This document shows positions 1-64,000 of a stretch of 64,000 nt of DNA, piece after piece. The DNA is from Candidatus Methanomethylicia archaeon (lineage in GTDB: Archaea > Thermoproteota > Methanomethylicia > Culexarchaeales > Culexarchaeaceae): NCBI GenBank assembly GCA_038727515.1, contig JAVYVS010000004.1, positions 1 through 64,000 on the forward strand, read 5' to 3'. How positions within the stretch are numbered: position 1 is the first letter of the stretch; each line of letters opens with the position of its first letter. The position numbers were made by a program, and so were the translations under genes. The notes under the pieces were generated by a model. The model ran no database searches. It saw only the letters and a list, made by a program, of their open reading frames with translations, and was not told the origin of the DNA.

Positions 1-2
1 AT

Positions 3-644
3 GCCACTAGTATAACTCAATATCAAACAGTACTCTTCATTGCATATGCCTTTGACCAGTATGGTGTTGGCATGTCTGGCGTTAGCTTAGACCTATATGT
101 GGATGCAGTTAGAGTTTCATCCACAATCACAGATCCCAATGGTAGAGTTTCATTTACATATACCTTCAACAATCCTGGAACCTTTAGTGTTTATGTTGCT
201 CATGAAGCTATAAGATCACCAACAATTACAATAACCGTAGCTGCATATATTCCTCCACCAAGAGTAACTACAGTTTCAATTACAGTTGATAGAACGAAAA
301 TAAACGTTGGTGAATATGTAACTATAACTGCTATTGTTAGAGATCAATACAATAATCCAATGGCTAATAAGAAGGTTGAATTATATGTTGATGGAACTAA
401 ACAGCTTGAAAGGTATACTGATAGTGAAGGTAAAGCTATATTCAGTTACCCACTTAGCACTGCTGGAAGCTTCAAGTTTAAAGTTGGATGTGAAGGTGTA
501 TACTCCACTGAAGTAACAGTAACCGTAGAAGCTCTACCACCTCCACCAGTTCCACCATGGTCCTACTCCATAATAATACCAATAGCCATATTACTGATTA
601 TACTATTCCTACTATTGATACTTGGAAGAAGATGGAGATTTTAA
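3..644 (+). CDS. Ig-like (Big_1-type) repeat surface protein, 3' part; begins before the window
   Basis: Frame is open from base 3 (ATSITQYQTVLFIAYAFDQYGVGMSG...). Two similar beta-rich repeats (DQYGVGMSGVSLDLYVD / DQYNNPMANKKVELYVD), Pro-rich linkers, a C-terminal TM helix and a basic tail RRWRF. Confidence 0.75.
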   Translation, partial: ATSITQYQTVLFIAYAFDQYGVGMSGVSLDLYVDAVRVSSTITDPNGRVSFTYTFNNPGTFSVYVAHEAIRSPTITITVAAYIPPPRVTTVSITVDRTKINVGEYVTITAIVRDQYNNPMANKKVELYVDGTKQLERYTDSEGKAIFSYPLSTAGSFKFKVGCEGVYSTEVTVTVEALPPPPVPPWSYSIIIPIAILLIILFLLLILGRRWRF

Positions 645-699
645 AAATCTTTATACAATTTTCTATTTAATTTTTCATACATCTAAATGGTGAATTTAA

Positions 700-2415
700 G
701 TGATTAGTGGAAGATTAAACCTAAGTAATGTAATTGCCTTCATATACTCTGTAAATCTATTTCTAACAATACTGTTGGTATTTAAAGTTTTGAAATTTAA
801 TTGTTGGGTTACAATTCATAGAATTACAAGTTTAAAGATCTTTGAAATTCCTCCAATAATAAGCTTAATAATCCTGTTGCTATCTTCAATAATATTAGTC
901 AACATAGTTTTTAGAGGGTTTTATAAAACTTTAATCTTAATACCAATTCCTCTAATACTATATTTCACCTTTGGTTTGGAATATTCAGTAGTGGTATTCT
1001 CATTTTCACTTCTACCCACAATATTGCTCTACCTAGGGGTTTACTCTTCCTTACTCTACTCCTTTTTAATTGTATTATGTATTTTTGAGGGGTTAAGCTT
1101 ATTTTACTGGATTTTACTCCATCCACTTGTTCTCAAACCCACATTTATTTGGGATGTTGCATATTTAGAATTGCTAACCTCATCTCTTACCTTATCCATA
1201 TCACCTTTGATCCTCATATTTACACTATATTACTGGATCTTTAAACCATGGATCAATTTAACGCCATTTAAATTCAGATTAACTTCTGAACTTCATTTAA
1301 ATCATGGTTGTAGTTGGAAGTCCTTAGTCTTCTTTACATCTTCAATAATTATTTCTTTGGTTGCATCATTATACCCATATATTCCCTCCATAAATCCATA
1401 CTTCTTCCCCGTGGGTGTAGATTTTAAGTGGTATAGTGATGGTTTAACTAAATTTGAAATTAATCCCATGAGTATATTCGATTTCCTCGGTGGTTCTAGA
1501 CCTATGCTGATAATCTTCCTCTATGTCTTCAAAAGTTTATTTGGTTTTGGTGTTAAAGAGGCAGTTACCCTCTTTCCAATAATTCTCAATCCCCTCTTCA
1601 CTCTATCCATATTCCTATTTGTCTGGGTTTCTTTTGACAATATATACTTAGCATCGATTTCAGCGTTTTTTGCATCTATGAGTTTTAAAATTACTGTAAA
1701 CATGTATTCATATTTTCTAGCAAACATGACTGCATTAATACTAATAATGTATAGTTTAGTTTTCATGTTGGTATACTATAAGTTGAAGTCTAAGTACGCC
1801 TTGATTCCGGCTTTAATCATGTACAATCTTGCTCTATTAACTCATCCATGGACTTACATGCAATTTTCAATGTCCATAGCTCTTATGCTATTCCTACAAT
1901 TTATTAAATTAAAAGATTTCAAGAAGTTTATCAACGAATATTTAGCTTTTATTTTAATGTTTACAACATCCATTCCAATAGTAATAATCTTCATACCATT
2001 TGGTGTAAATCAATTTCAGATATTCTTAAACACGATTAAAGCTATGAATTTAAGTAGTCTATTTAATTTTTGGTTTAATTCTTTGTTTGCAAGTTTACTG
2101 CTTTATGGTGGTTTTCAAATGAACATATTCACACTATTAACTGCTTTCTTGGCATTACTATATCCATCAACTGGATTCGGAGAAGAATTGTTAAGGTTTA
2201 TGGTGATTGCATCATCAATACCCTACCCATTTGTTGACGGTATGCTTCAAAGTAGAATTCTATTTAACCTTCCAATGGAGATCTTATCTTCTCTATTCAT
2301 TTATAGGGTTTCATCCTCTGAACTCATAAGTTTTAAGATGCGTTCATCAATATTCCTATTAGCCATTGTTAGTCAACTCAACTATCTATTTAGATGTTTA
2401 GCAAACATCATATAA
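700..2415 (+). CDS. Polytopic membrane protein, putative GT-C-fold glycosyltransferase
   Basis: 571 aa with many hydrophobic segments; PVGVDFKWY loop after a TM helix and an LTHPWT motif resemble GT-C loops. Confidence 0.5.
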   Translation: MISGRLNLSNVIAFIYSVNLFLTILLVFKVLKFNCWVTIHRITSLKIFEIPPIISLIILLLSSIILVNIVFRGFYKTLILIPIPLILYFTFGLEYSVVVFSFSLLPTILLYLGVYSSLLYSFLIVLCIFEGLSLFYWILLHPLVLKPTFIWDVAYLELLTSSLTLSISPLILIFTLYYWIFKPWINLTPFKFRLTSELHLNHGCSWKSLVFFTSSIIISLVASLYPYIPSINPYFFPVGVDFKWYSDGLTKFEINPMSIFDFLGGSRPMLIIFLYVFKSLFGFGVKEAVTLFPIILNPLFTLSIFLFVWVSFDNIYLASISAFFASMSFKITVNMYSYFLANMTALILIMYSLVFMLVYYKLKSKYALIPALIMYNLALLTHPWTYMQFSMSIALMLFLQFIKLKDFKKFINEYLAFILMFTTSIPIVIIFIPFGVNQFQIFLNTIKAMNLSSLFNFWFNSLFASLLLYGGFQMNIFTLLTAFLALLYPSTGFGEELLRFMVIASSIPYPFVDGMLQSRILFNLPMEILSSLFIYRVSSSELISFKMRSSIFLLAIVSQLNYLFRCLANII

Positions 2416-2498
2416 GATTTAATAGTAAATCTTTTAAACACTTTTGACGATATATATTTAACTATTTTTAACTTAAAAGTGGTTTATTTGGTGTTAAT

Positions 2499-4325
2499 AT
2501 GTGTGGGATAATTGGGTTTATTGGGATGGGTGATATTGCAAATAAAATTGTTTTAGAAGGTTTGAAGAGACTTGAATATAGGGGTTATGATTCTGTTGGT
2601 ATAGCAATGATATGTAGTGATAATCGTTTAGTGGTGAAGAAGGATGCTGGGAAGATTGATGAAGTACATTTAAAACTGAATTTCCTAGAGCCTAAATCAA
2701 ACCTCATAATTGGACATGTACGATGGGCTACTCATGGTGCGCCAACCATGGAGAATGCTCATCCACACGTGGATTGTAGTGGTGGTATAGCTGTTGTTCA
2801 TAATGGTGTTATTGAGAATTTCCTCGAGTTGAAGAGGGAGCTTGAAGATAAAGGTCATAGATTTAGGTCTAGAACTGATACTGAAGTTATTCCACATTTA
2901 ATTGAGGATGAGATTAAAGCTGGTAGAAGTCTATATGAAGCTGTTCTTCACACTGTTAGGAAGCTTAAAGGATCTTATGCTATTGCAGTTATCTCAACAT
3001 TTGAACCTGATAAAATTATTTGTGCTAGAAATGAGAGTCCATTAATCATTGGTTTTAGTGATAATGCATTTTACTGTGCATCTGATATACCTGCAATACT
3101 CCCATATACAAGGGTTTTTTCATCTATGGATAATGGTGAAATAGCAATATTAACGGTTAATGGCGTGGAATTTAAGAGTATTTCCAATGGTGAATCAATT
3201 TCTAAAAAGACTTTTAGTGTGGATTGGAGTATTGAGTTGGCTGAGAAGCAGGGTTATCCACATTTCATGTTGAAGGAGATTCATGAGCAACCTTTAAGTC
3301 TTAGGAATGCCCTTAGACTTCAAGAACAATATCTAGATTTACTGGCTAGATTTATTGATCGTGGTGAAAGGGTATTTCTAGTAGCTTGTGGAACATCATA
3401 TCATGCTTGTCTTGCAGCTTCATATATGTTTTCAAAGATAGCTAAAGTTGCAGCTTTTCCAGTTATAGCATCAGAATTCCTTGAGCAGTATGGTGAAGCC
3501 ATTGGAATTGATGATGTAATGCTTGCTGTAAGTCAATCTGGGGAAACATATGATGTTTTGAAGGCTGTAGATCATGCACGTATGAAGGCTGCAACAATAC
3601 TTGGATTAACAAATACCGTAGGTTCAACTTTAACCAGAGTTTCAAGAGCGTATATAGTTCAACAATCAGGTCCAGAAATTGGGGTTGCAGCCACTAAAAC
3701 CTTTACAGCGCAATTGCTTGTTTTAGCTCAATTGGCAATGAAAGTAGCAAATTTAAGGGGTAAACTTTCACAACAAGAATCAGACTTCTTAAGGGATAAT
3801 TTAAGGAAGATGCCAGATGTTATCAGTGAAGTTTTAAATTCATGTGAAGAGAAAATTAAAAAACTAGCTAAAATCTACGCTAAAAAGAACTTATTCCTAT
3901 TTCTAGGTAGAGGTATAAATGTTGCAACTGCATTGGAAGGTAGATTAAAACTATTAGAAATAACATACATACCATCATTAGCCTTTAGTGCAGCTGAATC
4001 AAAACATGGTCCTATAAGTATAATTGAAAGTGGTATTCCAGTAATATTCATAGCACCAAGAGATTCAACTAGAAAGGATATTATTGGTAATATTATGGAA
4101 ATGAAAGCTAGAGGTGCTGAAACTATAATCCTATGTGAAGAGGGAGATAAAGAATTAATTGAATTGGCAAATCATCATATACCAATGCCAAAGGGTATAC
4201 CTGAAATCTTAACACCCATCCCATACATAATACCACTACAATTATTGGCTTACTATATATCTGTGGAAAGAGGTTTAGATCCAGATAAACCTAGGAATCT
4301 AGCTAAAAGTGTAACTGTTCCATAA
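2499..4325 (+). CDS. glmS: Glutamine--fructose-6-phosphate aminotransferase (isomerizing)
   Basis: MCGIIG N-terminus, RLEYRGYDS, GHVRWATHG, HNGVIEN, SQSGET, VAATKTF, KHGP, PRNLAKSVTV. Confidence 0.97.
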   Translation: MCGIIGFIGMGDIANKIVLEGLKRLEYRGYDSVGIAMICSDNRLVVKKDAGKIDEVHLKLNFLEPKSNLIIGHVRWATHGAPTMENAHPHVDCSGGIAVVHNGVIENFLELKRELEDKGHRFRSRTDTEVIPHLIEDEIKAGRSLYEAVLHTVRKLKGSYAIAVISTFEPDKIICARNESPLIIGFSDNAFYCASDIPAILPYTRVFSSMDNGEIAILTVNGVEFKSISNGESISKKTFSVDWSIELAEKQGYPHFMLKEIHEQPLSLRNALRLQEQYLDLLARFIDRGERVFLVACGTSYHACLAASYMFSKIAKVAAFPVIASEFLEQYGEAIGIDDVMLAVSQSGETYDVLKAVDHARMKAATILGLTNTVGSTLTRVSRAYIVQQSGPEIGVAATKTFTAQLLVLAQLAMKVANLRGKLSQQESDFLRDNLRKMPDVISEVLNSCEEKIKKLAKIYAKKNLFLFLGRGINVATALEGRLKLLEITYIPSLAFSAAESKHGPISIIESGIPVIFIAPRDSTRKDIIGNIMEMKARGAETIILCEEGDKELIELANHHIPMPKGIPEILTPIPYIIPLQLLAYYISVERGLDPDKPRNLAKSVTVP

Positions 4326-4335
4326 TCGCTTCCCT

Positions 4336-4528
4336 TCATAGGTTTAGTAAAACTTCGAATCTTAATAGAACTCTACTTATGGCTTCAGCCGGATTATTTA
4401 TAATCTTCACCTTCTCTCATCTTCAAACTCGATAACTATAAATGTCTTTGCGCATCCAAATTTTACTACAACTACATCGTTAAGCCATTATTACCCATCC
4501 CTGCAATAGCAATCCTCTTATAATTCAA
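4336..4528 (-). pseudogene. Degraded NifB/NifX-family (FeMo-cofactor-binding-like) gene
   Basis: Manual translation across two frameshifts gives KRIAIAGMGNNGL / DVVVVKFGCAKTFIVIEFEDE / KVKIINNPAEA, matching the NifX-like N-terminus. It is the usual neighbour of DUF134/DUF5320. Confidence 0.65.
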
Positions 4529-4534
4529 TAATCA

Positions 4535-4756
4535 TCACTTCCTCTCTCCAATAAGCTTCTTAATCTCCTCAATCCTCCTCTTAATATCTTCAAGCTCCTT
4601 CTCCATTAACTCTCTCTCCTCCTCAAGCATCCTCAATTCTTCACTTGGATCTATTGGGTGGAAGTAGTATGGAATTCTAGCCCATGCTGGAGGCCATGGA
4701 TGCATTGGACACCACCATCCTCTTGGCCAATATCTATGCCAGTATCTCCACCTCAT
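4535..4756 (-). CDS. DUF5320-like small protein
   Basis: Aromatic/Pro-rich N-terminus with one Cys, then a coiled coil (EELRMLEEERELMEKELEDIKRRIEE); GGAGGTGA RBS upstream. Confidence 0.7.
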   Translation of the reverse strand: MRWRYWHRYWPRGWWCPMHPWPPAWARIPYYFHPIDPSEELRMLEEERELMEKELEDIKRRIEEIKKLIGERK

Positions 4757-4768
4757 TTCATCACCTCC

Positions 4769-4836
4769 ATTATGTGATATATCACATAATAATTCGCATG
4801 GAAAAGTATATAAATTTTGTGATATATCCTAAAATT
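4769..4836. promoter_or_regulatory. Divergent promoter with two palindromic operator-like sites flanking a BRE/TATA element
   Basis: Perfect 22-bp palindrome ATTATGTGATATATCACATAAT (4769-4790), near-copy AATTTTGTGATATATCCTAAAATT (4813-4836), and GAAAAGTATATAA between them. Confidence 0.7.
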
Positions 4837-5148
4837 ATGCATGGATGGCATTGGCGTAAACGTTATGGATATAGGAATGTTGGTAGACCACCACTCCCAT
4901 TAAAAATCTCACTAACACATGTAGTGGATAAACTAGACCCTACACCAAAAATTTCCAATGAACCAATATACCTAGACCTAGCGGAAATAGAAGCCCTAAA
5001 ACTCATAGACCTAGAAAACCTATCCTTCGAAGAAGCTGGATCAAGAATGAATACATCCAGAAATACTGTCTGGAGGCTTGTAAAGAGTGCTAGAGAAAAA
5101 CTTGTTAGAGCACTAATTGAAGGTAGAGAAATAATAATACAAAAATAA
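4837..5148 (+). CDS. DUF134 (UPF0251) family predicted DNA-binding protein
   Basis: GRPP...EIEALKLIDLENLSFEEAGSRMNTSRNTVWRLVKSAREKLVRALIEG. The start at 4837 is preferred over 4684, which overlaps the divergent gene. Confidence 0.85.
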   Translation: MHGWHWRKRYGYRNVGRPPLPLKISLTHVVDKLDPTPKISNEPIYLDLAEIEALKLIDLENLSFEEAGSRMNTSRNTVWRLVKSAREKLVRALIEGREIIIQK

Positions 5149-5152
5149 ATAT

Positions 5153-5520
5153 CTAAAACGGTATTGAGAGTAGAGAAATAGCCCTATAATACTTTTAAAC
5201 ACCATCTCTTCATATTCATTAAAATGCTTAGCCAAATCCCTCGTTGTGAAAATATCATAGATAATTCCATCTTTAATCATTCTTAATCATAATTTCAACA
5301 GCTTCCTCCATGAAAGCATCAGGATCAATAGTTACCATTGAAGAAGACATTACTTCAGAAACCTTAATATCCATTGAATTCATACCCTTAATCATAACCT
5401 TTGAAACGAGATCACCTCAGTAACAATACCTATACTCATAATTCTCAAAGCTTCAAATGCAGAAGCATTAACATCAATGTAGAGATCAAGTCTCATATAA
5501 TTCTTAACCTTATAAGACAT
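5153..5520 (-). pseudogene. CBS-domain protein pseudogene
   Basis: MSYKVKNYMR...IGIVTE/DLVSKVM...KVSEVMSSSMVTIDPDA...EAVEIM.../IFTTRDL, with frameshifts and apparent deletions. Confidence 0.75.
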
Positions 5521-5621
5521 GTAAACCGCTTAGAAGACTTCAAAATATAACATTTAAAATTTCTCTATAAATGAATGCAATAAACAAAACTGTTTAAATT
5601 TCACCACTATAATTATTATTG

Positions 5622-6356
5622 ATGGAAATGGAAGTTTATGTTGGTTGCTGCGGTATACCTGGAGGACTTGAAAAGTATTCAAGGGAATTCAGAGTTGTGG
5701 AATTGAACAATACCTTCTACAAACTTCCAAAGCTGGAGACTGTTGATAAATGGGTTAAAAAAGTTCCAGAAAACTTCATATTCTGCGTTAAAGCATTTCA
5801 AGGAATAACTCATCCTATAACATCACCAACATGGAAGAAGAGTGGAATAAAAGATTTAGATAGATTAAAGGATAAAGTTGGCTTTCTAAAACCAACAAAT
5901 GAAGTATTTGAATTCTGGAGGCAAACATTAGAAGTTTGCAAAGCACTTAAAGCTAGAGTATGCTTAATACAACTACCTGAAAGTTTTAGGGAAAATGAAG
6001 AAAATTTAAGAAACATAGATTTATTCTTCTCAAACATAGAGAGGGGAGTCTCAATAGCATTGGAATTGAGAGGTTGGAGTAAAGGGAAATTTAAGGAGGT
6101 ATGTGAAAAACACGATTTAATTTCTTGTGTAGATCCATTAAAAGATGAACCCTTACACTTCTCTAAAAATAATATAGCGTATTTTAGGCTACATGGACTT
6201 GGAAAGAAAATGTACAATTATAAATTTACAGATGAAGATCTTCAAAAACTGAAGAACATCATAAAAGGGTTAAAAGTATCTGAATGCTACGTATTATTCA
6301 ACAATATATACATGTATGATGATGCAAAAAGATTCATGCAATTAATGGAAAACTAA
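5622..6356 (+). CDS. DUF72 family protein
   Basis: VYVGCCG, VELNNTFY, VKAFQGITH, LIQLP, ELRG, YFRLHG, YVLFNN. Confidence 0.92.
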   Translation: MEMEVYVGCCGIPGGLEKYSREFRVVELNNTFYKLPKLETVDKWVKKVPENFIFCVKAFQGITHPITSPTWKKSGIKDLDRLKDKVGFLKPTNEVFEFWRQTLEVCKALKARVCLIQLPESFRENEENLRNIDLFFSNIERGVSIALELRGWSKGKFKEVCEKHDLISCVDPLKDEPLHFSKNNIAYFRLHGLGKKMYNYKFTDEDLQKLKNIIKGLKVSECYVLFNNIYMYDDAKRFMQLMEN

Positions 6357-6584
6357 AATTACAAAGGAGGAGAACAATGAATTTAAAACATTAAACTCCT
6401 ATAACACTATTAAATAAGTTTACGAGGTTATCAGCACTCTTCCGATCAATTAAAATACATTCACACCAAAACCTTGACACATCATTATATTCCTCTTAGA
6501 ATCATCTACTAGTACTATCTCCCTACCCTCCACAAATTCTAACACTTACATTATGGAATGGAAAAATGTTGAAAAATTTTGAAT

Positions 6585-7601
6585 TTATCTTTCATGTGTA
6601 AATACGTATCCTATGTTTGCTCCGCTTTGAACCACTTGTAATCCTCCACTGGTTCCAAGAGATTGACCGCATGGATAAGCCCATATATATCCATCTACAG
6701 GCATTCTAACTTCCTCAACTATATCACCATATAGATCGTAGATTTGTGATACCACTTCACCCTTCCTAATAAATTCTCCAGGTTTCTTGAGAAATCTTAT
6801 GATTCCACCTCTATTAGCTCTTAAAATACCATAAAATCTGTTTACACCAGGTATTATTATAATGTCTTTTTGAGGTTCAATTACACCATCAATCATCCCA
6901 AACTCTCTCATAACATTCAATACACCTCTAACACCAACACTAGTTGAAGGCTCGGAGATCCACCTACCATCTATGAGTTCAAATAATACCACTGGAATAT
7001 TATGTTTATAAGCTAAGTTTTCCAATGTTGGTGGAGCACCTTCAGGAGGAGGTCCCTCAGAAACTATAGTTGTTACGCCAATGGCTTTAGCCATCCTCCA
7101 AACAATATCCCTAGTATTTGGATTGGAAACATTAATCCACTGATAAATCAATGAATCAGGCCTAGTGTTACAATGAATATTAATTATTAAATTGCTTTTA
7201 CACCAAGCTTCACTCCACAATGCATATGCAAGTCTCTCAGTAGTATTACCATAGGGTCTATCAGCCCTAACATTACCAACATCCAAATCATCAACCCAAG
7301 ATAAATACTTATGATGCATAAAAGCTAGAGGATTACCCACTGGAATACCAATAATAGCCCCACGAAGATTCTCAGGCTTAACAATCTCCCTCATAACCCT
7401 ACGAATAACCTCAATACCTTGAATCTCAATACCATGCTGAGTAGACATCAACAAAAGTATAGGGCCATCCTCAACACCATTCAAAACCATAACTGGAATA
7501 TCAATGCAAACACCATTAGCAAGTTCAATACCCCTAATAACACCTTTACCAAACTCGCCTCTGCCAACTCTAACATTACCCACACAAATTTCCTCAGGCA
7601 T
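6585..7601 (-). CDS. Succinylglutamate desuccinylase/aspartoacylase (M14) family hydrolase
   Basis: QHGIE zinc motif, GNPLAF, INIH, ELIDG and a C-terminal biotinyl-like barrel. Likely start MPEEI at 7601. Confidence 0.85.
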   Translation of the reverse strand: MPEEICVGNVRVGRGEFGKGVIRGIELANGVCIDIPVMVLNGVEDGPILLLMSTQHGIEIQGIEVIRRVMREIVKPENLRGAIIGIPVGNPLAFMHHKYLSWVDDLDVGNVRADRPYGNTTERLAYALWSEAWCKSNLIINIHCNTRPDSLIYQWINVSNPNTRDIVWRMAKAIGVTTIVSEGPPPEGAPPTLENLAYKHNIPVVLFELIDGRWISEPSTSVGVRGVLNVMREFGMIDGVIEPQKDIIIIPGVNRFYGILRANRGGIIRFLKKPGEFIRKGEVVSQIYDLYGDIVEEVRMPVDGYIWAYPCGQSLGTSGGLQVVQSGANIGYVFTHER

Positions 7602-7709
7602 AAAATAAATTATGGAAAACCAAAAATATAAATATAGACAAAACCATTCAAAAGATTCTAAATCCTTAATACTAAACATGCAAAAATGCTGATATCTACT
7701 CTAGCAATC

Positions 7710-8267
7710 TTATTCGATTATAGCTCCATAAATTAAGTCCATCCCCAATTGTTTAGCTCTTTCCACAGCTTCTTTATCCATGTTTACCGCTATGAATATT
7801 AATTTCTCAGGCTCCCTTCCAATAATCTTCTTCACAATATCAGATTTCTCTTTAAACCATTCCACATCTTCAATTTCACCATGAGATTTTATCTCCATGA
7901 AGTAAACCTTCTCATCATGCACATATAAATCCAACTCCAATTTAGCCCCCCTCCTATAATATCTACCATCAACATCCACATACACGAACTTCTCAATCTT
8001 TTCAGGTTTAATACCCCTCTCCTCAAGGTCATATCTATATATATCTAGAACAGTTTTCTCCAAATCTAAACTCCATTTCCTCCGCATAGATTCAATGACC
8101 ACCTTCAATGATAAAACTTCTCTCCACAATCTATCTTGACCTTCCCTTAGATTTTTGACTTCTTTTAACAGCTTGTTCTGAGTCTCCCCCAATTTTCTCC
8201 GGTCTTCTTCAAGTCCATCTAATTGCAAAGACTTCCACCACAAATACATAATGAGTAAATCTCTCAA
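7710..8267 (-). CDS. Coiled-coil + PD-(D/E)XK-like (DUF3782-type) protein
   Basis: QNKLL/QDRLW heptads, then ELDLYV...MEIKS and AVERAKQLGM. The N-terminus may be eroded. Confidence 0.7.
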   Translation of the reverse strand: MRDLLIMYLWWKSLQLDGLEEDRRKLGETQNKLLKEVKNLREGQDRLWREVLSLKVVIESMRRKWSLDLEKTVLDIYRYDLEERGIKPEKIEKFVYVDVDGRYYRRGAKLELDLYVHDEKVYFMEIKSHGEIEDVEWFKEKSDIVKKIIGREPEKLIFIAVNMDKEAVERAKQLGMDLIYGAIIE

Positions 8268-8530
8268 ATTAATTTTCCAGATATAGTTAAGCTATATAAC
8301 ACTTACCTTTAATCATGCATTTCTACTTAAATGATCACCTTCCTCAACCTTCTTTATATTAAAATCAAAGTTACAGTTCAACTTTCTGAATAGTTTCAAA
8401 CATTTATTTTCTCTTAACCACATTCACATTTTTTACCTGCTAGGTTTTCCCTTAAATATTTACTATTGTAGTGCCTGAAAACCCAACAACATTTAACCAA
8501 GCTTTTCAGTATACAAGTATTACTTTTATC

Positions 8531-8575
8531 TTAGTGGGAATATTTAAATATGTGGGAATTATCATTTAGTGGGTA
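8531..8575 (+). promoter_or_regulatory. vapBC promoter with GTGGG repeats around the TATA box
   Basis: TTAGTGGGAA-TATTTAAATAT-GTGGGAA...TTAGTGGGT immediately upstream of the antitoxin start. Confidence 0.5.
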
Positions 8576-8581
8576 AAATTT

Positions 8582-8827
8582 ATGGAAATCGTAAAAGTGG
8601 ATGAAAAGGGTAGAATCATTATTCCTAAAACCATGAGAGAGAAGGTTGGAGTGAAGGAGGGAGGCTACGTTAAAATAAAGATAGAAGAGAAAGGTATTAT
8701 AATAGAGCCTCTTGAACCTATAGCCGATAAATACTATGGTGCTTTTAAGATAACGGAATGGCCGGAAGACCTAGACGAATTTGTAATTGAGGTTATGAGG
8801 AAATGGTGGACTCGGAAGTCTACATAG
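8582..8827 (+). CDS. vapB: AbrB/MazE/SpoVT-family antitoxin
   Basis: KVDEKGRIIIPKTMREKVGVKEG; overlaps the downstream PIN gene. Confidence 0.88.
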   Translation: MEIVKVDEKGRIIIPKTMREKVGVKEGGYVKIKIEEKGIIIEPLEPIADKYYGAFKITEWPEDLDEFVIEVMRKWWTRKST

Positions 8828-9228
8828 ATATAAACATCTTCATTTACTGGCTTGGCAACCACCCCACATTTGGCAAAACATCCTATGAATGGATAAAGAA
8901 AATTGAAAAAGCCCCGCGGGGAAAATATGTAACATCAGCTCTCACACTATACCAAACAATGATAATAATAGCCAGTTTAACAGGTAAAAACCTAAAAGAC
9001 CAAGAACTAATTGAAGAAGTAGTAAACTCAATAAAAAGCTTATCAGGCTTAAAAATAACACCTCTAACAATGGAAGATATAACTCAAGCAGTCAAACTAA
9101 TGAAAGAATACAACTTAGACTACGAAGACGCAATACACTTAGCCTCTGCATTAAGGAGTAAAGCAAAAGAAATAATATCCAACGACGAAGACTTCGACAA
9201 AACTCCACTAAAAAGAAAATTCAGCTAA
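8803..9228 (+). CDS. vapC: PIN-domain ribonuclease toxin
   Basis: YIDINIF, LDYEDAIHLA, IISNDEDFD. Confidence 0.9.
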   Translation: MVDSEVYIDINIFIYWLGNHPTFGKTSYEWIKKIEKAPRGKYVTSALTLYQTMIIIASLTGKNLKDQELIEEVVNSIKSLSGLKITPLTMEDITQAVKLMKEYNLDYEDAIHLASALRSKAKEIISNDEDFDKTPLKRKFS

Positions 9229-9329
9229 AAAGCGATGAAAAGTCTAACTTTTCTTGTTAAGCTAATAGGCTTATCTTCTGACTCCAACAATGTGGTTTCA
9301 CCAGCTTAAGTTTCCGTTTAATTGCTTAA

Positions 9330-9715
9330 ACCATATCCTTATTAAATAATTTTTGCAATATATTCCAAAAGTGTTTTTTAAGAACCTCTCCCTACCTTTA
9401 TCAACATCCCAGTTTATTTCCCAGATTCCTTCAACCTTGTAATTCTATAAAACTCAATTCCACCATCCATCATTCGATACACAGTCATCATCTAGGAAGA
9501 ACATTTACTCATCGTTGAAATTTAAGAGAAATATATCAATAGCTATCTGTCCAGCTCTGGTCTTTACATCACTTCTACTAACAACCAATCTTTATTATTT
9601 AAAGCAGCAAAATTCCTAATCTCATTAAGAGTCGATTAATTTCTACTATCATCGACGAGGATTATGGAAAACGAAAATATAAAACTAAAAACTGCTCCAA
9701 ACATCATAAGGATAT
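9330..9715 (-). pseudogene. GT2 glycosyltransferase pseudogene, paralog of 10402-11331
   Basis: IILVDDS..., TRAGQIAIDIFLLNFNDE*MFFLDDDCVSNDGWW..GIWEINWD aligns with TARQTAIDFFLENFKSEWLMFLDDDAVLNPGWW of the neighbouring gene; contains stops and a frameshift. Boundaries approximate. Confidence 0.75.
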
Positions 9716-9716
9716 T

Positions 9717-10196
9717 TCAATAACCTCTCTTCTTTACAAGTAAATCTTCATACAACTTAATGTATTTCTCTAAAACAACTTTCCAATTAAATTCACTTTG
9801 AACTTTATCATAAGCTTTTAATACGAATTCTGAGGGATAATTCTCAAAGCATCTGTGAATAGCCCCAGCCAATAACTTAGGATTTCCAGGTTCAATTAAT
9901 ATTGCACATGAATCATCAATAACATCGATGACTCCAGGAATTCTACTCGCAATTATAGGGACTTTTAATGCCATAGCCTCCAATAAAACTGTGGGCAACC
10001 CCTCAAACCTTGAAGGTAAAACAAGTAGATCACTACCCTTAACATACCTTAAACATTCATCCCTAGGCTTATAAACCAAAAAATGTAGATTAGAAAACAT
10101 TCTACAATACGAATAAACATATTTCTCCATATCCTTAGTTCCAGAGCCGATAATCAAAACATGAATATCCCTATCCAAATACTCAAGGGAACTCAA
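9717..10196 (-). pseudogene. GT4 glycosyltransferase, C-terminal domain only
   Basis: LVLPSRFEGLPTVLLEAMA motif present; the N-terminal Rossmann domain is missing. Confidence 0.7.
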
Positions 10197-10401
10197 TAAA
10201 ACATCCCAACAAAAATCACCATGCTGAGTAAAAACCTTAATAACACCACCATTAGACTTAACATTAAAACTAAATAAACAAAATTAGCATGCTTTTTCCA
10301 AATACAACATTTCCTTCTTCTACCAGTAAAATTCACTTGTAAATATTTTTATTTATTAATTTTATATATACATAATAATTTTGTACGAGGTGACTGTTAA
10401 A

Positions 10402-11331
10402 ATGTCTGTTGTTCTCAGCATGATTACCAAAAATAGTTTTTCAGAATTGAAAAATATACTTTTTGAAACCCTTAATGCTTCGCTGCAAATTCCTTATGTA
10501 CATTTCATTCTTGTTGATGATGGTAAAGATGAAACGAGCCGTGTAATAAGGGAATGGTGTAGGGAGAATGATAAGGAAATCTATGTTTTAAAGTCGAGGA
10601 AGTATGGGTATTATAGGACTACTAGGGCTACTGCAAGGCAGACTGCAATAGATTTTTTCCTTGAAAATTTCAAAAGTGAATGGCTCATGTTCCTAGATGA
10701 TGATGCAGTTTTAAATCCTGGATGGTGGGAGGAGGCTAGAATCCATATTGTGGATGAGAGGGTTGGATTGATTTGGGGTTTAAACTATGATGCTTTACCC
10801 ACTCGTAAAAGGTATTTGGATATGCTAGGGATAGATTACGTTGCATATTTAAAGAAGCAGTTTGAAGTTAGAGGGGGAACTCATGATACGTTGCTGCGTA
10901 GGAAAGCAATAGAAGGTATAAGAATTCCTCCTGCACTGCATATTTTTGAGGATGCCTATATTAAGCGTTGGGTTGAATATAAAGGTTGGGAGTGTAGAAT
11001 ATTATCTTCCGGCGTCTGCCATAAAAATCCTGGTCGTGAACCAGGCATGCAAACCTTGAAGCTCATGGCTGAATGGGGACTTAAACTTGGCTTGGAGGAC
11101 CCAAAATATAAAAACAGATTTTTTGGCTTCTACGCATTAGCCAGATCCACAGCAGGCTTCCCCTTAACCATACTCCTCTATATAAAGAGGGATGGAGTGA
11201 AGGGAGTTTCGGAGGGCATGAAAAGGGCGAAGACAAAATGGCTTTATAGACTTCTCCTATGGTTATACTCCTTAAGGATAAAGCCCCCTACAAATTTCAG
11301 CGAGGTACTGGAAAAATATGCTGACTCTTAA
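10402..11331 (+). CDS. Glycosyltransferase family 2
   Basis: ILVDDG, FLDDD (DXD) and FED motifs. Confidence 0.85.
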   Translation: MSVVLSMITKNSFSELKNILFETLNASLQIPYVHFILVDDGKDETSRVIREWCRENDKEIYVLKSRKYGYYRTTRATARQTAIDFFLENFKSEWLMFLDDDAVLNPGWWEEARIHIVDERVGLIWGLNYDALPTRKRYLDMLGIDYVAYLKKQFEVRGGTHDTLLRRKAIEGIRIPPALHIFEDAYIKRWVEYKGWECRILSSGVCHKNPGREPGMQTLKLMAEWGLKLGLEDPKYKNRFFGFYALARSTAGFPLTILLYIKRDGVKGVSEGMKRAKTKWLYRLLLWLYSLRIKPPTNFSEVLEKYADS

Positions 11332-11349
11332 CGTTAACCGTGAAACTAG

Positions 11350-12222
11350 GTGTTTAGTTTTATGATTAACCTATTGAAAGGTATTACAACCACCTTGAGT
11401 ACTATGGGCTTCAACATGCTTTTTAGAGAAGTTTTGAGGAGGATTTTTGGTGTGAAATATTATTATCATAATGTCCCAGTAAATTCTACTGTTACTTTTA
11501 GGTTTTTACGTAGTCTTGTGGCTAAAGGGTATCATGTTTATGGTTTTGGCAATGAATTCGTTGTCCATACTCCATTTGGCGATTTTGTTACAGATTTTGC
11601 AGACATAGATCTTCTTTACGGTCTACTTGAACCGCTTGAAGAAATGTATAGCGATGTTGATGTTAAAGATGCCATTGTTATCGATATTGGAGCATATATT
11701 GGTGACACCTCACTCTTATTCCTATCTAAAGGTGCTTTACGCGTCTATGCACTGGAGCCTGTAGACAGGCATTATCATTATCTGCTTAAAAACATTTCTA
11801 AAAATAATTCTGAGGGGAAAATAATACCATTAAACTATGGAGCGTGGTTTTATGAAGCTAATCTCGACATAAGCTATGAAGGCCCTGCAACAGGGTTACA
11901 TATGCCTGCAAAAACATCCTCCACTATAAAGTTAAAGCATTTAGGAGATATTTTGAGGGAAATCCATAGAAGGGAGGGAAGAATAGACTTAGTAAAAATG
12001 GACTGTGAAGGATGCGAATATTCATTAATCAACTTACCTGACAATGATATAAGATTAGCCAAACAATACATTATAGAAATTCACGGTTCAGAAACTCCAA
12101 TAATAGATAAAATGATGAAAAGCGGTTACAAAACAAAATTTATAAAGAATTTAACCGATATGATAACAATATACAATTTTACATATGAAAATTCTAATGA
12201 AATTAACAGTCTTAACACATGA
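11350..12222 (+). CDS. FkbM-family methyltransferase
   Basis: VIDIGAYIG, ALEP, LVKMDCEGCE, IIEIH. Confidence 0.9.
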   Translation: MFSFMINLLKGITTTLSTMGFNMLFREVLRRIFGVKYYYHNVPVNSTVTFRFLRSLVAKGYHVYGFGNEFVVHTPFGDFVTDFADIDLLYGLLEPLEEMYSDVDVKDAIVIDIGAYIGDTSLLFLSKGALRVYALEPVDRHYHYLLKNISKNNSEGKIIPLNYGAWFYEANLDISYEGPATGLHMPAKTSSTIKLKHLGDILREIHRREGRIDLVKMDCEGCEYSLINLPDNDIRLAKQYIIEIHGSETPIIDKMMKSGYKTKFIKNLTDMITIYNFTYENSNEINSLNT

Positions 12223-12256
12223 TAGAAATAATTTTAAAATAACTATAAATTGAGAT

Positions 12257-13144
12257 TTAATTATTTTTGGTTAACTCACCCTTCATAACATCTAAAGCTT
12301 GGTTAAGTCCTCTTGGTTTTGTATTGAGTAAAGCTTTAGCTTTACTTACGTCTAGCGATGAATCTCTGGGCCTCTTAGCCTTCCACTGCATTTCATCGAT
12401 TTTAATTGGTTTAATTAAATTTTTATCCAAGTTAAAAACTTGGCTTAGCTTTATTGCAAATTCATATCTACTAACTCTATCAGCTCCTGCTGTATGGAAT
12501 ATTCCAGTTATTTTCCTCTCGGCAATATCCAAAAGCATTTCGGCTAGATTTGTGTTAAAGGTAGGTGAAACATATTGATCTATTAAAACTCTTACTTCTC
12601 TTCCCTCCCTCAAGTTGTTTATTAACCATGTAGCAAAATTTTGTTTGTGGGCTGGACCCCAGCCATAGATTACACTCGTTCTAGCGATACACCAGTCCTC
12701 AACATATTCTTTAACGAATTCTTCACCCTTCAATTTTGTATAACCGTAGTAGTTTATGGGATTAGGTTTATCCTCTTCTTTGTAAAGTCCTTTTTCACCA
12801 TCAAAAACATAATCGGTGGATACATAGATTAAATGAGAGTTTGCATCTGCAGATGCCATGGCCAAGTACTTTGTTGTTTCTGCATTTACTTTCCAAGCTA
12901 AATCTCGATTAATCTCACATCCATCTACATTTGTGTATGCTGCTGTATGAATAATAACATCTGGTCTTCTTTCAAAGATAATCTTTCGTAATTTCTCATA
13001 TTCAGTTAAATCAAGTTGGATTGGAACTCCTAAAGTTACCATATGTTCCTTATAAACTGCGTAGACTTCGTGGCCTCTCTTTAAGGCTAATTGAACCACT
13101 CTGTTTCCTAGAAGTCCGCTAGCGCCCGTTACCAGAATCTTCAT
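12257..13144 (-). CDS. rfbD: dTDP-4-dehydrorhamnose reductase
   Basis: MKILVTGASGLLG, STDYVFDG, YGYTKLKGE, AKRP. Confidence 0.93.
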   Translation of the reverse strand: MKILVTGASGLLGNRVVQLALKRGHEVYAVYKEHMVTLGVPIQLDLTEYEKLRKIIFERRPDVIIHTAAYTNVDGCEINRDLAWKVNAETTKYLAMASADANSHLIYVSTDYVFDGEKGLYKEEDKPNPINYYGYTKLKGEEFVKEYVEDWCIARTSVIYGWGPAHKQNFATWLINNLREGREVRVLIDQYVSPTFNTNLAEMLLDIAERKITGIFHTAGADRVSRYEFAIKLSQVFNLDKNLIKPIKIDEMQWKAKRPRDSSLDVSKAKALLNTKPRGLNQALDVMKGELTKNN

Positions 13145-13145
13145 T

Positions 13146-14147
13146 TTACCACTTAAGTTTCCAAGGTGTAGGATGGAGGACATTTTCCGTTGCTAATGGC
13201 TTCCACCACCATTCATTATTAACATACCATTCTATAGTCATTCTTAGGCCTTCTTGGAAGCTATGTTTAGGTTTCCAGCATAATTGATTTCTAATCTTAG
13301 AAGAGTTAAGGCTATATCTTACATCATGACCAGGTCTATCCTCGACAAAGGTTATTAAACTTTCAGATTTACCCATCATATTTAATATCATTCTTACAAC
13401 ATCTATATTTCTAAGCTCATTTCCAGCTGATACATTGTAGATTTCCCCACTTTCCCCCTTCTCAAGTAGGAGATCTATAGCTTCACAAAAATCTTGAACA
13501 TATATCCAGTCCCTAATGTTTTGGCCTCTTCCATAAAGTGGAATTGAATAGTTAAGAAGGGCTCTGATAATAGTTTTTGGAATTAACTTCTCAGGGAATT
13601 GATACGGCCCATAATTGTTTGTACACCTTACTATAAGTAGGTCTAAGTTGTAAGTTCTATGGTAGGAGAGGCATAGCATGTCAGCAGCAGCTTTTGACGC
13701 TGCATAGGGAGAGGAGGGCTTAAGCCTATCTTCCTCACTAAAGGAGCCTTCAAGTATGTCACCATAAACTTCATCAGTACTTACATGAATAAGTCTAACA
13801 TCCCTACCATAGCTTCTCATGGCTTCAAGAATGGAGAGAACACCTTCAACATTACTTTTAAGGAAAGGCCAAGGATTGGCTATACTACGATCGACATGGG
13901 TTTCCGCTGCAAAGTTAACTATAGCATCAACATTTTTAATTAATCTCTTCATCATACTTTTATTGGCAATATCACCCTTAATGAACCTATAACGGTTATC
14001 GAACTCATAATCTTTCAAATTTGAAGGGTTAGAACCATAGGATAAATTGTCAACATTAATAATTTCAATATCATTATAATTGGTGAGAACATATCTTATG
14101 AAATTACTTCCAATAAAGCCTAGCCCACCGGTAATTAAAATCTTCAT
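13146..14147 (-). CDS. rfbB: dTDP-glucose 4,6-dehydratase
   Basis: GGLGFIGSN, AAETHVDRS, STDEVYG, PYAASKA, QFPEKLIP, DRPGHDVRY. Confidence 0.96.
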   Translation of the reverse strand: MKILITGGLGFIGSNFIRYVLTNYNDIEIINVDNLSYGSNPSNLKDYEFDNRYRFIKGDIANKSMMKRLIKNVDAIVNFAAETHVDRSIANPWPFLKSNVEGVLSILEAMRSYGRDVRLIHVSTDEVYGDILEGSFSEEDRLKPSSPYAASKAAADMLCLSYHRTYNLDLLIVRCTNNYGPYQFPEKLIPKTIIRALLNYSIPLYGRGQNIRDWIYVQDFCEAIDLLLEKGESGEIYNVSAGNELRNIDVVRMILNMMGKSESLITFVEDRPGHDVRYSLNSSKIRNQLCWKPKHSFQEGLRMTIEWYVNNEWWWKPLATENVLHPTPWKLKW

Positions 14148-14164
14148 TTACATAGCCTCCATGT

Positions 14165-14713
14165 TTATTTATGTGGTGGATAAAACCAGTCCCAAGGTTT
14201 TCCTACTCTTGGATCATCCCTTTTACCATTAATGGCTATGGGTATTATTTTTGGATCATTCCATGGTCTACGTTCTTCATCTGGATTAGCATAATCATAT
14301 AACCTATTAACAAAATATATGTGGCAGGCAGTATTTGGACTTACAACTTTAAATCCATGCCAGTAGTGTCCTGGGATCCTCAATATTTGGGGTCTTTCAG
14401 CATCTAAAACCACTTCTAATAAATGGCCTTTGGTTGGTGAATTTTCAGCATCATCATAAGCACAAACCTTTATAGAGCCAATAATTGTTAAGAAGTAATC
14501 TACTTGTCCACGGTTATGTCTATGCCATGCACGTACAATACCAGGATAAGTCACAGATAGATTGGCTTGTACAATGTTATCTTCACCTAGCAAATCCTTC
14601 CAATCCAATCTCATAATCTCCATAAATGCACCACGTTCATCTGGTAGACGGGCTACATCCACTAATTTAACTCCTGGGAGAGGTAAATCCCTAACAGAAG
14701 TTAATAATGGCAT
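14165..14713 (-). CDS. rfbC: dTDP-4-dehydrorhamnose 3,5-epimerase
   Basis: DERGAFME, VRAWHRH, IPGHYWHGF, WNDP. Confidence 0.9.
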   Translation of the reverse strand: MPLLTSVRDLPLPGVKLVDVARLPDERGAFMEIMRLDWKDLLGEDNIVQANLSVTYPGIVRAWHRHNRGQVDYFLTIIGSIKVCAYDDAENSPTKGHLLEVVLDAERPQILRIPGHYWHGFKVVSPNTACHIYFVNRLYDYANPDEERRPWNDPKIIPIAINGKRDDPRVGKPWDWFYPPHK

Positions 14714-14767
14714 AACATATCACATTAACATAATATTTACCTTAAACCAATTTAAAAGTTTACATAA

Positions 14768-15832
14768 CTAAACAATTATTTCCGAATAATCACCAACATT
14801 CAATTTAATAGTTTTCACAGTATCCTCATTCCTCATTATTTTTGTGTATCTTCCTATTAGGCCCTCCCTCAACCTCTCTACACCTTTAATCATTGCTCCT
14901 TTAAGTATTACACAGTAATCTATTTCACTATTAATTATCTTTACTTCTTCACCTATACTTGTGTATGGTCCAATATATGAATTCTCAATTAAACTATTTC
15001 CACCTATGATTGCTGGTCCCCTAATAGTGCTATTAATTATTTTAGCCCCCTCATCTATGGTGACCCTACCCTCCACCTTTGAATTTATTATTTCACCTTT
15101 AATATCCCTTTTAATTCTCTCATCCAATATCAATGCATTAGCATAAAGTATATCATCCTTCTTACCAGTATCAAGCCACCATCCATCAATAACATCATAA
15201 CCAACCTTATATCCACGTTGAATCATTAATTGAAGTGTATCTGTTATCTCCAATTCACCTCTCCAACTAGGCTTCAAATCCTTAATAACATCAAACACCA
15301 CTGGTTTAAAGAAGTATATGCCTACAATAGCGTATTTACTTGGCGGAATCTTAGGTTTCTCAATAAGTCTAATAAGTTTACCCTTCTCATCAATTTCAGC
15401 CACACCAAATCTAGTTGGATCTTCAACCTCCTTCAACAATATAAATGCATCAAAATCCCCAGACAAAAACTTCTCCAAAGGCTTCCTAATACCATTCTGT
15501 ATTAAATTATCCCCAAGATAAACAACAAAAGATTCATCACCAACAAACTCTCTACATAAACTCACTGCATGAGCTATGCCTAGAGGCTTACCCTGAAAAA
15601 TATATGTAACCTTAACATTAAATCTACCACCATCACCATAATACTCCCTAACCATCTCAGGGAAAATTTCACCAAGAATAATAGCTATATCACGTATACC
15701 AGCATCCCTCAAATCCTCCAAAACATACTGACTAACAGGCTTATTGGCAATGGGTATGAGCTGCTTAGGGCCACTAAAGGTTAGAGGCCTCAACCTTGTA
15801 CCAGCACCACCATGAAGAATAACACCCCTCAA
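14768..15832 (-). CDS. rfbA: Glucose-1-phosphate thymidylyltransferase (long form)
   Basis: GGAGTRLRP, PKQL, YLGDN, PSWRGELEITD, WLDTG and a beta-helix C-terminus. Confidence 0.95.
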   Translation of the reverse strand: MRGVILHGGAGTRLRPLTFSGPKQLIPIANKPVSQYVLEDLRDAGIRDIAIILGEIFPEMVREYYGDGGRFNVKVTYIFQGKPLGIAHAVSLCREFVGDESFVVYLGDNLIQNGIRKPLEKFLSGDFDAFILLKEVEDPTRFGVAEIDEKGKLIRLIEKPKIPPSKYAIVGIYFFKPVVFDVIKDLKPSWRGELEITDTLQLMIQRGYKVGYDVIDGWWLDTGKKDDILYANALILDERIKRDIKGEIINSKVEGRVTIDEGAKIINSTIRGPAIIGGNSLIENSYIGPYTSIGEEVKIINSEIDYCVILKGAMIKGVERLREGLIGRYTKIMRNEDTVKTIKLNVGDYSEIIV

Positions 15833-15991
15833 AAAACCACCTATACAATAACTACGATACAGAAATTTTAAAGGCTTTGGGAAATCTGGAATTTATGTAT
15901 GCTATAACAGGTTTGTCACTAACAATAAGGATAAATTCAATATCTACACTCTTAATCTTCCTAATATTGCTACCATTAATTTCCAGGATCT

Positions 15992-16520
15992 TTAAATTAT
16001 ATCTTCAATGATCATTAGTTTAAATTTGATATCATCATTTACCTCAGATATTTCAACTTCCTCCACAATCCCTTTAATCATATTTTTCAAATCCCTTAGG
16101 AATATTGAGCTTAGATTTAATTCATTTGATATAGCCCTTATTGTTTCATCAATTAATGAGTAGACCTCCCCTTCACATGTATTCCTCACTCCTAGTATCT
16201 CTTAGTGTTTTGAAGATCTCCCTTATAGATTCTCCAGAGGCTTCATATATTTCATCATCTGTTATTGGGAAGTTTTCTGGTTTACCATTTAAACATGCAG
16301 TATACCTTATCAAGTGTCTTATTGAATGATATAGATGTGATATACTTCTAATGTATTCTTCATGGAAATACTTCTCCACAGCTAAACTTAAAGCTACAAA
16401 TATTGATCTCCTAAGAACATGCTTAGTGTGTTCAGTTATCTTTAATGATTGGTAAGTTCCATCATCAATAATTATAACGCTATACTTTAACATGAAGCTT
16501 AATGGATCGCCCCATTTCAA
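15992..16520 (-). pseudogene. Frameshifted fragment, possibly nucleotidyltransferase/HEPN-like
   Basis: Two overlapping same-strand ORFs (16173-16520 and 15992-16189), predicted helical (SISHLYHSIRHLIRY). The family call is tentative. Confidence 0.3.
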
Positions 16521-16935
16521 ATAATCTTTTCAATTTTTCTATGCTCATGAATACCATAAATATATAAGGAGTCATGCAACAATAACTCAGAAGAATTAAA
16601 TTAACAGAGCATCAAGACTTGAGTCTAAAGATCCTTCAACATTTTAGGGATAGAATATCCCTAAGAGCTTGGACATTGGCTTAACACTTTCAGTTATTGA
16701 CTTCATGTTCTCTGTGTTGCAACCCCCTCAACTCTATTCATGCCCTCGAGCACCTAGGATATGCGTAAACGACCACTAGAGGTAGCATAAGCATGCCGGC
16801 AGGTAGATCCGGTTATGTCTTTTGCTGAAAGAGTTAATGTGATGCTGTCAGTTACTGGGCAGCAATCTACAATGGTCGCCCTACTGCTTTCTCTTTAAGA
16901 GTTCTAAAACTTCAGATAAAATATGACCCATAATT

Positions 16936-17623
16936 TCACGTGTTAAAGGGTGCAGCTACGCGCATTTTAAGTATTTTCCATAGTTTATGCTCTCGTATGC
17001 TCAGTATAGCTTTCTTGAGGAAGGGCATGTCGAATGTATCAGGTATAGCCTTGGTTCTTCTACCCAAAATCATGGAATATAAAGCTATATTTGAAAGGTC
17101 GGTTGGCTCCCATTTGGCTGGCTTAACAGCCTTTAGGAAGATCCCTGGAGCTTCATGATCTCTCTTTAGCACCTTTACATCAAAATCCGAGAATATCATC
17201 TTCATATCTTCCAATTCGTACCTCCAAAAGTCATATGGGAATGAGTGGTATGGGAAGCCCTTAGAGCGAGTCGTGATATATATATATATAGCCGTTAGAC
17301 TTAAGGACGGCTTTCATATTATACACTACAAGCCTCCAGTTTTTGACGTGCTCAAGTAGCTCCGTCGCTATAACTACGTCGAAACTTTCCTCGCCAAAGT
17401 ACTTCAATACGTTTTCTGCAGGTAAAATTAGGTCAACAAACTTACCAGGTTCAATGTCTATACCTATATATTCCCTCGGCTTAAGAAAACGCTCTATGAA
17501 GGGCCTAACACTACCGTTAATATACTTGGAACCTACTTCAAGAATTCTTTTGTCTCTAAACTCCTCGAGCTCAACGTGTTCGATGAAGAATTCAATTACC
17601 GCTACATTACACATAGAGCACAC
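16936..17623 (-). pseudogene. Class I SAM methyltransferase split by a frameshift in a (TA)n tract; possibly phase-variable
   Basis: N-half has ILEVGS, IGIDI and TELLEHV. The reading frame continues TTRSKGFPYHSFPYDFWRYELEDMK if the TA tract loses two or gains one unit. Confidence 0.85.
17276..17290. repeat. (AT)7.5 microsatellite inside a methyltransferase gene
   Basis: GTG-ATATATATATATATA-GCC read directly from the sequence. Confidence 0.95.
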
Positions 17624-18338
17624 CTATTCCAGCCCATTTTTGGTTCCAATTCTTAACTATCTCACGATACTTATAGCTTTGCTTTACTTCATTCCAAAAC
17701 TTACTTACTTCGCAACATGTCTCAGGAGGATGTTCTACTATGTCATGGAATGCTATTATCCCACCTTTCCTAATCAACGGTGAGTACATTTCAAAGTCCT
17801 TCTTAACACCTTCATAAGTATGGTCCCCATCTATGAAGAGGAAGTCCAGCTGAGCATCTCCTAAAATCTCTTTAACCTTCTCTAAAGTGTTCAAGTCGTG
17901 AGAATCTGCTCTTAACAATTCGATTCTCTGAGTCGCATATCTGGCAAAAGATTTATAAAAAGGTATCTTCCAAGCAGGATATCCCCCTCCAAATTGACCT
18001 CCTGGCAAGTCTATGCTTATTAGTAGAGCATCAGACCTTGCTACCTGAGCAAATAAGAAAAGTGTACCACCTCCAGCAGTCCCTATCTCCACTATATTTT
18101 TGGGATTCACGCTCTTAAGAATTTTCAGTAGTTCCATTATCTCCTCTTTAACTTGGTAAGGTCTTATTTTTATCCCATTAAACTTGAGGGGAAAGCTAAA
18201 GTTAAAGGCAAGTTCGATCAACTCATCTATTTTTTCGCACGCGTTTGCTTCTCTTCGTAACTTTAATAAACTAAGCCTTGAGGGGATTGTTGTAGAATAG
18301 ATTAAGCCAATAAAGAGTTTGGTAATGTAGCTAAACAT
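17607..18338 (-). CDS. Class I SAM methyltransferase (Methyltransf_24-like)
   Basis: IVEIGTAGGG, SIDL, FLFIDGDHTYEGVKKD, IAFHDI. Confidence 0.9.
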   Translation of the reverse strand: MFSYITKLFIGLIYSTTIPSRLSLLKLRREANACEKIDELIELAFNFSFPLKFNGIKIRPYQVKEEIMELLKILKSVNPKNIVEIGTAGGGTLFLFAQVARSDALLISIDLPGGQFGGGYPAWKIPFYKSFARYATQRIELLRADSHDLNTLEKVKEILGDAQLDFLFIDGDHTYEGVKKDFEMYSPLIRKGGIIAFHDIVEHPPETCCEVSKFWNEVKQSYKYREIVKNWNQKWAGIGVLYV

Positions 18339-18799
18339 ATAGAAAGATATTTTTTTTAGTTTTTAAGTATTTCTAAAGAGCTTAGCAATGATTCGCATCT
18401 TTTCCTGCGAATTAGATCAATAATGTTAGCCCTTAAGGTTCCAACAGCAGCATTAATCATGTTTTCATAAAGCTTTTTACCTTATACACAGTTTCAATAG
18501 CTATACTTATGCTTTCGAGGTCTATAGGATTAACTAAAAAACCATTATAGCCATCAATGGTAATATCAAACGAGCGTTTATCCGTAGTTACCATAAGGGC
18601 ACCATTCACTATAGTATCAAACAAAATTCCTCCGATGCTTTGATGACATCTTCAAGCACATTTAATGCGTTTACAAGTCCTTTAAGTGATTCTTTAGTCT
18701 TAAACTGAAGAGCATGGTTACCTAGATAACTAATTAGTTTTGGTTTAACTCATGGAATGGCTCTGATGATTAGTTGTGGGAATTTAAATGGTGTCAGGT

Positions 18800-18919
18800 T
18801 TAATGCTCTTATAGAGCCATCCTTAACTCTATTCAGTATCTTATGTATGATTCCTCCCAGCGGCTCCTCTTATAAAGAACTTCAAGGATTATGTTAGTAT
18901 CTATCAGATAGGCTGTACT
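18800..18919 (-). pseudogene. Truncated PIN/VapC toxin remnant
   Basis: AYLIDTNIILEVLYKRSRWEESY/KILNRVKDG overlaps the antitoxin 3' end; no clear start and the frame breaks. Boundaries approximate. Confidence 0.65.
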
Positions 18920-19175
18920 TCCTTCTGAGCGCTTTAACAAGATCCTCACCACTCCACTCATAATCTGATGGTAAGCCTAAGCCAACTATGGCATCCACTG
19001 TACCTGAAGCCAAATCACATTTAGATTTAAGCTTCCTCTCTATCATATCTGCTATAACCTTAGAGAGGGAGCCTCTCCTAAACCCATACTTCTCAGCAAC
19101 ATACCGACGAAACCTCTCAGCCAACCACCTTGGAAGCTCAACCTTAATTACTTCAACATCCCCCGTAGAGACCAA
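18894..19175 (-). CDS. Ribbon-helix-helix-type antitoxin (orphaned)
   Basis: VIKVELPRWLAERFRRYVAEKYG..GSLSKVIADMI; lies upstream of the PIN remnant. Confidence 0.65.
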   Translation of the reverse strand: MVSTGDVEVIKVELPRWLAERFRRYVAEKYGFRRGSLSKVIADMIERKLKSKCDLASGTVDAIVGLGLPSDYEWSGEDLVKALRRKYSLSDRY

Positions 19176-19373
19176 AGTACTTTAGTACTTAAGACCATAA
19201 AAAACTTTACTACTCTCAAACACTTATATGATGCTCCAAAGCATCAGGATCATAGTTATACACATAAGAGTTTCTCAAACTCTTATGTATAATAGGCATT
19301 ATACATAACAATTCACCACTTTTTAACCAGTTACATCGAGCATCGTCTTCTTGCATACAACCCTAGCCCAATA

Positions 19374-19772
19374 CTATTTCCAGATTCTGCGCACCCAATC
19401 CACCCCATCAAAGTCTCTATCATTTGTGTAGATTTCAGTAACATTATTCTTCTTCATCACCTGTAGTGTAAGAGCATCAACGAAATCTAAGCCGTATTTC
19501 TCCATATCCAACGCTGCATCCAGCATCTCCCTCCACGAGGTTTCAACCTTCCTCATCGTCACATAGGAGTTTAAGGCTACTAGAAACTTCTCTACTTCCT
19601 TCCGCCTATTATTGTATTCGAGCCATTCCACAACCTCCTGTATTATGGATGTGCTCGTTATAGCCTCCTCCCCATCCTCAATTCTTTTAAGTATGCTTTT
19701 AGAGGTGAGGTAGTCCTCTTTCGGAGATTTAACGAGGACATATATGAATACATTTGCATCTACAAACCTCAC
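19374..19772 (-). CDS. vapC: PIN-domain toxin
   Basis: MRFVDANVF, IIQEV, LDFVDAL, IYTNDRDFD. Confidence 0.9.
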   Translation of the reverse strand: MRFVDANVFIYVLVKSPKEDYLTSKSILKRIEDGEEAITSTSIIQEVVEWLEYNNRRKEVEKFLVALNSYVTMRKVETSWREMLDAALDMEKYGLDFVDALTLQVMKKNNVTEIYTNDRDFDGVDWVRRIWK

Positions 19773-20038
19773 CCTTCACCCCTCCCCAACTTACCCTCAA
19801 GCCTAGCTGCAACAGCCCTCTTAAGCCCCTCTTTAATAGGCTCCCCCACGGGTACCCCCCCGGTAAGGCCATCAAGTAATTCTGTAGGATTTAAGACCGT
19901 CTTCGGCGGGAGTAGGATTATGCACCCCCCACGCACCTCCAAAGTTAAAGTATCCCCCTCCCTAACCCCCAACATCTCCCTAACCTCAATTGGAATAGTT
20001 ATCTTCCCCTTCTGAAGCACCTTTACTTGAACACCCAT
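19769..20038 (-). CDS. vapB: AbrB-family antitoxin
   Basis: KVLQKGKITIPIEVREMLGVREGD. ATG at 20038 follows GGTGA; GTGA overlap with vapC. Confidence 0.85.
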   Translation of the reverse strand: MGVQVKVLQKGKITIPIEVREMLGVREGDTLTLEVRGGCIILLPPKTVLNPTELLDGLTGGVPVGEPIKEGLKRAVAARLEGKLGRGEG

Positions 20039-20523
20039 ATATATCACCCATAAAGATGCTCCCACAGGGAAATATTTAAATGTATCCACAATGATGCTTA
20101 AAATCAAATAGGCCCAAGGAGAATAACATATTTGAGAATCCTCCTAACAAACATAAATCCCTTAACTAAATAACATGCTCATTATACTTATGAATCCCTT
20201 TCCGGAATCACCTCACGAAGATCATGATCAATAAATATTGAGAGATCCTTGGCTGATAACTTAGCTATCTCCATTGCCCTACTCACTTGATAGGAAAACA
20301 TACATCATCCATAAGTTGTGCTATAGCATGGAAAAAAAACAGTGAAGATACAGTTATAGACAATGAAACTAGAATGCTGCAAGCCTTATACCACTACATC
20401 ATAAAAGCCTAGCGTACGTTTCACAGAAGATAGGAAACAATATTGAACAAAGCTAGCGAGAAAGTGTCAGGGAGAAGAACTATGGAAAGGATAAAAATGA
20501 TGAAAGAAGAATGTAGAAAAGAA

Positions 20524-21576
20524 TTAAACAAACCTTTCAGCAAGGATGGAGGCAATTTTCCTAGAAGCTCCGCCATCGCCGAACAGGCTTAAATCCCTTC
20601 CGCCTTCCGGCTTAAATTCCTTCATAGCCCTAACAATCTTCTCCTTATCCACACCTACCAGAATATTCCATCCGGACTCTACAGTTTCAACCCATTCAGT
20701 CATTTCCCGCAGGGTTATGCATGGTTTACCAATAAAATATGCCTCCTTCTGAACACCACCTGAATCGGTAGCAACCTTTTTAGCCCCACCCATAATATTT
20801 AGAAACTCCAAGTATCCAACAGGCTCCATAACCTCAACGTTTTCCGCCCTCAGAAACCACTCGAATCCATATTCCATAACACGTTTCCTCGTACGTGGGT
20901 GCATTGGGAAAATAATCCTCTCACCAGACTCAACTAAGGCCTCTAGAATAGCTTTAAGCCTTTTAGGATTATCGGTAGTCTCAGCCCTGTGAACTGTAAC
21001 GAGGATAAAGTCTTCATCCTTCACGCAAAACCTATTTCTAAAGCTTAAGAACAAGTCGAGCATAACATCCCCAGTGAAGTAAACACCTTCAGCAATGCCC
21101 TCCCTATGCAGATTTTCAACAGCCCTCCTAGTAGGTGCAAATAGAAGATCAGAAATACGGTCTACAATAACCCTATTTATCTCCTCAGCCATATATTTCT
21201 CATAACTTCGGGCACCAGCCTCAACATGCGCAACTTCAATACCCAGCTTCACAGAAGCCAATGCACCAGCCAAAGTACTATTAGTATCACCGTAAACAAT
21301 AGTGATCTTGGGCTCCTCTTTCAATAGAACCTCTTCCACACGTTTAAGTATTTCACCAGTCTGGTATCCATGAGAACCTGAACCAACATTCAAATCATAA
21401 TCTGGCTCAGGAATATTCAACTCCTTAAAGAAAACCTTGCTAAGCTCATAATCATAATGCTGACCGGTATGAACAATCAATTGATCAAAAAACTTCTTCA
21501 ACGCATCATAAACCACAGACAACTTAATAAAGTTGGGCCTAGCCCCAACAACATGAACTATCAAGCTTTTATTCAT
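20524..21576 (-). CDS. wecB: UDP-N-acetylglucosamine 2-epimerase (non-hydrolysing)
   Basis: GARPNFIK, HTGQHYD, GDTNS, HVEAGARS, TDSGGVQKEA. Confidence 0.93.
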   Translation of the reverse strand: MNKSLIVHVVGARPNFIKLSVVYDALKKFFDQLIVHTGQHYDYELSKVFFKELNIPEPDYDLNVGSGSHGYQTGEILKRVEEVLLKEEPKITIVYGDTNSTLAGALASVKLGIEVAHVEAGARSYEKYMAEEINRVIVDRISDLLFAPTRRAVENLHREGIAEGVYFTGDVMLDLFLSFRNRFCVKDEDFILVTVHRAETTDNPKRLKAILEALVESGERIIFPMHPRTRKRVMEYGFEWFLRAENVEVMEPVGYLEFLNIMGGAKKVATDSGGVQKEAYFIGKPCITLREMTEWVETVESGWNILVGVDKEKIVRAMKEFKPEGGRDLSLFGDGGASRKIASILAERFV

Positions 21577-22565
21577 AAAAATTCATTTAAGGGGAATATT
21601 GTTAAAGCCATTTTCCATATATTGTCAGATCTATCCATAACAGCATAATAGAGGTACAGCTTATCGCCTATTATTATTGGACATGGCGTATCCAAGGCAA
21701 TTTCACTCCTTATTCCAGGAATTATCTGTTTCTTCTCTTTAGGTCCATCAATCAGAATAGTAAAGCTTTTAGGATTTCTAAAAAGTGGAGAAGAATCTAT
21801 GGCTAAACCTATGTACTGTTTATATGGAAAACCTACGGAATATGTAGAGGCCGCTGGTAGAAGATAATGACGGTTCCCCAAGCTGAAGTATCCTGGGCAG
21901 AAGAGTGATTCATTCCAAGAGCCCTTAGGTCCATTCAAATGTTGAAGGGAGCCGAGCCTGTATACTTCTATATTCTTAGGCGATTTAATCTTCAATTTTA
22001 AGATGCCGATTCTGCGTAGCCAGAAGGTAGGCGTAAACAAGTATTTGGGTCTAAGTATACGTTCCCAAGGCTTGTTTGAGACATTACTATAGTATAAAAT
22101 GAATTGGTCTTCATTTAATTTTACAATATTTGGGCCTAAGTCAATACTCATACCTTCCCATAACTCCTTTGGCTCTATGAGAACTCTTAGAAAATGAAAT
22201 GGCCCCTTCAAGTCATCTGAGTATGCTATGCAGATTCTACGACCCTTCCCATAGGGACTTCCAGCAAAAATCATGTAAACTGTGTTTTTAACTCTGAAAA
22301 CCACAGGGGTCACAGCCTCCCTATAATTGAATTCTTCGGGATTCAAAACAGGTTTTTTCAACTTATAAAAATTAATCCCATCCCGCGAGATTGCTAAACC
22401 TATGTAAGCCTTAGACCACCCTGGGTCATGTGATCCAGTATAAAACATAAAATATTCATTCGGTACTTCATTTATATCATGAAATACTGTGGCGAAAGTA
22501 GCTCCTCCAGAATCAAAGCTACCAATTTCTGAATCTAAGATAATGCCTTTATGTATTCTTTTCAT
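21573..22565 (-). CDS. Beta-propeller glycoside hydrolase/phosphorylase-like protein (GH43/GH130-like)
   Basis: Repeated blade motifs: YFMFYTG..IGLAISRDG, YMIFAG..ICIAYSDDL, LYLYYA. Confidence 0.6.
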   Translation of the reverse strand: MKRIHKGIILDSEIGSFDSGGATFATVFHDINEVPNEYFMFYTGSHDPGWSKAYIGLAISRDGINFYKLKKPVLNPEEFNYREAVTPVVFRVKNTVYMIFAGSPYGKGRRICIAYSDDLKGPFHFLRVLIEPKELWEGMSIDLGPNIVKLNEDQFILYYSNVSNKPWERILRPKYLFTPTFWLRRIGILKLKIKSPKNIEVYRLGSLQHLNGPKGSWNESLFCPGYFSLGNRHYLLPAASTYSVGFPYKQYIGLAIDSSPLFRNPKSFTILIDGPKEKKQIIPGIRSEIALDTPCPIIIGDKLYLYYAVMDRSDNIWKMALTIFPLNEFL

Positions 22566-22568
22566 CTT

Positions 22569-24389
22569 TTACTCATCTATGATATGCTGTGTTTTATGTT
22601 TAAGGATATAGATCAATACCTGTTTTACCGATTTAGCATAGCTGACATGAAAGTTTTCGGCTTGCAGTCTCTTGATGTTGTTGTTTGCAATCATGCACGG
22701 CATAACACCTGCCTGTAGTGAGGCTTTAATGTCTGAGATAGTATCGCCGATCATAATTGCTGATGAAGTTTCTACACCTCTTAATATCCTAGCAATCTGA
22801 TTAGCCCTTAAAACTTCGTCTTCTCTCCCTATGAAAAAGTCAATATAGTTTAATAAATTGAGTCTATTCAATGCTTCAGCGATGGCGTGTTTAGAGTTTT
22901 TAGAGACGACAACAAACCTGAAATTCAACCTTTTAAGACCTCTTACTAAGCTTATTAACTGATCATCTTGAACTATGTCTCTCACAGCTTCCAATTCATA
23001 AGCTTTTACTATCTCATTCATATAATTAAAACTTTTTTCATCTCCATTGATCTTAAATTTATAGAAGGCTTCTTGAATTCCTTCACCATTTTTTATCAAA
23101 TGTAGTTTTATCAGCTTATTTCTGATTGCATTCCATGGAACAGCTAGTGTAACTAATGTGCCGTCGAAGTCAAAAATCACTATTCTAATTTGAGGTAGGA
23201 TGACTCTAAATTCTTCATTAAAGTAGAATTCAGGAATAATATTCTTAACGAATGTACTTCGTAATATGGAAAAACCGGTAGCAAAAATTTTTTGCATACT
23301 ATTTATAGGATCATGAATGTGTAAATCTGAGAATAATGGGTTCTTAGGGAGGAGCCTTAAAGCAACTTCGACTAATGTTTTAAAGCCATATTTAGAGTAG
23401 GATGAAAAACCTTCTGACATCCATGAAAAGCACATATCTCTATAAGAAACTTTATCTGGTTTTTTACCCTCCAAGAAGAATTCTACGAAGTATCTAGGAA
23501 AATCTACCCCAGCCCTATAAGCTAATTCAAGACTGCCCCAGAATTTTGGGTTTATCTCAAGTAAATAGTATCGCCCTGTCTCCATTTCCTTCCTAAACTC
23601 AGCCATCAATACTCCGGTCCAGCTTAGACCCTTTATAATAGACCTACCTATTTTTAAAAGCTCTTCATCAAAGTATGAACAGGCTTTTACACTTGCACCT
23701 CCCAGCGGAGTTACCTCTAGAACTCTCCTATGCATAAACTCCGCTAAAGGTTCACCCTCATAGCTTAAACAAAAGTAGCCAGTCCCAAAGCCAGGAATAT
23801 ACTCTTGAAGAATTTTCTCTCCTTTTAAGCCATCAATTATGTTCATAAGCATATTTTGATTACTTACCAGCATAGGCTTGGAACCATCACTTAAACCCTT
23901 AAGAATAAGTGGAAATCCCATCTTCTTTATGAATTGCCTCACCACAGAATCCTTCTCAGAACCCTTTAAAACTATTGTTTTCGGATAATAGATACCCATT
24001 TTATCACATAAACCTTGAAGAGCCCACTTATTTGAAACATAACACATTTTCTCATAACTTTCAACTGGAACTATTGTGAATTTTCGAAGAAAATCTCTAT
24101 ATTTTGAAATAATCATGAAATCTATGAACCCTATTGGGACAATTATGTCAATGTCATATTTCTTAACGGCTCTAATGATCGAAGCTATGTAAGCATCCTC
24201 TGATATGTTGGGATTCATTACACTTACAATTCTATCTACATAACGCGATAAAGCTTCTGTAAAAAGAACATTAGAATCATTAACTATTCCAGCAACTATA
24301 TAAAAACCAGACTTCTTTAAAGATTCAATTACAGGATAGGCCTTTCTATAACTACAAGTAACAATAAAAACTTTCTTCATATTATTCAT
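22569..24389 (-). CDS. ATP-grasp ligase fused to a C-terminal HAD phosphatase
   Basis: LQEYIPG, MAEFR, LLEINPKFWGS; then VIFDFDGTL, VVSKN, MIGDTISD. Confidence 0.85.
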   Translation of the reverse strand: MNNMKKVFIVTCSYRKAYPVIESLKKSGFYIVAGIVNDSNVLFTEALSRYVDRIVSVMNPNISEDAYIASIIRAVKKYDIDIIVPIGFIDFMIISKYRDFLRKFTIVPVESYEKMCYVSNKWALQGLCDKMGIYYPKTIVLKGSEKDSVVRQFIKKMGFPLILKGLSDGSKPMLVSNQNMLMNIIDGLKGEKILQEYIPGFGTGYFCLSYEGEPLAEFMHRRVLEVTPLGGASVKACSYFDEELLKIGRSIIKGLSWTGVLMAEFRKEMETGRYYLLEINPKFWGSLELAYRAGVDFPRYFVEFFLEGKKPDKVSYRDMCFSWMSEGFSSYSKYGFKTLVEVALRLLPKNPLFSDLHIHDPINSMQKIFATGFSILRSTFVKNIIPEFYFNEEFRVILPQIRIVIFDFDGTLVTLAVPWNAIRNKLIKLHLIKNGEGIQEAFYKFKINGDEKSFNYMNEIVKAYELEAVRDIVQDDQLISLVRGLKRLNFRFVVVSKNSKHAIAEALNRLNLLNYIDFFIGREDEVLRANQIARILRGVETSSAIMIGDTISDIKASLQAGVMPCMIANNNIKRLQAENFHVSYAKSVKQVLIYILKHKTQHIIDE

Positions 24390-24688
24390 ATCGGGTACAA
24401 AGAAATATTACACAACGAGAAATATTTAGTGCACCTAGCCATGCCAGAAAGCTATCAATAAAACTTACAATCCTTGGTTGTAGATAAAGATAGGAAAAAG
24501 GTACTATAAGTGGAATAAATTTGAAAGGAAAACGCAAAATTTACCAATTGTTCAATTGTTTTAGAATCTGAAATTTTTCGAGAAAACCTTATACTACTAA
24601 TCTTTTAAAGAATTCGACCTAACATTAGAGGAGGATTCATATAAAGCCTGTAGAAAGCTTTTTCAATAATCCTCAAATTATAACACTT

Positions 24689-25370
24689 CTATGGAAGTAA
24701 TACCAGTGAATTAGATATTTGCGCCAATGAAAAGGAGAATTCGTATATGCCTGGCTGGGGATCAAAGTATACTTCAACGGAAGAGACTGCGAAATTCTCA
24801 GTAAAGTTACCGGTATGATCAAAATAGTAAAGGGGCAATGTGATTGTAATATCATGAAAAGATATTGGCAACTTAGCATATAGGTAGTTATGGCATCGTT
24901 CAATATTTACTCTAAAGTATGCAAATGCAGGCATCGATGAATTAACTCTATGAAGCTGCAAGATAAATAATGAGGTTGATAAATTAATAGGTTGCGGTTC
25001 ATTAAGTATCCAAACAAGAGACATGGATGATGCATTCAGGCGGTCTCGAATGCATATTTTAGAGGAAGTTTCTTGTAGCGAAGTAATCGAATAATCCATT
25101 ATAGCACCTTTTGGAAGAATATCAATCCATAAGTAACTTATGGATATGTTGGCTAAAGAATAAAAATTCTTTGACATTATTAAATTTTTAGTAAATGATC
25201 TTGAAATGAAGATCTGGTGCGAAGCCAGCGAATCTATAGTAAAAAAAAAAAACGATGGCAAAGTCAACTATTGCTGTAACTCCATTTTTCTTTATCATTT
25301 CTTTGAAGCTACTATACTTTGGTAGCTTTGTTTTAATCTCTTTTCGATAGCTTTCCATTTTGTCACTCAT
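24689..25370 (-). pseudogene. Membrane-anchored exported protein split at an A12 tract; possibly phase-variable
   Basis: ORF 25188-25370 (translationally coupled to the 1320-aa gene) and ORF 24689-25267 join in frame if the tract is 11 or 14 nt. Confidence 0.6.
25241..25252. repeat. A12 homopolymer (T12 on the coding strand)
   Basis: TAGT-AAAAAAAAAAAA-CGAT; the longest homopolymer noticed in the window. Confidence 0.95.
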
Positions 25371-28300
25371 GTTTTTTCACTCATAGTTGTCCTTGTCCTT
25401 CTCTCTATAATAACGTAAAAAAATATTCCTAATACAAAAAGTGCGTTAAAAGCCAGGTTGTAGGGCGATGTTAAGACTTCAACCCATGGAATAGTCGGTC
25501 GGGGGCTTTCAGCCAAGTTTAGAATTTTTCCGTCAGCTTGAAACATTGAGAATATCATGAGTGGACTGCTAATATACATAGAGTCAAATTTTACGTTACC
25601 TTGGATTTCAGCTTTCTGTTGGACGATGCCAGCTAGGGGGACGTAAGGAGTAGCATGAACGTCAAGCTGGTCAAAGGTAGTTATGCCTGAAACGTTTATC
25701 GAGGGTAACCTAGCATACAGCGATAGAGCTATTGTTTTGAATTTGAAAGAAATTGGCACATCGGAGTTATAAATAACATTTGTATCAGCAACTATCAAAG
25801 CCTTACCGTCAACACGAACTTCGCCTTCGATAGGATAACTTTCAGGTTTAATTAGCATATATGATTCTGAGGGAGAAATGAGTAATGTGGCATTTTTAAT
25901 TGTCAGGTTAATCTTGCCATATATTTCCATACATGTGGCTTCGTTAATTGGAAACGGTGAAATCGGTAAATTTATAGCTCCTTGTAGCATTAAAATGTCC
26001 GTGTCAACTTTTAAGTCACCTTTGATTTCTATGTCATTAAAAGTTGAGTTGTATGCTGGGAATAGGTTTACTTTCTGGACATACTTTTCCAAGGGTAAGA
26101 GCTCTTTAACTTTCTCTAAGAATTCTGGTTGAATTATCTCAGATCCTTTCCCAACGTTGATCGTTGGAAATAAATTTATGTAGAGCACTTTTCCTGAGTT
26201 AATGTTTTTTATAGACAAAAGAGGGGACGAGCTGTTTATTCCTAATAAATTGGCAAAAAATCCATTTCCATACGTGTTAAGAACTACTAACATGTGTCCA
26301 GTTGAAACCCAGTTAAGAAGACCATTAACCGAAGTTGGTGGATCGGAAGTCAGTAGAATACACATGTAATTTGAGAGGTATGTAGGAAGATTTTGCATTA
26401 TTACATCATCCACATAAAGCACTGAATATTTTGAGTGAAGAAGAGACGCGAATAGTGCTGGTAAGATAGCATCCTTTGGAAAGGGACTCTGTGAAATTTC
26501 TATATAGTCGATTTGTGCAGAAGCTGATTGTCCAGACGATGCTTTATCTGTTGTTTCAACAATTAACTCAATTCTCGAAATAACTTGATCATCTGGTAAA
26601 TTGTAGGATCTTGTAGTGAAAGTTTTATCCGTCATATGTGCTTTGTAGAAGAAGACCTCATTCGAAGCGTTTCGTAGTTGAATTGTGAACCATGTATAAT
26701 CGTTGTCTACTTTATATCGGAATGATAGAACAGAATCTTTGGTTTTTAAGGCGAGAGGAAGCGAGTAACTGACCCAAATGTTTCCAGATTGATTGGAGGT
26801 TACTGATATTTTCATTATTCCATTTCTTACCTCTGATGTGTAATTTTTAACATTACCATATTGTCGATATGGACACCATCCTTTGGTGAATGAATAGTCG
26901 ACCCAAGTGGTGTTCTCCAGCTTCCGAAAAGAAGGTGAGAAGTCTAGAACTCCAAAAGAGGCTTGGGAGGATGGAGCAGTTAAAGCTGGAACTTCATATA
27001 TAGTCGCATAGCCATTTTTTAAAACTTGTGGAAAGTACTTAATAATAGAATTTAATGTACTAAATTTTAGCAATTCGACATCTTCTCGCGCTACATAAAT
27101 GTACTTTATGTTAGACAAACTGAAAACGTAAATTATGATATATGGGTTTGAAGTTGAAAGCAGAAGTTTAGACCAGCGTTGGGCATCTTGCACGGCATTT
27201 ATACCTGCAAAGTTTCTCAATCTATTGGCAGAGTGAGTGGTGAAAGTGAGAACACTTACGTTAGATAGGATATTTTGCCGAATATAGTCAAGAGCATCTA
27301 ATTCATCTTGTGATATTCCGTTAAAGATAGAATAATATGAGGCGTTAACGTAGAATAAAGCAGTGCTCAACATTCCAGAAATCATAAGAAAGCCCAGAAG
27401 AACACACACAATTATCGTGCGCTTAGGTGATCTTCTTACTTTGTCTATGATATTTATAACGCCATGTGCAGCCATTATGCAAGCTCCTACAAATGCTATA
27501 GTCCCCCATCGGTAAGCAGGATAAAAAGGATAATAGTTAGCCCATTGTTCTAATGCGAATCCGATCGGAATTAATAACAAAAAGAAGAACAAACGCCTAT
27601 CCCTTACAATTTTACTGAAATAAATAAAGATAGAAATTATGGCAAGTAAACCTACTGCACCAAATCTTAAGGGAAAGACGAAGAAAGGTGTAAAACTGTA
27701 GCCGCCCCATGTCCAAAGATTAAAATCTTTTTCAATCGTGAGCCAAATTACAAAAAAGAAAACATAAATGTAAATTAGAGCCCACCTACCATATTGCCAG
27801 CTTTTTCCTAACTTTTCCAAGAGAGATGTTCTAAGGTTCATTGAAAAAAGAAATGCATACCTATCCTTTACTAATTCTGCAACGCTTATCACTACAGCTA
27901 GAATGAGGGAAATAATAAAGTGAAGAGAAAGCCCCTCACCAGCAGATGATACATATATCTGAACCTGAGCAACTAAATCCACTAGGACCACTACACCTAG
28001 ACCTAAAACTATGTAAGGACCTATTTTCACACTATTGCTTTTTCTTAAGAATAGTGCGTAAATGAAAGCGATTATTATGAAAATGATGACTTCGGGCATG
28101 TGACCCATGTATCCAAGAGCCACTAAGGCCGGTATTATTGTGGCTCTAATTAGGTTAGAACTATTTTTATTTAGAAAATATAGAAGCGTGAAAAAAACAG
28201 GTAATCCTATATTACATATTGGGGCAACAATATCAGGTATGTAAATGATACGCATGTAAATGTCATATGTTTTAAAAGTTGTAGTATACAAAAGATGGAT

Positions 28301-29329
28301 AATATCATAAGCAGGATGTGTAAACTTTAGATATAACGCATATAACCCTCCGAAACCTAGAAGAATTGAAAGCGTGATAGCTACCAAAAGCAATCTGTTG
28401 TCTTGGTCCTCACTAAACCATGCCTTAATTGATGAATAGAACGCGAGAATTGGCATGAAGTTCAAAATATACAAGCCTTGCTCGGCAAGTGCTAGAGGAA
28501 TGCCGGATAAAATAAATAGAACATATAGGTAAATTGCAAATAAGTATCCTCCAGGATAAATGATCATCTTTCCACCATATACTGGGAACCCTTCAGAGAT
28601 ATCTAAAGCAATTCCATGAAATCTTTGCATATCGCCGGATGTTAATGGTAAATTGCCAATCATTGTTATAACTGAACCTACCGTAATCACAGTTAATATG
28701 AATAAGATGAGCTTGAGCTCAATCCAGTTTACTCTTAACGGGTGAATTCTAGTTCTTTTACGATTCGTAAGATAATAAATAACAATGAGGATTATATTAG
28801 TCGTAACTATTATTGGCAATCCTAATGAACCCAGAGAATTCGCTGATAATAAGATGAAAAATCCTGCAAGAAATGTTATGAAGAGGCTTACAAGATAGGA
28901 TAAAATTATGATGATGCCAGTGTCTAAAACATTGTTTCTATCTAATGTTTTTAGTAAGAAATATCCCGGAAGGAAACTTGTTAGAAGTAGAGAAGATAAA
29001 TATCTTAACCAATTTAGTGGTGGGATCTTCATATACTCAAGCATGGAACCACTATAGGCTGGAACAAATAGAACGGCAAACACGAATAACATCGTTAGGG
29101 CATAAAGGAAGACATTATGGATCTGCACATGCGCAATCCTGAACGAAAATTCTTTATCTTTACTGCATAAAAGTACATATAAAAATATAAATGCGATTAA
29201 TGCAAATGGTGTTGCAAAATAGAGTATTTTTAGCTCTTTAAAGAAGTATGAGAAGAACAAAAAAGCTAGTAAAGTGATTACATAAAATGCCAACGAGTAA
29301 ATTGTGTAAAGCTTAATTCTTATTCTCAT
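25367..29329 (-). CDS. Large GT-C-like polytopic membrane protein with an extracellular carbohydrate-binding-like region and C-terminal anchor
   Basis: About 660 aa of TM helices with an LTSGDMQRFH loop, then DELDALDYIRQN and IKYIYV segments, beta-rich domains and a final TM helix. No WWDYG motif. Confidence 0.55.
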   Translation of the reverse strand: MRIRIKLYTIYSLAFYVITLLAFLFFSYFFKELKILYFATPFALIAFIFLYVLLCSKDKEFSFRIAHVQIHNVFLYALTMLFVFAVLFVPAYSGSMLEYMKIPPLNWLRYLSSLLLTSFLPGYFLLKTLDRNNVLDTGIIIILSYLVSLFITFLAGFFILLSANSLGSLGLPIIVTTNIILIVIYYLTNRKRTRIHPLRVNWIELKLILFILTVITVGSVITMIGNLPLTSGDMQRFHGIALDISEGFPVYGGKMIIYPGGYLFAIYLYVLFILSGIPLALAEQGLYILNFMPILAFYSSIKAWFSEDQDNRLLLVAITLSILLGFGGLYALYLKFTHPAYDIIHLLYTTTFKTYDIYMRIIYIPDIVAPICNIGLPVFFTLLYFLNKNSSNLIRATIIPALVALGYMGHMPEVIIFIIIAFIYALFLRKSNSVKIGPYIVLGLGVVVLVDLVAQVQIYVSSAGEGLSLHFIISLILAVVISVAELVKDRYAFLFSMNLRTSLLEKLGKSWQYGRWALIYIYVFFFVIWLTIEKDFNLWTWGGYSFTPFFVFPLRFGAVGLLAIISIFIYFSKIVRDRRLFFFLLLIPIGFALEQWANYYPFYPAYRWGTIAFVGACIMAAHGVINIIDKVRRSPKRTIIVCVLLGFLMISGMLSTALFYVNASYYSIFNGISQDELDALDYIRQNILSNVSVLTFTTHSANRLRNFAGINAVQDAQRWSKLLLSTSNPYIIIYVFSLSNIKYIYVAREDVELLKFSTLNSIIKYFPQVLKNGYATIYEVPALTAPSSQASFGVLDFSPSFRKLENTTWVDYSFTKGWCPYRQYGNVKNYTSEVRNGIMKISVTSNQSGNIWVSYSLPLALKTKDSVLSFRYKVDNDYTWFTIQLRNASNEVFFYKAHMTDKTFTTRSYNLPDDQVISRIELIVETTDKASSGQSASAQIDYIEISQSPFPKDAILPALFASLLHSKYSVLYVDDVIMQNLPTYLSNYMCILLTSDPPTSVNGLLNWVSTGHMLVVLNTYGNGFFANLLGINSSSPLLSIKNINSGKVLYINLFPTINVGKGSEIIQPEFLEKVKELLPLEKYVQKVNLFPAYNSTFNDIEIKGDLKVDTDILMLQGAINLPISPFPINEATCMEIYGKINLTIKNATLLISPSESYMLIKPESYPIEGEVRVDGKALIVADTNVIYNSDVPISFKFKTIALSLYARLPSINVSGITTFDQLDVHATPYVPLAGIVQQKAEIQGNVKFDSMYISSPLMIFSMFQADGKILNLAESPRPTIPWVEVLTSPYNLAFNALFVLGIFFYVIIERRTRTTMSEKT

Positions 29330-29511
29330 CCCTATATTCCTCCACCTTAAGCGCGTGCTCCAAACACTTTTGAAAAGGTCCAGAAAGCGATAAGAGTATT
29401 ACGAATAACATTGTTGATATAGCTGTATGAACTTTAATTATCAGTATCATCTGAGTCCTTAAGATAATGGAAGCTGCATGTCTGTTTTAGTCCTCAATTC
29501 ATTTAAATCCT

Positions 29512-30441
29512 TTACGGAGCTCCGGTATATCGCTTGATAGTGTTAAGTATAAACCTATATAGGATAGGGACTATATAAGCTATAATCGCCTTATACTTCC
29601 AAGGTTGATACTTAATTACTTTTAAAAATTGCTCTTTTGCTCCTTGAATATCTCCTTTCTGTAACAATGTTACACCACGTTTATAGTATAATGATGCTAA
29701 TTTCTTCGACACACTCTTTCTTAAGAATGGATAGTAAGTAATTGCTTTTTTAATGATTATAAACTCATCCTTTAGAACATCATTTATCTTGACCTTTGAT
29801 AACTGGAGCTCATGCTCCCGCTTCATGACTAAAGGCTTTTCTATAAAGCCGTTAATGTTAAATTCACCTGCTATTCTCAACCACATATCATGGTCAGAGA
29901 AGCCCACCATATTCTCATCAAAGAAGCCTACTCTGTAAAAACATTCCTTTTTAACAAGAACCGTTTCAAAGCCGATGAAATTCTCTAAAAACAGCTTCTC
30001 TATAAGTTTTTCACGAGAGGAGACCTTTGGAATTTCTGTATTCGTCACTCCTGTTATTTGTCCTTTAGCATTTATAAGAAAGTAATTTGAGCAAACTAGG
30101 TCTACATCTGGATGCTTTTCAAAAAATTTCACCTGTATTTCTAACTTATTAGATAACCATAAGTCATCCTGTCCTATGAAGCCAATTAAATCTCCGTCTG
30201 CCTCTTTTATCCCTCTATTTATCGCAGCCGAGAATCCCTTATGGCTTTGATAAATATAGTGGACACGTTTATCCTCTAAATAGGAGGCAATAACATCTCT
30301 GGAGCCATCTATCGATCCATCATCTATGATAATTAGTTCAAAATTCTCATAAGTTTGGGATAAAACACTTTTAACGGCTTGACCGATCCATCTAGCACCA
30401 TTATAGCAAGGTAGGATTACACTTACCTTATATGTCATCAT
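29512..30441 (-). CDS. Glycosyltransferase family 2 with a TPR-like C-terminus
   Basis: VSVILPCYNG, IIDDGS, GQDDLW, SDHDMWLR. Confidence 0.9.
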   Translation of the reverse strand: MMTYKVSVILPCYNGARWIGQAVKSVLSQTYENFELIIIDDGSIDGSRDVIASYLEDKRVHYIYQSHKGFSAAINRGIKEADGDLIGFIGQDDLWLSNKLEIQVKFFEKHPDVDLVCSNYFLINAKGQITGVTNTEIPKVSSREKLIEKLFLENFIGFETVLVKKECFYRVGFFDENMVGFSDHDMWLRIAGEFNINGFIEKPLVMKREHELQLSKVKINDVLKDEFIIIKKAITYYPFLRKSVSKKLASLYYKRGVTLLQKGDIQGAKEQFLKVIKYQPWKYKAIIAYIVPILYRFILNTIKRYTGAP

Positions 30442-30444
30442 TCA

Positions 30445-30709
30445 TCATATGCACGGCAATATTAGCATAAGGATATTTAATATCAACACGTGCGGAATGC
30501 CTTCAAGCTAGAATGTGGAACACAAGTTATAGATCCTGATGCCACTCCAAATATTAACTCCAGCTTGACTAATGCTCTTTGGGGGAAATATGCTAGCAAC
30601 ATAAACATCCACTCCCCTATTTTAAGATAATTTGTAAAAACTTATTTTAGTCCAAGCAGCATCAGGAAATGGACTTAGAGAACCTATGAAGAATACTACT
30701 CTTGGACAT
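30445..30709 (-). pseudogene. GT4 N-terminal remnant
   Basis: RVVFFIGSLSPFPDAAWTKISFYKLS*NRGVDVYVAS... with internal stops. Boundaries approximate. Confidence 0.5.
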
Positions 30710-31599
30710 TAAAATTTCTTTTTAATCCATTCTATGTATTTTTGCAGACCTTCAGTCAGCGTGGTTCTAGGCTCCCATTTCAACAATTTTCTTGCTTTTT
30801 CTATACTTATAATGGCCCCTTTAAAGTCCCCTGGTCTTGCTGGTTTATATTCTACGGTAATATTATTAAAGATTTTTTTCAATTCTCTGACTACACTATT
30901 TATTGTTATAAATTCTCTTCCAGCCAGATTTATGATTTGATTCTCAGCATTTTTATTTAATGCAGCTACATTTCCTTCTGCAAGATCTTCCACATATATG
31001 AAACATCTACCTTGATTTCCATCTCCAAATATTATCAAGGGTTCATTTTTTATAGCTCTTCTAACGAAGACAGCAATTGCCATATTAGACCTCATTCTTG
31101 GACCATAAGGGATATCGTATCTTAATATTGTGTACGGTAGTCCATAATGTTTATTCCATGAAATAAGTAGATATTCTTGTGCTATCTTAGTGGCAGTATA
31201 GATATGATCTGGCAATGGTATAGGTGTCTCCTCAGTTACTACTCCCTCAGTTTTACCATATACCCACGTTGTAGAAGCTAAGAGTACTCTTTCAACCTCC
31301 AATGACTGAGCAGCCTGTAATACATTCAATGTTCCAACATCGTTTACTTGAACGCACAATTCTGGCCTAGATAATGCCACGTTAACATCTGCTATTGCAC
31401 CTAAATGGAAAATATATTCAACATCTTTACAAGCTTTTAACAAGTCCTCTTTATTCAATAAATCTCCTTTAAACCATTCTACTTCATCTCTATGCGGTTT
31501 AATTAGATCAAATACTCGCACATCATATCCTTTTTCTAACAGCTTATCTACTATATGGCTACCTATGAATCCGGATCCTCCAGTTACCATGACCACCAT
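30709..31599 (-). CDS. NAD-dependent sugar epimerase/dehydratase
   Basis: TGGSGFIGSH, YTATK, YGPR. Confidence 0.9.
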   Translation of the reverse strand: MVVMVTGGSGFIGSHIVDKLLEKGYDVRVFDLIKPHRDEVEWFKGDLLNKEDLLKACKDVEYIFHLGAIADVNVALSRPELCVQVNDVGTLNVLQAAQSLEVERVLLASTTWVYGKTEGVVTEETPIPLPDHIYTATKIAQEYLLISWNKHYGLPYTILRYDIPYGPRMRSNMAIAVFVRRAIKNEPLIIFGDGNQGRCFIYVEDLAEGNVAALNKNAENQIINLAGREFITINSVVRELKKIFNNITVEYKPARPGDFKGAIISIEKARKLLKWEPRTTLTEGLQKYIEWIKKKF

Positions 31600-32745
31600 T
31601 TAAATCTCTCCTAATACTTCCCTAAACTTTTCAACAACATATTCAGCTTCTTCAATGCTCATACCACTATATATTGGTGGACATATCATTCTTTTACATA
31701 CATCCTCAGCATTGGGAAAATCTCCCTGTCTAGTTCCTAACAGCTTTTGGTATATTGGTTGCATATGTAGCGGAGGCCAATAAACTTCTCCACCGCACCT
31801 TACACCTTTATCCCTAAGCTTCGCCTTTAACTTTTCCCTCTCAATGTTCTTATCCAAAATTACTATATATTTATAGTAGTTATTTAAGATATTTGATGGC
31901 GTTTTTAAAGGTTTAGCCTCACTCATCTTGCTAAATGCTTCATCATATATCTTCGCTATTAGATTTCTCTTCATAATGATTTCATTTAGTCTCTTCAATT
32001 GAACTATACCTATTGCCGCACTTATCTCATTCATTCTCCAGTTATAGCCAAGTTCAACTATGATGTTGCTTGCGAAGCTCTCTTTTCCTTGATCCCTTAA
32101 AATCTTAGCCTTATTAGCTATCTCCTCATCATCTGTTGTTATCATACCACCCTCACCTGTTGTCATGACCTTAGTCGGATAGAAACTGAAGGCTCCAACA
32201 TCCCCAAGCGAACCTGCACACTCGCCATCTATCTTTGATCCATGGGCATGTGCAGCATCCTCTATCAAGAATAGTTTGTGATCTTTACAGATCTCTCTAA
32301 TTTGTTTTATTTCTGGACATATCAATCCTCCCACATGAACGACTATTACTCCTCTCGTCTTTTCTGTTAACTTTTCTAGGACATCATTAACACCCATGCA
32401 AAGTGTCTTGGGATTTATGTCTGTAAGGACTGGTTTACCACCAGCAAATATTACTGCAGCTGCGGTTGCGCTAAAAGTATTCGTTGGAACTAGTACCTCA
32501 TCACTTGGATTAAGATTCATCGCCCTCAGAGCTATTTCGAGAGCTGCTGTTCCAGAATTCACAGCTATTCCATACTTTGTATTACACATCTTTGCAAATC
32601 TATCTTCAAATTCCTTCGTGTAGTTATGGAGCGTCAACATTCCAGAATTTAAAATCTTTTCAAGATGCCCTTTTAGCTCCTCTATATCTTCTGGAGTGAA
32701 GTATGGCTTTGCTGGTGGAATAGATTTAAATATCATTGAATTCAT
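31600..32745 (-). CDS. DegT/DnrJ/EryC1/StrS sugar aminotransferase
   Basis: NSGTAAL, IEDAAHA, FSFYPTKVMTTGEGG, GYNWR. Confidence 0.93.
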   Translation of the reverse strand: MNSMIFKSIPPAKPYFTPEDIEELKGHLEKILNSGMLTLHNYTKEFEDRFAKMCNTKYGIAVNSGTAALEIALRAMNLNPSDEVLVPTNTFSATAAAVIFAGGKPVLTDINPKTLCMGVNDVLEKLTEKTRGVIVVHVGGLICPEIKQIREICKDHKLFLIEDAAHAHGSKIDGECAGSLGDVGAFSFYPTKVMTTGEGGMITTDDEEIANKAKILRDQGKESFASNIIVELGYNWRMNEISAAIGIVQLKRLNEIIMKRNLIAKIYDEAFSKMSEAKPLKTPSNILNNYYKYIVILDKNIEREKLKAKLRDKGVRCGGEVYWPPLHMQPIYQKLLGTRQGDFPNAEDVCKRMICPPIYSGMSIEEAEYVVEKFREVLGEI

Positions 32746-32833
32746 TTATATCAATTATATCAATTTATTCATATAAGCCTTTTCGTCGCGGATTTTTATC
32801 TAACATCTGTTAGTTATTCGATTGACTCTACTA

Positions 32834-33967
32834 TTACAATTTACGCTTTTGTAAGTTTTCTAATGCCTCATATAGTGCTTGTGAAGTTTTATCCCAATTT
32901 GCTTTTTCTTCGACAGTTTTTGCCGCCTTTTCACCTAATTCTTTAGATAGATGATCATTTTTAATGAGCATTATAATTTTTTGGGCTAAAGCGTTGTAAT
33001 CTTTAGTAGGAAAAAGTAGTCCATTCTCATTTTCCTTGATCCACTCTCTATTTCCTGGAATATCTGAAACAACACAAGGTAATTTACAAATCATAGCTTC
33101 TAAAAGACTAGCAGATGTACCATCTGATAATGAACTTGATACATATATATCCGAGTTCTTAAGATAATAGAATATTTTTGTGCGAGGGACATAGCCAGTG
33201 AAGTATACATTTTTCTCAACATTCAATTTCTTGGTCATCGCCTTCAATTTTTCTGTTAAACTTCCCCCTCCTCCTACGAAAATAAATCGCGTCCTTGGCT
33301 CCCTCCTTAATACAACCGGAATTGCTCGAATGATCGTCTCAATGTCATATATTTTTTCATGTAATCTGGTACATATGACCACTGGGTCACCACTACTCCA
33401 TCCTATTCTATTCCTAAGTTCATCTTTCTCAACCTTAACACGCTCTGATAGTCTTTTTAGTTCAATCGAATCCACCCATGGTAGTTTAACTATCTTTCCA
33501 TCGTACCCAAGTTTAATACACGCATTACGTTGTACATCACTATCTACTACAACTAAGTCAGCTTTTTTTAAAGAATATTTGATCATTGCTCGAAAAGGCA
33601 AAAATTTTGGCCATACTAAAACTTCAGAGCCCCAGATAAATAATACAAATGGTTTAAATTGAGAAAGTGCTGAAATAAAACCATAATCTAATCCTCCACA
33701 ACCAATTAAAATATCTGGGTTATATTTTCTTAAATAACTCTTTAATAAAAAGTATCTAATTGGAATCGAAGAATAGATTCTTATTGAATCATGAATTAGA
33801 GATCGTCTTATTAATTCTGAAATAACAACGACTTTTGTGTTTTGTTGTATTACCTTTTCTGTAGGATTAAACGTTAAAAATAGAATATTAAACTTTTGGC
33901 TCAATTTACTTATAAAGAAATAATCATAGATAGATGATCCATTACTGAAATAAGCAATTTTTTTCAT
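32834..33967 (-). CDS. Glycosyltransferase family 4
   Basis: SSLSDGTSASLLEAM, SDIPGNREWI. Confidence 0.9.
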   Translation of the reverse strand: MKKIAYFSNGSSIYDYFFISKLSQKFNILFLTFNPTEKVIQQNTKVVVISELIRRSLIHDSIRIYSSIPIRYFLLKSYLRKYNPDILIGCGGLDYGFISALSQFKPFVLFIWGSEVLVWPKFLPFRAMIKYSLKKADLVVVDSDVQRNACIKLGYDGKIVKLPWVDSIELKRLSERVKVEKDELRNRIGWSSGDPVVICTRLHEKIYDIETIIRAIPVVLRREPRTRFIFVGGGGSLTEKLKAMTKKLNVEKNVYFTGYVPRTKIFYYLKNSDIYVSSSLSDGTSASLLEAMICKLPCVVSDIPGNREWIKENENGLLFPTKDYNALAQKIIMLIKNDHLSKELGEKAAKTVEEKANWDKTSQALYEALENLQKRKL

Positions 33968-34050
33968 TTTATTAAATTAGAGAATGTAAAAACTAAGCTA
34001 TATTCATGCCTTTTACTAATTAGGAATCTTTTAGAAACATTCTAATATCA

Positions 34051-34248
34051 TTACCGTATATTAGTACACACTACAGACTTTTCAATTCTAGCAATTATGA
34101 ATTCATTTTCCAGAAAATGTGCATGAATCAAATCAAAGACCACTCTATCTTTTAATAAAGCCTTAACGCAACTTTTGTAACAAGATAGCGATTTCTTTTT
34201 CCGTAAAATTTTAATAGATAAGGTGAAAAATTTAGGTGAAATTAACAT
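34051..34248 (-). pseudogene. GT4 N-terminal fragment
   Basis: FDLIHAHF motif in an isolated short ORF. Confidence 0.5.
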
Positions 34249-34309
34249 GTAACCCTAGTCCTATGAAGAATGTATGTTGAATCTCAAAAAATCTGAAATA
34301 TATGGTAAT

Positions 34310-34776
34310 CTAATTTTGGCTTTTCTTTTCAGAGGCTGTAAAGAGGAGATAGGAGATATGATCCACCCTATGCCTATTTACTTCTTCAGGCATCGACATA
34401 TCGTAGCTACGGGCTCCAGGCTCAACATGAGCTACTTTCATACCAAGTTTAGCTGCAGCTAAAGCGCCAGCCAATGCCGAGTTAGCATCACTAGGAACTA
34501 TCACTAGTTTAGGTTTTAGATCCATGAGGACTTTCTTAAGACGAATCATTATTTCTCCAGTTTAATAAGCATGCAAACCCGATCCCACTTCTAAATTAAT
34601 ATAAGTATCTGGCAAATTCATTTCATTAAAGAATATTTTGACAGATTATAATCATAATGTTGACCCGTATGGATGATTTTAATCTCTAATCCCTGTTTTA
34701 ACATTTAATGAATAATTGGAACTGACTTAATTATTTGAGGCCTTGTACCTAAAACTAGAACAAGCTCTTCGATCAT
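34310..34776 (-). pseudogene. wecB: UDP-GlcNAc 2-epimerase pseudogene
   Basis: LGTRPQIIK..*, HTGQHYDY, VGSG..*TGE, AHVEPGARSYDMSMPEEVNR; stops, frameshifts and a 3' truncation. Confidence 0.88.
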
Positions 34777-34778
34777 TC

Positions 34779-35939
34779 TCAACCCACTATCTCTAAAAAT
34801 TTATCAGCTATAGTCTTCCAATCTATACTTTTGACGTATTCATATGCTTTTTCACGCATTCTATCTCTCAATTCGGAGTCAAGCAGTAATAACATTTTTC
34901 TCTCTAAATCATTAACATCACCTTGTTTATAGGATACACCATTGCCTTTGCTAATACGTTCTAAAGCACCACTTTTATCAGAGATTATAATGGGCAAGCC
35001 ACATGCTGCAGCTTCAAGCATGGTCATTGAACATTGTAGTGGCCATACTCCTACATCAGCTACACTATAATATTTGTAAAGCTGCGAATTAGGAACGCCA
35101 TCGACAAATATAAAACGATCTCGCATATCGGCTTTGGCAATAATTTTCTGTAAATAATCAAAATATTCAGGATTCCTTCCGCCAACAATAAGGAATGCAA
35201 CATTGTCAAATTTCTTACTAAGTTTTAAACCTGCATCTATAAATAGATGTACTCCTTTACCAGGTATGACTTTACCAGCGTATATGAAAACCACATGGTT
35301 GTCTCCAATTCCATACTCTTTCCGAATACACTTACGTGCAAATGAATCATATCTAAACCGACTTGTATCCACACCCAATGGAACAATAGTTATTCTATCG
35401 TCCGGTATCCCATATACCGACTGCATGAATTCTTTTGTCTCATTTGTAACAGCTACGAAACCATCTACCGTGGAAATAAACATTGGAGTGAAAATGGTTT
35501 TAAAGAAATAATAGAAGAACTTCGTCCAACTTCCACGTGTCGCGTTATATGTCATATGATCATCTATAATCAACTTCATTTTTATTAATCTCCTCTTTAA
35601 CTTAGCAATACGTATAGAAGTGAAATTCACAAGACCATGCATTATCAATATATCAGGGTTAAAATTTATAACTGCCCCTTCCAAACCCTTTAACCAAGGT
35701 TTTTCAAATAGCTCAAACAGCACAGGAAGCCTTAGCACCTTAATTCCCTCTTCGATAAATAGACCAGAACCTATTATTCTCCTTTTCAGAAGATTTCTAT
35801 TTGCTTCATACATAGCCCTGGAGTATCTATTTGAAGTCACTACTAATACTTCATGTTTAAGAGAGTGAAACTTTGCTAAAAATGTCTCTTGGTAGCCCAA
35901 TAATGGGCAAAAATGATCAATTACGTGTAAAATTCTCAT
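34779..35939 (-). CDS. Glycosyltransferase family 4
   Basis: MRILHV, PLGVD, GKVIPGKG, LEAAACGLP. Confidence 0.9.
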   Translation of the reverse strand: MRILHVIDHFCPLLGYQETFLAKFHSLKHEVLVVTSNRYSRAMYEANRNLLKRRIIGSGLFIEEGIKVLRLPVLFELFEKPWLKGLEGAVINFNPDILIMHGLVNFTSIRIAKLKRRLIKMKLIIDDHMTYNATRGSWTKFFYYFFKTIFTPMFISTVDGFVAVTNETKEFMQSVYGIPDDRITIVPLGVDTSRFRYDSFARKCIRKEYGIGDNHVVFIYAGKVIPGKGVHLFIDAGLKLSKKFDNVAFLIVGGRNPEYFDYLQKIIAKADMRDRFIFVDGVPNSQLYKYYSVADVGVWPLQCSMTMLEAAACGLPIIISDKSGALERISKGNGVSYKQGDVNDLERKMLLLLDSELRDRMREKAYEYVKSIDWKTIADKFLEIVG

Positions 35940-35996
35940 TCAGTTTTACCTAAAGATAATTTCTTCTCAGGCAACTTGATATTAATCTCATTATTC

Positions 35997-36755
35997 TTAC
36001 TTTGTAAGTTTAACAGCAAGCATTAATAAAGCTGCCCCTCTGAAAAGGTAAATTTTTCCGCCTAAGAAAGAATCCAAAAAATTGTCAAAATTCCAGAGGA
36101 ACTTCCAAAAAGTTACTGATTGCACCAGACTTGGGAAGAGTTTAAAGATTACAAACGTTAATGGCATTCTAATCCGAGGAAAGACCCGACAATAATGAAC
36201 TACTGTGAACTTTTTTGAAATTTCCCATAATAAGGAAACTTCTCTAATGGGTTCTTCCTGAGGATCTGATCTCCTTGATAATAAAGCTATCAATCGCGAG
36301 TTTTTGCTAAAAACAGCCTCTCTCAGGCCTAAAACGCCTCCTATCTTTATGACCCTTACCATTTCCGTCAAACCTTTTTGCCAAGAAGATAAATGGTGAA
36401 GAACACCGAGACAGAAGACCCCATCAAACACTCTTTCTCTAAATGGTAAATGTTCTAAGTCACAGACTATATAGCTTCCCCTATAATGTCTCTTTGCATA
36501 TTTTAATTGCACACGAGAAATGTCACACCCTACAAATTCACCTATACGTGAATTTAGTGCAATGAGCGACCTAGGTTGAGAACCAATGCCAACTTCAAGA
36601 ATTAGATGCATGTTTGTACTCATTTTATGAATTGGCTTAAATATTGACAAATATTCTATAACATACCAACCTAAATCCAACTTTTCCTTTGGTTTTTGCC
36701 TCTCTTGATATTGCAATTCATACAACTTTTTAAACATGTGGTAGTAAAACCCCAT
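35997..36755 (-). CDS. Class I SAM methyltransferase (Methyltransf_11)
   Basis: ILEVGIGS, GCDIS, DLEHLPF, VLHHL. Confidence 0.85.
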   Translation of the reverse strand: MGFYYHMFKKLYELQYQERQKPKEKLDLGWYVIEYLSIFKPIHKMSTNMHLILEVGIGSQPRSLIALNSRIGEFVGCDISRVQLKYAKRHYRGSYIVCDLEHLPFRERVFDGVFCLGVLHHLSSWQKGLTEMVRVIKIGGVLGLREAVFSKNSRLIALLSRRSDPQEEPIREVSLLWEISKKFTVVHYCRVFPRIRMPLTFVIFKLFPSLVQSVTFWKFLWNFDNFLDSFLGGKIYLFRGAALLMLAVKLTK

Positions 36756-36825
36756 TTCTAGTAAACAACTTCTCTATAGCGTGTCTTACCATGTAGAGGG
36801 TCAGTTAACATATAGAGGAATAATA

Positions 36826-38016
36826 TTAAGCTCCACCCTCTAAGACATTTTCATAAACTTTTTCCAACATAGATACTACATTTTCTATTGAAAAATAAGA
36901 TTTTACAATATTGATGCAATTCTCTGAAAATTTTCTATATAGCTCTTCATCCGAGATTATATTATGAATAGCCTTAGCTATATCGTAGGGTATAGGTTTG
37001 GCTACATAGCCTACTTTGTTATTTATCCATTCCAATATATCTCCTAGATTAGTTGTTACTATGGGTGTTCCAGTGACGCAAGCCTCTAAAAAAGTCATTG
37101 GAAAACCGTAGAAAGAAGGTGTGACAAATACTTCGGCATCAACTAAAGCCTTAAGCTTATCCTCCTTACTTATAAAGCCAGTAAATATTACGGAATCATG
37201 TATGTTCAAGGATTTCGCTAAAGTTTTCGCCTCGTTTAAATAACCGTCGTCTGGTCCAGCTATTACTAGAATAGCGTCTTTATAGCCTGTTTTCTTTACC
37301 AGATACGCGTAGGCTTTTATCAGGAGGTTTATGCCTTTAGTTCTGTGGATTCTGCCCAGGTATAGTATTATCTTCTTTTCTTCTGATATGCCAAACTTCC
37401 TCTTAAAAAGGCCTTTAGCTGGCAGATTGGCGTACTCAGCCAAGTCTATGCCATTGGGGATTATTGCTATCTTCTCCTCTGAAACACCCACAGCCCTATA
37501 CTGCTCAGCTTCAAAACGGTTAAGAGCAATAATTTTGGATGCATTTTTGAATATTCGATTACTAATGAGCTTATCTAAGGTATTTTTGAGAATTTTTACA
37601 TTGAAAGGTTCTGGTAAATACGTAAGGTAAGAACCGTGAGGTTGAAAAACGTATGGAATATTCTTTATTTTATTTGTCAAGTATGCACTTACGCCCTGAA
37701 AAGACCTGGCATCATGTACGTGTATAACATCGAAATTTTTCGCGTTCCTTATAATAGTTGGAATAATTGATGGTGTCAATGTAAATGTTTTATATTTCAA
37801 CAAAGAACGGAAATAGAAAACATCAACACCGTTGATAATGTGAAGCCCAGAGGGCATCAACTCACGGCTGTGCAGATTAGATAAATTAGACGTATAAACT
37901 TCGACTTTATGCCCTCTTTTAGCAAGCTGTTTAGTAACATTGTATACAACATTGGTGATGCCATCAGCTACTTTTAGTTCAGGCGGATAAATGTAGGCAA
38001 CATGAAGTATCCTCAT
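36826..38016 (-). CDS. Glycosyltransferase family 4
   Basis: IPNGID, LGRIHRTKG, AGPDDG, FLEACVTGTP. Confidence 0.92.
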   Translation of the reverse strand: MRILHVAYIYPPELKVADGITNVVYNVTKQLAKRGHKVEVYTSNLSNLHSRELMPSGLHIINGVDVFYFRSLLKYKTFTLTPSIIPTIIRNAKNFDVIHVHDARSFQGVSAYLTNKIKNIPYVFQPHGSYLTYLPEPFNVKILKNTLDKLISNRIFKNASKIIALNRFEAEQYRAVGVSEEKIAIIPNGIDLAEYANLPAKGLFKRKFGISEEKKIILYLGRIHRTKGINLLIKAYAYLVKKTGYKDAILVIAGPDDGYLNEAKTLAKSLNIHDSVIFTGFISKEDKLKALVDAEVFVTPSFYGFPMTFLEACVTGTPIVTTNLGDILEWINNKVGYVAKPIPYDIAKAIHNIISDEELYRKFSENCINIVKSYFSIENVVSMLEKVYENVLEGGA

Positions 38017-38026
38017 CGCGAAACCG

Positions 38027-38779
38027 TCATTGCCGTTTTACCAAAGCAACGATAGTAGAGTTTAAACATCTGATGCATGGTATCTTTTCGGCTATTTCCT
38101 CGAATAACGAAGACATTTTAACCAGCCACAGAGGCAATCTCATCCTCGCTATTTTTAAGAAACGTGCAACTGGAAATGAAAGAAAAAATATCGCAAAATA
38201 TCTTTCAACCATGAACCCAGCAGAGCTTAACGCTGCCTTCAAATATCCAAAGGTAAATGTTTTTTCACCTTTCGTATGCGCCTCCATGGGGAAAAATTTT
38301 CTTCCAAGAGCGGAAATTGGATTAAGCGAGTTAGGCTCCATGAATAAGAAAATAGCCTGTGGCATAGAAGTCCTCGCAAGTTCATTCAGCGCCGAATTTA
38401 AATCGGGTAAATGATGTAATATGGATATGCCAATTACAAAATCGAATATGCCATCCTTAAACGGAAGCTTCATCACATCACACACAATGAACTCACCATC
38501 ATGACAAACAAACTTGGCAACTTTAACCAACTTTTTACTTAAATCAACTCCAACAACATCTAACCCCCAATTATAAATCAGTCGAGAAAGCCAACCTCCA
38601 CCACATCCATAATCCAAAACTAACCTCGGCTTTTCAGACTGAAGCACCTGCCTTATGATATAAATCTCTTTCCTTCTTATAACATTGGTAAAGAAAGCGT
38701 TCTCGTAACTTCCAATCTCTCCAGTAAAACAAGAAACTTCAACATTATCATAAACTTGAACCTCAGCTTTAAGGCACAT
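38027..38779 (-). CDS. Class I SAM methyltransferase (Methyltransf_11)
   Basis: VLDYGCGGG, GVDLS, LPFKDG, ILHHL, EPN. Confidence 0.9.
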   Translation of the reverse strand: MCLKAEVQVYDNVEVSCFTGEIGSYENAFFTNVIRRKEIYIIRQVLQSEKPRLVLDYGCGGGWLSRLIYNWGLDVVGVDLSKKLVKVAKFVCHDGEFIVCDVMKLPFKDGIFDFVIGISILHHLPDLNSALNELARTSMPQAIFLFMEPNSLNPISALGRKFFPMEAHTKGEKTFTFGYLKAALSSAGFMVERYFAIFFLSFPVARFLKIARMRLPLWLVKMSSLFEEIAEKIPCIRCLNSTIVALVKRQ

Positions 38780-40019
38780 TACAATACATCTTCAATCTCG
38801 ATTGCCGTTTTAATTTGGACGTAGCTTCAAGAACTTTTTTTAACTCCAAACCAACAGCTTGAACAGACAAATATTTCTCAACATAACGTCTCCCCGACAG
38901 GCCCATTCTTCTGGCAACATCAGGATTTTGCTTCAAAAACAAAACAGCTTTTGCTAATTCTTCATAGTCTCCAGGTTTAACAACGATTCCGGATTTAGTT
39001 TCCTTAATGTATTCTGCAGGCTGCCCCTTCGCACAACAGATTATAGGCTTACCTACGGCTTGATACTCATATAGTTTCGAGGATATTCCCAGGTATGGTC
39101 TTCCGAAATCTTTCAATGGTAGTAGTAGGGCGTTTGCTTGGCCTAGTAGTTCAGCCACTTCGTCTCTGCTTAAAACCTTATCGATTATCCTCACATTTTT
39201 AATGTTCATCCTCCTAATACTCTTCTTAACAGAATTCGTTAACTCCCCTGCTCCCTGAAGAATTATCTCTATGTCTTTATACTCTTCCAAGAGTTTCGCT
39301 GCCTTAATCACTTGATTGAAGTCATATGCTACTGAGAATGCTCCACTATATAGTACTACGAATTTTCCATCTTTTTCTTTTTTTACATGTATCGGTTTGA
39401 ATTTGTTAATGTCCACTCCTCCTCTAACCACATGAACTTTGCTTTTAGGAATTCTATACTTACCACAGATTACATTCACATAACCGGGACTGATGGGAGT
39501 TATGGCATCGGCCATTGTATAGGCTATTTTTGCTAGAATACTGACTAATTTGTTTACAAATCTCGATTTTATTACACCTATATCCATCGGATCTTCAGGC
39601 CACAGGTCATCTACATTAAGTACGACGGGGCATCGGTGTATCATACTATATAATAATGCCGGAATCATTACTAACACTTGGGGATTCGAGGCAAAGACTA
39701 CATCAACCTTCCTTATAATTGGTATTGGGAAAAGAGAAGAGGCTAGGAAGGATGAGAAGAGGATCATCCTATTGGCTATTCCTTTTGCAGGAAGTGGAGG
39801 TACGAATGTTCTAATGACCTTGAAATCTTCCATTGTATCTAATGATAGTGCCTTCCTCCTCAGTTTTTTTGGAACATCTCCCATCGGATAGTGTGGAAAG
39901 CCCGCTATCACTGTTACCTTTACTCCATTAAGCACGAGACCTTTAGTTATATTGTATGCTCTAGTTGAACTTCCACCTATATCTGGAGGGAAAATCTGAG
40001 AAATTATGAGAACATGCAT
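38769..40019 (-). CDS. Glycosyltransferase family 4 (WbuB-like)
   Basis: FPPDIGG, FPHYP, DDLWPE, SSKLYEYQAVGKP. Confidence 0.9.
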   Translation of the reverse strand: MHVLIISQIFPPDIGGSSTRAYNITKGLVLNGVKVTVIAGFPHYPMGDVPKKLRRKALSLDTMEDFKVIRTFVPPLPAKGIANRMILFSSFLASSLFPIPIIRKVDVVFASNPQVLVMIPALLYSMIHRCPVVLNVDDLWPEDPMDIGVIKSRFVNKLVSILAKIAYTMADAITPISPGYVNVICGKYRIPKSKVHVVRGGVDINKFKPIHVKKEKDGKFVVLYSGAFSVAYDFNQVIKAAKLLEEYKDIEIILQGAGELTNSVKKSIRRMNIKNVRIIDKVLSRDEVAELLGQANALLLPLKDFGRPYLGISSKLYEYQAVGKPIICCAKGQPAEYIKETKSGIVVKPGDYEELAKAVLFLKQNPDVARRMGLSGRRYVEKYLSVQAVGLELKKVLEATSKLKRQSRLKMYCNVP

Positions 40020-41024
40020 CTAGAACCTTGCACTTTTCTCTATATTTTCCCAGTTTTCCTTGAACCATTCATATACTTTTCTTAATCCCGTTTTCATATC
40101 TGTTTTAGGTTCATATCCGAGTATTTTCCTAGCTTTCTCTATTGATGCTCTCCTTCTTATCGCCTTATCCCAGTCTCTTCTCGATTTAAATGCTATTCCA
40201 GCTTTATTACCTGTTATTTCATTGATCCAGTTTGCTAGATCTATGATTTTCGTCTCGGTCCCGGATGCAAGGTTTATTGCTTCTCCTATCGCTTCATCGA
40301 TTACTCCCATTCTCAGAGTTCCATCCACTATATCTTCTACAAATGTGAAGTCCCTTGTCTCTTCACCTGTTCCGGTTATCGGCAAAGGTTGACCGTGCAT
40401 TGCCAACCACATGAAGTTCGGTATAACATTCCTATACTTCCCCGGGACTTCTCCAGGTCCATATACATTGAAGTATCTTGCTATAGTCACTGGCATCTTG
40501 TAGTAGTCGTAGAAGTAGTTGCAATATAGTTCTCCTACGAGTTTATTTATCTGGTATGGAGTGTCTAAATGTAGTGATACAAATTCTTCTCTTAATGGTA
40601 GTGGTGCTTGACTTCCGTATACTGAGCATCCCGATGATGCATAGATGAACCTTTTGATATCCACCAAGTTTGCATATTCTAATGTCCTTAGTGTTCCTAA
40701 GGCATTTATCAATAAATCTGTTTCAGGATGCTCTACACTGTTCTGATTTGCAAAATGGGCTGCCAAGTGAAATATATAATGTGGCTTATGACTGAATGCT
40801 CTCTTCATTTTCTCTTCATCCAGAATGCTCCCCTTTATGAATATAATCCTCCCATCTCTTGGAATGTTCCATTCAAATGATGCTGAAAGGTCATCTATTA
40901 TTATGATCTTTTCTGGGTCTGCTTTTAGCAGTGTTCTTGTAAGGTTTGATCCTATGAATCCAGCTCCACCAGTAATTAGGATTCTCTTACCAGAGTAATG
41001 TTGAAGTATGTCTTCAAACCTCAT
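40020..41024 (-). CDS. NAD-dependent sugar epimerase/dehydratase
   Basis: TGGAGFIGS, YQINK, RYFNVYGP, TRDFTFV. Confidence 0.92.
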   Translation of the reverse strand: MRFEDILQHYSGKRILITGGAGFIGSNLTRTLLKADPEKIIIIDDLSASFEWNIPRDGRIIFIKGSILDEEKMKRAFSHKPHYIFHLAAHFANQNSVEHPETDLLINALGTLRTLEYANLVDIKRFIYASSGCSVYGSQAPLPLREEFVSLHLDTPYQINKLVGELYCNYFYDYYKMPVTIARYFNVYGPGEVPGKYRNVIPNFMWLAMHGQPLPITGTGEETRDFTFVEDIVDGTLRMGVIDEAIGEAINLASGTETKIIDLANWINEITGNKAGIAFKSRRDWDKAIRRRASIEKARKILGYEPKTDMKTGLRKVYEWFKENWENIEKSARF

Positions 41025-41025
41025 T

Positions 41026-41949
41026 TTATTCCTCCTCAGTCTTATATTCCTTCTTAAACCATTCTATTGTTCTCGGTATGCCCTCTTCAGGCTTCACTGT
41101 CAACCTAAAATTTAAGTCTTTCTTCGCCTTTGATGAGTCTGGCTTTTTTATCTTTGTTGTGAAGGGTTCTGCTTCTTTGTATGTAACTTTAGAATCGTCT
41201 TTCCCAAGATACTTCAATATCAAGTCCGAGATATATTTTATTTCGTATTGTTCATCTCCGCCAAGATTATATATTTCTCCAGCCTTAAAATTATCAACTA
41301 TGTTTGCAACAGCCTTACAAACGTCATCAACATATTCGAGTGTCCTCTTATGACCCAAATACACTGTATATGGTAAATCGTGAAGTGCATGGTATATGAA
41401 CTTTGGTATAAAACCTCTATAGGGGTGATAGTGTTCACCGGGACCGTAAACATTGAACGGTCTAACTATGACGGTTTCCGTGCCGTATTGCATGGCCGAA
41501 TTCTTTATCATCATTTCACCAATCCATTTCGTCATCGCATAATCGTTCAGTAGATGTATGTGGATTTTCTCTGGGAGCTCTTCCATCATCACTCCATCAT
41601 AATCTCCATATATCTCTGCACTGCTGAAGAATATCATCTTAAACTTCCTTTTCTCCTGCATTCTTATCATGTTCTTTGTTCCAACAGCATTCGTTAGCCA
41701 AAGGTTCTCATAATAATCTTCTCCATTCCATCTTCCATACTCAGCTGCAAGGTGGTAAACATATTCGAAATCATGTTGTTCAAATATCCTCTCAATCTGC
41801 CTATACTTACTTACATCGCACCTTATGGATGTTGGATCGCTTGAATGCATTAGATCGCAGAGCCAAACTTCATGTCCACGTCTCCTCAATTCTTTAACAA
41901 GGTTTGAGCCTATGAAGCCAAGCCCACCAGTGACTAGAATCTTAGCCAA
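41026..41949 (-). CDS. NAD-dependent sugar epimerase/dehydratase
   Basis: TGGLGFIGS, YAMTK, FNVYGP. Confidence 0.92.
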   Translation of the reverse strand: MAKILVTGGLGFIGSNLVKELRRRGHEVWLCDLMHSSDPTSIRCDVSKYRQIERIFEQHDFEYVYHLAAEYGRWNGEDYYENLWLTNAVGTKNMIRMQEKRKFKMIFFSSAEIYGDYDGVMMEELPEKIHIHLLNDYAMTKWIGEMMIKNSAMQYGTETVIVRPFNVYGPGEHYHPYRGFIPKFIYHALHDLPYTVYLGHKRTLEYVDDVCKAVANIVDNFKAGEIYNLGGDEQYEIKYISDLILKYLGKDDSKVTYKEAEPFTTKIKKPDSSKAKKDLNFRLTVKPEEGIPRTIEWFKKEYKTEEE

Positions 41950-41962
41950 ACAAGTTACCTCC

Positions 41963-43045
41963 TCAGGATTCCATCACTTTTATGATTATATCCACTATCC
42001 TTTCTCCAGCTCTTCCATCTCCGAATGGATTAGGCCAATCTCTCTCCCTACTCATCATAATCCTCGCCTTTTCCAATATTACCTCAGGTTCAGTTCCAGC
42101 AATAATGTTTCCACCAACCTCTATTGTTTCAGGCCTTTCAGTATTGTACCTTAATGTTACGCATGGAACCTTCAATATGCATGCTTCCTCTTGAACCCCG
42201 CCTGAATCCGTAAATATGAGCCTTGCACTTCTCTCAAGAGCTAAGAAGGTTATGTAATCTACAGGATCTATCAAGGTGATACCATTAGCATCTATATTGT
42301 ATTCATACATTCTCTTTCTAGCCCTAGGATGTATTGGATAAATGATTGGTATGTTAAAGTTCTTCTCTACAAGCTTTAAACCTTCAATTATCTTTCTAAA
42401 TCTACCTTCATTATCCACATTTTCTTGTCTATGGACTGTAACAAGAAAGTATTCCTCCCTCTTCACACCTAGATCATCCAAAATATCATTGTCATCATCT
42501 ATGAGACTGATATTCTGGTACACAGCATCAACAATCGTGTTTCCCGTAATAAAAATCTTTCCATCATCTATACCCTCCTTAAGTAAGTTTGCCTTAGCTA
42601 CTTCGGTAGGTGCAAAAAGGATGTCTGAAACATGGTCTGTGATTATCCTATTTATTTCTTCAGGCATGCTCCTATCGTAGCTTCTCAATCCAGCTTCAAC
42701 ATGACCCACCACTACTCCAATTTTAACAGCTGCCAAGGCTCCAGCAACCACAGTATTAGTATCCCCCTCAACTAGTACAATGCTCGGCTTCTCCTTCAAA
42801 AGTACTCCTTCTATTCCAATCATCATCTTCCCCGTTTCTTCAGCATGGCTTCCTGAACCAACGTTTAGATTATACTTTGGCTGCGGAAGTTTCAGTTGCT
42901 CAAAGAAAATTCGATCCATATTGTATGAGTAGTGCTGACCAGTGTGTAGTATGAAGAAGTCTATGCCCCTCCTCTCAAGCTCCCCTATTATTGGAGACAT
43001 CTTTATTATTTCGGGTCTTGTACCGAGAATTATTGTAACCTTCAT
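41963..43045 (-). CDS. wecB: UDP-N-acetylglucosamine 2-epimerase (non-hydrolysing)
   Basis: GTRPEIIK, HTGQH, GDTNT, HVEAGLRS, TDSGGVQEEA, TERPE, NPFGDG. Confidence 0.95.
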   Translation of the reverse strand: MKVTIILGTRPEIIKMSPIIGELERRGIDFFILHTGQHYSYNMDRIFFEQLKLPQPKYNLNVGSGSHAEETGKMMIGIEGVLLKEKPSIVLVEGDTNTVVAGALAAVKIGVVVGHVEAGLRSYDRSMPEEINRIITDHVSDILFAPTEVAKANLLKEGIDDGKIFITGNTIVDAVYQNISLIDDDNDILDDLGVKREEYFLVTVHRQENVDNEGRFRKIIEGLKLVEKNFNIPIIYPIHPRARKRMYEYNIDANGITLIDPVDYITFLALERSARLIFTDSGGVQEEACILKVPCVTLRYNTERPETIEVGGNIIAGTEPEVILEKARIMMSRERDWPNPFGDGRAGERIVDIIIKVMES

Positions 43046-43335
43046 TTCACCTTCCTAACCCTAAATATAACTGTTCCACCATCCGTATACGGTTTCCATG
43101 GATCCACACATTGTAGATATGCATTCTCCTTATCCTCCGGTTTTGTTAATCCAAGTTTCACTGGATCTGCACCTTCATCTAGAGCTACTGCGTAATGCAA
43201 TAATACCGATAATGCATGTATGCAGAGGGCGTCTGTTCTATCCAGTAATATTCTAGGTTCATCGATAACCATCCTATCATCAACACGGTGAACTGGGCAG
43301 TATCCTCTTACCTCTACAACTTCTATTTCAAGCAT
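43042..43335 (-). CDS. TIGR04076-family small Cys-containing protein
   Basis: EVVEVRGYCP, LCIHAL, LQCVDP..GGTVIFRV. Confidence 0.75.
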   Translation of the reverse strand: MLEIEVVEVRGYCPVHRVDDRMVIDEPRILLDRTDALCIHALSVLLHYAVALDEGADPVKLGLTKPEDKENAYLQCVDPWKPYTDGGTVIFRVRKVK

Positions 43336-44227
43336 ATTTTGCCTCCCTAACCAATGATACTAGTACCCATAGTATTATTGCTGTTGTCAGTAATGTGAGA
43401 CCAATCAATGTTGTAGCCATGGCTATTATTGCGATGTTAGTTGCTATCTGCCTCGTTGCGGTGAATATCTGTAGCGTCCATATCCAGAATGAGATTGCTA
43501 TCAGCATCGATATGAAACCTGGTAATCCATAGAATAGTAGTGGGCGTCTTATGGACATATACTTCACCATACTCAATACTACGCTTAAACCATGCATTAT
43601 TGGATTTTGAGTAGAAGAATCCTCATCATACCTTACCTCTACTGGTACCTCAACTATCCTTAAATCATGCTCCTTAGCCTTCATCAATATCTCGGTACTT
43701 ACTCCCATTTCGCTTTCGCTTGGATAAATTAGTTCTATGGCCCTCCTGCCATATGCTCTATATCCAGATTGAGCATCCGTTATGTTCTTGTATGAGGTTT
43801 TTTTAGCGATCTTCGTTATCATCTTTATCCCAAACTTCCTATATCTTGGAATATTACCTTTTATGCTGCCGATGAACCTCGACCCTATCACTATATCAGC
43901 CTCCTTCCTCAGTATAGGCTCGATGAGCCTTGGAATTTCGTTGGGATTATGCTGATCATCAGCATCCAACGTAACCATAACATCTGCACCAATCTCTCTA
44001 GCCTTTTCGAATAGAGTCGATAGGGCTGCACCATAACCTTGATTACGTTCATGCCTAATTACCATAGCACCAAGCTTCTTCGCAATCTCTCCAGTCATGT
44101 CATTGGAACCATCATCACAGACGATAATCTTGTCCACATATTTTTGTGTAAGCAAAACAACTCTGCCTATGGTCCTCTCCTCATTGAAGGCTGGGATGCA
44201 TGCGACAATTAACGGTCTATCTTTCAA
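43328..44227 (-). CDS. GT2, dolichol-phosphate glycosyltransferase-like
   Basis: IPAFNEE, DDGSND, LDADDQH, IGSRF, TDAQSGYRAY and two C-terminal TM helices. Confidence 0.9.
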   Translation of the reverse strand: MKDRPLIVACIPAFNEERTIGRVVLLTQKYVDKIIVCDDGSNDMTGEIAKKLGAMVIRHERNQGYGAALSTLFEKAREIGADVMVTLDADDQHNPNEIPRLIEPILRKEADIVIGSRFIGSIKGNIPRYRKFGIKMITKIAKKTSYKNITDAQSGYRAYGRRAIELIYPSESEMGVSTEILMKAKEHDLRIVEVPVEVRYDEDSSTQNPIMHGLSVVLSMVKYMSIRRPLLFYGLPGFISMLIAISFWIWTLQIFTATRQIATNIAIIAMATTLIGLTLLTTAIILWVLVSLVREAKYA

Positions 44228-44310
44228 CCTTCTCCACTAATCGAAGTCAATAACAGTAAACACAAAACCTTTCATATTCATTTACCGACGTATTTGTACA
44301 ACTCTAGGGT

Positions 44311-44703
44311 TCATATAGTTATATTAACCTTCATGTATGGTGGATTGTTTATTTCCATAAACCCAATATATAATATGTAATTTTTATCCATAATCCAGTT
44401 TAATAGTTTTGGGAATAATTTTAAGATTGTATGGTTGGTTAAGAGTTTGCGGACTTTCTCGAAACCAGTTTTTAAAGCTTCCCTTTTCGGAGTGGATTTC
44501 AATTTTTCAATAATGGGTGTCAAAATTTTTAAGACTTCTAAACTTTTTATCTTGCCCGCAAACCTACAGTAAATCATGCAAACCCTATAGAAAGCTTTCT
44601 CATACATATCCAATTTACATATGTTACTATTCCTATGGGCTTTAACCCATAGGTTCTTCAAATCTTCATAGTATACTGGTTCAATAAAATTATCAGCGGA
44701 CAT
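44311..44703 (-). CDS. Hypothetical basic protein
   Basis: 130-aa ORF with native-looking codon use; no recognised functional motif. Confidence 0.55.
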   Translation of the reverse strand: MSADNFIEPVYYEDLKNLWVKAHRNSNICKLDMYEKAFYRVCMIYCRFAGKIKSLEVLKILTPIIEKLKSTPKREALKTGFEKVRKLLTNHTILKLFPKLLNWIMDKNYILYIGFMEINNPPYMKVNITI

Positions 44704-45018
44704 TATTGAATCTGTAATATAAAATATGGTTTTATATGGTATTTATACTTTATTTTTTTAATTTTATTTTTTTTATAATTTATTGATTTTTTCTTTTATT
44801 AAATGTGAAACCTTCATTTCGATGGTTTAATTAATCTACACATGACTTCTATATGCAGTTTATGGTGTTAGGAAGTTTACATAGTTTTGGGTTTAAGTCT
44901 TGTTTGAAGGTTTGAGGTTGAGGAATGGGTTTAGGTTTTCTGGTAAAGTTAAGTATACCTTCTTTATTCCATAACTTTTTTAGCTCCCTTTTATTCTTTA
45001 AATTATTTTGGTGTTTGT

Positions 45019-45972
45019 TTGAAGGTTTTTGTTACTGGTGCTGCTGGTTTTATTGGTAGTCATTTGGTGGATAGACTTCTCAATTTGGGTTTTGAGGTTT
45101 ATGGTTTGGATAATCTGTCTAGTGGTTCTATTGGTAATTTGTCCATGGCTTTTAATCATGGTGGTTTTAGTTTTGTTAAGGCTGATCTCCTTGAGCCCTC
45201 TAGTTGGATTGATTTTCTTGGTTGTGTGGATGTGGTTTTCCATTTTGCAGCTAACCCTGAGGTTAGGCATTCCTTTAGGGATCCATTGGATCATTATAGG
45301 AATAATGTTGAAGCAACTTTGATTTTGCTTGAGGCTTGTAGGAAGTTTAATGTTGGATTATTTGTTTTTGCATCTAGTAGTACTGTTTATGGTGATCCCG
45401 AAGTTATTCCAACCCCTGAAAACCATCCCATTAAGCCTATTAGTGTTTATGGGGCTACTAAAGCTTTATGTGAACTTCTATGTGAAGTTTACTCTAAACT
45501 TTATGGTGTTAGATCCCTTGTTTTAAGGTATGCTAATGTTGTTGGGCCTAGATTAACCCATGGCGTTATAGTTGACTTCATAAATAAACTTAAATTTAAT
45601 CCGAAGGTTCTTGAGATTCTTGGTGATGGAACTCAGGTTAAGAGTTACTTGTATATTGATGATGCTATTGATGCAACTATAATGGCATTCAATAAATTTT
45701 TAGGGGAAGATTTAGGGTTTGAAGTTTATAATGTTGGTTCAATGGATAGGATATGTGTTAGGGAGATTGCTGATATAATTGTTTCAAGTATGGGTTTGGA
45801 GGGTGTTAGATACATTTATAAGCCTATGACTAGTGATGGTAGAGGTTGGCCTGGTGATGTTAAAGTTATGTTGCTTGATATTTCTAAGATTATGGGTAGG
45901 GTTGGTTGGAAGCCTAGGTATAATAGTGGGATGGCTGTGAGGGAGACTGTTAAGAATTTGATAAATGTATAA
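45019..45972 (+). CDS. UDP-glucose 4-epimerase-like SDR (archaeal type)
   Basis: TGAAGFIGSH, AANPEVR, YGATK, RYANVVG, GWPGDV. Confidence 0.9.
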   Translation: MKVFVTGAAGFIGSHLVDRLLNLGFEVYGLDNLSSGSIGNLSMAFNHGGFSFVKADLLEPSSWIDFLGCVDVVFHFAANPEVRHSFRDPLDHYRNNVEATLILLEACRKFNVGLFVFASSSTVYGDPEVIPTPENHPIKPISVYGATKALCELLCEVYSKLYGVRSLVLRYANVVGPRLTHGVIVDFINKLKFNPKVLEILGDGTQVKSYLYIDDAIDATIMAFNKFLGEDLGFEVYNVGSMDRICVREIADIIVSSMGLEGVRYIYKPMTSDGRGWPGDVKVMLLDISKIMGRVGWKPRYNSGMAVRETVKNLINV

Positions 45973-46028
45973 ACCTATATATAGGTAAACCTTTATATAG
46001 TTTTCCTATCAATTATTGTTTGATATTT

Positions 46029-46925
46029 ATGAATGTTAGATTGATTATGGGTATTGGAGTTTTAGGGTCTATAATAACATTAGTTATGTGTATTCAAATT
46101 GTATCTAATGTGTTTATAAGTCTTGGTTTATCTTTCCCAAGGGATGTTATAAGTATACCTGAACCTTATAGGTCTATGGTGAGTTTACATGCAACTTTAA
46201 TAGCTTTCCTCTTAGCTTTCATTTTAGCTTCAGTTAAACTTCATATTTGGTATTCATCATTATGTGTATTTTCATCTGCAATAATATCTTTGGTGGCTAT
46301 ATTTTCACAGAATATTTACGGTTTAATTCTACCATCAATAATAGTGTTTCCATTGGCCATTGGCTTCATACTATCCATATCTTCAAGTTTAATTATGTTT
46401 TTCAGAGTTGAGAAACCCAAGAAAATCTTTAGTTTAACTCCAATTGAGATTTCTGTTACCGCTATTCTTAGTGCTTTACAAGCTTTTCTCACAGCTTCTG
46501 TTGGCGCTATTTTCCCATCACCCACTGGAGGCTACACACATATTGGTGATACAATAACCTTTATAGCTGCCTTCCTATTTGGAGCTAAGATTAGTACTTT
46601 AACTGGAGTTATTGGTAGTCTTGTTGCAGACTTTTACTTGGCGTATCCAAGGTGGTATGTATCTATTTTGGCTCATGGAGCTGAAGGTTTAATTGCAGGT
46701 TTATCTTATCGTAGGAGTCTTCCAATTAAAATTATCTTATCGATTATAGCTGGGTTTTCCATGGCTTTCACATACTTTTACGTTAATATTTTCATTAAGG
46801 GTTATGCTCCAGCCCTCATATCCTTTATGAGGGATTTCTTTGGTCAAGCATTAATCTCCCTACTGTTAGCTTTAATATTGTATAAACCTCTTGAGAAAGC
46901 TTTGAAAATTGGTATGCGTGGTTAA
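46029..46925 (+). CDS. ECF transporter S component with an N-terminal membrane extension
   Basis: C-terminal ~165 aa: PTGGYTHIGD, GSLVADFYLAY, HGAEGLIAG; about four extra TM helices at the N-terminus. Confidence 0.75.
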   Translation: MNVRLIMGIGVLGSIITLVMCIQIVSNVFISLGLSFPRDVISIPEPYRSMVSLHATLIAFLLAFILASVKLHIWYSSLCVFSSAIISLVAIFSQNIYGLILPSIIVFPLAIGFILSISSSLIMFFRVEKPKKIFSLTPIEISVTAILSALQAFLTASVGAIFPSPTGGYTHIGDTITFIAAFLFGAKISTLTGVIGSLVADFYLAYPRWYVSILAHGAEGLIAGLSYRRSLPIKIILSIIAGFSMAFTYFYVNIFIKGYAPALISFMRDFFGQALISLLLALILYKPLEKALKIGMRG

Positions 46926-48304
46926 ATTATGGATTTACCCTTTTCAGTTAATTTATAATATTCTCTAATTCTACCCATGGTTTTAATGGTTCTACTTTTA
47001 TCAACATATCCCTCCCTCAATAATTCCTTTATGTGTTGGTATAGTGTAGGCATTTTCAATTCCACTCCATAATAATCCTTTAATTTCCTCCAAATACCAT
47101 AACCATAATTTTCCCCTTCACTTAGTATCCTCATTATCATTAGCTTTGTATCTCCAATGGTTTTTCCATCCATATCCTTTATTAATCCACCAATTTTCGG
47201 ACTTTGAACTGCTATTTCCCTTAGGATTTTGGGGTCTTTTAATCCACTTCCAGTTATTATGCATACAACCCTACTATTCCTTTCAATACTTCCACTTCTA
47301 ACTAGGTTTTCTAGTGCAGCTATAGTTAAGCTTGCAGCTGGTTCTGCAAGTATACCTTCATATCTAGCTAGATTCTTCAAGGCTCTTATAGCTTCAGCTT
47401 CTTCTATTGCCACTGCTAAGCCATTGGTTTCCCTTATGGCTTTTAATGCTGCTAATCCATATCTAGGTTTTGGATGATTTAAATCGTGTATGCTTGTTTC
47501 AGCAAAATCCACTTCCACATCCTTTGAATTTTCTTCGAAGGCTTTAACTATGGGTGAACATCCCTTTGGTTGTACTCCAACTATCTTTGGCTTCTCTTTT
47601 AATATTCCAAGTTTAATGGCTTCCATTAAAGCTTTATATGTACTATACGCTAATCCTCCAATCCCCATGGGGAGTATTATGTATTCTGGTGGAGGATTTA
47701 ATTGTAGGATTAACTCCCAAATAATTGTCTTTTTCGCTTCATTTATTAATGGATCGTATTCCACTTCATGTATTTTAACCCCTTTTACAAGTTCAGTTTT
47801 CGGTATTACTTCTGCTCCATATGCAATTATTTGATATAGTTTTCCAATATCCATGTTTCTATCGAAGTAAACCTTTAATTTTATTGATGCTTTAGCCATA
47901 TAGGCTGCTAGTGAAGAACTTAAATTACCCTTTGAATATATTGTTAACTCTCTGATTTTCATGTCTAGAATTTTTGATGTGAATAATGCTGAAGATCTAT
48001 CTAGATAGGACCCTGTTGGTTCCATGGTTTCATCTTTAAACCATAAGTCTAAACCTAAATCTAATCCAATCCTCCTACTGTGATGGATGAATGTATTTCC
48101 TTCACCTAAACTAATCCTATAATTCTCATTTACATGGGGGAGGATTTTTGAAAACTTCCATATACCACTACAACCCTCTGAAAATTCCATTTTACTTAAA
48201 TCTTTCAATTGGAATGTTAATCCACATCCACATTTAATGCAGTATTTAAGGTTTATATCATAATCATATTCTTCCCCACATCCAGTACATTTCAACTTTT
48301 CCAT
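46922..48304 (-). CDS. Threonine-synthase-like (PLP fold II) protein fused to a C-terminal PadR-like winged helix; PLP lysine replaced
   Basis: CxxC..CxxC zinc ribbon, SLGEGNT, PTGSYLDR, GVQPKGC, AEPAAS, ITGSGLKD; then NYGYGIW..PTLYQHIKEL..YYKLTEKG. Start taken at MEKLKC. Confidence 0.85.
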   Translation of the reverse strand: MEKLKCTGCGEEYDYDINLKYCIKCGCGLTFQLKDLSKMEFSEGCSGIWKFSKILPHVNENYRISLGEGNTFIHHSRRIGLDLGLDLWFKDETMEPTGSYLDRSSALFTSKILDMKIRELTIYSKGNLSSSLAAYMAKASIKLKVYFDRNMDIGKLYQIIAYGAEVIPKTELVKGVKIHEVEYDPLINEAKKTIIWELILQLNPPPEYIILPMGIGGLAYSTYKALMEAIKLGILKEKPKIVGVQPKGCSPIVKAFEENSKDVEVDFAETSIHDLNHPKPRYGLAALKAIRETNGLAVAIEEAEAIRALKNLARYEGILAEPAASLTIAALENLVRSGSIERNSRVVCIITGSGLKDPKILREIAVQSPKIGGLIKDMDGKTIGDTKLMIMRILSEGENYGYGIWRKLKDYYGVELKMPTLYQHIKELLREGYVDKSRTIKTMGRIREYYKLTEKGKSII

Positions 48305-48345
48305 AACTATCCCAAATCCCCAAATAATATTTATCATTTAAATTG

Positions 48346-49405
48346 TTAAATTTTGGTTAATGTATTCTTTAGTATTGGATCTAGAATTTCATATTCACCT
48401 CTTCTAATTCTAGCAATATAACCTCACATAATCAAACTGTCTATGTACCTCTTTAACTCTGAATCGTATACTACAGTTTTCTTTTTCCTCTCAAAATAAT
48501 CCTTTATTTCACTCCAACTATTATATCCTTTAGCTATGCTTCAACGATATGTAGATAGTTTCTTGAGAAGTGCGTTAATTCTTCTATAACTATTTTTGAA
48601 GCTTTTTCCATAGTTTCATCAATGATTTCTTTATTTAGAATACCCATTTTAACGGCTTTTGCTCCAAGTTCATTCAGCCATCCAACAACTCCATCCAATT
48701 TCTCAACGGCATAAATAATTAAATCTTCATCTACCTCCATACCATATTCTGAAAAACCCTTTTTCAAGAAGTTTATTGAGGTATCCCTTGAAAATCTTTC
48801 AAGTCTAATTTCCTCTAAATGCCTTCCATATAATGGTGAATTTGGTTGGTTTATGCGTAGTAGATCATATAGCAATCCAGCTTCTGAACCTGTTAAAATA
48901 AATGAAATATTTCTACAATAATCATAGCAGTGGGCTAGAATTTGAGTTACTACTTCACTAAGATTCCCCCCTAAAATTCTGTGCTTCGTCTATGGCTATC
49001 ACCATTCCCCCAAATCATTAATTCTATCTAGAATTGATTGTAAATCAACTCTCTCCCTTATATCCCATGATAATGATATTTCAAAATCAAAAATTCTTAC
49101 ACCATTTATATGTTTCAACAAATTGGATAATATACCCTTATAAAATTTAGAGTTTAATTGTGTAATTACGTTTGAGAACATTGAATATAGGGATTTATAA
49201 GATTTAATTGGTCCTCTAACATCCATTATTGAGTATGGCATTCCACATTCATTTAAAAATACTTTTAGAACAGATGTTTTCCCAATCCTCCTCATTCCCG
49301 TTAGTAGTATTATCGGTTTCCCATAGCCTTCTTTAATTCTTCTAATTCTCTTTCTCTATCGTATAAGTCCTTCCTATTTTCCTTTGGTCTTTCATCAAAT
49401 AACAT
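48346..49405 (-). pseudogene. Archaeal ATPase (AAA/STAND, ATPase_2) pseudogene
   Basis: MLFDERPK..LYDRERE, GMRRIGKTS (Walker A), IAIDEAQ (Walker B), ILTGSE, YEILDP; about four frameshifts and an in-frame stop. Confidence 0.9.
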
Positions 49406-49486
49406 AACTAACACCCTGATAGTAATAACCTATCTATATTACTCTCTTTTAACAAGCTATATATTGTCCTTAATCAAATTTTAGTT

Positions 49487-50635
49487 TTGGTGTTTTTATT
49501 GGAGTTTTATGAACGTGAACCTCCTATTCCACCTGAAGAATATCTACGTATAGATTCCTTTGAACTTAAGAGTTTTGTTTCCAATATATATCATAGTCTC
49601 GGCGCCTCTGAGTTTGATGCTGATATTGTTGCAGAAGTTCTTGTTACTGCTGATCTTTTTGGGATTTCTAGTCATGGTGTTCAGAGGGTTTCAAGGTATG
49701 TTGGTGGTATAAAGTGTGGGAATATAAATCTTAAGCCAAACATTAAGTTTTATGGTAGAGGTGCTGTTGGAGTTGTTGATGGTGATAGAGGTTTTGGTCA
49801 GGTGGTTGGTGTTAAAGCTATGGAGATTGTTCTTGAGAAGGTTAGAGATTATGGTGTTGGAGTGGTTTTAGCTAGGAATAGTAATCATTATGGTATTGCT
49901 GGGTATTATGCTTTAAAGGCTGTGGAGCATGGGTATATTGGTTTTTCATCCACTAATTCAGATAAACTTGTATCATACGTTAATACAGTTGGCAGATTTC
50001 TAGGTACAAACCCCATAGCCATTGCAATTCCAACGTTAAATCCACCGCCAATACTCTTTGATGCAGCTACATCCATAATTCCAGTTGGGAAGATTGAAGT
50101 TTATTCTAAACTTGGACGTGAACTACCACCTGGTTTCGTCATAGATCTTGATGGAAACGTATTGTTTGGAGATGCAAAGAAGATTTTAAATCAGCTCAGG
50201 GAGGGGAGAGCTTCAATACTACCACTTGGAGGTTTAGGTGAAGAGTATGGTGGTCATAAAGGCTCTGGATTTGCATTTATAGTGGATATACTATGTGGAG
50301 TTCTTTCTGGAGCTGCTTGGAGTTTTCATGTGGGTTATACTATTGGAGATAAACCTTCAAATGTAGGTCATGCCTTTATGGCTTGGGATATAGAATCCTT
50401 TATGCCAAAACAAGAATTTCTATCTAGAATTGAGCAATACATAAATGAAATTAAATCCTTAAAAAAGCATCCAAAGGCTGATGCAATATGGATTCCAGGT
50501 GAAAAAGCTTGGAAAACCATGCAAACAAGACTTAAAATAGGGATACCAATACATAGAAACGTCTATGATGAGCTTAATAAAATAGCTTTTGAAATTGGGT
50601 TAAAGAGAGAATTAAAAATCTTAATTAAACGTTAA
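49487..50635 (+). CDS. Ldh_2-family (malate/L-lactate/sulfolactate) dehydrogenase
   Basis: SHGVQR, NSNHYG, GTNPIA, GGHKGSG, IPGE. Confidence 0.9.
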   Translation: MVFLLEFYEREPPIPPEEYLRIDSFELKSFVSNIYHSLGASEFDADIVAEVLVTADLFGISSHGVQRVSRYVGGIKCGNINLKPNIKFYGRGAVGVVDGDRGFGQVVGVKAMEIVLEKVRDYGVGVVLARNSNHYGIAGYYALKAVEHGYIGFSSTNSDKLVSYVNTVGRFLGTNPIAIAIPTLNPPPILFDAATSIIPVGKIEVYSKLGRELPPGFVIDLDGNVLFGDAKKILNQLREGRASILPLGGLGEEYGGHKGSGFAFIVDILCGVLSGAAWSFHVGYTIGDKPSNVGHAFMAWDIESFMPKQEFLSRIEQYINEIKSLKKHPKADAIWIPGEKAWKTMQTRLKIGIPIHRNVYDELNKIAFEIGLKRELKILIKR

Positions 50636-50715
50636 GTTTCATCTAGAATTTCAGATATTCAAATTTAATTAATAAGTGAGGATTTATATGTGAATGATAA
50701 TTGAATATTTATGGT

Positions 50716-51467
50716 ATGACCTTTGAAACTCTTTCAAGAGAAGAGAAGTTGAGAATATTGAAAGCTTTAGAAGAAGATTTAGAGTTTAGGTATGCAGTGG
50801 CAGGTTTAATTGGGATCTCCGAAATATTAAGGAGATTAGATAGATTTGAAGAAGGACAAAATAAATTATGGGAAAACCAAAAAAGGTTATGGGAAGCTCA
50901 AAACAAATTATGGGAAAATCAAAACAAACTGTGGGAGGAGGTTAAAAGTCTAAGAGAAGGCCAGAATAAACTATGGGAGGAAATCAAAAACCTAAGAGAA
51001 GGCCAAAATAAGCTGTGGGAAGAGGTTAGAGAACTGAGGGTTAATTATAGGATATTGGAAAAGAGTTTAAATGCTTTAAGAGAGTCCATGATAAGTGGTT
51101 TTAGTGAGTTAAGTAAATTTGCAGGTTTAACCTTTGAAGAATTTGTTAGAAAATTCTTAACTAACTATTTAAGAAGCATGGGGGTTATATCAGAGAATGT
51201 TGAATTTAAACCCATAAATATAGATGGAGAGGAAATAAACATATTCCTTGAAGACCCCTCATAGTTGGAGAAGTAACATCTTATAGTGAAAGTCTACAAG
51301 AATTTGAGAAACTTATTAGAAAGATTGAGATTATTAAACAGAAGTATAAGAGGGAGCCTAAGAAATACCTCATAATATTAACGGTTAAAGAAGATGTGGT
51401 TGATGTCCTTAGGAAATCCTGTGAAGAAATGGATATAGAGCTTATTATAGGTAAAGTGGTAAAGTAA
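50716..51467 (+). pseudogene. Coiled-coil repeat + nuclease-like (DUF3782-type) gene with one frameshift
   Basis: LEEDLEFRYAVAGLIG, QNKLWE heptads. One extra C in the run at 51255-51258 restores ...EDPLIVGEVTSY...IELIIGKVVK*. Confidence 0.75.
50857..51030 (+). repeat. Degenerate 21/42-bp tandem repeats encoding QNKLWE heptads
   Basis: Six units of consensus CAAAAYAARYTRTGGGA. Confidence 0.85.
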
Positions 51468-51563
51468 AATTTAGTATCATCTAATATTAAATGGTTTCTT
51501 TAATTTCATTAATCCTTTCACATATACTAGAGGTAAATCTTAATTTATTGTGATTATTATAAT

Positions 51564-52211
51564 TTGTGTGTGAATTCAAGTGGAATTGAATCAGTTCTTA
51601 ATTCAATACCTTCATATAGCTTTGAACTTGGATTAAACCTTAAATCTAAGGATGATAGGTTTAAATGGTTTATTGCTTCAATACTATTTGCCAAGAGGAT
51701 CTCATCAAAGATAGCTTCAAAAACATTTAGAGTGTTTGTTGAGAGGGGTTTAACAACTCCAAGAGCTATTCTAAATGCTGGATGGAACTCTATTGTTGAA
51801 GTTTTAGATGAAGGTGGATATGTTAGATATGATTTTTCAACAGCTACAAACATCATTGAGAATATGAAGATCTTAATGGAAAAGTATCATGGGGATATAG
51901 ATAGCATTCATGAATATGCTTCTGATGAAAGGGATTTGGAAGCTAGATTAATGGAGTTTAGAGGTTTTGGACCTGTAGCTATAAACATTTTCCTTAGGGA
52001 ACTTAGAGATATTTGGAGTAAAGCTAAACCAAAACCTTCAAAGTATGCTGTGAACGTCGCTTTAAAGGTGGGTTTAAATCAAGATCTACTTGAAAGATAT
52101 GAATCTCAGCTTGTTAGGGTATTTATTGAGTATTGTAAAAGGGGGTTTTGCGATAAATGTCCATTGAGTAAGTATTGTAGTAGTAAGAGTGTAAATCCAT
52201 TTAAACCTTAA
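51564..52211 (+). CDS. HhH-GPD superfamily DNA glycosylase-like protein with a C-terminal 4-Cys cluster
   Basis: GGYVRYD, HhH motif LMEFRGFGPVAINIFLRE, and CKRGFCDKCPLSKYC. Confidence 0.7.
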   Translation: MCVNSSGIESVLNSIPSYSFELGLNLKSKDDRFKWFIASILFAKRISSKIASKTFRVFVERGLTTPRAILNAGWNSIVEVLDEGGYVRYDFSTATNIIENMKILMEKYHGDIDSIHEYASDERDLEARLMEFRGFGPVAINIFLRELRDIWSKAKPKPSKYAVNVALKVGLNQDLLERYESQLVRVFIEYCKRGFCDKCPLSKYCSSKSVNPFKP

Positions 52212-52267
52212 TGGTTGATGGAAAGATTTATAGTGTAATGGTAGCTTACATATGTTAATACAATAAT

Positions 52268-53422
52268 TTGAGGTGTATTTATTTGAGGTATAGGCGTTTT
52301 GGAAGTTTGGATTGGTATGTTTCTGCTCTTGGTTTTGGGGCTATGAGGCTTCCAACTCTTGGCGGTGATTATAGTAGTGTTGATGAAGATGAAGCTATTA
52401 AAATGATTAGGTATGGTATTGAGCATGGGATAAACTATATTGATACTGCATATGGATATCATGGTGGTAAGAGTGAAGTTATTGTTGGGAGGGCTATTGA
52501 AGGTTTTCGTGATCGTGTGCGTATAGCTACTAAAATGCCCATTTGGCTTGTTAACTCACATTCTGATATGGATAGGGTTTTAAATGAGCAGCTGAATAGG
52601 TTGAATATTGATTATATAGACTTCTATCTACTCCATGGATTGAATAAAGATAGGTGGAGGAAGGTTAAGGAGCTTAATGTTTTTGAATGGTTGGAGTATG
52701 CATTAGCTGAGGGTAAAATTAAGTATGTAGGTTTTAGCTTTCACGATTCCTTTGAAGTCTTTAAGGAGATTGTAGATTCATATAATTGGACTCTATGTCA
52801 AATTCAATATAATTATTTGGATGTTGATTATCAAGCTGGAGTTAGAGGTTTAAAGTATGCTGCTTCGAAGGGTCTTGCAGTTGTGGTTATGGAGCCTCTT
52901 GCAGGAGGTTTACTTGCAAATCCACCTCCCGAGGTGGTTGAAGTTTTTAGGAGAGCAAAGATTGAGAGGAGTATTGTGGAATGGGCTTTACTGTGGGTTT
53001 GGAATCACCCTGAAGTTTCAGTTGCACTTAGTGGTATGAGTAGTATGCAGCAAGTGGTTGAGAATGTTAAGTATGCTGAGAACGCTATTCCAAATATTCT
53101 CTCCAATGAGGAGTTAATACTTTTCGATGAGGCTAGGAGGATTCTCCGAACCACTGGATTTATAAATTGTAGTAAGTGTAGGTATTGTCAACCATGTCCA
53201 AATGGGGTTCTTATACCTGAAATATTTGAGTATTACAACTTGTATTTTATTAGGGGTAGAGATCCATCGGTTATAGATGAATATAATTCTAAGGTTCCAA
53301 TTCAAGGTAGAGTTGAAAACTGTGTTAAATGTGGTGTATGTGAATCTCTATGTCCACAACACATTGAAATAAGGCTTTGGCTTGATAGAGCTAGAAGATT
53401 ATTTCAACGTCCAACTAGATGA
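52268..53422 (+). CDS. Aldo/keto reductase with a C-terminal 4Fe-4S dicluster
   Basis: LGFGAMRLP, YIDTAYGY, IATK, YLLH, MEPLAGG, CSKCRYCQPCP, CVKCGVCESLCP. Confidence 0.93.
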   Translation: MRCIYLRYRRFGSLDWYVSALGFGAMRLPTLGGDYSSVDEDEAIKMIRYGIEHGINYIDTAYGYHGGKSEVIVGRAIEGFRDRVRIATKMPIWLVNSHSDMDRVLNEQLNRLNIDYIDFYLLHGLNKDRWRKVKELNVFEWLEYALAEGKIKYVGFSFHDSFEVFKEIVDSYNWTLCQIQYNYLDVDYQAGVRGLKYAASKGLAVVVMEPLAGGLLANPPPEVVEVFRRAKIERSIVEWALLWVWNHPEVSVALSGMSSMQQVVENVKYAENAIPNILSNEELILFDEARRILRTTGFINCSKCRYCQPCPNGVLIPEIFEYYNLYFIRGRDPSVIDEYNSKVPIQGRVENCVKCGVCESLCPQHIEIRLWLDRARRLFQRPTR

Positions 53423-53444
53423 ACTAGGTATTGGGTGATTGATA

Positions 53445-54092
53445 ATGAGTTATAATACATATAGAGATTGGCATGTTAAATGTAATGTAAATCTAGTTTT
53501 AGATAATCTTAGTAGAAGGGGGTTTAAAGCATTATATTTTGAGAGGGTTGAAGAAGCTAAAAACCATATTTTATCACTTATACCTAAAAATGCAGTTGTA
53601 GGAGTTGGAGGTTCAGTTACCATTAGAGAGTTAGGCTTAATAGAAGATTTAGAGGCTAGAGGGAATAGAATTATTCATCATTGGATTAAGGGTTTAAGTC
53701 TTGAGGAATCGTATAAGATTAGAGTTTTAGAGAATACTTGTGATTTCTATCTTAGTAGTTGTAATGCTATAACCATGGATGGAGTTATTGTTAATGCTGA
53801 TTCATCTGGTAATAGAATTGCAGCTTTAGCCTTTGGACCTAGGAATGTTATAATTGTAGCTGGAATTAATAAGATTGTTTATGATATTGATGCAGCTTTA
53901 TGGAGGATATATAATGTTGCTGCTCCAATGAATTCCCGTAGACTTGGAGTTGGAGTTCCATGTGCTGAAAATGGTTATTGTACAAATTGTAATTCCATGG
54001 AGTGTCCAGTTAGGGTTATTGAGATAATTGAACGGAAGCCTCAACTTACAGATTACCATGTAATAATTGTAAATGCAATTTTAGGTTTCTAA
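53445..54092 (+). CDS. LUD-domain (LutC/DUF1121-like) protein
   Basis: GVGGSVT, NAITMDG, DSSGNR, AGINKIV and a Cys-rich C-terminal part. Confidence 0.8.
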   Translation: MSYNTYRDWHVKCNVNLVLDNLSRRGFKALYFERVEEAKNHILSLIPKNAVVGVGGSVTIRELGLIEDLEARGNRIIHHWIKGLSLEESYKIRVLENTCDFYLSSCNAITMDGVIVNADSSGNRIAALAFGPRNVIIVAGINKIVYDIDAALWRIYNVAAPMNSRRLGVGVPCAENGYCTNCNSMECPVRVIEIIERKPQLTDYHVIIVNAILGF

Positions 54093-54097
54093 ACCTA

Positions 54098-54742
54098 TTA
54101 CTTTAAATATCCTAATACTACTCTCATCCTATTTTCTATGGGTGATAGTTTTCCAAATACCTTTGTTCTCCCCAATTTAATGGCCTTTAAGATTTCCTCT
54201 ATTGATAATTCATTTACTTCTATGATTGTATATGCATTTCCAATACATTTTGGATTGTGTGCATCACTTCCAGCGGTTATTGGAACTCTAATTCTATTGA
54301 TTATCTTCCATCCTCTTCTCAAAATAAATTTGAATGGGTAATTTGAATTAAAGGCTTCTATTGCATCTGGCTTTTTAATAATCCATTTATTCATCTTATT
54401 TACTTCTATTGCTGGATGAGCTATTATTGTTATTCCACCAAGACTTCTAATCCAATCTATTGCATCTTCATATATCAATCTAGTTTTATCCTCTAAATTT
54501 ACATTTACTCCCAATGCTAGTATATGTCCTGCATCTGTCTTTAATTCTAATCCTGGAATTACCATTAAACCCAATTTACTAGAATACTTCTCTACTTCTC
54601 TTAAGGCTATTGTTGTATTATGGTCTGTTATTGCAATTCCATTTAAACCTTTTCGATAGGCTTCCAATAATATTTCTCTTATACTTCCAATTCCATCTGA
54701 GTATTCTGTGTGTACGTGTAGATCGAATTTCAGTTTTTGCAA
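54098..54742 (-). CDS. PHP-domain phosphoesterase
   Basis: DLHVHTEYSDG, AITDHN, IAHP, GSDAH. Confidence 0.9.
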   Translation of the reverse strand: MQKLKFDLHVHTEYSDGIGSIREILLEAYRKGLNGIAITDHNTTIALREVEKYSSKLGLMVIPGLELKTDAGHILALGVNVNLEDKTRLIYEDAIDWIRSLGGITIIAHPAIEVNKMNKWIIKKPDAIEAFNSNYPFKFILRRGWKIINRIRVPITAGSDAHNPKCIGNAYTIIEVNELSIEEILKAIKLGRTKVFGKLSPIENRMRVVLGYLK

Positions 54743-55065
54743 ATTACCACTTCACTTATCCATTGTAGGTATGGTTTGTATCCCGCTATTATTGGTATTG
54801 CAATTATTTCTGGTACTGTATAGCTATGTAAACTTTTAACTCTCGTATATAGTTTTTCAATTACCTCTTTCTTAGTCTTTATTACTATTAATGCTTCTTG
54901 AGCTTCCTCCATTTTCCCCATCCATAGGAATTTAGATTTAACATTTTCAATTATGTTTGCACATGCTATAAGTTTCTCCTCCAATAATGCATTAACAATC
55001 TTTTCAGCTTCACTTATACTTGGTGTTGTTATTAGTACTACTATGTATTCATCATTATCAACCAT
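54730..55065 (-). CDS. cutA: Divalent-cation tolerance protein CutA
   Basis: LIACANI, HSYTVPEIIA, YLQWI. Confidence 0.93.
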   Translation of the reverse strand: MVDNDEYIVVLITTPSISEAEKIVNALLEEKLIACANIIENVKSKFLWMGKMEEAQEALIVIKTKKEVIEKLYTRVKSLHSYTVPEIIAIPIIAGYKPYLQWISEVVICKN

Positions 55066-55077
55066 ATTAAACACCAA

Positions 55078-55557
55078 TTATTCATATTGGAATATCATAG
55101 ATATATAGTCTCCAATTAAATGCGCTATTACAACTACAATTAATGCTACAACTACATGTTCAATTATCATCCAATAATCCTTTTCCCTTCTACCTATTAG
55201 ATAGCTTAGGGATGCTAGTAGAATTACACCCCAAACTACACTCAATATTATTGCCATGGTTAAATCTTCCACTATCATTAATGGGATTATGAAGCTTGAA
55301 GCTATTATGAATTTAAATATGAATGTTGTTAATGTTGATATCCATATATCCCTTAAACTATGTATTCTCTCAGATTCTTCGGATATATGTATTCCAAGTG
55401 CATCTGAAAATGCATCTGCAATTGCTATAGTTAGAATTCCACCTAAAACTGCTATTTTTGAGTGTGTTCCAGAGTGTAATCCAACCATAAGTCCAAGTGT
55501 TGTTATAACTCCAGATGTGGATCCAAAGCTTGCTCCAACTTTGAATGAATGTCTCAT
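55078..55557 (-). CDS. VIT1/CCC1-like membrane protein
   Basis: FGSTSGVITTLG, IADAFSDALGIHISEES; about five TM helices. Confidence 0.75.
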   Translation of the reverse strand: MRHSFKVGASFGSTSGVITTLGLMVGLHSGTHSKIAVLGGILTIAIADAFSDALGIHISEESERIHSLRDIWISTLTTFIFKFIIASSFIIPLMIVEDLTMAIILSVVWGVILLASLSYLIGRREKDYWMIIEHVVVALIVVVIAHLIGDYISMIFQYE

Positions 55558-55568
55558 TAGATATCTTT

Positions 55569-56123
55569 CTAAGATTGATTGTCTCTACCTATAAGTTTTT
55601 TCATTAGTTTGTTTAAATCTAGGTTTATCTTTAAAGCTTTCTCATTAATATTATTCCAAGTATGCTTTAAAATCTCCTCTAAATGCAAAGTTTTTACACC
55701 ATATTGAACCCTGTAATTCATGGATTGAATGTACGTTGCAATTCCATCAGCTAAATCCACAATTTTAGCTTCTAAACTTTCACCCTTAGAATAATCTAAA
55801 TAGGCTTCCACTAAATCTCTTTCACCCAAAATCTCTTTAACAATTTCTAAACTAATTTTCGATAATCTTTCCTCATCAAGTCTTTCTTTAATTGGTTTAG
55901 GTATATCAGATATTAGAGCTTCTGGTAAATCATGTATTAAAGCCATCTTTAAAACTTTATATTCATCTAAACATTCAAGTTCTCTACATATCACCATAGC
56001 TATAAATGCAACCTTTAAAGTATGTTCTGCTATATTTTCAGCAATATCATTTGGTATCTTAGCCATGATCCAACCAGTTCTCTTAATCCTACCAAGTCTT
56101 TCCAGTACTTCAAATAAATCCAT
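55569..56123 (-). CDS. HD-domain phosphohydrolase (YfbR/HDDC2-like)
   Basis: KRTGW, ENIAEH, ALIHDLPEA..DI, LAD. Confidence 0.88.
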   Translation of the reverse strand: MDLFEVLERLGRIKRTGWIMAKIPNDIAENIAEHTLKVAFIAMVICRELECLDEYKVLKMALIHDLPEALISDIPKPIKERLDEERLSKISLEIVKEILGERDLVEAYLDYSKGESLEAKIVDLADGIATYIQSMNYRVQYGVKTLHLEEILKHTWNNINEKALKINLDLNKLMKKLIGRDNQS

Positions 56124-56223
56124 AAATCACTATTTACACTTTGAAGAATAAATAATATTCCTTAACTCTAGAGTTAATGATGTTAAAGATTTACTACTTT
56201 AAGTTCATAGGGAACTATACTCT

Positions 56224-56727
56224 TCAATTACCTCTTTTAATTGTTACCTCTAATATTCCATTCCTATACTTCTTCTCCATACTCTTTATATTAATATTTG
56301 ATGGTAAATCTACTTCTTTATAGTAGTCTTTGTATTTTGAGTATGCCTTTATAATTAGTTTTCCATCCTTTACATTAACGTTTATATCCTTTTCATCTAC
56401 TCCAGGTATTTCTGCAATCACCTTTATTTCTCCATTTCTATCAATTACTTCTACAAGTGGTTCTTCACTTTCTTCTTCAATATCATCATAAACCTTTCTC
56501 TTCTGCTTTATATTTCCAAATTCTTTCTTTATGATTTTTCCATCTGGACCTATTGTTATACTATATCCATATATGTATGGTCCCCACACTCTTACTCTAC
56601 TATCATCTGGAAGTATCTCCTCCTTGAATTCATGATTGAATATATCCATATCCTCTATCTCCCTCATCCTCCTCTCCATTTCCTCTATTATCTTCTTCCA
56701 ATTCTTTATGAAATCATCATAGAACAT
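56224..56727 (-). CDS. hsp20: Archaeal small heat-shock protein Hsp20
   Basis: GPYIYGYSITIGPDGK, EPLVEV, AEIPGV, YRNGILEV. Confidence 0.93.
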   Translation of the reverse strand: MFYDDFIKNWKKIIEEMERRMREIEDMDIFNHEFKEEILPDDSRVRVWGPYIYGYSITIGPDGKIIKKEFGNIKQKRKVYDDIEEESEEPLVEVIDRNGEIKVIAEIPGVDEKDINVNVKDGKLIIKAYSKYKDYYKEVDLPSNINIKSMEKKYRNGILEVTIKRGN

Positions 56728-57121
56728 TTATCTCACCTCCTAAATCCTCCATTAATTCCATTAATTTTGTTAAGGCGAGGGTTAATGTTGTGAATATTAT
56801 TCTTCCATGATTTGAACATCTATATCCTCCCTTACCATTTCTCTCTAGTAGTCCAATTGAACTTAATCTTCTAATGTTTTCCCAAATTATCTTTGGATTT
56901 GCATCTAGCATTTTCATTATTTCTGTAAAACTTACAGGTTTTGGGTATTCATCCATCATCTTCATTAACATCATAATTCTAGTTTCATTGCTTAATGCTT
57001 CAAATATCCGTGTTATTTCTTTACATTTCTTTCTTAGATGATCTATTTCAATAGTTGTAGGTGTTAGTGGAGCTTCCCATATTACCTCTCCATCTTTAAC
57101 TATTTGTATTTTCAGAGTCAT
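56717..57121 (-). CDS. ArsR-like winged-helix transcriptional regulator
   Basis: FEALSNETRIMML, SFTEI..L..NPKIIWENIRRL..GLL; overlaps the hsp20 start. Confidence 0.8.
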   Translation of the reverse strand: MTLKIQIVKDGEVIWEAPLTPTTIEIDHLRKKCKEITRIFEALSNETRIMMLMKMMDEYPKPVSFTEIMKMLDANPKIIWENIRRLSSIGLLERNGKGGYRCSNHGRIIFTTLTLALTKLMELMEDLGGEINVL

Positions 57122-57136
57122 AACCCTCGCCCTAAA

Positions 57137-57174
57137 TTACCTTTTGGTAATTACCAATTGGTAATATATAAATC
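57137..57174 (-). promoter_or_regulatory. Tandem palindromic operator downstream of a TATA box
   Basis: TTACC-TTTT-GGTAA-TTACC-AATT-GGTAA (57137-57164), with TTTATATA adjacent on the minus strand. Confidence 0.75.
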
Positions 57175-58371
57175 TTACGGTAATATTATCTTACCCATTA
57201 CAACTCTTTCTAATGCTCCAGTGGCTGAAGGAACATTATTTGGAAATCCACTTATAGTTTCATTTGCCAGTATGATCATTACAAGTGGTTCTTTTGCTTG
57301 TGATGGTATTCCATAATCTTCATGTAAGCTAATCTTTGTTTTTGGATTTAATTCTTTAATCATCTCCATTAAAACTCTATTTCTACTTCCACCTCCACCA
57401 ATTATGATTTCATCTGGTTTTTCCGGTAGGTATTTAATGTAGCTTTCAGTTATGGTTTTCGCCGTATAATATGTTGCTGTTGCAATTATATCTTCCCATT
57501 TCAAATTCATTTCTCTAGCTTTTCCAATAATCTTCTTAACATATGATTCTCCAAATTCTTCTCTACCGGTGGTTTTTGGAGGTTTCTTCTTTAGATATGG
57601 ATGTTTCATCATGTAATTCAGCAATACCTCATTCACTTTCCCCTTTGCTGCTATTTCTCCATTTAAATCCATGTTGAGTTTTCCATGACTCATCTCTCTA
57701 ACTATTGCATCTATTATCATGTTTCCAGGTCCTGTATCGAAGGCTATTACATCCTTTATCTCTGCATTCCTTGGTATATATGTTACATTGGCTATTCCAC
57801 CAATATTTTGAATAGCTCTACAAATATCTATGCTTCTAAATATTATGTAATCTGCATATGCACTTATTGGTGCTCCATTACCACCTGCAGCTACATCTTT
57901 ATGTCTGAAATCAGCTATGGTAATGATCTTTGTTTTATAAGCTATTATTGATGGTTCTCCTATTTGTAGTGTTGATCTAGTTTTATACCCATATATATCT
58001 TCAATCTTTGGATTATGGTATATGGTCTGCCCATGACTTGCTATAAAATCCACATCCCCCCTACTTAAACCAACTTCATCCATTGCTTCCAAAGCTTTCT
58101 CTGCAAATATCATTCCTAAAACATAATTTAATTGGCATATCCTCTTTACATTTCCAGTTTTTGGATTTGTTGATTTCAATATTAATCTACGAATTTCATT
58201 ATCATATTCAAATGTCTTATGGTATAGTATTTTGAATTTTGTATTTATCCAATTACCCTTTAATTTAGCTATTACTATTGATACTCCATCTAATGATGTT
58301 CCAGACATTATTCCTAAACCTATCTTTTCCTCCTTTGATTTCAATTCAAATAATTTCTCTATGGGGTTCAA
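57175..58371 (-). CDS. anmK: Anhydro-N-acetylmuramic acid kinase
   Basis: GIMSGTSLDG, SHGQTIYH, DFRHKDVAAGGNGAP, NIGGIAN, FDTGPGN, KTTGRE, GGGSRN, AKE. Confidence 0.95.
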   Translation of the reverse strand: MNPIEKLFELKSKEEKIGLGIMSGTSLDGVSIVIAKLKGNWINTKFKILYHKTFEYDNEIRRLILKSTNPKTGNVKRICQLNYVLGMIFAEKALEAMDEVGLSRGDVDFIASHGQTIYHNPKIEDIYGYKTRSTLQIGEPSIIAYKTKIITIADFRHKDVAAGGNGAPISAYADYIIFRSIDICRAIQNIGGIANVTYIPRNAEIKDVIAFDTGPGNMIIDAIVREMSHGKLNMDLNGEIAAKGKVNEVLLNYMMKHPYLKKKPPKTTGREEFGESYVKKIIGKAREMNLKWEDIIATATYYTAKTITESYIKYLPEKPDEIIIGGGGSRNRVLMEMIKELNPKTKISLHEDYGIPSQAKEPLVMIILANETISGFPNNVPSATGALERVVMGKIILP

Positions 58372-58423
58372 TTTATCTTCAATTCACTACTTATCTCACT
58401 TTACATTTAATCCTTCCCTAAAT

Positions 58424-58774
58424 TTATTCTACTTTTACTTCTCTTCCAATCTTTTTCTTTCGTAATTCTATGGTTAGTAATCCTTCAAAATACTTTGCTT
58501 TTGCACTTTCTGGTTCTACTGGATCTTCCAATTTAATCTTATACTTATACTCTTCTTTTCTCCCTACTATTTCAACTGATGTTTTAGCTGATATGCTTAT
58601 TGCATTCTCATTTACATATAGTTTTATATCTTCCTTCTTTACCCCTGGAAGTTCTACTGTCACTATATATTTATCATCTTCCTCTTTTATCTGATATCTT
58701 TCTGATATTACTCCGTGTTTATATGCTTTCATCTTTATTATTGGTAGTGGTATGTTTAATCCTCCAATTATCAT
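58424..58774 (-). CDS. Hsp20/alpha-crystallin family protein
   Basis: VELPGVKKEDI, AKYFEGLLTI. The start is uncertain (58774 or 58822). Confidence 0.85.
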   Translation of the reverse strand: MIIGGLNIPLPIIKMKAYKHGVISERYQIKEEDDKYIVTVELPGVKKEDIKLYVNENAISISAKTSVEIVGRKEEYKYKIKLEDPVEPESAKAKYFEGLLTIELRKKKIGREVKVE

Positions 58775-58867
58775 TTTAATTTCCTTTTCCACTTTTCTAT
58801 TATCGTTACACATTTGTACCACAATTAAATTTTAGTCTATTTTTGTATTTAAATTTTATTTTTGTAC

Positions 58868-59320
58868 TTATTCTATGGAAACTTTCCTCCAACCTTTAAG
58901 TTTCTCTTCCACTATCTTCATTTCTCCCTCTAGGAATTTCTTATATTCTTCTAGTTCTTCTACATCTTCTAGTTCTCTTGCTATGCTCATGTATTTCTCT
59001 GCTTCTCTAATTGATTTCTCCATTATGAATGATATATATTTCATTATTGATTTTATTTTTGGCTGTATTAGTTTTGGTATTTTATCTATTGCTTCAAATC
59101 CCTTATCAGTTAATTTTACACTACCATCAATTTCAAATTCTATATATCCCTTATCTCTAAGTTCTGAGAGTGATGTGTAGAAAGAGCTTTTTGATTCCAA
59201 TCCAAATTCATACATTTCTCTAAGTAGTTTTGCAGTCTTCTTTCCTCCACTTTTAAGTTTTAGTAGTATTGCTATTTGATGTGGATTTAATTTATCTTCT
59301 CCTACTTTAATTTTAAACAT
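58868..59320 (-). CDS. Winged-helix (MarR/PadR-like) protein with a coiled-coil tail
   Basis: QIAILLKL..KSSFYTSLSELRDKGYI..VKLTDKG. Confidence 0.75.
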   Translation of the reverse strand: MFKIKVGEDKLNPHQIAILLKLKSGGKKTAKLLREMYEFGLESKSSFYTSLSELRDKGYIEFEIDGSVKLTDKGFEAIDKIPKLIQPKIKSIMKYISFIMEKSIREAEKYMSIARELEDVEELEEYKKFLEGEMKIVEEKLKGWRKVSIE

Positions 59321-59326
59321 TCTTCT

Positions 59327-60043
59327 TCACTCTACTGTAAAGTATATTCTCCTTTTATCTTTCCCCTTATTTTGAACTTTTATCAATTTTACTTCTCCTA
59401 CTTCCATGGTATTCTTTACATGTGGTCCACCATCTGCTTGTACATCTAATCCCTCTATTTCCACTATTCTAAGTTCTTCTAATTCTGGTGGCATTCTTTC
59501 AGCTAATTTTACTATTCCAGGTATTTTTAATGCTTCCTCTCTTTTTAGGAAGTATATTTTTACTGGTAGTGCCATTTTAACTGCTTCATTAACTTTTCGA
59601 ATAGCATCTTCAAATATCTCTTTACTCATTGATGGTATATTAAAATCCATTTTCGCTTCATCTTCATCCACTTGTCCACCTGTTACAAGAGCATTATAAT
59701 GATTATACATTACTGCTACTAGTATGTGTGCTGCAGTATGTAGTCTCATTAATCTATATCTTCTCTCCCAATTTATTTCACCCTCCACTTCAATTCCAAT
59801 TTCAACTTTTGGTTCTATGTTTAATACATGTATTATATCTGCAGTGGTATGATCTAATTTTACATCTTGAACTTCATATTCTAATCCCATTATCCTAATT
59901 TTGCCAGTATCATTGGCTACTCCTCCAGTTTGTGGATGGAATATTGTTTGATCTAAAATCAATTCTCTACCATTACAGGCGAGAACTTTAGCTTTAAAAG
60001 TTTTTTGATAACTATCGTATTGATATAAGTGTTTTGTTGGCAT
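59327..60043 (-). CDS. alaXM: AlaX-M trans-editing protein
   Basis: LDQTIFHPQTGG, RLHTAAH, QADGGPHV. The start MPTKHLY follows GGTGA. Confidence 0.9.
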   Translation of the reverse strand: MPTKHLYQYDSYQKTFKAKVLACNGRELILDQTIFHPQTGGVANDTGKIRIMGLEYEVQDVKLDHTTADIIHVLNIEPKVEIGIEVEGEINWERRYRLMRLHTAAHILVAVMYNHYNALVTGGQVDEDEAKMDFNIPSMSKEIFEDAIRKVNEAVKMALPVKIYFLKREEALKIPGIVKLAERMPPELEELRIVEIEGLDVQADGGPHVKNTMEVGEVKLIKVQNKGKDKRRIYFTVE

Positions 60044-60140
60044 TTTAATCACCATTAAATCTTCTATACATGTTTTTAAGGGTTTCCATAATACCATAAA
60101 TTTTTAGGTGTATTTATTAAATATTTGTTGGTGTTTAACT

Positions 60141-61688
60141 TTGGATTTGGATTTATTGGCTGGTCAAATGATTATGATGGGTTTTGATGGTTTAGAGCTT
60201 AATTCTGAAATTATGGATGCTTTAAAGAGGATTAAACCTTGTGGTTTAGTCTTTTTCAGAAGGAATATGGCTAATTGGAATCAAGTTAAGAAGCTTATAA
60301 GAGATTTACAAAATTATGCTTCTAGCATTGGACTTCCACCATTAATTATTGCTTTAGATCATGAGGGTGGACCAGTATTTAGGATGGCTAGTCGTTTAAC
60401 CCCTCTTCCCAGCGCTATGGCTTTAGGTGCATCCAATGATCCATCTATGGTTGATTGTATAGCTAGAATTGCAGGTCAAGAACTTAAAGCTTTAGGATTT
60501 AATTTGAATTTTGCTCCTGTAGCTGATCTCAATACTAATCCAAGGAATCCAGTTATAGGTATTAGATCTTTCGGGGATGATCCATTTAAAGTTGCTAATA
60601 TGGTTTCCAGATATGTTTCATCTCTTCAATCTACTGGTGTTATGGCTACTGCTAAACATTTTCCAGGTCATGGTGATACATCTGTAGATTCCCATTTAGA
60701 TCTTCCTATTGTAGATGTTGATTTAAATGTTTTATTGAATAGAGAGCTTATACCATTTAAAGCTGCTATTGATGCTGGTGTTTCATGTATAATGACTTCC
60801 CATGTATGTTTCCCAAGGGTTGATTCTTCGAATCTTCCAGCAACATTCTCTAAATATCTCTTAAGGGATGTTTTAAGGGGTATGCTTGGTTTTAATGGTG
60901 TAATAATTTCTGATGCTCTTGAAATGAAGGCTATTAGCAGTAGATTTGATGTTGATGATGTAGCTCTTTATGGTTTAAATGCTGGTTTAAATATTCTACT
61001 TAGGGGTGGAGATTTAAATTATATTTTTGATTTAAAGGATTCAATTTTAAAACTCGTTAAGAGTGGAGGGGTAGATCCAAAACTATTATATGATTCCTAT
61101 ATTAGGATTGAAGCCCTTAGGAATAAGATTAATTCTTATTCATCTCCCATTGAAGTTTCAATTAAAAATTTGAGGAAGAATAGAATGCTTTCCATGGATG
61201 TTTCTCTATCCTCCATAACCATTTTGAAAAGTGATTTATTTAGACCATTAAAGGGTTATAATTCTATTGCCATCCTCATTCCAAGGATGCTTCAACGTTT
61301 CTTATCTAATTTTAGTTCTGAAGTTGTCAATTTATTTGTTGGTGAATTTGGGAGTTACATTGATACTTTGGTTATATCATTTTATGATGAAGATGTAAAC
61401 TTTGATGATTTAATGGATATTGTTTATAATGTGGATGGTGTTGTCTTCTTCACTTATAATGCAATTTTCCATAGGTTTCAATTGGATTTATATGAGAAGA
61501 TTAAAGATAGGGTTTTAATGGTTGTTGCAGCAGGTTCACCTTATGATGCTGAATTAATTGATGGAGATAAACCTATAGCTTTAACCTATGGATTAAATCC
61601 AATAGTCTTATCTGCTCTTGTAGATGTTTTATGTGGTGTTTGTGAAGCTCATGGTATTCTTCCAGTTAAATTGAATTTGAAAAGCTAG
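60141..61688 (+). CDS. nagZ: GH3 beta-N-acetylhexosaminidase (two-domain)
   Basis: DHEGG, APVAD, IRSFG, the NagZ signature KHFPGHGDTSVDSH and nucleophile ISDALEM. TTG start at 60141 preferred. Confidence 0.93.
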   Translation: MDLDLLAGQMIMMGFDGLELNSEIMDALKRIKPCGLVFFRRNMANWNQVKKLIRDLQNYASSIGLPPLIIALDHEGGPVFRMASRLTPLPSAMALGASNDPSMVDCIARIAGQELKALGFNLNFAPVADLNTNPRNPVIGIRSFGDDPFKVANMVSRYVSSLQSTGVMATAKHFPGHGDTSVDSHLDLPIVDVDLNVLLNRELIPFKAAIDAGVSCIMTSHVCFPRVDSSNLPATFSKYLLRDVLRGMLGFNGVIISDALEMKAISSRFDVDDVALYGLNAGLNILLRGGDLNYIFDLKDSILKLVKSGGVDPKLLYDSYIRIEALRNKINSYSSPIEVSIKNLRKNRMLSMDVSLSSITILKSDLFRPLKGYNSIAILIPRMLQRFLSNFSSEVVNLFVGEFGSYIDTLVISFYDEDVNFDDLMDIVYNVDGVVFFTYNAIFHRFQLDLYEKIKDRVLMVVAAGSPYDAELIDGDKPIALTYGLNPIVLSALVDVLCGVCEAHGILPVKLNLKS

Positions 61689-62836
61689 TATATGTGGTAT
61701 TTTTCCTTTTCATAAGCATATTTCAATAATTCTTCTTCTACTTCATCTACTATTGCCCATGGGTCTTCATCTTCATCTATTGATCTTCTAATTTTACTTG
61801 TTCCCGTTAAGATATCCATCCAATATTTCCCCTTAACCTTCCTCCATTGGAATTTCTCTGGGTATAGTCTTTTTATTGTACTTATTATTTGTAGTCCAGT
61901 TAGGAATGGTCTGAATAATCCCCTATCCATCACATATATTTCTACTCCTCCACATAATTTCCCTCTATATTTACCGCTATTTGGTTTGAATGTTAATGGT
62001 CTAAATTTAACTCCACTTAATCCAGTTTTATTTAGTTCTTCTGATAGTTTCTTTGGTTTTATCCATGGTGCTCCAATTACTTGGAATGGTTTTGTAGTTC
62101 CCCTCCCCTCAGATATGTTTGTAGCTTCAATTAAACATGTTCCAATGTATACATGTGCTGTTTCTGGTGTTGGCATATTTGGTGATGGTGGAATCCATGG
62201 TAATCCAGTTTGATCAAACCATAAGCTTCTACTCCAACCCTCCATGGATACAACTCTTAAATCAGCTTTTAAATGGTATTTCTCATTTAGATATGTAGCT
62301 ATTTCCCCTATGGTTAATCCATATCTAACTGGTATTTCAGCTATTCCAACGAAAGATCTATATTCTCCCTCTAGTATTGGTCCCTCTAATATTTCTCCTG
62401 TTATTGGGTTTGGTCTATCTAATACTATAATTTTCAATTCATTTTCTCCACATGCTTCTAAACAGTAGTAGAGGGTTGAGATATATGTATACCATCTTGC
62501 ACCTACATCTTGTAAATCAAATACTAGTGCTTCTAAATCCTCCATATCTTCTCTTCTTGGTTTATAGTTTAATCCATATAGGCTTTTTATTTCAACTTTA
62601 TACTCTTCGTCATAATATGATGTGGTTATAGGTTTTGTTTCTGTAATTGTAAATCCATGTTCAGGGGTGAATACCCTTTTAACTTGGCATTTCCCAATTC
62701 TCCTTGCTTCATCTATTATATGTGTGAATTGTGGAGTTACACTTGATTGATTTGCCACTATCCCTATACTTCTACCTCTTAAATCTCCAAAATCTTCTTC
62801 TATTAATATTTCCAATCCAATTTTCACTCTATCCAA
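61685..62836 (-). CDS. namZ: Exo-beta-N-acetylmuramidase (DUF1343/GH171)
   Basis: PEHG, SLYG, FDLQDVGARWYTY, LDRPNP, PSPNMP, SEGRGTTKPF. Confidence 0.93.
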   Translation of the reverse strand: MDRVKIGLEILIEEDFGDLRGRSIGIVANQSSVTPQFTHIIDEARRIGKCQVKRVFTPEHGFTITETKPITTSYYDEEYKVEIKSLYGLNYKPRREDMEDLEALVFDLQDVGARWYTYISTLYYCLEACGENELKIIVLDRPNPITGEILEGPILEGEYRSFVGIAEIPVRYGLTIGEIATYLNEKYHLKADLRVVSMEGWSRSLWFDQTGLPWIPPSPNMPTPETAHVYIGTCLIEATNISEGRGTTKPFQVIGAPWIKPKKLSEELNKTGLSGVKFRPLTFKPNSGKYRGKLCGGVEIYVMDRGLFRPFLTGLQIISTIKRLYPEKFQWRKVKGKYWMDILTGTSKIRRSIDEDEDPWAIVDEVEEELLKYAYEKEKYHIY

Positions 62837-63770
62837 TTTTCTTCACCTTTGCTATTTCTATAGCTTTTAATGGTATTCCACCAGCTTCTTCCAAGAGTTT
62901 TTCAGCTTCTTCTTTGCTTAAGTTTGTTTTAGCCATTATTATTGCTAATATAACATTACCATTTGCTTCCAATAATTTTTCTTCAGCTTCTTCATATGAT
63001 ACTCCTGCTTCCTCCATTATTATCCTTTTAGCTCTTTCCCTAAGTTTATCGCTTACTGGAGTTAGATTTATCATATGTCCACTTTTTACTCTACCAAGTT
63101 TTATCATAGCTGTAGTACTCATCATTGTTAATATAACCTTTTGTGCTGTTGCTGCCTTCATCCTTGTTGATCCAGTTATAACTTCTGGCCCTGTTTCTGG
63201 TGCTATTACTATATCTGCATATTTTGTTATTTCACCCTTCCGATTACTTGTTATTGCTATTGTTTTTGCACCTATACTTTTTGCATATTTTAATGCTGAT
63301 ATTACGAAGGGTGTTCTTCCACTAGCACTTATACCCACAATTACATCTCCACTTTTAATCCTCCTAGCTTTTAATTCTCTTATTGCTGTTTCTTCATCAT
63401 CTTCAGCTCCTTCTATTGGTCTAAATATTGCTCCAGGTCCTCCTGCAATTATTGCTTCCACAGTTTCTGGTCCAATATTGAAGGTTGGTAGTAGTTCTGC
63501 TGCATCCATTACTGCCAATCTACCGCTTGTTCCAGCTCCAATATATATCATCTTCCCCCCATTGGATATGGCTTCAACTATTAATTCTACTGCTTTACAT
63601 ATATTCTCCAATTCTCTTCCCACAGCTTCCACAGCCTTTTTATCTTCTTCATTTATTATGCGTAGTATCTCTATTGTTGGCATATTCTCTATATCTTGTA
63701 TACCCTTAATTTTTGATTCTGTAGGTGTTTCCTCTAATTCTTTAAATATCTTTAATCTATCTTTATACAT
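62829..63770 (-). CDS. murQ: N-acetylmuramic acid 6-phosphate etherase
   Basis: GAGTSGRL, DAAE..PTF, EGAED, SASGRTP, GPEVITGSTRMKAATAQK. Confidence 0.96.
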   Translation of the reverse strand: MYKDRLKIFKELEETPTESKIKGIQDIENMPTIEILRIINEEDKKAVEAVGRELENICKAVELIVEAISNGGKMIYIGAGTSGRLAVMDAAELLPTFNIGPETVEAIIAGGPGAIFRPIEGAEDDEETAIRELKARRIKSGDVIVGISASGRTPFVISALKYAKSIGAKTIAITSNRKGEITKYADIVIAPETGPEVITGSTRMKAATAQKVILTMMSTTAMIKLGRVKSGHMINLTPVSDKLRERAKRIIMEEAGVSYEEAEEKLLEANGNVILAIIMAKTNLSKEEAEKLLEEAGGIPLKAIEIAKVKKIG

Positions 63771-64000
63771 ATGCCCATTCCTCTATGTTTCTTATGATTT
63801 CATTGTTTATTTCTATTCCCATTTCCCTTAATCCCATTAATATTGTTCCAGCTATCCCTCTATATTTACACTTTACAACTTCTACTTCTGGGTATTCTCC
63901 CTCTAATTCTTTCTTTATCTTTTCCAATAATCTCTTGGATGTTTTAAATAATCCTCCAAAACATTGTACTTCACACTTCCCATATCCACTTTTCCTTATC
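63763..64000 (-). CDS. C-terminus of a BadF/BadG-family sugar kinase (GlcNAc/MurNAc kinase-like); starts beyond the window
   Basis: Manual translation IRKSGYGKCEVQCFGGLFKTSKRLLEKIKKEL...GIAGTILMGL...WAYV*. GGLF and the terminal G-x-x-L helix fit the ASKHA BadF fold; the stop overlaps the murQ start. Confidence 0.55.
   Translation of the reverse strand, partial: IRKSGYGKCEVQCFGGLFKTSKRLLEKIKKELEGEYPEVEVVKCKYRGIAGTILMGLREMGIEINNEIIRNIEEWAYV

Follow-up and report, generated by a model that had tools for sequence, protein, structure and literature searches.

A lysine-less threonine synthase fused to a PadR winged helix: a candidate vitamin-B6-responsive regulator in Archaea

How should one read a gene whose product looks like threonine synthase (ThrC), lacks the lysine on which a ThrC depends and ends in a DNA-binding domain? 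The window (the whole 64,000-nucleotide stretch of archaeal DNA analysed here) holds such a gene at 46922..48304 on the minus strand. It encodes 460 aa plus stop, arranged as a Zn ribbon, a Lys-less ThrC-like domain, a linker and a PadR-type winged helix (wHTH). An earlier, sequence-only reading had seen in it an enzyme fold reused as a ligand sensor in a candidate DNA-binding regulator, and this is supported here. We go further and lean towards the view that the protein is a B6-vitamer-responsive, ThrC-derived one-component regulator of the adjoining ECF S-component gene, acting through the palindrome CCTATATATAGG, and an archaeal functional analogue of bacterial PdxR.

Architecture of the fusion protein and its lost lysine

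The frame is open over 46922-48337(-). A start at the in-frame ATG 48337 would lengthen the protein by 11 aa that are absent from the homologues, whose starts align at MEKLKC (48304). The N-terminal Zn ribbon CxxC...CxxC (C6, C9, C22 and C25; 48230..48289, minus strand) is also found in the Lys-bearing ThrC paralogues of this genome; in the fusion family C22 and C25 are invariant and C6 and C9 are conserved in at least 90%. The PLP fold-type II (ThrC-like) domain spans residues 64-352 (47249..48115, minus strand; Pfam PALP, 5e-53) and is presumed to be the ligand sensor and dimerisation module. That the frame runs intact into a PadR-like wHTH, as had been read from the letters, is borne out by Pfam: the C-terminal wHTH (residues 385-460; 46925..47152, minus strand) matches PadR (PF03551) over residues 390-458 with 53.5 bits against a gathering cut-off of 27 (E = 2.4e-14), and its PDB matches are PadR/LmrR at 1e-7. 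Pfam recognises PALP (fold II) and PadR in it, and neither GntR nor Aminotran_1_2.

A structure prediction had been proposed in the sequence-only reading, and the AF2 model (pLDDT 87.8) indeed resembles ThrC structures, including 6nmx, with a TM of 0.82 (Foldseek). In this model the linker ahead of the wHTH (372-380) has low confidence and the wHTH closes the protein, with just one 6-residue helix (454-459) after the wing; by AF2 secondary structure, the usual PadR C-terminal dimerisation helices are absent. A canonical PadR protein has ~110-180 aa and an N-terminal wHTH, and its C-terminal helices mediate dimerisation and make up the ligand pocket. Here the wHTH comes at the very end, and the predicted dimerisation, presumably with the ligand site, falls to a 380-aa module of enzyme origin. 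What the two share is the wHTH itself (over the last 75 residues there are matches to Pfam PadR and to solved LmrR/PadR wHTH domains) and, as for other PadR proteins, a candidate operator that is palindromic. The homodimer prediction yields an ipSAE of 0.85 against 0.00 for the best control, by a mark that 20 of 30 proteins solved as pairs reach and 1 of 23 solved as single chains, and this pass may reflect likeness because ThrC dimers have already been solved. At least 77% of contacts agree between runs, partner pLDDT is at least 84, and the predicted interface (residues 46-168, 310-319 and 355-378) is located in the ThrC-like domain.

Set beside ThrC, then, the protein has the same fold at ~30% identity, the Zn ribbon of archaeal ThrCs and, in the model, the same type of dimer interface; it differs in its altered ASTGN and GNAGN loops, its added wHTH and, above all, its lack of the Schiff-base lysine. 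This lysine is the cofactor anchor and the catalytic base of fold-type II PLP enzymes, and it is what marks a functional ThrC. The fusion protein has Leu101 in its place: the motif reads PTGSYLDR (residues 96-103; 47996..48019, minus strand), and Leu101 (codon CTA, 48002-48004), already singled out by the sequence-only reading, aligns under HMMER with the K of PTGSFKDR in the solved ThrCs 2zsj and 6cgq. The loss is conserved. Not one of 114 full-length fused database homologues has lysine at this position (L 63, I 21, M 10, R 9, F 5 and six others), nor does any of 20 further fusion genomes from ~13 GTDB families, nor any of six other fused members (three PRK05638-type and three pdxST-linked). 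All told, more than 150 fused homologues were inspected, with L/I/M/V/F/T or R as the substitutes. Because homologues at 81-98% identity share the Leu and no fused homologue has Lys, Leu101 is no sequencing slip.

The rest of the pocket tells a different story from that one position. In place of the substrate loop ASTGN stands YSKGN (47924..47938, minus strand), a drift noticed before and upheld by HMMER alignment to solved ThrCs; its G126 and N127 are invariant in the family. The same alignment makes MGIGGL (47651..47668, minus strand) the counterpart of the PLP-phosphate loop GNAGN, with G214 and G216 invariant and G at position 217 in 103 of 114 homologues. It also places TGSGLKD (47234..47254, minus strand), a motif common to ThrC (TGnGLKDP), in which T351, G352, G354, L355 and K356 are invariant. 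With the further invariant pocket residues E321, D102, R103, G126 and N127, the cofactor pocket is, to judge from sequence conservation, kept in the ThrC-like domain.

Such a strongly conserved pocket could mean that the protein is still an enzyme, PLP-dependent or -independent, working through K125 or through the arginine of the Arg subfamily, with a wHTH that is accessory or autoregulatory. The window's protein does have a lysine nearby, in the YSKGN loop, and the databases do say threonine synthase. We nevertheless consider this reading highly improbable. K125 is variable, being Thr in 71 of 114 homologues, and is rejected as a compensating lysine. The invariant lysines K90, K155 and K356 sit in the motifs KDE, GK and GLKD, which also HMMER-align to solved ThrCs, so that none of the 114 homologues points to a replacement lysine invariant solely in the fusion family; that no other lysine takes over the site agrees with the sequence-only reading. 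A hydrophobic L, I, M, V or F cannot replace a residue that is both anchor and base. The genome also carries, as that reading had thought worth checking, separate canonical ThrCs: four Lys-bearing paralogues, all above the ThrC NCBIfam cut-offs. And the conserved neighbours of the fusion are transport and B6 genes, not those of the threonine pathway.

The window's fusion protein falls under all ThrC cut-offs (TIGR00260, 115.7 against 167.1; NF006050, 200.9 against 303; NF004170, 267.2 against 421), but some Lys-less members pass NF004170 and one passes TIGR00260 thrC. It is NF004170 that assigns the name "threonine synthase" to Lys-less members, and this model appears to have been built on Lys-less fusions. 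Since Lys-less proteins are thus widely named, predicted capacity for threonine biosynthesis is inflated.

The neighbouring S-component gene and the palindrome

Which gene would such a regulator control? Convergent with the fusion gene, and overlapping it by 4 nt, is the likely target, an ECF S-component gene (46020..46925, plus strand) whose HmpT/PdxU2-type product has a membrane extension at its N-terminus. It starts at TTG 46020 or, more likely, at ATG 46029. The product belongs to PF07155 (62.6 bits, 6e-17) and its sole PDB match is 4HZU_S, to which the family profile aligns at full length with 5e-27, the next S-component following at 0.009. 4HZU_S is HmpT/PdxU2, from which pyridoxamine was extracted as substrate (PMC4860826; PMC9997740). 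By this homology the window's S-component probably transports a B6 vitamer; the assignment is one by homology because HmpT was once predicted to carry hydroxymethylpyrimidine (HMP) (PMC4860826) and PF07155 members have several substrates. At one column of the NIxQ motif, where most family members have Asn in the alignment, the window's S-component has Phe; from motif spacing, the column would correspond to HmpT Asn140.

The pairing is conserved. Of 21 loci, 16 have an S-component next to the fusion gene, as do 12 of 20 further genomes, with divergent, co-directional and convergent arrangements all seen, and PF07155 is the top neighbour family of the fusion (13 of 120 neighbouring ORFs). Other neighbours occur as well: gatE at loci L131, L132 and L134, where the stretch examined holds no S-component, and thrC/hom at loci L021, L023 and L024.

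Upstream of the S-component gene lies the candidate operator, a perfect 12-bp palindrome CCTATATATAGG at 45974..45985 and the lone copy in the 1.586-Mb genome, where 0.19 matches are expected from base composition. The element TTTATATA (45993..46000, plus strand), which follows the palindrome at a distance of 7 nt and precedes ATG 46029 by ~29 nt, is probably the TATA box of the S-component gene. This layout recurs at S-component promoters of other archaea and, in one genus, at pdxS-pdxT: an alignment of 14 sites, 13 of them at other loci, reads CCTATATATAGG-N7-TTATATAT facing the target gene. Of 19 other fusion loci that were scanned, 9 carry the palindrome with at most one mismatch, compared with one match in 741 kb of non-fusion ThrC loci taken as control. 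One Thorarchaeota genome has a second fusion/S pair that also carries it, and in three genomes, all from that single genus (G083, G059 and G121), an exact copy stands between the fusion gene and pdxS-pdxT. No palindrome is found in G041, G073, G067 or G105, and the sole site in G202 is inside an ORF. We infer that the fusion protein binds CCTATATATAGG.

The motif itself raises a second possibility: its core is TATA-like, and it could be a promoter element instead of an operator. The regulator would then bind elsewhere, and general factors would recognise CCTATATATAGG as a part of the promoter or architecture of S-component and pdxST genes. The core TATATATA does look like an archaeal TATA box, and a 1-mismatch copy in the same genome lies at the promoter of an unrelated exosome operon. 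We think this account quite improbable, given that all 14 sites keep the CC/GG flanks and have a separate TATA box 7 nt away, and that the palindrome is unique in the genome, is nearly absent from the control loci and stays with the fusion gene or its target in three different gene arrangements. At the equivalent place, ahead of its S gene, the Arg subfamily has a different inverted repeat, which also speaks for an operator.

With up to 3 mismatches allowed, no palindrome lies upstream of the window's fusion gene, so that an autoregulatory site is rejected there, and none precedes a second PdxU2-like S gene in this genome (contig C1, ~501 kb). The 1-mismatch copies at C1 57236 and C2 227392 are rejected as regulon members because they are inside coding regions, and the one at C5 49958 because it belongs to the exosome/SBDS operon promoter.

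Vitamin B6 as the presumed signal

The window's genome (93.6% complete) has ThiC but no PdxS or PdxT, and therefore needs B6 rather than HMP. Across 201 Thermoproteota genomes, 8 of the 55 with the fusion encode PdxS, compared with 87 of the 146 without, counts that are not phylogenetically independent; of 5 further fusion genomes, none does. The fusion is anticorrelated with PdxS, and fusion plus S-component seems to mark genomes that lack it. We rejected pdxS as a general neighbour of the fusion, since just 1 of the 19 loci sampled first had it close by; the pdxST link arose solely from the phylum-wide scan.

We have to ask whether a regulator with a non-catalytic ThrC-like sensor might respond to something other than a B6 vitamer, with the S-component importing that compound. 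Candidates are O-phosphohomoserine, threonine (possibly as a PLP-amino-acid adduct) or HMP-P, a thiamine precursor resembling PMP. The domain is of ThrC descent and keeps the GN of the substrate loop together with D102 and R103, a genuine thrC and a homoserine dehydrogenase gene lie beside three Arg-subfamily loci, HMP transport was the first role predicted for HmpT, and a ThiL/HypE-like AIRS protein is a recurrent neighbour of the S-component. A non-B6 ligand seems to us unlikely all the same. The thrC/hom neighbourhood is limited to one subfamily, pyridoxamine alone has been assigned by experiment as a substrate in this S-component family (PMC4860826), and the palindrome at pdxS-pdxT in three genomes, the anticorrelation with PdxS and the presence of ThiC without PdxS/T all favour B6; with these we return to a B6 vitamer as the presumed ligand.

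The mechanism we propose is that of a threonine synthase turned one-component transcription regulator. With Leu where the Schiff-base lysine should be, the ThrC-like domain would be unable to form an internal aldimine. This domain would retain the cofactor pocket and dimerise as ThrC does, and the dimer would offer its pair of C-terminal PadR wHTHs to CCTATATATAGG, a palindrome that would abut the BRE/TATA of the adjacent PdxU2-like S-component gene. A phosphorylated B6 vitamer (PLP, or PMP/PNP) may bind non-covalently in the old active site and alter DNA binding, so that plentiful cofactor would switch B6 uptake down. In other archaea the same regulator and operator may control pdxS-pdxT and the regulator's own gene. 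Such shared control of pdxS-pdxT, its own gene and the S-component would thus make the protein a functional analogue of PdxR, built from different parts.

This scheme has one weak point in its sign. Ligand binding usually takes PadR regulators off the DNA, and release of a repressor by plentiful cofactor would be the wrong sign for feedback, unless the fusion protein is an activator or uses a co-repressor.

Known regulators and the spread of the family

How does this compare with regulators already described? Bacterial PdxR regulons comprise pdxST, pdxK and pdxU; PdxR activates pdxST and represses itself, with PLP as anti-activator, and its gene frequently has a divergent orientation to pdxST, the operator lying in the intergenic region between the two (PMC5320631). 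Both PdxR and the fusion family are one-component regulators with a PLP-enzyme fold as (presumed) sensor, and the divergent layout is also found among the archaeal fusions. By genome context and the shared palindrome, a PdxU2-like S-component and pdxST emerge as candidate targets here too. The MocR/GabR analogy drawn in the sequence-only reading therefore reaches further than was proposed, because the apparent targets match those of PdxR. PdxR and the fusion share no homology as regulators. In PdxR a GntR wHTH stands at the N-terminus and the aminotransferase-like domain, of fold-type I, still has its PLP lysine; in the fusion a PadR wHTH stands at the C-terminus and the ThrC domain, of fold-type II, has none.

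Archaea are reported to lack MocR regulators (PMC5320631), and no regulator from Archaea is named in a survey of PLP synthesis and salvage from 2023 (PMC9997740). In the literature searched we found neither a described archaeal regulator for B6 vitamin uptake nor a paper describing the Lys-less ThrC-PadR fusion family. Whether the fusions are the first vitamin-B6-responsive transcription factor family of Archaea, a pseudoenzyme that binds PLP or a vitamer non-covalently, uses the CCTATATATAGG operator, controls uptake or pdxST and is convergent with PdxR, is a claim that we hold with about equal belief and doubt. If true, the family would fill a gap in archaeal B6 regulation and supply a concrete candidate operator and regulon; a second, independent PLP-enzyme fold would have been recruited as a PLP sensor, of fold-type II and with the Schiff-base lysine deleted rather than used.

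The concept has a precedent. ThiR, reported by Rodionov and colleagues in 2017, is the archaeal thiamine regulator with a ThiN-derived sensor; it reportedly joins a disabled biosynthetic-enzyme domain to a DNA-binding domain and controls synthesis and transporter genes. The idea is the same, whereas the enzyme fold, the DNA-binding domain and the vitamin all differ.

The fusion is carried by 55 of the 201 sampled Thermoproteota genomes and also occurs in Asgard and Thermoplasmata MAGs. A model organism as carrier was rejected, as NF004170 is above cut-off in none of 14 control genomes, Sulfolobus acidocaldarius among them. For uncultured archaea, fusion plus S-component would be useful in predicting B6 auxotrophy and cross-feeding.

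A further observation concerns the gene that keeps company with the transporter. A ThiL/HypE-like AIRS protein recurs next to the S-component, and all NCBIfam matches of the S-component and the AIRS neighbour are below cut-off; one possibility is that the AIRS-family protein travelling with S-components is the missing archaeal B6-vitamer kinase.

Loss of the catalytic lysine in the fusion family

The fusion gene, encoded on the minus strand within an open frame spanning 46922-48337, probably starts at 48304 (giving 460 aa), because its close homologues start at MEKLKC. Pfam places a PALP domain (PLP fold-type II) at residues 64-352 (5e-53) and a PadR winged helix after it at residues 390-458 (2.4e-14), in keeping with the sequence-only reading that the frame continues intact into a PadR-like winged helix (wHTH). 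HMMER alignments to solved threonine synthases (ThrC) set Leu101 (CTA, 48002-48004), which lies inside PTGSYLDR (residues 96-103), opposite the lysine of PTGSFKDR in 2zsj and 6cgq; the same alignments give YSKGN as the counterpart of ASTGN and MGIGGL as that of the phosphate loop GNAGN. Both the replacement of the lysine by leucine and the drift from ASTGN to YSKGN, first noticed in the sequence alone, are thus confirmed. The AlphaFold2 model (60-sequence alignment, mean pLDDT 87.8), a prediction that the sequence-only reading had proposed, has an N-terminal zinc ribbon, a ThrC-like body, a disordered linker at 372-380 and a terminal wHTH, and its best PDB matches are threonine synthases (TM 0.82, normalised to target).

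The same reading asked whether fused homologues keep the lysine. In a collection of 5.8 billion proteins we find more than 100 with this PALP and PadR architecture, all from archaeal MAGs, in Methanomethylicia, Nitrososphaeria, Bathyarchaeia, Thermoprotei and Brockarchaeota. Among 114 full-length matches, the Schiff-base column of the alignment holds L (63), I (21), M (10), R (9), F (5) or another non-lysine residue (6), and K in none; in a second sample of 20 fusion genes from 20 genomes and about 13 GTDB families, it holds R (11), L (4), I (2) and M, T and V (one each). The rest of the cofactor pocket is, to judge from its conservation, strongly constrained: G214 and G216 of the phosphate loop, T351, G352, G354, L355 and K356 of TG.GLK, and likewise E321, D102, R103, G126 and N127 are invariant in the family. 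At the position of the window's K125, within YSKGN, 71 of the 114 homologues have Thr, and K90, K155 and K356, the invariant lysines, sit in motifs (KDE, GK and GLKD) for which HMMER finds counterparts in solved ThrCs; the family is therefore without a substitute lysine of its own.

The sequence-only reading also called for a check of the genome for a separate canonical thrC. The window's genome (1.586 Mb, 12 contigs, 93.6% complete) has seven PALP genes, four of which (at the extracted loci L001, L002, L003 and L004) are Zn-ribbon ThrC paralogues with the lysine intact, in PTGSFKDR twice, PTGSLKDR, and PTGTFKAR (L004). Every one of these exceeds a ThrC NCBIfam cut-off. Their substrate loops vary (FSTGN, ASTGN, DSSGN and PSAGN), and because the motifs differ some of them probably have other activities. 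The fusion protein lacks the lysine and falls under all ThrC NCBIfam cut-offs, so we read it as not being a functional ThrC. Some Lys-less relatives do exceed equivalog cut-offs for 'threonine synthase': three members of 433-436 aa with PTGSFRDR exceed NF004170, and for the fusions at L114:1057-2367, L116:637-1938 and L130:2433-3836 (PTGSFRDR or PTNSFRDR) the scores are 699 and 459 bits with NF004170 (cut-off 421) and, in one case, 190.8 with TIGR00260 (cut-off 167.1). Automated annotation therefore misnames them, and the practical consequence is that NF004170 and TIGR00260 label Lys-less members "threonine synthase".

The S-component neighbour and a candidate operator

The adjoining membrane protein (46020-46925, plus strand) belongs to the ECF S-component family PF07155, and its gene is convergent with the fusion gene, with a 4-nt overlap. 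A homologous S-component adjoins the fusion in 16 of 21 fusion loci (8 divergent, 5 co-directional downstream, 2 convergent, namely the window and L008, its closest relative, and one 2.9 kb off on the opposite strand) and is present in 12 of the 20 genomes of the second sample. PF07155 is also the top family in a Pfam tally of 120 neighbouring ORFs (13), followed by an AIRS-family protein (4), PALP (3) and homoserine dehydrogenase (2). A profile built from 14 fusion-linked S-components has one strong structural match, 4HZU chain S (E=5e-27, full length; next-best solved S-component 0.009). This chain is HmpT/PdxU2 from Lactobacillus brevis, for which mass spectrometry found pyridoxamine bound in the purified complex (PMC4860826); PdxU and PdxU2/HmpT belong to the three B6 transporters that have been characterised in prokaryotes (PMC9997740). 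In the window, the S-component carries an extra N-terminal membrane region of ~130 aa (46020-46430), shared with L008 alone, and Phe in the NIxQ motif where most family members have Asn. In Thorarchaeota, a conserved protein of 426-431 aa with no Pfam or NCBIfam match follows the S-component co-directionally (L011:5325-6602, L013:5868-7160, L014:5882-7171).

Among the intergenic regions of fusion loci we find a perfect 12-bp palindrome, CCTATATATAGG, which we consider a candidate operator. Its position in the window is 45974-45985, directly past the stop of the upstream epimerase gene and about 45 nt ahead of the S-component ATG (46029); TTTATATA, a probable TATA box (45993-46000), follows after 7 nt. 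The window's genome has one exact copy, against 0.19 expected from base composition. When up to one mismatch is allowed, 9 of the 19 other fusion loci scanned have it, in every case either in the interval between fusion and S gene or a short way upstream of the fusion gene, compared with a single such match in 741 kb of non-fusion ThrC loci. Exact copies are found at three of the 20 second-sample loci, and in one Thorarchaeota genome a second fusion/S-component pair also bears one. When sites are aligned by target gene orientation, 14 share the layout CCTATATATAGG-N7-TTATATAT; therefore the palindrome abuts the putative BRE/TATA of the target promoter, and at divergent loci it would also span the point where transcription of the regulator gene is expected to begin. 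In Bathyarchaeia the subfamily with Arg (PTNS[FY]RDR) lacks this palindrome, and its S gene is preceded by a different inverted repeat, TAGTATAG-N6-CTATACTA, the co-variation that would be expected of a regulator and its operator. Three points do not fit as well: the palindrome core is itself TATA-like, no copy is found upstream of the window's fusion gene, and the second PdxU2-like S-component of this genome, on contig C1 at about 501 kb, has none.

Two further exact copies lie elsewhere. The third in a Thorarchaeota genome (L103:1501-1512; G001 contig C14, 60949) has the same N7-TATA layout and lies between genes for an HTH_10 regulator and a GNAT acetyltransferase and close to an Asp/Glu racemase gene; these may be further regulon members. 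Another (L097:1501-1512; G003 contig C7, 32394) precedes, by ~200 nt, a further gene of the PALP family (PLP enzymes).

A probable link to vitamin B6

In the window's genome (93.6% complete) we find no PdxS and no real PdxT, but ThiC is present, and the organism therefore appears to depend on imported B6 and not on imported hydroxymethylpyrimidine. PdxS is also absent from five other genomes with fusion/S pairs. Across 201 evenly sampled Thermoproteota genomes with a completeness of at least 85% (fusion scored as a full-length match in a frame of about 430 aa or more), PdxS occurs in 95 and the fusion in 55; PdxS is found in 8 of the 55 fusion-bearing versus 87 of the 146 fusion-less genomes, with kin among them that are not independent. 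In three of the 8 double-positive genomes, all of one genus (G083, G059 and G121), the fusion is divergent from pdxS-pdxT (PF01680 7e-102, PF01174 1e-52), and the short fusion-pdxS intergenic region contains the exact palindrome in the N7-TATA layout. Metabolic need, the other fusion genomes, the phyletic pattern and pdxST adjacency all point towards B6.

These apparent targets, a PdxU2-like S-component and pdxST, are those reported for bacterial PdxR, whose regulons comprise pdxST, pdxK and pdxU. In its apo form PdxR binds the region that pdxR and pdxST share, activating pdxST and repressing pdxR, with PLP as anti-activator; Archaea are stated to have no MocR regulators (PMC5320631). The fusion is unrelated in sequence to MocR/PdxR, yet by analogy of targets it appears to do PdxR's job. 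Some fusion genes, which we count as not fitting, adjoin thrC/hom or sit downstream of gatE (Glu-tRNA(Gln) amidotransferase subunit E); the latter are a PTGSFRDR subgroup (L131, L132, L134), directly downstream and overlapping, with no S-component in the stretch examined.

In several lineages an AIR-synthase-superfamily (HypE/ThiL-like) protein, under every NCBIfam cut-off, recurs beside PdxU2-like S-components. In the window's genome it lies on contig C1, within about 500.1-501.9 kb (L107), at L107 102-1157 (minus strand) beside the second S-component at L107 1117-1887 (minus strand), with 45% identity to a Bathyarchaeia one; other sites are L018:10014-11018, L049:10051-11055, L017:3108-4118, L022:6092-7549 and L133:1333-2355. 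One might speculate that it is an unrecognised B6-vitamer kinase.

Predicted dimerisation, a possible mechanism and the surrounding genes

The fusion protein is predicted to form a homodimer (0.85 versus 0.00 for the best control; runs share at least 77% of contacts, partner pLDDT at least 84). Proteins whose structures were solved as pairs attain this mark in 20 of 30 cases, those solved as single chains in 1 of 23. All of the predicted interface falls within the ThrC-like domain and takes in residues 93-98, next to the PLP motif; the pass may reflect likeness to solved ThrC dimers instead of new information. The fusion is atypical of PadR proteins: its wHTH is C-terminal and, in the model, lacks the C-terminal helices by which ordinary members dimerise. 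We infer that the enzyme-derived body would supply both dimerisation and the ligand site, and that the protein binds ligand and DNA. A phosphorylated B6 vitamer would bind the old active site non-covalently. The small domain of ThrC closes on substrate binding (Thermus structures 1uim and 1v7c), and such closure could be relayed through the linker to the two wHTHs, altering palindrome occupancy. A site just upstream of the BRE would fit a holo-protein that occludes TFB as well as an apo-protein that activates in the manner of PdxR; with either sign, uptake or synthesis would be lowered when B6 is plentiful. We class the family, for which our literature search found no published description, among enzyme-fold one-component regulators.

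Other features of the window deserve mention. A 187-aa protein (50701-51264, plus strand) with a near-identical repeat run (QNKLWE / GQNKLWEE) matches no real Pfam family and has the look of a coiled coil. Two short ORFs sit directly upstream of the fusion gene (48534-49295, minus strand), one of 113 aa with a weak archaeal ATPase match (PF01637, E=0.008, under the gathering score) and one of 98 aa with no Pfam match. At L008 the neighbours of the fusion/S-component pair include an intact 424-aa ATPase gene (AAA_14/DUF4143), on the flank opposite to that of these ORFs; the two short ORFs may be what is left of a disrupted gene.

Follow-up and report, generated by a model that had tools for sequence, protein, structure and literature searches.

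Why should an archaeon carry a set of bacterial-type genes for breaking down the amino sugars of murein, and from where might it obtain the substrate? The question is raised by the window, meaning the whole 64,000-nucleotide stretch of DNA that was analysed, which comes from a 12-contig metagenome-assembled genome of Culexarchaeaceae (Thermoproteota). This genome is 93.6% complete with 2.9% contamination, and therefore the gene absences reported below are not proven. A first-pass annotation had described intact anmK, nagZ, namZ and murQ genes and a putative kinase near the end of the window. Our analysis bears out these assignments. Judging from sequence, we consider it likely that the genes form a cytoplasmic pathway for the salvage of small bacterial peptidoglycan fragments, and that Culexarchaeales have inherited it vertically. 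The most likely setting is a hot-spring archaeon that takes up small pieces of wall released by the bacteria around it.

All of the predicted enzymes pass family cut-offs and retain catalytic residues. The anmK gene (57175..58371, minus strand) encodes a 398-aa anhydro-N-acetylmuramic acid kinase that matches PF03702 (322 bits) and exceeds the cut-offs of both equivalog models, NF007148 (460 versus 387) and NF007142; its D212 and E361 align with Asp182 and Glu326 of the Pseudomonas aeruginosa enzyme. The nagZ gene (60141..61688, plus strand) encodes a two-domain GH3 beta-N-acetylglucosaminidase of 515 aa, read from a TTG at 60141, that matches PF00933 and scores 216 against PRK05337 (cut-off 207). 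It carries the acid/base motif KHFPGHG-x4-DSH and the Asp nucleophile, as do 10 of 10 sequences from the order. The 3ʹ end of namZ (61685..62836, minus strand) overlaps nagZ by 4 nt, and its product of 380-383 aa is a GH171 exo-beta-N-acetylmuramidase with both expected domains, NamZ_N and NamZ_C (PF07075, 253 bits; PF20732, 182 bits). Its E59 and R245 correspond to the catalytic Glu92 and conserved Arg279 of Bacillus subtilis NamZ.

The murQ gene (62829..63770, minus strand) encodes a MurNAc-6-phosphate etherase of 313 aa that lies above the cut-offs of TIGR00274 (an equivalog; 330.1 versus 302 bits), PRK05441 and PRK12570. In an alignment with Haemophilus influenzae MurQ (4lzj), its E92 and E123 fall at positions 89 and 120, and the motifs GTSG and SASGRT are present; we take the two Glu residues to be the catalytic pair and the SIS loop to be the phosphate loop. 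The putative kinase also proved real. Its 3ʹ end occupies 63763..64000 on the minus strand and its start lies beyond the window at C4:64719, giving a BadF-family protein of 318 aa (PF01869) whose best PDB match is the Clostridium MurNAc/GlcNAc kinase 8zo3 (E 3e-35). It is the first gene of a kinase-murQ-namZ run, and overlaps murQ by 8 nt. Small residues occupy the positions named for MurNAc kinases in PMC10465942, a study according to which sequence alone cannot identify MurNAc binding.

Between anmK and nagZ lies an archaeal block outside the pathway (58424..60097, minus strand) that comprises hsp20, an HTH gene and alaXM (NF040865 above cut-off), confirming that hsp20 and alaXM interrupt the pathway genes. 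In two relatives, G009 and G010, the same position is the site of an amiE-like gene, and such genes also lie within the cluster in several other Thermoproteota. One metatranscriptome contains short contigs over nagZ, namZ and alaXM, although contigs cannot show transcription. A scan for sigma-70 promoters gave matches at chance level, the model being unsuited to archaea.

The five pathway genes are native to the genome in codon use and evolve under purifying selection (dN/dS 0.09-0.24), murQ, namZ and anmK included. Where an alignment column is conserved to 90% or more among the bacterial homologues, the five genes mostly keep the residue (56/62, 63/69, 55/56, 45/49 and 21/25). Each gene occurs in 10-11 of the 12 Culexarchaeales genomes: AnmK was found in 11, and NamZ and NagZ in 10 each, versus 0/50 for each in the rest of the class, and full-length MurQ in 10/12 versus 0/29 others. 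More widely, 33 of 401 Thermoproteota genomes carry MurQ and 32 carry AnmK, and both co-occur in 25. In quick, midpoint-rooted trees of loci found through murQ, a branch with SH-aLRT 96-99 sets the order's sequences apart from the others for AnmK, NamZ and the kinase alike; we claim no bacterial donor from these trees.

The substrate can be addressed by asking what else the genome encodes. No Mur ligase was found in five genomes (0/5), and no MurA exceeded its cut-off in profile searches. Recycling of the cell's own wall, dismissed in the first-pass annotation, is indeed unlikely; since no genes for murein synthesis were found, the substrate must come from outside. Independent support for such a source comes from two orphan enzymes of diaminopimelate metabolism, DapF (9/12 order genomes versus 0/50 above cut-off) and LysA (11/12 versus 0/50). 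DapB was found in 1 of 62 genomes, and LysC, Asd and DapB gave no tblastn match in this one. DapA-family matches were borderline (208 versus 206 bits) and were not accepted as DapA. From these gene contents the cell appears unable to make lysine de novo, and the presence of DapF and LysA without LysC, Asd and DapB points to salvage of diaminopimelate from murein. In seven genomes dppA and lysA are adjacent; a lysA neighbour (C1:236347) yielded only a zinc-peptidase lead, under 0.9, in an atlas search. At a distance of 3.5 kb from the kinase gene lies one for a homologue of Pab87, which in Pyrococcus cleaves D-Ala from muropeptides (PMC2651629). No member of the Ala-Glu epimerase family turned up in this genome.

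Neither NagZ nor NamZ has a signal peptide or an N-terminal hydrophobic segment by hydropathy check, both starting at the catalytic domain, and the two are predicted to be cytoplasmic. For uptake, PTS MurP was not found in this genome, and profiles from bacterial murQ neighbours revealed no PTS. None of its nine MFS proteins matched AmpG in NCBIfam, and SBP_bac_5 is absent here and present in four relatives. An OPT-family protein (C1:491466) is a candidate importer only.

We propose that peptide-free fragments (GlcNAc-MurNAc, MurNAc-GlcNAc, GlcNAc-anhMurNAc and free sugars) would enter by a putative transporter. On the basis of family membership and residues, NagZ would then remove GlcNAc and NamZ would remove MurNAc, the MurK-type kinase would phosphorylate both sugars, AnmK would convert anhMurNAc to MurNAc-6P, and MurQ would yield GlcNAc-6P and D-lactate. 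NagA (TIGR00221) was not found in five genomes (0/5). A NagB-PIG-L fusion (C1:146737-148611), not found in the five Culexmicrobium-family genomes, probably stands in for it and would probably yield fructose-6P, acetate and ammonia through a presumed deacetylase step. Culexarchaeia lack phosphofructokinase (10.1101/2022.04.06.487207), so biosynthesis is probably no less important a use of the salvaged sugar than energy; the hexose phosphate would likely pass into the RuMP pathway and surface-glycan synthesis, and D-lactate may reach pyruvate via GlcD. Stem peptides may be trimmed by the D-specific peptidases DppA and Pab87/CubicO, and imported diaminopimelate may be converted to lysine by DapF and LysA.

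Bacterial-type genes in a 12-contig assembly with measurable contamination could instead reflect bacterial DNA or a chimeric contig, or even a cryptic murein wall of the archaeon's own. This explanation is extremely improbable and largely refuted. The contig bears PCNA and aIF2-alpha above cut-off (a PriL homologue falls below), the closest homologues of the cluster proteins are all archaeal, and the identical cluster order recurs on a 1,584,239-bp contig of GCA_038879675.1, in contigs from three hot-spring studies, and in Ca. Culexarchaeum nevadense and sister genera. Given this recurrence, above all on a contig of 1.58 Mb, the contig is not chimeric, which answers the first-pass concern over a bacterial or chimeric origin; a hidden wall is contradicted by the failure to find MurA or Mur ligases. 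It is also very unlikely that the archaeon itself digests the walls of partner bacteria, whether alive or dead, by predation or tight association, with unrecognised surface hydrolases. Some archaea do secrete bacteria-killing peptidoglycan hydrolases (PMC12352652), and this genome encodes one membrane-anchored M14 peptidase as well as several exported proteins that lack a Pfam match. However, the M14 protein resembles carboxypeptidase T/B. Pfam analysis of exported proteins and family searches found neither Amidase_3 nor NlpC/P60 in this genome, and across the order Amidase_3 occurs in only 1 of 12 genomes, where the contig that carries it is small. An AmiE orthologue was likewise not found in this genome (best match 30%, of the Pab87 type). 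Given these results and the missing signal peptides of NagZ and NamZ, the cell probably cannot strip intact murein as the secreted NagZ-AmiE-NamZ enzymes of B. subtilis do. Thus, of the earlier proposal that the archaeon feeds on wall debris or partner bacteria, the first half is favoured by the outside substrate and the orphan DapF and LysA, whereas the second is unsupported, no secreted hydrolase having been found.

The enzymes might alternatively act on other sugars. One version holds that the cluster serves catabolism of GlcNAc from chitin oligomers or the cell's own N-glycans via NagZ, the kinase and NagB-PIG-L, with the MurNAc-specific genes as passengers. Plain GlcNAc is a further substrate of GH3 NagZ enzymes, BadF kinases and PIG-L deacetylases, the PIG-L domain gives a weak match to diacetylchitobiose deacetylase, and a large glycosyltransferase cluster lies at 10-45 kb of the window. 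This version is nevertheless quite unlikely, for murQ, namZ and anmK are under equal purifying selection, and DapF-LysA would be left unexplained. Moreover, among 28 archaeal loci found through murQ, kinase-murQ-namZ is a widely conserved core (kinase in 25/28) and nagZ is more dispensable (4/28). Just as improbable as wall digestion is a change of substrate, in which the enzymes would now use different anhydro- or lactyl-ether sugars (levoglucosan, for instance, or the carboxyethyl sugars found in bacterial polysaccharides) or MurQ would act as a NagS-like GlcNAc-6P dehydratase. The PDB entry that AnmK matches best is a levoglucosan kinase (LGK), which scores above AnmK structures overall, and both AnmK and MurQ show clade-wide substitutions, those of MurQ including some sites that seldom vary (N>T215, N>G231, N>S240, and ELLP in place of ECPP). 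NagS demonstrates that the reaction can change among MurQ relatives (PMC12680351), but it is confined to Streptomycetaceae. At the sugar site, four AnmK segments agree with the 8bre (P. aeruginosa) and 3cqy AnmK structures where LGK differs (GQTIYH, TLQIG and AAGG versus GQTIWL, ALTMA and AAGR), and MurQ scores above the cut-off of its equivalog model and branches within the bacterial MurQ proteins. A joint shift of five enzymes would be required.

Salvage of small, soluble wall fragments, partly for biosynthesis, remains the preferred reading. The source of MurNAc and of free diaminopimelate is essentially the bacterial wall, and therefore an order-wide archaeal pathway for them provides genomic evidence that archaea live off the debris of bacteria. 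A tentative extension, which we rate as somewhat less than an even prospect, is that this debris has been a standing resource since the last common ancestor of Culexarchaeales, with sugars providing hexosamine, carbon and nitrogen, diaminopimelate a main source of lysine, and the uptake transporter and peptide-removing amidase being of types not yet described. If so, the order would be a cross-domain murein sink of hot-spring and vent habitats, and muropeptides would be a key to its cultivation. The MurNAc pathway makes testable whether peptidoglycan nourishes archaea, which PMC12352652 left open, and it suggests media supplements for an uncultured order (MurNAc, disaccharides and DAP). The analysis also identifies a candidate NagA replacement in NagB-PIG-L, and Culexarchaeales offer thermostable MurQ, AnmK and NamZ. 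The pathway goes unmentioned in the description of Culexarchaeia, and we found no account of it in archaea in the searchable literature, outside which a 2008 review of MurQ distribution may mention archaeal MurQ.

Several known systems resemble the archaeal one in part. Escherichia coli recycles anhMurNAc with AmpG, NagZ, AmpD, AnmK, MurQ, NagK and NagA. The cytoplasmic route through NagZ, AnmK and MurQ to GlcNAc-6P is common to both, but in the archaeon AmpG and NagA were not found, the set is extended by NamZ and a BadF-type kinase, and the substrate is foreign rather than the cell's own wall. The B. subtilis muropeptide rescue operon murQ-murR-murP-amiE-nagZ-namZ (PMC8054146) shares clustered NagZ, NamZ and MurQ and, in relatives G009 and G010, an AmiE-like gene in the cluster. 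In that bacterium the hydrolases are secreted and sugars enter via the PTS, whereas the archaeal hydrolases are predicted to be cytoplasmic and ATP kinases (MurK-type and AnmK) would replace the PTS. Secreted NagZ and NamZ, AmiE and MurP, the marks of rescue of the B. subtilis type, were not found in this genome, murR is missing from the cluster, and murein is not made by the host. Archaeal enzymes that act on bacterial murein or D-peptides are represented by secreted peptidoglycan hydrolases (PMC12352652) and the Pab87/CubicO D-peptidase (PMC2651629), but these reports cover extracellular cleavage or one peptidase, not intracellular MurNAc catabolism. The MurK enzymes of Clostridium (8zo3) and Tannerella forsythia (PMC10465942) are BadF-fold kinases that act on imported MurNAc, the role predicted for the archaeal enzyme. 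Foreign MurNAc is scavenged by Tannerella too, but goes into building its own wall, whereas the archaeon could only catabolise it.

A close parallel in gene content lies outside the prokaryotes, in anaerobic APM ciliates, which ingest bacteria by phagotrophy. These eukaryotes have laterally acquired pbp4b, NamZ, anmK, nagB-PIGL, murQ and lysA (PMC13198582), with functions that, as in the archaeon, are predicted only. Their kit nearly equals the archaeal set, the NagB-PIG-L fusion and LysA included, and likewise occurs in a host without murein.

Open reading frames are present where the first-pass annotation had placed anmK, nagZ, namZ, murQ and a putative kinase, on a 116,618-bp contig (C4) of a 1.59-Mb genome (G000; 12 contigs, 93.6% complete); the window comprises bases 1-64000 of C4. 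The products of anmK, nagZ and murQ exceed both Pfam and NCBIfam cut-offs, and that of namZ exceeds its Pfam cut-off. The kinase gene extends beyond the window to C4:64719, and the top match of its product is the Clostridium MurNAc/GlcNAc kinase 8zo3. Neighbouring genes in the kinase, murQ and namZ series overlap or abut, and therefore these three probably form a single operon, with which nagZ is convergent at namZ. By alignment, D212 and E361 of AnmK correspond to the catalytic Asp182 and Glu326 of the P. aeruginosa enzyme (PMC10570956), and E59 and R245 of NamZ to Glu92 and Arg279 of B. subtilis NamZ (PMC8054146). Both the Asp-His motif and the nucleophile are present in NagZ. MurQ likewise has its catalytic residues, E92 and E123.

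The assignment of this pathway to an archaeon also withstands scrutiny. Markers on C4 (PCNA, aIF2-alpha and a PriL homologue) are archaeal, and among named sequences the MurQ of Ca. Culexarchaeum nevadense comes closest (79%). The contig of that organism matches G005, which belongs to the same family, and this places the host in Culexarchaeaceae. An identical gene order occurs on a 1,584,239-bp contig of GCA_038879675.1, possibly from the same sampling campaign, and contigs from three hot-spring studies bridge anmK-alaXM-nagZ and alaXM-murQ. The gene set exhibits native GC3 and codon use, with dN/dS values of 0.09-0.24. We regard contamination as effectively excluded.

Elsewhere on the contig, strain indels and small repeat joints in three metagenomes map to a heptad-repeat ORF (NKLWEE-like) at window 50701-51264. 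On the 1.58-Mb contig, the genes next to the aldo-keto reductase gene (window about 52200) are not those at 49-52 kb of the window but encode an Ig-domain protein of 1045 aa and an S8 peptidase of 1624 aa (L242:16271-21197), reflecting either strain rearrangement or an assembly difference. An HMG-CoA-synthase-like domain fused to DUF35 (zf-ChsH2/OB) is encoded at C4:70905-73621 (L001:8906-11622), adjoining a thiolase-like gene.

Among the 12 genomes of the order Culexarchaeales, AnmK was found in 11 and NamZ and NagZ in 10 each, versus none of the 50 other members of the class; full-length MurQ occurs in 10/12 versus 0/29. Order genomes without the genes are mostly bins 45% and 57% complete, and nagZ is also missing from G008 (90% complete). 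In quick trees with SH-aLRT branch support, the order's AnmK, NamZ and kinase sequences each occupy one side of a branch (96-99), with its families largely kept together. The order's MurQ lies within a branch of archaeal sequences, inside which those of Thermofilaceae and others are nested, and support for the order in the NagZ tree is just 62. The trees and co-occurrence survey, both proposed in the first-pass annotation, fit a gene set that the ancestor of the order already carried and that archaea have also exchanged with one another; we propose no donor.

A survey of 401 Thermoproteota found MurQ in 33, AnmK in 32 and both in 25. Their usual core, kinase-murQ-namZ, is frequently accompanied by PIG-L deacetylase, GNAT and AmiE-like genes. 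G007 retains a compact anmK-nagZ-namZ-murQ-kinase cluster, and the anmK-nagZ gap holds an amiE-like gene in G009 and G010 and hsp20-HTH-alaXM in G000. In G011, this gap encodes a 584-aa protein (L305:560-2314; 27% to C8:4948-6177) where G009 and G010 have amiE. G003 carries two ORFs inserted between anmK and hsp20 (L024:2177-5386), one encoding 864 aa with an ATP-cone-like start (putative anaerobic ribonucleotide reductase-like). Other Thermoproteota murQ loci (L187-L204) include a stand-alone PIG-L deacetylase and a two-domain GNAT, and in family f21 kinase-murQ directly follows gapdh-like and pgk genes. One genus of family f30 (G112, G167, G248, G403), including a single-contig genome, has AnmK without MurQ, making this AnmK a candidate for another anhydro-sugar substrate.

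The distribution of DapF and LysA parallels that of the sugar genes: DapF occurs in 9/12 order genomes versus 0/50, and LysA in 11/12 versus 0/50 over cut-off. LysC, Asd and DapB yielded no tblastn match in G000 and LysX there is below cut-off; in that case, imported diaminopimelate would be the sole substrate left for DapF and LysA. The gene for the D-aminopeptidase DppA directly precedes lysA in seven genomes, and a Pab87/CubicO peptidase gene lies at C4:68194-69582; Pyrococcus Pab87 cuts D-Ala off muropeptides (PMC2651629). DapB was detected in 1/62 genomes, on a small foreign-looking contig of G009. This 7.3-kb contig (C10; L303) carries a complete asd-dapA-dapB-lysC-lysA-dapF-aminotransferase operon whose LysA and DapF share just some 36% identity with those typical of the order, and it probably either contaminates the bin or was gained recently. 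An archaea-specific 256-aa protein (L293; C1:236347-237117), with a weak zinc-peptidase lead, is encoded beside lysA in genomes of families f2 and f3. Next to dapF, a gene module (L233; C1:201542-204567) encodes small membrane proteins, DUF6754 among them, and is possibly an undescribed transporter; one of these genes resembles about five others in the genome (C1:159427, 325975, 350898, C2:271589).

Plain GlcNAc use, a rival reading of the cluster, leaves both the selection on murQ, namZ and anmK and the diaminopimelate arm unexplained. A shift of the enzymes to other substrates is suggested by the top match of AnmK, a levoglucosan kinase, and by some MurQ substitutions, whereas the sugar-site segments of AnmK are of the AnmK type. 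The first-pass annotation had envisaged feeding on bacterial debris or partners. Foreign origin of the substrate is favoured by the imported-diaminopimelate genes and by searches of five genomes that found neither a Mur ligase nor an above-cut-off MurA, but recognisable enzymes for direct digestion of bacterial walls by the archaeon are lacking. Murein digestion in B. subtilis requires AmiE alongside NagZ and NamZ (PMC8054146), and no AmiE orthologue, Amidase_3 or NlpC/P60 was found in G000. Neither NagZ nor NamZ has a hydrophobic leader, each protein opening with its catalytic domain, and a search of G000 identified no importer for wall fragments. We favour cytoplasmic salvage, most likely of small fragments that carry no peptide and are set free by bacterial autolysins and other degraders.

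Downstream, NagA is missing from the five genomes, and C1:146737-148611 encodes a NagB-PIG-L fusion (PRK02122, 596 vs 384 bits), common to Culexarchaeaceae and found only partly in f2, whose PIG-L domain would deacetylate GlcNAc-6P. D-lactate may be oxidised by a GlcD-like protein (C3:96858). Culexarchaeia have no PFK, and fructose-6P enters the RuMP pathway (10.1101/2022.04.06.487207); ADP-PFK was likewise absent on search. Therefore, salvaged sugar may serve biosynthesis, including that of surface glycans encoded at 10-45 kb. A glmS-like gene (window 2499-4325) and an extended run of glycosyltransferase, nucleotide-sugar and large membrane-protein genes (about 10400-46000; named by motif only) represent a probable surface-glycosylation locus, a possible sink for salvaged hexosamine.

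The description of Culexarchaeia (10.1101/2022.04.06.487207) nowhere mentions peptidoglycan, the NamZ paper (PMC8054146) lists only bacteria, and a paper on archaeal hydrolases (PMC12352652) leaves scavenging open and MurQ and NagZ unmentioned. The literature searched, which excluded most subscription papers, holds no description of the pathway in archaea. Judged from sequence, the system would be a rearranged, cytoplasmic, foreign-substrate version of known enzymes in a domain of life that does not synthesise murein, and its closest counterpart is the kit that anaerobic ciliates gained by lateral transfer (PMC13198582).
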